Source: Acidimicrobiia bacterium
GTDB taxonomy: Bacteria; Actinomycetota; Acidimicrobiia; Spongiisociales; Spongiisociaceae
DNA: 17,345 nucleotides
Assembly (NCBI GenBank): GCA_041576165.1
Contig: JBFGLM010000078.1
Coordinates: forward strand, 1 to 17,345
Direction of reading: 5' to 3'
Part shown: one piece after another, positions 1-17,345 of the stretch
Numbering within the stretch: position 1 is the stretch's first letter
Layout: every line of letters starts with the position of its first letter
Made by a program: the position numbers and the translations under genes
The notes under the pieces: generated by a model
What the model saw: only the letters and a program-made list of their open reading frames with translations
What the model was told of the DNA's origin: nothing
The model's database searches: none

Positions 1-1
1 A

Positions 2-229
2 GACGCCATCATGTGGAATCCGGACGAAGCGGACGCGGCGATGTGGGAGGACCTGCGCGCCGAGTTCACCGAGCCCGAGCTCGTCGAGCTGGGTTACTGG
101 GTCGGGTTCACGTTTGGCGGGCAGCGTTGGCTGCGCACGCTTGCTTCGCAGCAGGGTCAACTCCAGGCGGCCATCGACCGAGCCGGCGTAGCGCACGTCG
201 TCAGCGGGCCCAGCACGACCAGCGACTGA
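2..229 (+). CDS. C-terminal part of a carboxymuconolactone decarboxylase/AhpD-like protein (5' truncated by window)
   Basis: Frame is open from the window edge: DAIMWNPDEADAAMWEDLRAEFTEPELVELGYWVG..., resembling the 'D..W..L...F.E.E.VEL' helix pattern of CMD/AhpD C-termini. Stop TGA at 227-229. Confidence 0.65.
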   Translation, partial: DAIMWNPDEADAAMWEDLRAEFTEPELVELGYWVGFTFGGQRWLRTLASQQGQLQAAIDRAGVAHVVSGPSTTSD

Positions 230-246
230 TCGCGCGGCAGGATCGG

Positions 247-1275
247 CTAGGGGACCAGCACTTCGCGGCCGATGACTGCGCGGGCGCGCACCCGCTCGTG
301 GAGCTCCTCGACCTGTTCAAGCGGATAGGTCCCGCTGACCACCGGCCGGATCTTGCCTGCGGCCACCAGGTCGACCACCTCAGCGAGCTCTCCGACGGAG
401 ACGTTGCGCGCGCCGAGCAACTCGAGCTCGTTCTGATAGAAGGCATGCGGCGAGATGGTCAGCTCGGTACCGGTGTGTGATCCGACCACCACCATCCTTC
501 CCCCCTTCGCCAGCGCCGCCAACCCGGCCGGCATCGTCGCCGGGCCGACCAGCTCGAGGATGCCGTCGAGGCCCCTACCGTCGGTCCAGCTGCGGGCGAC
601 TGCCGCCAGGTCCTCCTCTTCCGGGTTGACGGTGAGCTCGGCCCCATAGGCGGCAGCTGCGTCCAGCTTGGCGGCTGAGATGTCGGCCGCCAGCACCCGG
701 GCCCCCATCATCGAGGCGAGCTGCACGGCGTGGATGCCGACGCCGCCGCCGGCTCCTGTGACCATCACCCGCTCCCCGGGCCGGAGCCGCATCCGCTTCG
801 TGAGGGCGTGGTAGGGCGTGCCAATCGCGTTGGCGATGACCGACGCCTCGGGGAAACCCAGGGCCGGGGGAATCGCGACCAGGTTGCGAGCGGGGAGCGC
901 CACATACTCGGCGTAGCCGCCGGGAATGCTGACACCGACGTGACCGCCGAAGTTCTCACAGATCGTCTCCCGGCCGGACCGGCAGTGGCGACAGTGGCCG
1001 CATACGAGATACAGCGAGGCCGCCACCCGATCGCCCGGCGCCCAACCAGTGACGGCTGCGCCACTGGAGACCACCTCCCCGGCGATCTCGTGTCCGATGA
1101 TGAGTGGCAGCACGGCATGGCTCCACCGCCCCTCCCGGATGGCCAGATCGAACTGGTCCACGGCACACGCTCGGACCCGCAGCAGGACTTGACCCATGGC
1201 CGGTTCCGGCACCGGGATCTGGCGCAGCTGCAGCTGACCACCGAACTCATCCAGCTGAATTGCACGCATCCTCAT
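247..1275 (-). CDS. Medium-chain (zinc-binding) alcohol dehydrogenase/reductase, MDR family
   Basis: Starts MRMRAIQLDEFGG (ATG 1275 or 1269). GHEIAG motif, structural Zn motif CGHCRHCRSGRETIC, Rossmann motif VTGAGGGVG. Confidence 0.92.
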   Translation of the reverse strand: MRMRAIQLDEFGGQLQLRQIPVPEPAMGQVLLRVRACAVDQFDLAIREGRWSHAVLPLIIGHEIAGEVVSSGAAVTGWAPGDRVAASLYLVCGHCRHCRSGRETICENFGGHVGVSIPGGYAEYVALPARNLVAIPPALGFPEASVIANAIGTPYHALTKRMRLRPGERVMVTGAGGGVGIHAVQLASMMGARVLAADISAAKLDAAAAYGAELTVNPEEEDLAAVARSWTDGRGLDGILELVGPATMPAGLAALAKGGRMVVVGSHTGTELTISPHAFYQNELELLGARNVSVGELAEVVDLVAAGKIRPVVSGTYPLEQVEELHERVRARAVIGREVLVP

Positions 1276-1310
1276 GGACGCGGACCTTACCGATGTGGTA
1301 GCAAACCGGC

Positions 1311-2477
1311 ATGCACGATGAGGAAGCACGCGGATTTCAGCTAATCGGCCACTCGGATCTGGGCGGCTACGGCGACGGTATGCAACTGATGCGCGCCGGC
1401 GACGCCCTGTATGTCGGCCACTTCGGGCCGTCCGGGATGGGGACGTCGATTCTCGACGTCTCCGACGTCACGAGTCCCAAGCTGGTCCACCAGTGGCCGG
1501 CTCCCGCTCACAGTCACACTCACAAGGTGCAGGTGGCCGACGGGCTCCTGTTGACCAACCATGAGCGGTTTCGCAGCGACGATCCTTGGTCGGCGGGCAT
1601 GGCCGTATACGATCTCTCCGATCCGTTCGCCCCCAGGCAGGTCGGGTTCTGGGAATCCACTGGGCGGGGGGTGCATCGGATCGTCTACGAGGGCGGACGC
1701 TACGCCTACTTGTCGGCAGCTCCCGATGGATTCGATGACCGGATCTGGGTGATCGTCGATCTCGACGATCCGGCGGCTCCGGTCGAAGTCGGTCGCTGGT
1801 GGTGGCCCGGGCAGTGGGTTGCGGGCGGGGAGGTGCCCGACTGGCCGCCGGGTCAGAATTGGAACACGCACCATGCCATGGTGCAGGGGGAGCGGGCTTA
1901 CCTCGGTTTCTGGGACGGCGGCATGGTGATCTTGAACATCTCCGATCTCAGCGCGCCGACGGTCATCTCGCATCTCAACTGGGACGAGGGCGGCGAGACC
2001 CACACCTGCCTTCCGTTGCCTGGCCGCGATCTGGTCGTGGTCACCGACGAGGCGACCACGGACGGGTGTGAAGGTCCGCCTCACATGGTTCGGGTGGTCG
2101 ATGTCAGTGATGAGCGCGATCCGCATGTCCTCGCCATCTGCCCGGAGCCGGAGGGCGACTTCTGCGACCGCGGCCTACGCTTTGGGGCCCACTGCCTCCA
2201 CGAGAACCGCCCCGACAGCTACCGCAGCGAGGAGTTGATGTTCGTGACGTATTTCAACGCCGGCCTGCGCGTGTACGACCTGGCGGACCCCAGCTCCCCG
2301 CAGGAGATCGCCGCGTACGTTCCGCAGTGTCCCCCCGGTCAGCAAGCCATTCAGATAAACGATGTGTGGGTCGGCGAAGACCATCTCGTCTACATCTCAG
2401 ATCGCGTCACCGGTGGGGTCTACATACTCGAACCAGCCGCCGCGCTGCGCGCCCGCATGGTGGAAGCCGCGTTATGA
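1311..2477 (+). CDS. LVIVD-repeat beta-propeller protein
   Basis: Repeated blades ILDVSDVTSPKLV, VYDLSDPFAPRQVG, IVDLDDPAAPVEVG, ILNISDLSAP, VVDVSDERDP, VYDLADPSSPQEIA. 388 aa; stop overlaps the next start (ATGA). Confidence 0.88.
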   Translation: MHDEEARGFQLIGHSDLGGYGDGMQLMRAGDALYVGHFGPSGMGTSILDVSDVTSPKLVHQWPAPAHSHTHKVQVADGLLLTNHERFRSDDPWSAGMAVYDLSDPFAPRQVGFWESTGRGVHRIVYEGGRYAYLSAAPDGFDDRIWVIVDLDDPAAPVEVGRWWWPGQWVAGGEVPDWPPGQNWNTHHAMVQGERAYLGFWDGGMVILNISDLSAPTVISHLNWDEGGETHTCLPLPGRDLVVVTDEATTDGCEGPPHMVRVVDVSDERDPHVLAICPEPEGDFCDRGLRFGAHCLHENRPDSYRSEELMFVTYFNAGLRVYDLADPSSPQEIAAYVPQCPPGQQAIQINDVWVGEDHLVYISDRVTGGVYILEPAAALRARMVEAAL

Positions 2478-3457
2478 GCATCGACGTCCACGCTCATTGC
2501 GTGCCTGCCGAGCTGCTCGATGCATTGGCTACGGACGGAGCCGACTTCGACATCGAGCTGACGGACGATCGGCGGGCGGTGATCGCGGGCGGCAAGCCGA
2601 CGATGGCAATCCGCGACGACCTGGTCGATTCTCCCGCCCGGCTGGCGGCTATGGACGCGGCCGGCATCGAGATCCAGGTGTTGTCGAGCTGGGTGAACCT
2701 CACCGCCTACGGGCTGGATGCTGCCCACGGAGAGCGCTGGTCGCGTCGGGTCAACGAGGCGCTGGCCGCCGAGGCCGCTCGCCATCCAGACCGTTTCTTG
2801 GCGCTGGCCACCGTTCCTCTGCAGGAGCCGCAGATGGCGGCCGCAGAGCTGCGGCACGCCACCACTGAACTGGGGATGGTCGGCATCGAGATCGCCACGA
2901 CCGTGGCCGGAGTCGATCTGGTGGCCGCCGAACTGGAGCCGTTTTGGGCCGCGGCGGCGGAGCTGGGCAGCCTGGTGTTGCTGCATCCCATGGATCCGCT
3001 TCCCGGCATCGATCTGAAGCAGCACTTCCTGGACAACATGGTCGGCCGACCGGCGGAGACGACCATCGCCATCGCCCGCCTGATCATGGCCGGCCTTTTC
3101 GATCGCCATCCCGATCTGCGCGTATGTGTGGTGCACGGCGGTGGTTTCCTGCCCTATCAGGTGGGTCGTATGCAGCGTGGATGGACCGCTAAGCCGGCGC
3201 TGGCAGCCACCGACCTGGAAACGGCGCCGATCGAGACGATCAAGCGGCTGTACTTCGACACGATCGTGCACAACCCGTTGGCGCTGCGCTATCTGATCGA
3301 CCTGGTGGGAGCGGACCGGATCACCCTCGGTACCGACTATCCCTTCGAGGCCGGCGATCCCGATCCGATCGGCACGGTGGACGCGGTCCCGGGTCTCACC
3401 GCAGAGGAGCGCGAGTGGATCGTCGCCGGCACCGCCCGGAAACTGCTGGGCCGCTGA
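2474..3457 (+). CDS. Amidohydrolase family 2 protein (ACMSD/decarboxylase-like)
   Basis: Starts MSIDVHAH (HxH metal motif) at ATG 2474, coupled to the upstream stop. LLHP, VHGGGF, LYFDT and GTDYPF motifs. Confidence 0.92.
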   Translation: MSIDVHAHCVPAELLDALATDGADFDIELTDDRRAVIAGGKPTMAIRDDLVDSPARLAAMDAAGIEIQVLSSWVNLTAYGLDAAHGERWSRRVNEALAAEAARHPDRFLALATVPLQEPQMAAAELRHATTELGMVGIEIATTVAGVDLVAAELEPFWAAAAELGSLVLLHPMDPLPGIDLKQHFLDNMVGRPAETTIAIARLIMAGLFDRHPDLRVCVVHGGGFLPYQVGRMQRGWTAKPALAATDLETAPIETIKRLYFDTIVHNPLALRYLIDLVGADRITLGTDYPFEAGDPDPIGTVDAVPGLTAEEREWIVAGTARKLLGR

Positions 3458-3478
3458 CCGTATTGGAGCCGACTGCTA

Positions 3479-3769
3479 TCAGATGAACGTGCCTTCCTCC
3501 GTGTCCTTGACTGCGTGCAGCCGGTCGATCAGCCACAGCATCTCGGTGAGCACTTCGTCTTCCAGCAGCCGGGTCATCGTCTCCGCCTTGCCGATGAACT
3601 GACGGAAGCGCTTGACGAGCGCATGATTCGGGTCGTCACTGGCCGCTTCCTCGTCGATCAGGCGGCCCAGCAGCTCCCGATATTCGTCGATCCGCTCGAG
3701 CAGCTCATAGAAGGCAGCCTCCACCGGTTCGGTGCGGGCCTTGACCTGTTCGTATTTGCTCACAGCCAT
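3479..3769 (-). CDS. Small acidic alpha-helical hypothetical protein (96 aa), coupled to the selenoprotein gene
   Basis: MAVSKYEQVKARTEPVEAAFYELLERIDEYRELLGRL...TEEGTFI. ATG 3769 overlaps the last 10 nt of the upstream gene. Amphipathic helix pattern and GC-typical codon use. Confidence 0.75.
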   Translation of the reverse strand: MAVSKYEQVKARTEPVEAAFYELLERIDEYRELLGRLIDEEAASDDPNHALVKRFRQFIGKAETMTRLLEDEVLTEMLWLIDRLHAVKDTEEGTFI

Positions 3770-4548
3770 TTCTTCCAGCGTCGCCAACGGTAGGGAAGTT
3801 CGATCACGGTAGGTGCCGCCGCCGTCTCCAGCAGCTGAAGCAGATCCTCGAGCACCAGGTGGTGCTGGGCCGGCTGATGGGGCTCGCCGAACGGGTTCCC
3901 CAGCGGGAAGCGCACGTAGGCGGCACGCGAAACGTTCATGAACAGGGTGATCTCCGGACGCAGCGTCAGGCTCACGGTGGCGATGCCGACTCTTTCGATG
4001 GCACCCTGCACCAGCCCGACCGACCGGTGACACATTGGTCAGCCAGGAGCGAGAATCGCCACGTCCACCTCGGCCGTCTGCAGCTCTGCCGCCACGGCCG
4101 GACCGGTCTCGTCCGCAATCGGAGTCGGGTCGGGGTTGAAACCCATCATGCCGATGTGGATGGGGGAGGAGGCGCCGAGTCGCCGGCTGGTGACGATCTC
4201 GGCGAGCCGAGCGATCGGCAGCACGACGTTCGGATCCTGGGCGGCGCTACTCGTGTCGTAGTGGGTGTGCGCAAAGCGCAAACTGGTCAGGTCGACGTCG
4301 TCGGGAATCACGCGAAAGCTGGCATCGCCGGCGATCGTGGCAGTGTGAAACGGCTCCTGGTCGGCGAGGTGGGCGCCGGCCGTCGTCACGAGGGCGACGC
4401 GTGATTCGCTGAGCGGCTTTCCCAAAGGCGTGAATACCGGCTGATCGTTCACCCGATGGTTGGTGGCTCCATGGCTCGCCGCGATGCGCTCCAGCCAAGC
4501 CTGGTATTTCTCCCGAAAGTCGTTCGGGTCGAGCGCAGTCATTGCCAC
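3760..4548 (-). CDS. PrdB/GrdB-like reductase selenoprotein B; in-frame UGA (4041-4039) = selenocysteine
   Basis: ORFs 4039..(4548) and 3760..4035 share one frame and join as ...VDVAILAPG-U-PMCHRSVGLVQGAIERVGIATVSL...; PrdB from memory reads TAGUGTCHRS. N-half has KPLSESRVALVTTAGAH, GDASFRVIP, HYD...DPNVVLP; C-half has PLGNPFGEPH and LPY. GGAGG RBS lies 8 nt before GTG 4548 (alternative ATG 4542). Confidence 0.9.
4007..4032 (-). promoter_or_regulatory. Bacterial SECIS-like hairpin directly 3' of the Sec UGA
   Basis: mRNA: UGA CCAAUG UG-U-CACCGGUC GGUCG GGCUGGUG-CA. 8-bp stem with 2 G-U pairs, extended by UG/CA past a bulged U. The G-initiated loop starts 17 nt after the UGA and contains GGUC as in the E. 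coli fdhF SECIS. Confidence 0.8.
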
Positions 4549-4586
4549 GGCGGTAGCCTCCCCGGGATCCAGCGCAGAGGAATCTA

Positions 4587-5726
4587 ATGACTGCAACTCT
4601 CGGTTTCGCTCCCAGCGAGGACCCGTTCGTCGTCGAGCATGGCGGCTTCTATCGCCGCTGGCTGTCGATGATCGACGACTTGAGCGAGCTGGAATCGATC
4701 GTCGCCCAGTTGGAGAGCACCACCGAGGACAAGTGGATCCCGGTGTGGAAAGCGGCTGGAGAGCGCCACGAGGCCGTAGGGGACCGGCTGGAGGCGGCCG
4801 GGGACTACGAGGGCGCCCGGCGTGCGTACCTCCAGGCCAAGACCTACTACGCCATTGGGCGGTTTCCGGGTGAGATAACGCCCGCCAAGGCAGCGGTGAG
4901 CGCCGACTGTGCCCGGGCCTATCGCAAAGCCTGCCAGCATCTCGACCCTCCGCTCGAGATCGTCGAAGTCGAGTGCGATGGCCAGAACGTGAGGGCCCAT
5001 TTCCGGGCACCCGCCGGCGCCGGCGCCGACGAGCCTGCGCCGGCTGTGCTGATCATGTGCGGCGCCGACGTGTTCAAGGAGGATCGCGGCTGGGCGGGGG
5101 AGATGGCGCTGGACGAGGGTCTGGCTTCACTCGTCATGGACGGACCGGGCACCGGGGAGAACCCCTTCCCCTGGGACCCCGCCTCCGTCAAGGCCTGGAT
5201 CGCCGCCATCGACTTCCTGGCCGCCCGACCCGAGGTGGACCGAGACCGGATCGCCGCCTTCGGCATCAGCCGCGGGGGCTACTCGGTGATGCAGCTGGCC
5301 GGGGAGTACGCGGAGATGGTCAAGGCGGTGGTGGCCATCGCCGGGCATCCCTTCGGCTACCGCATGACGGAAGTAGAGCTCGACGCCTTCATTGCGGCGC
5401 GCAACAAGCGCGCCACCTTCGTCTTTGGTGAGCCCGGGGGGCCTCCTTCGTTCCCCACGTGGTCGCGAGAGCGGGAAGAGGAGATCTTCTCGAAGTGGGC
5501 GCTGTCGGAGTTGGGCATCCTGGACAACATCACACAGCCGATCCTCATGATCAACGGCAAGCTCGATCATCTGGCGCCCGTCGGCAACATCTACTTCATG
5601 CTCGAGCACGGCCCGGTCACCGGCCGCGAGGCCCGGATCTATCCCGACGCCGGCCACTGTGCGTTCAAGTACTACCGGGAATGGGCGCCGGCATCGTTTG
5701 CCTGGATCCGGGACAAGCTCGGCTAG
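4587..5726 (+). CDS. Alpha/beta hydrolase, FrsA / 2,6-dihydroxy-pseudooxynicotine hydrolase-like
   Basis: Nucleophile elbow GISRGG, CGADVFKED, DGPGTGE, catalytic Asp (GKLD) and His (DAGHC), N-terminal helical cap. GAGGA RBS just upstream. Confidence 0.88.
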   Translation: MTATLGFAPSEDPFVVEHGGFYRRWLSMIDDLSELESIVAQLESTTEDKWIPVWKAAGERHEAVGDRLEAAGDYEGARRAYLQAKTYYAIGRFPGEITPAKAAVSADCARAYRKACQHLDPPLEIVEVECDGQNVRAHFRAPAGAGADEPAPAVLIMCGADVFKEDRGWAGEMALDEGLASLVMDGPGTGENPFPWDPASVKAWIAAIDFLAARPEVDRDRIAAFGISRGGYSVMQLAGEYAEMVKAVVAIAGHPFGYRMTEVELDAFIAARNKRATFVFGEPGGPPSFPTWSREREEEIFSKWALSELGILDNITQPILMINGKLDHLAPVGNIYFMLEHGPVTGREARIYPDAGHCAFKYYREWAPASFAWIRDKLG

Positions 5727-5740
5727 CGGCCGACGGCACG

Positions 5741-6676
5741 ATGGAGATGCAGTACCGCCGGCTCGGCCGCACCGAGCTCGAGGTGTCCCGCCTGTCTCTC
5801 GGCACCGGCGGCCCCAACCGCATGGGCCAGAAACGCGGTGCAGACCGCGACGACATGATCGCGCTGGTTCACGGTGCTCTCGACCTCGGAGTGAACCTGT
5901 TCGACACGTCACCCAGGTACATGGAGAGCGAAGTGGTCCTTGGAGAGGCGCTGCGTGCGGTGCACAGGGACCGGTACCTGGTCACGACCAAGTTCCACCC
6001 GGGTTATGAAGGCCCCATTCCCGATGCGGCGGAACTCGCCGAGTCGGTGGAGTCGAGCTTGCGGCGCCTCGCCACCGACCACATCGACGTTCTCTTCCTG
6101 CACAGCGTGACCCCGGATCGGTACGAGGCAGCGCTCGATCAGCTCATGCCCGAGATGGAACGGCTTCGGGACAAGGGCCTGATCCGCCACCTCGGCATGA
6201 CTGAGTCGCCGGTCTTCGATCCGACCCACGTGAGCCTGAGCCGAGCGGTCGCGGATGGACGCTTCGACGTTGTGATGGTCGTCTACAACCTGCTGAATCA
6301 GACGGCCGCAGACGAGCTCCTGCCGGCGGCCGCCGCAGCCGAGGTGGGAGTGGTCGGCATGATCGCCGTGGGTCGGCAGCTCAGCAGCCACGAACAGGTG
6401 GACGCGCTCTTGCAGGATTGGGCGGACCGTGGCCTCGTCGATTCGCCGGAAGACGGCCTCAGGTGGCTGATATCTGGTGACGTTCGCTCCCTCGCCGACG
6501 CCGCGTACCGGTTTGCCGCGGCCCCGCCGGAAATGACCACGGTGCTCACCGGCACTGCCAACCTCAGCCATCTGCACGACAACATCGCATCCATCCTCGG
6601 CCCGGCGCTTGCGGAGTCCCACGTGGATCGGTTACGCGAGCTGTTTTTCGGAGTCGCCGAGCCGGTAGCTCGCTGA
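5741..6676 (+). CDS. Aldo/keto reductase
   Basis: MEMQYRRLGRTELEVSRLSLGT, FDTSPRY, VTTK, SLRRLATDHIDVLFLH (D/Y/K/H tetrad present). Start 5741 or 5747. Confidence 0.92.
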   Translation: MEMQYRRLGRTELEVSRLSLGTGGPNRMGQKRGADRDDMIALVHGALDLGVNLFDTSPRYMESEVVLGEALRAVHRDRYLVTTKFHPGYEGPIPDAAELAESVESSLRRLATDHIDVLFLHSVTPDRYEAALDQLMPEMERLRDKGLIRHLGMTESPVFDPTHVSLSRAVADGRFDVVMVVYNLLNQTAADELLPAAAAAEVGVVGMIAVGRQLSSHEQVDALLQDWADRGLVDSPEDGLRWLISGDVRSLADAAYRFAAAPPEMTTVLTGTANLSHLHDNIASILGPALAESHVDRLRELFFGVAEPVAR

Positions 6677-6780
6677 GGCGTAACCGCACACCGCAGTGCC
6701 GTTATCGGACACCTGGCGGAATGTTCGTTACTGCGCCGTATTTGGTGATCGGTGCGGCCGGTGTCTGACCGGGATGGTTT

Positions 6781-6930
6781 CTACGGGGCCACCGCATGCC
6801 GTTGCTGTTGGCGAAGTCGCTTCTCGACCCAATAGTGGGCGAACGGCTCGTCGTTGAACGGGGCTACCTCTTCGTAGCCGGCCGAGTGGTACACGCTGAT
6901 CGCCTCACGCATCGCCTTGTTGGTTTCTTG
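6781..6930 (-). pseudogene. Orphan C-terminal fragment of a GNAT N-acetyltransferase (MarR-GNAT-like tail)
   Basis: Hand translation, not in the ORF track: QETNKAMREAISVYHSAGYEEVAPFNDEPFAHYWVEKRLRQQQRHAVAP*. Matches the GNAT motif-B pattern 'ETN..L.EA..LY...GY....PFN.EP.AH.W.EK.L'. No N-terminal portion present. Confidence 0.72.
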
Positions 6931-6945
6931 GCTGAGCAGTGCCCG

Positions 6946-7650
6946 TCAGATGGCGCGATTGATCCTCGTCAGGTGGGCGTTGAAGTTGGCCTTAGGATCG
7001 GAGCGTCGTTGCGAGAGGAATTCATCCAGCTCGAAGGCCTCGCCCAGAGCTGTGCCCGACGCGATCTCCTGGGCCAACGCCTCCTCTTGCTGGCGGGCGG
7101 CCTCAGCAGCCTCAACGATCTGATCCAGACCGTTCTCGCCAAGGATGATCACCCCGTCCGCATCTCCGAAGATCCACATCCCCGGACTTACGGTGGCTCC
7201 ACCCACGGAAATATCCCCGCCGACCTCACCGATGCCCCTTAGCTCGGCGGACACTTTGAGGGGACCGGCCGGGTGGGAACCCCGACAGAAGACGGGAAGT
7301 CCCATGGCAGTCAGTGCGACCGTATCGCGCACCAGGCCATCGACCACGAACCCGGCGAGCCCTTTGCGAACCGCTTCAGTTCCGATCAGATCGCCCATCA
7401 GAGCTGCTGGAACACTCTGGTTGGAGATCACGACAACGTCACCGGGCTCGGCCTGGTGCACCGCGTCCAAGATCGAGACCAAGTCGGTTTGGGCGTTTAC
7501 GGTGACCGCCGGACCAGCCAGCTTGCTGGCTCGATCCAGCGGATGGAGGCCCGGTGCGGGAAGACCGAGGGCGATTCCCGTCCGAAACGCCGAGTCTGCC
7601 AAGAGTGATGTGCTGTAACTCTGCCTGAAGAGATCTGCATAGTCCGTCAT
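6946..7650 (-). CDS. RraA family protein (HMG/CHA aldolase-like)
   Basis: AGPAVTV, PGDVVVI, ALMGDLI, GFVVDGLVRD, VGGATVSPG.WIFGDADGV. GGAG RBS at 7658-7655. Confidence 0.9.
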   Translation of the reverse strand: MTDYADLFRQSYSTSLLADSAFRTGIALGLPAPGLHPLDRASKLAGPAVTVNAQTDLVSILDAVHQAEPGDVVVISNQSVPAALMGDLIGTEAVRKGLAGFVVDGLVRDTVALTAMGLPVFCRGSHPAGPLKVSAELRGIGEVGGDISVGGATVSPGMWIFGDADGVIILGENGLDQIVEAAEAARQQEEALAQEIASGTALGEAFELDEFLSQRRSDPKANFNAHLTRINRAI

Positions 7651-7859
7651 CCGGCTCCTGGTTCGCTACCCCGGTACGTTAGGCCGTGCTGCCATTGGCC
7701 TGGGGCCCGATCTGCGGCCCGCTGGCCACACGCCCAGATCACCCACCACGACGAGCAATCTCGCGCACCATCTGCCGAGCCGATCCGGCAGGGAGGGTGT
7801 TGGGGTGCGCTGATCGTGGTGAGTGGCTGTCACCCTCGGCTGGGATCTACGGTTGGTTT

Positions 7860-8038
7860 GTTCCTGGGGTTGGCTTGGCTCACGAACCGGCTGACGCCTC
7901 GATGGTTGGGGTTGTCTTTCGAATGACTCGCCGGCGGGCCCCGGGAACGGCACTCACCGGTCGGGCGGGAGACTGTCACCGGTCCTGTTAACGCCAGGCC
8001 CGGTGGTCTCTGGTCCACCCTCCCGGCAAGTGCGTGCC
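7860..8038 (+). ncRNA. Putative bridge-RNA-like module 1 (left non-coding end)
   Basis: Stem GTTCCTGGGG(7860-69)/CCCCGGGAAC(7939-48) encloses a large internal loop and an AACC/GGTT inner hairpin. A second domain follows, closed by GGCAC(7949-53)/GTGCC(8034-38). Confidence 0.6.
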
Positions 8039-8062
8039 ACCCCTATCCGCTAGTGAGGAGGG

Positions 8063-9116
8063 ATGGCAATGACCATCGTAGGAACCAACCCGGAGGCAGT
8101 GATCGGCGGTGTCGATACCCATGCCGATGTCCATGTGGCTGCTGTGATCAACCATGTTGGAGGTGTGGTTGGTATTGAATCGTTCGCAACGACCCAGGCG
8201 GGGTATCGCCGGTTGGTGTCATGGCTCGGCTCTCATGGCGAGCTGGCGCTGGTCGGCGTTGAGGGCACCGGCTCCTACGGGGTTGGACTGGCCCGCTACC
8301 TAACCCGAGCCGGTATCTCAGTCGTTGAAGTCGATCGACCGAACCGCCAGACACGCCATCGTAAGGGCAAGGTCGGACCCGGTCGATGCAGTAGCCGCGG
8401 CCCGAGCGGCGCTATCGGGAACCGCGTCGGGGTTGCCGAAGACCCGCGACGGCAACGTTGAAGCGATCCGGGTGTTGATGATTACCCGCCGGTCTGCCAT
8501 CGATACCCGTATCGAGACACTCAACCAGCTCCGCCACGTGATCTTCACCGCTTCACCACAGATCCGAGCCAAGTTCACTGGACTCACCGCTATTGCAGTG
8601 GCGAACAAAGCCGCCGCCCTCAAACCCCGCGACGGTGACGACCAGGTCCGCTACATCACCCTGGCCACAATCCGCCCTCTGGGGAAACGAGTGCAGTACC
8701 TGCGCCAAGAGACCAAAGGCATCGACCGCCAGCTGTGTCCCTTACTCCGGCACACCGCACCCGGCCTCCTCGAGGTCTACGGCGTCGGACACACCACTGC
8801 GGCCAAGCTATTGGTCGCAGTTGGCGACAACCCGCAACGGATCCGATCCGAAGCCGCCTTCGCTCACCTGTGCGGGGTCGCCCCTATCCCGGCATCATCG
8901 GGGAAGACCGTCCGGCATCGACTGAACCGGGGCGGTAACCGGCAAGCCAACTCGGCGCTGTTCCACATCGTGCTCACCCGCATGAAACACCACCAAGAAA
9001 CCCGCGACTACGTCGCCAGGCGACTCGCCGAGGGCAAAACCATGGGCGAGATCGCCCGCATCCTGAAACGCTACGTCGCCCGTGAGGTCTTCAAACACCT
9101 CCCCCGACCCACCTGA
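8063..9116 (+). pseudogene. IS110 transposase/recombinase with a single extra G at 8371-8372 (350 aa if repaired)
   Basis: GGVDTH and GVEGTGSYG in frame 8063; GGC AAG G TCG GAC CCG GTC GAT breaks the conserved GKSDPVDA. Continues in ORF 8325..9116 with GVAPIPASSG, HRLNRGGNRQAN, LKRYVAREV. GAGGAGG RBS. Confidence 0.92.
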
Positions 9117-9124
9117 GCTCCCCC

Positions 9125-9300
9125 GGTCGGGGTTCTGGCCCGATAGAACCGGCTCACACCTGCGGGTTGTGCAACGAATGACCTGCCGGCCCCGACCACC
9201 CTGACACAGCCGGACCGGCCCCAGTGTGACCTCCAACGAGCGTGCCCCCCACCAACGCGTGGGTGGCTCTTCCCTGTCGTGTCCACTGAAGCCACTCCGG
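9125..9300 (+). ncRNA. Putative bridge-RNA-like module 2 (right non-coding end)
   Basis: Stem GGTCGGGG(9125-32)/CCCCGACC(9190-97) with an internal loop homologous to module 1. Second domain CCGGA/TCCGG and CAGTG(9222-26)/CACTG(9284-88) has loop segments ACGAGC and CTTC matching the element end ACGAGCTTC (9374-82). Confidence 0.65.
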
Positions 9301-9362
9301 ACAACCACCCGGCACCCGCCGGCCAACTCAACGCGCCCAAACCGCGCCCAGCAAGAAACCCC

Positions 9363-9368
9363 TTGACA
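9363..9368 (+). promoter_or_regulatory. Outward-facing -35 hexamer (TTGACA) at the IS110 right end
   Basis: Perfect TTGACA 14 nt before the inferred element end; typical half of an IS110 circle-junction promoter. Confidence 0.7.
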
Positions 9369-9386
9369 AACATACGAGCTTCAATC

Positions 9387-9407
9387 TGCGCTAGCCGCAC
9401 TAGCGCA
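9387..9407. repeat. Perfect 8-bp inverted repeat immediately outside the IS110 right end
   Basis: TGCGCTAG-ccgca-CTAGCGCA. Confidence 0.7.
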
Positions 9408-9513
9408 ATGCTCCCCGGATCGTTGCGGGCGCGCCTCTGTGCCGGCACTGCTGCCGGATACTCGGTTGGTTTGGGAGAGGGTGGTGGTTGGCTTGGCCGC
9501 CGACCTGCGGGCT

Positions 9514-10656
9514 CTACCCGTCGGGTGGGGCTCGGGTGGCGCCGGGGGCGAGGAAGCGTCTTCGGCCGGGTGGCGAATGGGGGTCGATCCGGAATCCGTA
9601 TTGGTGGACGACGACATGGTGGTGGAACCAACACATGAGCACGAGGCCGTCTGGGTCGTGGTCGCCGCCGTTGGCTTGGTGGACGATGTGGTGCGGTTCT
9701 AGCCGGTAACGGGAAGTGCATCCGTCGGCTTGGCAACCTCCGTCTCGGAAGAACACGTAATCCCGGATGCGGTGCGGGAGACGGTCGCCATCAGTAGGGA
9801 CAGCCTTCAAGCCGTTCACGTCGACGAGGGTGGTTCGGGTGTCCCCGACGCAGAGGATCTCTTCGAGCGTGTTTGGACCGACCTTGATTCCGGAGCGTGT
9901 GGTGGCCCCCGCCTCGCCACGGGTGCGTTGACACTCTGTGGCGTCGACGAAGATGTGAGCGGGAAGCCGCCGCGGTGCCGACCCATCTGATACGACTGGC
10001 GCCACGTCATCCAACGCCAGAGAAACCAGCGCATCGACCCTGCGTTGTTCGAGGCGGGGGCGGTGCTCATCGCCGGGATCGACGATCTCGTCGACACGCC
10101 TATCGAGAGCAGTCAGGACTGCCTCCATGTCGGCTCCGGTCATCACGAACGATCCAGTAGCCAGCGTGCTCCCGAGGTTGGGTTGGAACCACAACCGGCG
10201 CGCCTTGAATGCCGTCGTCTCGTCGACAGGCGTCGTGCGGCGGTGCCGGGCCATCAACTGACCCAGCTGCCCTAGCGACAACCCAGCGGCGCGCTCCAGC
10301 ACGACGTCCGAAGCACCCGCGTTCTCTAGCCGTGCCATACCCGCAGCTCGGTCCGTCGACGCCACGCCGGCACGGAGGGAATCGTGAACCTCCACCGAAC
10401 CCGACTTGGCCAGAACAGCCAGATCGGAGGCGTTGCGCGGTTGGATGTCGAGGCGGCCCGCGATCCACTCCTGCAAGGAACGGCAGCCGTCCCAGGCGGG
10501 AACTTGTAGATGATCAATTGCGGCAAGGATCTCGACCTGGCGGGCCCGGGTACGAGAGACGAGACCTTCGAGACGCTGCAACTCGGTTTCCATCTGGTCG
10601 ACCGTTTGGAACGACTCAGTGACCCGATCCACATCGATTGTCGTAGTGGACAACAT
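9514..10656 (-). CDS. DUF222-like / HNH endonuclease domain protein (13E12/REP13E12-like)
   Basis: N-terminal W..DGCRSLQEWIA, QRRVDALV; C-terminal RDGGCQADGC...EPHHIVHQANGGDHDPDGLVLMCWFHHHVVVH; ends with the typical RAPP. Confidence 0.9.
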   Translation of the reverse strand: MLSTTTIDVDRVTESFQTVDQMETELQRLEGLVSRTRARQVEILAAIDHLQVPAWDGCRSLQEWIAGRLDIQPRNASDLAVLAKSGSVEVHDSLRAGVASTDRAAGMARLENAGASDVVLERAAGLSLGQLGQLMARHRRTTPVDETTAFKARRLWFQPNLGSTLATGSFVMTGADMEAVLTALDRRVDEIVDPGDEHRPRLEQRRVDALVSLALDDVAPVVSDGSAPRRLPAHIFVDATECQRTRGEAGATTRSGIKVGPNTLEEILCVGDTRTTLVDVNGLKAVPTDGDRLPHRIRDYVFFRDGGCQADGCTSRYRLEPHHIVHQANGGDHDPDGLVLMCWFHHHVVVHQYGFRIDPHSPPGRRRFLAPGATRAPPDG

Positions 10657-10662
10657 GAAAAC

Positions 10663-10685
10663 ATAGTAACGGACAAATGTGACAA
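10663..10685 (-). promoter_or_regulatory. PafBC / RecA-NDp-type DNA-damage promoter for a probably leaderless HNH transcript
   Basis: Minus strand: tTGTCAC-atttgtccgt(10 nt)-TACTAT-gttttc-ATG(10656), versus consensus TGTCRG-N10-TA-N3-T. No SD sequence. Confidence 0.7.
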
Positions 10686-10809
10686 GAAAGATTGGTTAGA
10701 TACACTTGAGCAAAGAAATGTTGCGGGATTTCGGTGCGAACGAAAGGCCACACCCGCGCCTCAGCTTCCCCCTCCGACCCGCTGCTCCGCAGCGGCCCAG
10801 CCTCCGGCA

Positions 10810-10999
10810 GTTTGCAGAGCAAACTGCTTCGAGTTTGTTCCACAAACTCGCCCCAACGCTCACTCCATTCGCTGGAGGAGGGATACCGTCGCAAGCACGC
10901 CACAGTCCCCCGCCCCTGCTGGCACCCCCTCGCCAACCGCCTGCGGCGGTCTGTTACCGACGTTTGTGGGGCAAACTCGTACGGGATTGCCCCAGCAAC
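10810..10999. repeat. Two copies of a 38-bp imperfect palindrome (REP-like) at 10810-10847 and 10962-10999
   Basis: GTTTGCAGAGCAAACTGCTTCGAGTTTGTTCCACAAAC vs GTTTGTGGGGCAAACTCGTACGGGATTGCCCCAGCAAC; 26/38 identical by hand count, and each can fold as a hairpin. Confidence 0.7.
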
Positions 11000-11146
11000 C
11001 ACGCCCCCAACCGGGGGTACCAACAGACGCCGCCACTAGACACGCAACCGGACCCGGCACCACCATCGCCTTCGCTGCAAACCGACCCACCTCACCACAA
11101 GCCCACCTTGCGCAGCACCGAGTGACCGCCCTGAAAGCGCCTCCGA

Positions 11147-11998
11147 TCACGCCAGCGGCGCGAGTGCCTCGGCAATGCGCGGAACCGTCTCGTCGTCGAA
11201 CGGCGCAAACGCCGTCACCACGATGTGGTCGGCGCCTGCCGCCAGAAACCCGCCTGCCAGGTTGGTGAGCTCTTCACGACTGTCCGGCATCCGCATCTGC
11301 GCCGAGACCTCGATTTCGTTCGGGTCCCGACCTGCCGCAGTGCACAGGTCCTCGAGGCGCGTCCTGTACTCCGCCAGCACCTCAGGCGGTTCGCCCGGAT
11401 TGAAGTAGTTCCAATGGTCTGCCCATCTCGCCACGAGGGGAAGGGTGCGCTGAGGCCCGATCCCCCCAATCACAAAGGGCGGCCGGGGCTGCTGAACGGT
11501 CTGGTGCAGGAGCCGAGCATCGCTGAGCTCGAAGTGATCGCCCGAGAAGCTATATGACTCTTGCGTGAGCAGCCCATCGATGATCTCGAGGGCCTCGGCG
11601 AATCGCCCCCACCGGGTGGGCGCGTCGCCAAGGTCGATCCCGAACGCATCGTGCTCAGCCTGGTTCCATCCGGCGCCGAGCCCGATCTCGAGACGCCCAT
11701 TCGAGATCTCGTCAACGGATGCCGCCATGTGCGCCAGCAGCGCTGGGTGACGGACCGTGTTCGAACTGACCATGACGCCGAGCCGCAGCCGAGAGGTCAC
11801 AGCCGCCAGCGACGCCAGCAGGGTCCATGCCTCCCATGTCGGCCTGATCGGCCCCCGCGACGGGTAGAAGTGGTCGAGCAGCCAACCGGCCGCAAAGAAA
11901 CCATCCTCGTCGGCGGCACGCCACATCTGAGAGAGCTGCACCCACGAGACGTCGATCGGCGCAGTCTTGAAGGAGAACTTCGGCCGACCGTCTTTCAT
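11147..11998 (-). CDS. LLM-class flavin (probably F420)-dependent oxidoreductase
   Basis: MKDGRPKFSFKT..., GWLLDHF, WTLLASLAAVTSRLRLGVMV, RHPALLAHMAASVDEISNGRLEIGLGAGW, IGGIG. Confidence 0.92.
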   Translation of the reverse strand: MKDGRPKFSFKTAPIDVSWVQLSQMWRAADEDGFFAAGWLLDHFYPSRGPIRPTWEAWTLLASLAAVTSRLRLGVMVSSNTVRHPALLAHMAASVDEISNGRLEIGLGAGWNQAEHDAFGIDLGDAPTRWGRFAEALEIIDGLLTQESYSFSGDHFELSDARLLHQTVQQPRPPFVIGGIGPQRTLPLVARWADHWNYFNPGEPPEVLAEYRTRLEDLCTAAGRDPNEIEVSAQMRMPDSREELTNLAGGFLAAGADHIVVTAFAPFDDETVPRIAEALAPLA

Positions 11999-12014
11999 CG
12001 CGTAGCGCCGTCCT

Positions 12015-13073
12015 TCACGGCGAGACGCCGACACCCTCCAGGAGCGGCTTGAGCTCCACCGCCTTGCCGTTCTGAGCTGAAGACTCGAGGGCGGCGCGCA
12101 CGACTGCCAGCGCCCGGATGGCTTCGTCGATACCGACCTCCACCGTCGCCTTGCCACGGATGGCGAGCGCGAACTCGTCGAGCTGCTCGCGGAACATGTC
12201 GGTGGCCGGCAGCTGAACGTCCTTGCGGGTCATATCTCCGTAACCCTGCGACACCAGACTGCTCCACTCGTCGGCTTGATGGGACTCGTCCCAGTGGGTG
12301 AAGTCGAGGTCGTACATCAAGTTGGCTTTGGTTCCCTGCAGGCGCAGTTGGTAGATCCCCGGAGACGCCCAGCCGCACCCGATGTATCCCAGGGCTCCAG
12401 ATTCGAACTCGAGGATCGCCATCACCGCGTCGGGCACCTCCGACTTGGTGTACAGCTTGCGGGCGTGGGCGCTGACTTGGCCGACCGGGCCGAGCAGGTA
12501 CTGCAGGTTGTCGGCGTGGTGGACGCCGAGCTGGATGAACGTGCCCCCGGGGCTCTTGTCGGCATACCACCGCCACGTCTCAGTGGTTAGCTCGAGCCCG
12601 CGCTCGTTGGAGAAGTTGGCTTCGGCGAGAGAGACCCCGCCCAGGCTGCCGTCGTCGATCCACTGCTTCATGACTCGGCAGCCCGACAAGCGGCGAGCGC
12701 TGTGTCCGACCGCGAAGACGCCGCCGGTCCGCTCTACGGCGTTGCGGACGTCGAGCGCGTGCTCGAGCGTGTGGGCGATCGGCTTGTCCGTGTAGACCGC
12801 TTTCCCCGCCTCCAGCGCCGCCACGATGAGGTCGCGGTGGGTGTCGTTGGGGGTGGTGATGATCACCCCTTCGATATCGGCGTCGGCGAGCAACTCGTCG
12901 AGGGTCGCCGCCGCTTTTGGTACTGCGAACTCATCTTGGAAGGCCGCCCGCTTCTCTGTGGACCGGCTGAAGCACGACGCCAGTTCGATGACGTCGCCGC
13001 GCTGGGCGCCGCGCGCCAGGACTCGAGCCCATCGTCCCAGCCCTATAGGGGCCAAGCGCACCTTGTCAGTCAT
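12015..13073 (-). CDS. Gfo/Idh/MocA family NAD(P)-dependent oxidoreductase
   Basis: IGLGRWA, ITTPNDTH, ALEAGKAVYTDKP, PGGTFIQLGVHHAD. Confidence 0.92.
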   Translation of the reverse strand: MTDKVRLAPIGLGRWARVLARGAQRGDVIELASCFSRSTEKRAAFQDEFAVPKAAATLDELLADADIEGVIITTPNDTHRDLIVAALEAGKAVYTDKPIAHTLEHALDVRNAVERTGGVFAVGHSARRLSGCRVMKQWIDDGSLGGVSLAEANFSNERGLELTTETWRWYADKSPGGTFIQLGVHHADNLQYLLGPVGQVSAHARKLYTKSEVPDAVMAILEFESGALGYIGCGWASPGIYQLRLQGTKANLMYDLDFTHWDESHQADEWSSLVSQGYGDMTRKDVQLPATDMFREQLDEFALAIRGKATVEVGIDEAIRALAVVRAALESSAQNGKAVELKPLLEGVGVSP

Positions 13074-13446
13074 CGGTCATCTCCTCCATCACGTCGATCT
13101 CGGTTTCTTCGATGTTCTCGGGGAGCAGGGGGTGGGGAAAGAAGCAGATCAGCTCCATCTCTTCCGCTTTGTCCGGCACGGTGGCGTGGGCCGCGCCGCG
13201 GGGGATGTGAATAGTGTCGCCCGGCCCGATACGGTGGAAAGTCCCCTCGATGTAGACGGCACCGGTGCCGCCCCGAACGTAGATCACTTCCTCGCTGTGG
13301 GGATGCCGATGCGCCTTGCGCACCGCAGTCCGCTGCGGCCGGGCGATCCGCAGGCTCGACTCCGCCCCTACCGATCGCAACGGATCTCCGGATGTCCGCC
13401 CGGGGAGATCGACGAACTCGACTGCGGTGGCAGGTGTCACCGTCAT
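13066..13446 (-). CDS. Cupin domain protein
   Basis: HRHPHSEEVIYVRGG and GDTIHIPRGAAH cupin motifs; overlaps both neighbours. Confidence 0.92.
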   Translation of the reverse strand: MTVTPATAVEFVDLPGRTSGDPLRSVGAESSLRIARPQRTAVRKAHRHPHSEEVIYVRGGTGAVYIEGTFHRIGPGDTIHIPRGAAHATVPDKAEEMELICFFPHPLLPENIEETEIDVMEEMTDD

Positions 13447-14195
13447 TGCCGCAGCTCGAAGATCGCCGTGACCTGCTTGACGATGTCGCTCGCCACGGTT
13501 GCGGTGAATTCGGCGGCCACGTCGGCCGTCGCCCAGCCTGGTTCCCCGTACCAGCCATCGGCGTCGATCTCGGTGACATCGGTGATGTAGCCGTACACCT
13601 CGCGCCCGCGCCGCATGGCGTCCATGGCTGCCGCCCGGGGAGGGCGGGCGCTGTCTCCGGCCCGATCCGTGTGCGCGAGATCGGGATCGTGCGCCATCAC
13701 AGCCAGCGTCTCGATGCCACCACCGTGGGTCAATTCGCCGCCATGGGCGGCGTAGAGCCGCTGCGCCACGTAGCAGGCGTGGGCCGACACGACATGGACG
13801 TGGGCATGGCGCTGCTGGATGTCGGTGGCCACCGCGTCCATGGCGGCAATATTGCCCTCATGCCAGTTGACGAATACGAAACGCTCGGCCCCCATGGCGA
13901 CCATCTCGTTGCACACATCGGTAAGCAACGCCTCGAAAGTCGCCCGCCGCAAGCTGACCGTGCCTGGGTGGCCAGCGTGAATCGGGGTGATGCCGTACGG
14001 TCCGAACGGCACGAGCAGGGCGTCGAGATCGGCGGCGACTGCGGCGGCCACCAGCTCGGCTGCCATCGTGTCCGTCCCGGTGGGCAGATGCGGCCCGTGC
14101 TGCTCCACGCTGCCGAAGGGGATCACCGCAACCGGCGACCGCTCCAGAAATGCAGCCACCTCCGAGCTCGTCAAGTCGTACAGGGAGTTGCTCAC
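13443..14195 (-). CDS. Creatininase / creatinine amidohydrolase family protein
   Basis: PFGSVEQHGPHLPTGTD, HAGHPGTVSL, NWHEGN, HGGGIET. GTG start with GGAGG RBS. Confidence 0.92.
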   Translation of the reverse strand: MSNSLYDLTSSEVAAFLERSPVAVIPFGSVEQHGPHLPTGTDTMAAELVAAAVAADLDALLVPFGPYGITPIHAGHPGTVSLRRATFEALLTDVCNEMVAMGAERFVFVNWHEGNIAAMDAVATDIQQRHAHVHVVSAHACYVAQRLYAAHGGELTHGGGIETLAVMAHDPDLAHTDRAGDSARPPRAAAMDAMRRGREVYGYITDVTEIDADGWYGEPGWATADVAAEFTATVASDIVKQVTAIFELRQ

Positions 14196-15151
14196 GAAGC
14201 CTCCTTGGGTAGCAGCACCGGGTGGAGCGGAGGTTGCCCGTGGAGTAGCCGCCTTCCTTCCTCGGCCGTCTTGATCCGCAGCGTCTGCTCCGATTCTTCG
14301 GTATACCAGGCGACGTGGGGCGTCATGATGACTTGATCGATGACTGCGGCGAAGCTGGCCGGATCGGCCGGCTCCGGATCGAACACATCCAGAGCAGCTA
14401 CTCCTGGCCTGCCCTTTCGGAGTCCCTCCACCAGCGCCGCCGCGTCGATCAACGTGCCGCGGGCAGTGTTGACCAGGACGCTGCCCGATCGCATGAGCGC
14501 AATCTCGTCACGCCCGATCAAGGGTGCTCCTTCCTGGGAGCCGGGGGCGTGGAGGCTCAGCACATCGGATTCGGCCAGCGTTTCCCGCAGCGATGTTGCT
14601 TCGATGCCGGGCTCGTGGATCGCAACGTGAGCGTCGTAGGCGACCGTCCGCCCGAAGCCGAGATCGCGGAAATGACGAGCCGTCAGCCGCCCGATGCGAC
14701 CGAACCCGATGACTCCAGCGGTCAGGGCAGCGGGGAGGTGCAGCGGACGGACGGCTGTGAAGTCCCATACTCGAGCTTTGACCATTCGATCGAGGGCTGG
14801 GATCCGCCGCATTCCCGCCAGCGCGAGTGCGGTCGCATGGAGGGCTACGGCTTCCGTCCCGTAGTCCGGGACGAACGCGACGGCGATGCCCTTCTGAGTG
14901 GCGGCGGCAACGTCGATGTTGTCGTAGCCGACTCCGTAGCGAACGATGCCGCGACAGCTCAGCCGATCGAGGGTAGCGGCGTCGAACCGTGGACGAGGAC
15001 CGGCGAGGATCACGTCGGCGCCGGCCGCGGCCGCAACGATGGCCTCCTGGGTCTCTCCAGGATCGCGGACGATGGCATCTTCGGCCACGCCGAGGACGTC
15101 CCGTTCGATGGCGACATCCGGCCAGCGGGCACCGATTATCGCCACGGTCAT
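14192..15151 (-). CDS. D-isomer-specific 2-hydroxyacid dehydrogenase (CtBP/SerA-like)
   Basis: MTVAIIG..., RYGVGYDNID, GVIGFGRIG, VNTARG, ALDVFDPEP, TPHVAWY. Confidence 0.92.
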   Translation of the reverse strand: MTVAIIGARWPDVAIERDVLGVAEDAIVRDPGETQEAIVAAAAGADVILAGPRPRFDAATLDRLSCRGIVRYGVGYDNIDVAAATQKGIAVAFVPDYGTEAVALHATALALAGMRRIPALDRMVKARVWDFTAVRPLHLPAALTAGVIGFGRIGRLTARHFRDLGFGRTVAYDAHVAIHEPGIEATSLRETLAESDVLSLHAPGSQEGAPLIGRDEIALMRSGSVLVNTARGTLIDAAALVEGLRKGRPGVAALDVFDPEPADPASFAAVIDQVIMTPHVAWYTEESEQTLRIKTAEEGRRLLHGQPPLHPVLLPKEAS

Positions 15152-15358
15152 ACCTAGCCAACCTCTCCCGAGCCACCATGCGATCAGGTATCGCGGCTCG
15201 TTATGCGCCCGGTCAGTGTCGGGAGCATAGATGGGGGAGTAGCGGCGATCGCAACCCGATCCTGCACCCATGGCACCCATCGGGGCGGGAGCGATCGAGG
15301 CCCGACGAAGACCAGACCGGCGCCGCCGTAGCTGCCGTACCGGAGGCGCGGTGCAGTG

Positions 15359-15471
15359 CCGCAACCGTTTGCGGCTCAATTGACATGCCCCCTGCCGAGG
15401 TCGTATTTTCCTGCCAGGAGTGAAGCTGCAATCGTTTGCAGAGCTGCCTCGGTAGGCTTGCACCGGTGCAA
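15359..15471. promoter_or_regulatory. Three LacI-type palindromic operators
   Basis: CCGCAACCGTTTGCGG (15359-74), CTGCAATCGTTTGCAG (15426-41), TTGCACCGGTGCAA (15458-71). The first two fit TGNAANCGNTTNCA fully or nearly. Confidence 0.7.
15380..15409 (+). promoter_or_regulatory. Housekeeping sigma promoter for the ABC transporter
   Basis: TTGACA(15380-85)-18 nt-TATTTT(15404-09). Confidence 0.7.
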
Positions 15472-15498
15472 CTTCGACGAAGCATGAGGAAGGTTGGC

Positions 15499-17286
15499 AT
15501 GAATCGAAGTAGACGGTCCAGTCGTTGGGGTGCGTTGCTCAGCGCCCTGCTCGCGCTCGCATTGATCGCGGCGGCCTGCTCGGACGACGAGGGCGACGGT
15601 CCCGGCACGACGGCGGCCACCACTGCCGGTACGACCGCAACGACGACAGGGGACACTACGGGGACCACGGCGGCGGCCACGACAACCTCCCCACCCGATA
15701 CCGGCGGTGAAGTGAATAACCCCGGGGTCTTCGTGCACGCGGCAGACGACGAGCCGACGACGCTTGATCCCGCCCAAGTGGAACCGGGCGAGGGCGGCGA
15801 GACGGTGATCCTCCAGGTCTACGAGCGTCTTCTCGAGATCGGCACGGTTGGTCCCGACCCGGTACCCAGCCTGGCCACCGAGGTTCCAAGTGTTACTAAC
15901 GGCCTCATCAGCGCCGACGGACTGACGTACACGTTCCCGATCCGCCAGGGCGTTACGTTCCACGATGGCTCACCGCTGACCGCGGACGACGTCCTGTTCT
16001 CGTGGGAGCGGGTCATGACGATGGATCTTCCCGAGGGTGCTGCCGGCGTGCTGTCTGACACGGTCGACAGCATGCGCATGGTGGACGACTTCACGTTCGA
16101 AGTAACTCTGCAGGAGCCGAACGCGGCTTTCCTCAACGCGGTCGTGCCGGCGATGGTGTCCTCCATCGTGAGCCGAGCGTATGTCGAGGCCAACGGCGGC
16201 GTCGTCGCAGGTGAGGGGAACGAGGTCATGGCCGGCAACCCGAACGGCACCGGGCCGTATAGCTTTGTGGCCTGGAACCGCAGCGAGAACCTCCAGTTCG
16301 AGGTGTTCGACGGCTACTGGGGCACGCCTGCCAACCTCGATCTGCGCATCGTGATCGGCGCCAACCCGGACGTGCGCGTGCTTGGGCTGCGGGCCGGCGA
16401 CTACGACACGATCGAGACCGACCCCTCGTTCATCGACGACATCGTGGGCGCCGAAGGAGTCACGATCTTCGCCGAGGGGCTGACGGTGGAGCCGATCCAC
16501 ATCGGCTTCAACCTGAAGTACAACCCGGATGATCTGCCGGATTCGGACAGGATTCCGGAAGGGATGTTGGAGGACCCGCGGGTACGCCAAGCGTTCAACT
16601 ACGTGTTCAACTACAGCGCATTCGTTGACTCCGCTCTCGGCGGATTCGGCGACTACAACCCGCACTACATCCCGCAAGGGATCTTCGGATACGACCCAGC
16701 GGCGCCTCGCTATGACACTCAGGACCTGGCCAAGGCCGAGGAACTGTTCCGCGCTGCCGGCGTCTGGGACGAGGGATTCTCGATCTCGGTGGTCACCGAA
16801 GAAGCCAACCTCTTCGAGGTGGCGGCCCTGGTCTTCAAGGACTCGATCGACCAGCTCGGCAACCCGAACTTCAACATCACGGTTGCTTCGGTGGCCGAAG
16901 CCGTGTTCGACGAGGCCCACGCCTCGGATCCGGTGCCGTATGCGATGTGGGTGAAGAACGCCGATCCGTTCGCCGACCCGCACGCCTACGTCGACTCCTA
17001 CACCCACCCCGATGGGGAGTGGGGCGAGATCCACGACTTCCGCGCCGGCTACCAGGACCCGGATCGGATTGCCGATCTGATCGACCGGGCCAAAGTGGAG
17101 CTGGATCCTGCAGCCCGCGCTGCTCTGTACTCTGAGCTGCAGCAGGTGCTGTTCGAGGATCCGATGTGGCTGATCGCAGCTCAAGAGGGTGTGGTTTCGG
17201 CCCGCCGTGACTGGGTGACCGGATTCATCTCGAACCCACTGTGGCCGCGACCCAGCCTGAAGTTCGCCCTGATGGACAAGGGCTGA
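15499..17286 (+). CDS. ABC transporter substrate-binding lipoprotein, family 5 (peptide/nickel/opine type)
   Basis: Signal peptide with lipobox LIAAAC, Thr-rich linker, TLDPA, SADGLTYTFPIRQGVTFHDGSPLTADDV, GTGPY, DPRVRQA. Start 15499 (RBS GAGGAAGG) or 15484. Confidence 0.95.
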   Translation: MNRSRRSSRWGALLSALLALALIAAACSDDEGDGPGTTAATTAGTTATTTGDTTGTTAAATTTSPPDTGGEVNNPGVFVHAADDEPTTLDPAQVEPGEGGETVILQVYERLLEIGTVGPDPVPSLATEVPSVTNGLISADGLTYTFPIRQGVTFHDGSPLTADDVLFSWERVMTMDLPEGAAGVLSDTVDSMRMVDDFTFEVTLQEPNAAFLNAVVPAMVSSIVSRAYVEANGGVVAGEGNEVMAGNPNGTGPYSFVAWNRSENLQFEVFDGYWGTPANLDLRIVIGANPDVRVLGLRAGDYDTIETDPSFIDDIVGAEGVTIFAEGLTVEPIHIGFNLKYNPDDLPDSDRIPEGMLEDPRVRQAFNYVFNYSAFVDSALGGFGDYNPHYIPQGIFGYDPAAPRYDTQDLAKAEELFRAAGVWDEGFSISVVTEEANLFEVAALVFKDSIDQLGNPNFNITVASVAEAVFDEAHASDPVPYAMWVKNADPFADPHAYVDSYTHPDGEWGEIHDFRAGYQDPDRIADLIDRAKVELDPAARAALYSELQQVLFEDPMWLIAAQEGVVSARRDWVTGFISNPLWPRPSLKFALMDKG

Positions 17287-17345
17287 TAGCCGCCGGCTAG
17301 CCAGTTAGACGAAGCGTGGCGGCGCGGTCCCCGGATACTCCCGGG

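What the first reader, a model, noticed from the sequence alone, without database searches (positions are those of the whole stretch)
7860..9300. IS110 element with two homologous bridge-RNA-like modules, one on each side of the recombinase
Seen: the same ordered motifs GGGGTT..TGGC..GAACCGGCT(G/C)AC(G/A)CCT..GGGTTGT-N4-CGAATGAC-NN-GCCGGC..CCCG occur at 7866-7943 and 9129-9194. They are direct, diverged copies with different but complementary closing stems (GTTCCTGGGG/CCCCGGGAAC vs GGTCGGGG/CCCCGACC) and different loop segments (TCAC/CTTT vs CCGATA/GCAA). Each is followed by a second stem-loop domain. Known: characterised IS110/IS1111 elements (e.g. IS621) encode one bridge/seek RNA in either the left or the right end. 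Inference: this element may carry two guide RNAs (two target specificities, or one active and one regulatory copy), a dual-guide recombinase architecture I do not know to be described.
Basis: partly seen in the sequence, partly recalled or inferred. Interest (0 to 1): 0.85.

Follow-up and report, generated by a model that had tools for sequence, protein, structure and literature searches.

The report
Jumping gene with a spare guide
This RNA-guided jumping gene carries one complete guide RNA behind its enzyme gene and a second copy of only the target-reading half in front of it, an arrangement shared by many relatives that shows how such guides get copied and moved within the element.

Summary
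Window 7791-9383 is a 1,593-bp IS110-family element with a frameshifted recombinase gene. The two modules (7860-7948 and 9125-9197) are homologous structured RNAs on the recombinase strand. In 133 copies from relatives, 94.3% of cells pair and 16 of 19 pairs show compensatory changes.

Both modules are target-binding loops (TBLs) with the IS621 layout: stem, left target guide, hairpin, 4-nt right target guide, handshake bases. Their guides covary with the flanking target DNA.

Only the right end also holds a donor-binding loop (about 9224-9283). Its guide matches the element's left terminus in 41 of 44 relatives; the left-end domain does so in 1 of 44. So there is one full bridge RNA after the gene plus one stand-alone TBL in the 5' UTR, not two bridge RNAs.

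In this window both TBLs carry the same guides.

Of 79 related loci, 45 have both modules, 24 only the right one (11 of these with weak left remnants), and 3 have TBL plus DBL on the left with a very short right end. Eight have a third TBL.

I found no description of this in the papers searched; supplements were closed. The role of the extra TBL is inferred, not shown.

The parts
7731..7788 (+). Left flank. It is a conserved repeated sequence that carries the target; the left target half is GATCCGG at 7782-7788.
   Evidence: The same sequence occurs at empty sites in the window's own genome (contigs C9, C124) and in L024, L025 and L027, which read ..GA(T/A)CCGG-CA-ATCTG...
7789..7790 (+). Left copy of the core dinucleotide CA.
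   Evidence: Filled and empty sites compared.
7791..9383 (+). IS110-family element, 1,593 bp counted with the right core CA (9382-9383).
   Evidence: Full-length homologues at 82% and 79% identity end at these points. The longest inverted match between the first and last 45 nt is only 5 nt.
7793..7798 (+). Putative -10 hexamer GAGGGT of a promoter that exists only when the right end is joined to the left end.
   Evidence: In 42 of 44 computed junctions, TTGAC(A/T/G) is followed after 17 nt (36 cases) or 18 nt (6 cases) by a hexamer with A at position 2 and T at position 6. This is inferred; no transcript start is known.
7860..7948 (+). Left-end stand-alone target-binding loop. Outer stem 7860-7869 with 7939-7948; inner stem 7876-7879 with 7930-7933; left target guide 7883-7891; hairpin 7893-7916; right target guide 7922-7925; handshake bases 7926-7927.
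   Evidence: Model match at 76.6 bits. Covariation. Guide 8 of 9 identical to the left flank. Third base of the right guide pairs with the target in 34 of 39 left modules.
7949..8045 (+). Conserved long stem of the 5' UTR. It is not a donor-binding loop in this type of element. The ribosome-binding region follows it.
   Evidence: It is also present in relatives with no left module. The donor-guide 6-mer is found in this domain in 1 of 44 relatives. The window's 9-nt match at 8019-8027 to the left terminus is not kept in relatives.
8063..9116 (+). Recombinase gene (DEDD/RuvC-like domain plus Transposase_20 domain), broken by a +1 frameshift near 8371.
   Evidence: Pfam PF01548 and PF02371. tblastn with an intact relative switches frame at 8337-8380. 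A relative's contig lacks one base at 8371 (table 4).
9125..9197 (+). Right-end target-binding loop. Outer stem 9125-9132 with 9190-9197; inner stem 9136-9139 with 9185-9188; left target guide 9145-9153; hairpin 9155-9171; right target guide 9177-9180; handshake bases 9181-9182.
   Evidence: Model match at 71.7 bits. Guide 7 of 9 identical to the left flank. Third base of the right guide pairs with the target in 61 of 64 right modules.
9224..9283 (+). Donor-binding loop. Left donor guide around 9235-9241 (same sense as the right terminus 9374-9379); inner hairpin 9245-9266; right donor guide 9271-9276 (reverse complement of the core plus the first four bases of the left end).
   Evidence: Alignment of 63 right-end domains. 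The donor-guide 6-mer is present in 41 of 44 relatives, against 6 of 264 for 6-mers of other terminus classes.
9363..9383 (+). Right terminus: -35-like TTGACA at 9363-9368, left donor half at 9372-9381, core CA at 9382-9383.
   Evidence: Conserved in the relatives listed.
9384..9391 (+). Right target half, ATCTGCGC.
   Evidence: It continues the empty-site sequence.

Best explanation
SHOWN: Window 7791-9383 is one IS110-family insertion sequence, inserted at a conserved target (..GATCCGG-CA-ATCTGCGC..).

It encodes a complete bridge RNA of the IS621 type downstream of the recombinase gene. This consists of a target-binding loop at 9125-9197 followed by a donor-binding loop at about 9224-9283.

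It also encodes a paralogous, stand-alone target-binding loop in the 5' untranslated left end (7860-7948). That loop carries the same left target guide, right target guide and handshake bases, but has no donor-binding loop of its own.

The element belongs to a lineage in Acidimicrobiia and other Actinomycetota that shows every arrangement: the whole bridge RNA on the left, the whole on the right, left loop plus right bridge RNA (this window), and elements with three target loops.

INFERRED: Joining of the right and left ends, in a circle or a tandem, builds a promoter (TTGACA, 17 nt, GAGGGT). Its first product would be the left-end loop. The right-end bridge RNA would be made only by transcription through the gene.

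In IS621 the target and donor loops of one synaptic complex come from different RNA molecules, and separate loops work in vitro (Hiraizumi 2024, passages read). The left-end loop can therefore act as an extra target guide, with the donor loop supplied by the right-end RNA. This would raise the supply of target-bound recombinase dimers for insertion.

In relatives where its guides have drifted, the extra loop would add a second specificity.

The window's own copy has a frameshifted recombinase, so it could move only with enzyme supplied from another copy.

The confidence given is for the whole statement. I put the anatomy (SHOWN) at about 0.85 and the guide role of the left loop (INFERRED) at about 0.5.
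For: Ends and core:
- Defined from filled and empty sites.

Structure:
- 133 modules, all on the gene's strand.
- 94.3% of cells paired, 16 of 19 pairs compensatory, 0 of 500 shuffles reach the covariation score.
- Left modules alone: 92.6% paired, 10 of 19 pairs compensatory.

Guides track the DNA:
- The 9-nt left guide is identical to the element's own left flank at a mean of 6.55 (left modules, n=44), 6.77 (right, n=52) and 8.29 (third, n=7) of 9 positions. Shuffled pairings give 5.99 and 5.49, and 0 of 2000 shuffles reach the observed value.
- The last base of the right guide is G in 39 of 39 left and 64 of 64 right modules.
- The third base of the right guide pairs with the second junction base in 34 of 39 left and 61 of 64 right modules.

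Donor loop only on the right:
- 41 of 44 relatives against 1 of 44 for the left domain; controls 6 of 264 and 12 of 264.
- Five terminus classes covary with the guide.

Distribution:
- 45 both, 24 right only, 4 left only, 6 undecided, out of 79 loci.
- Three left-only elements (L075, L100, L109) have right ends of about 35 nt. Their donor loop, with matching guides, is nested in the conserved left stem.

Promoter:
- Junction promoter geometry in 42 of 44 computed junctions.
- No sigma-70-like promoter inside the integrated element (0 found).

Published basis:
- Loops of one complex come from separate RNA molecules, and separate loops are active in vitro (PMC11208158, passages).
- A TBL-only RNA is abundant and partly active in another IS110 element (preprint 10.1101/2025.10.25.684509, section 8).
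Against: - No direct evidence of transcription, processing or protein binding. The RNA-library contigs that cover parts of the left and right ends come from relatives 90-99% alike, carry no strand information and may be contaminating DNA.
- The left loop is dispensable. 24 of 79 loci lack a good copy, and 11 of those 24 keep only weak matches at the homologous place (E 0.006-2.4). The tree needs at least 7 changes for the right-only state. This pattern also fits slow decay of a relic.
- In some relatives the left guide does not match the element's own flank: L089 1 of 9, L084 2 of 9, L092 3 of 9.
- The second handshake base pairs with the donor in only 11 of 39 left modules, against 35 of 64 right modules.
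- Related elements share both guide and target by descent, so the shuffle tests overstate significance.
- 14 loci with doubtful left ends were dropped.
- The window copy itself is a pseudogene.
- Loci are not independent. L051 is the window's own locus from another assembly (1 mismatch in 2,846 nt), and several other loci are near-copies of each other.
Confidence: 0.62

Rival explanations
1. The left module is an evolutionary relic. The ancestor carried the whole bridge RNA on the left (as L075, L100 and L109 still do). A copy arose on the right, the left donor loop was lost, and the left target loop now persists without function and is decaying.
For: - Left-only elements branch first on the outgroup-rooted recombinase tree (FastTree, support 88 for the rest being one clade).
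- Repeated losses: at least 7 forced changes for the right-only state.
- Weak, shortened left matches in 11 of 24 'right-only' loci.
- The second handshake base matches the donor less often in left modules (11 of 39 against 35 of 64).
Against: - Across recombinases only 55-94% identical to the query alignment, left modules keep 92.6% pairing with 10 of 19 compensatory pairs.
- Their left guide and the third base of their right guide still follow the element's own target: for example L095 and L057 (8 and 9 of 9), and 34 of 39 for the right guide.
- A dead sequence would not keep changing in step with its target.
Confidence: 0.2
2. The left module is mainly a cis-regulatory protein-binding site. 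The recombinase would bind this loop-shaped fold in its own 5' UTR and so control translation or stability of its mRNA.
For: - It sits at a nearly fixed distance, 110-159 nt, upstream of the start codon in the 45 loci with both modules.
- It lies next to a conserved stem and the ribosome-binding region.
- It has the same fold as the loop that the enzyme binds in IS621 (PMC11208158, passages).
Against: A pure protein-binding site would not need guide bases that follow the target. The two roles are not exclusive.
Confidence: 0.12
3. One reading: two complete bridge RNAs, each a target loop followed by its own donor loop, one on each side of the gene.
For: - Each module is followed by a stem-loop domain.
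- The window's left domain holds a 9-nt reverse complement of the left terminus at 8019-8027.
Against: - That 9-mer is not kept in relatives. The donor-guide 6-mer occurs in the left domain in 1 of 44 and in the right domain in 41 of 44.
- The left stem is present unchanged in elements with no left module.
Confidence: 0.03
4. The second module is a remnant of a nested or neighbouring IS110 element, or a chance repeat.
For: IS110 elements often insert next to one another. In 8 loci a third module lies 555-634 nt after the stop codon.
Against: - Both modules lie between ends defined by empty sites.
- Full-length homologues at 79-82% identity, and a deletion derivative, keep both.
- 45 of 79 loci have one module on each side at fixed distances.
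- No right-terminus motif lies between them.
Confidence: 0.02

Closest known systems
IS621 bridge RNA (IS110 group; Durrant 2024, PMC11208160; Hiraizumi 2024, PMC11208158)
   Same: - Target loop built as stem, 9-nt left guide (same sense as the top strand), hairpin, 4-nt right guide complementary to the core plus two bases, then two handshake bases.
- A donor loop follows it.
- A promoter is split across the joined ends.
- DEDD recombinase with a Transposase_20 domain.
   Different: - Here the full RNA lies after the gene, not before it.
- A second target loop sits in the left end.
- The shared base is C followed by A or G, not CT. In many relatives the second base goes with the right-hand side.
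- The match of the left donor guide lies further from the core.
IS1111-group seekRNA / bridge RNA in the right end (Siddiquee 2024, PMC11187229)
   Same: The guide RNA is encoded downstream of the recombinase gene in a long right non-coding region.
   Different: - IS1111 RNAs have the top-strand match 5' of the bottom-strand match (section 9 read). Here the bottom-strand match comes first, as in IS110 types.
- IS1111 elements have subterminal inverted repeats of 7-17 bp. Here the longest is 5 nt.
TBL-only RNA of CazIS110-1 (Sun 2025 preprint, 10.1101/2025.10.25.684509, section 8 read)
   Same: A target loop without a donor loop exists as an RNA species of its own. It is reported as about 10-fold more abundant than the full RNA and as able to drive one strand-transfer step.
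   Different: There it is a truncated product of the single bridge RNA gene. Here it is separately encoded at the other end of the element.
ISfinder IS110-family entries with two long non-coding regions (26 of more than 350; ISHvo10, ISAcp5; Siddiquee 2024, section 6 read)
   Same: Long non-coding regions on both sides of the gene.
   Different: The text I read says nothing about what those regions contain.

Membership tests
IS110-family insertion sequence | Recombinase with an N-terminal DEDD/RuvC-like domain (PF01548) and a C-terminal Transposase_20 domain (PF02371) | tested here: met
   PF01548 at E 2.6e-11 and PF02371 at E 2.3e-20. The gene is split by a frameshift.
IS110-family insertion sequence | Site-specific insertion around a short core shared by both junctions, without terminal inverted repeats | tested here: met
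   Empty and filled sites give the core CA. The longest terminal inverted match is 5 nt.
Bridge RNA target-binding loop (IS621 type) | Stem, internal loop and distal hairpin supported by covariation | tested here: met
   for both left and right modules.
Bridge RNA target-binding loop (IS621 type) | A guide on the 5' side with the sense of the top strand of the left target, changing with the target | tested here: met
   left modules 6.55 and right modules 6.77 of 9 against 5.99 and 5.49 in shuffles (0 of 2000). Relatedness inflates this test.
Bridge RNA target-binding loop (IS621 type) | A short guide on the 3' side complementary to the core and the first bases of the right target, followed by handshake bases | tested here: met
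- Last guide base is G in 103 of 103 modules.
- Third guide base pairs in 61 of 64 right and 34 of 39 left modules.
- First handshake base pairs in 64 of 64 right and 32 of 39 left modules.
- The second guide base pairs poorly (29 of 64 right, 10 of 39 left).
Bridge RNA donor-binding loop | Guides matching both termini of the element | tested here: met
   For the right-end domain only. The right donor guide 6-mer is present in 41 of 44; the exact left donor guide 6-mer in 18 of 44.
Bridge RNA donor-binding loop | The same feature, tested for the left-end second domain (7949-8045) | tested here: not met
   1 of 44. The domain is also present in elements with no left module.
Bridge RNA (any) | Transcribed and bound by the recombinase | not testable with these tools
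   Only contigs of RNA libraries from relatives were available, with no strand information and with DNA not excluded.
IS1111 group | Subterminal inverted repeats of 7-17 bp, and the top-strand match 5' of the bottom-strand match | tested here: not met
   The longest inverted match is 5 nt, and the bottom-strand match comes first.
Any Rfam family | Match to a curated covariance model | tested here: not met
   no match in 7700-9450 at E<=1. The one weak hit in the window lies elsewhere (16840-16883) and is a chance match.

The most novel reading that the evidence does not exclude
This lineage runs a 'one donor loop, several target loops' system, with two or three separately encoded target-binding loops serving one donor-binding loop.

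The left-end loop would be made first from the promoter that forms only when the ends are joined. It would therefore act as a switch that favours insertion once the element has been excised.

Drift of the spare loops would let the element try new target sites without losing the old one. The L078/L080 pair fits this: each copy sits at a site that matches a different loop 9 of 9.

The lineage would also be a living series of the steps by which bridge RNAs moved between the two ends of IS110-family elements.
Probability: 0.35. Interest if true: 0.8.

Novelty: new variant of a known kind. Interest (0 to 1): 0.62.

Why it matters
**For the biology.** Bridge recombinases are described as using one bispecific RNA encoded at one end of the element. 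Here a natural lineage encodes extra copies of only the target-reading loop, at the other end or in tandem, and keeps them matched to the target.

If the spare loops are used, three things follow:
- Target and donor recognition are modular in nature, not only in the test tube.
- The ratio of target loops to donor loops becomes a possible control point between excision and insertion.
- There is a route by which an element can gain a new target without losing the old one.

**For evolution.** The lineage holds the intermediate forms needed for the proposed move of the bridge RNA between the element's ends (Durrant 2024, section 12). The states seen are whole RNA on the left, target loops on both sides with the donor loop only on the right, and whole RNA on the right.

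**For tool design.** It suggests trying several target loops with one donor loop.

Tried and rejected
- **Rfam scan of the whole window.** Nothing in the element.
- **Left second domain as a donor loop.** Rejected.
- **Nested or adjacent element remnant.** Rejected.
- **IS1111-type subterminal repeats.** None.
- **Sigma-70-like promoters inside the integrated element.** 0 found. Five terminator-like sites were found, two of them inside the left end, and I put no weight on them.
- **RNA libraries.** Six RNA runs hold 5-10% of the sampled words. I laid four. Their contigs, 90-99% alike, cover parts of 7782-9226, including 7785-8050 and 8739-9160. They come from relatives, show no strand, and may be DNA. 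No contig showed a right-end-to-left-end joint. I draw no conclusion from uncovered parts.
- **First MAFFT alignment of the long flanks.** It misaligned the modules. Shorter slices worked.
- **First regex for modules.** It missed the right modules of relatives. Alignment showed they are there.
- **Right target guide.** My early guesses (complement of the right flank inside the hairpin, or the inner-stem arm) were dropped once the IS621 layout had been read and tested.
- **Passenger reading frame in the three-loop elements.** No Pfam family.
- **Literature.** Three searches and passages or sections of eight papers gave no description of a duplicated target loop.
- **Unpublished genome.** Genome G032 is unpublished and locus L008 comes from it. 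L008 supplied 2 of the 16 seed rows of model R1 (alignments A4 and A6) and one example of an element with both modules. None of the counts on the 79 public loci uses its sequence directly, but they rest on model R1.
Full report
**1. What is in the window**

Two overlapping reading frames, 8063-8461 and 8325-9116, carry the N-terminal DEDD domain and the C-terminal Transposase_20 domain of an IS110-family recombinase. An intact relative aligns in frame 2 up to about 8380 and in frame 3 from about 8337, so the gene has a +1 frameshift near 8371.

The two stretches align at 76% mean column identity. As single RNAs the plus strands fold better than the minus strands: z -3.40 and -1.40 against -1.62 and -0.24.

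**2. Limits of the element**

Full-length homologues in two other genomes (82% and 79% identity) match window 7782-9391 and 7783-9396.

Empty copies of the flanking sequence, in the window's own genome (contigs C9, C124) and in three other genomes, read ..GA(T/A)CCGG-CA-ATCTG... The window reads ..GATCCGG-CA-[element]-CA-ATCTGCGC.

The element is therefore 7791-9383, 1,593 bp counted with one core. Both modules are inside it. The left non-coding end is 272 nt and the right one 267 nt. The longest inverted match between the two termini is 5 nt.

The target-bearing sequence occurs four times in the window's genome. Two copies are occupied and two are empty.

A second copy of the element, 85% identical, is split over the ends of contigs C87 and C2. 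Its left flank matches the left guide 9 of 9.

**3. Both modules are conserved, structured RNAs**

Right-end alignments show that the right module is kept even in relatives only 64-68% identical in DNA. An alignment of 8 right and 8 left modules gives a consensus with 19 pairs, 11 of them with compensatory changes.

A covariance model from that alignment was run on the window and on 79 related loci. These were the best 80 of 538 confirmed relatives, all from Actinomycetota-type metagenome-assembled genomes. It found 133 matches at E<=0.01, all on the recombinase strand.

On the resulting alignment:
- 94.3% of cells are standard pairs.
- 16 of 19 pairs have changes on both sides.
- 0 of 500 shuffles reach the covariation score.
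- Slid partners give 24-55% pairing.

The alignment is fitted to the model, which leans towards the structure. Left modules alone keep 92.6% pairing with 10 of 19 compensatory pairs. Right modules keep 95.3% with 14 of 19.

**4. Both are target-binding loops of the IS621 type**

According to Hiraizumi 2024 (passages), the IS621 loop is built as stem, 9-nt left target guide (pairs with the bottom strand), hairpin, 4-nt right target guide (pairs with the top strand over the core and two more bases), then two handshake bases. The modules here have the same order.

Left target guide:

| Module | n | Mean positions of 9 identical to own left flank plus first core base | Shuffled pairings |
|---|---|---|---|
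| Left | 44 | 6.55 | 5.99 |
| Right | 52 | 6.77 | 5.49 |
| Third | 7 | 8.29 | not run |

No shuffle of 2000 reached the observed value. 14 loci with doubtful left ends were dropped first, and kinship inflates the test. Clear cases with unusual targets are L095, L057, L053 and L092 (8-9 of 9).

Right target guide:
- It always ends in G (103 of 103 modules).
- Its third base pairs with the second base at the right junction in 61 of 64 right, 34 of 39 left and 6 of 6 third modules. The states are U with A, C with G, and once G with C.

Handshake bases:
- The first pairs with the last base of the right terminus in 64 of 64 right and 32 of 39 left modules.
- The second pairs in 35 of 64 right and 11 of 39 left modules.

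In the window both modules read the same. The left guide differs only in its first base, and both have right guide AAUG and handshake AC.

**5. Only the right end has a donor-binding loop**

The domain after the right module aligns across 63 loci. It reads as an outer stem, a stretch with the sense of the right terminus, an inner hairpin, and a 6-mer that is the reverse complement of the core plus the first four bases of the left end.

That 6-mer changes with the terminus class:

| Guide 6-mer | Left terminus class |
|---|---|
| TCCCTG | CAGGGA |
| TCACTG | CAGTGA |
| TTCATG | CATGAA |
| TCTCTG | CAGAGA |
| TCCCAG | CTGGGA |

Its occurrence:

| Domain | Own 6-mer present | 6-mers of other classes present |
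|---|---|---|
| Right | 41 of 44 | 6 of 264 |
| Left | 1 of 44 | 12 of 264 |

The exact left-donor 6-mer is found in 18 of 44; many relatives carry one constant mismatch there.

The left second domain (7949-8045) is a long stem that is also present in relatives with no left module. The window's 9-nt match to the left terminus inside it is not conserved.

The donor loop weakly matches the target-loop model in nine loci. This fits the published similarity of the two loops.

**6. Distribution and history**

| Arrangement | Loci (of 79) |
|---|---|
| One module on each side | 45 |
| Right only, with the left region available | 24 |
| Left only | 4 |
| Right, with the left region off the contig | 5 |
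| Undecided | 1 |

L051 is the window's own locus from another assembly, and several loci are near-copies of one another.

With filters off, 11 of the 24 right-only loci show weak matches at the homologous left position (E 0.006-2.4).

Three left-only elements (L075, L100, L109) have right ends of only about 35 nt. They carry target loop plus donor loop on the left, with the donor loop nested inside the conserved left stem and with guides matching their own termini. The fourth, L052, has a truncated right module and no donor loop that I could see.

Eight loci have a third module 555-634 nt after the stop codon. Where both ends are seen, these elements measure 2,105-2,172 bp. In L078 the third module is part of a 152-nt direct repeat, 91% identical and 580 nt apart, which encloses a 126-codon frame with no Pfam match.

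On a FastTree of the recombinases, rooted with two more distant IS110 enzymes, the left-only elements branch first, then two right-only ones, then mixed clades. The right-only state needs at least 7 changes. There are no bootstraps, and some branches are long because of frameshifted rows.

This fits an ancestral left-end bridge RNA that was copied to the right end. The left donor loop was then lost, and the left target loop was repeatedly lost or decayed. Durrant 2024 (section 12) inferred that the bridge RNA moved between ends in the ancestor of the IS110 and IS1111 groups. This lineage shows such intermediates.

**7. How it probably works (inferred)**

The right terminus holds a conserved TTGACA. 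In 42 of 44 computed end-to-end junctions it is followed after 17 or 18 nt by a hexamer with A at position 2 and T at position 6; in the window this is GAGGGT at 7793-7798. No sigma-70-like promoter lies inside the integrated element.

A joined form would thus transcribe the left end first, giving the stand-alone target loop, and reach the right-end bridge RNA only after crossing the gene.

Two published results make the stand-alone loop usable. The target and donor loops of one IS621 complex come from different RNA molecules, and separate loops work in vitro. The left loop can therefore serve as an extra target guide.

Two preprints bear on the idea that the ratio of the loops could tune the balance between excision and insertion:
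- A TBL-only RNA is abundant and drives one strand transfer.
- Donor-only recognition suffices for excision (abstract only).

None of this has been tested for this element.

**8. Rivals**

A decaying relic and a cis-regulatory protein-binding site both remain possible. They are argued in their own sections. Two complete bridge RNAs, and a nested remnant, are rejected.

**9. Novelty**

The searches and the texts read (Durrant 2024, Hiraizumi 2024 and 2026, Siddiquee 2024, Sun 2025, Xie 2026, and two bioRxiv preprints, 10.1101/2024.06.21.599552 and 10.64898/2026.10.21.760802) describe one RNA per element.

Siddiquee 2024 notes that 26 of more than 350 ISfinder entries have two long non-coding regions, without saying what they hold.

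I rate this a new variant of a known kind.

Noticed in passing
window 7731-7790; own genome contigs C9, C124, C149; loci L024, L025, L027: The target lies at the end of a conserved repeated sequence of about 60 nt. It occurs four times in the window's genome (two copies occupied by IS110 relatives, two empty) and also in other genomes. In the window it sits between a DUF222-like gene (9514-10656, minus strand) and an RraA-like gene (6946-7650, minus strand). I did not work out what the repeat is.
   Followed up: partly
L005 (1133-1717, minus strand) and L006 (3-405): These are internal-deletion derivatives of the element. In L005 the left end (equivalent to window 7785-8001) is joined directly to 9020-9389, so both modules are kept but the recombinase gene is lost, like a miniature non-autonomous element.
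   Followed up: partly
L078 and L080 (also L057, L062, L067, L086, L090, L045): Elements of about 2.1 kb with a third target loop. In L078 a 152-nt repeat (2238-2389 and 2818-2969, 91% identical) encloses a 126-codon frame (2444-2824) with no Pfam match. L078 and L080 are the same element at two sites, and the left flank of each matches a different loop 9 of 9.
   Followed up: partly
L075, L100, L109: Early-branching relatives with the whole bridge RNA in the left end and a right end of about 35 nt. The donor loop is nested inside the stem that in the window holds only a plain hairpin.
   Followed up: yes
junctions of many loci: The left junction reads C-A while the right junction reads C-G in most of the more distant relatives. 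The second 'core' base goes with the right-hand side and is read by the right target guide. The shared overlap may therefore be a single C, unlike the CT core of IS621.
   Followed up: partly
own genome C87:12400-12540, C2:1-150, C149:324-570: A second copy of the element (85% identical) is broken across two contig ends. A more distant relative (67% identical in the left end) occupies another copy of the same target.
   Followed up: partly
window 8371: One extra base breaks the recombinase frame. The near-identical locus L051 also shows in-frame stops when its matched region is translated. A contig of a relative in an RNA library lacks the extra base.
   Followed up: partly
right-end domains of L079, L074, L108, L096, L069, L073, L054, L102, L061: The donor loop gives weak matches (E 0.03-5) to the model built only from target loops. 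This fits a common origin of the two loops.
   Followed up: no
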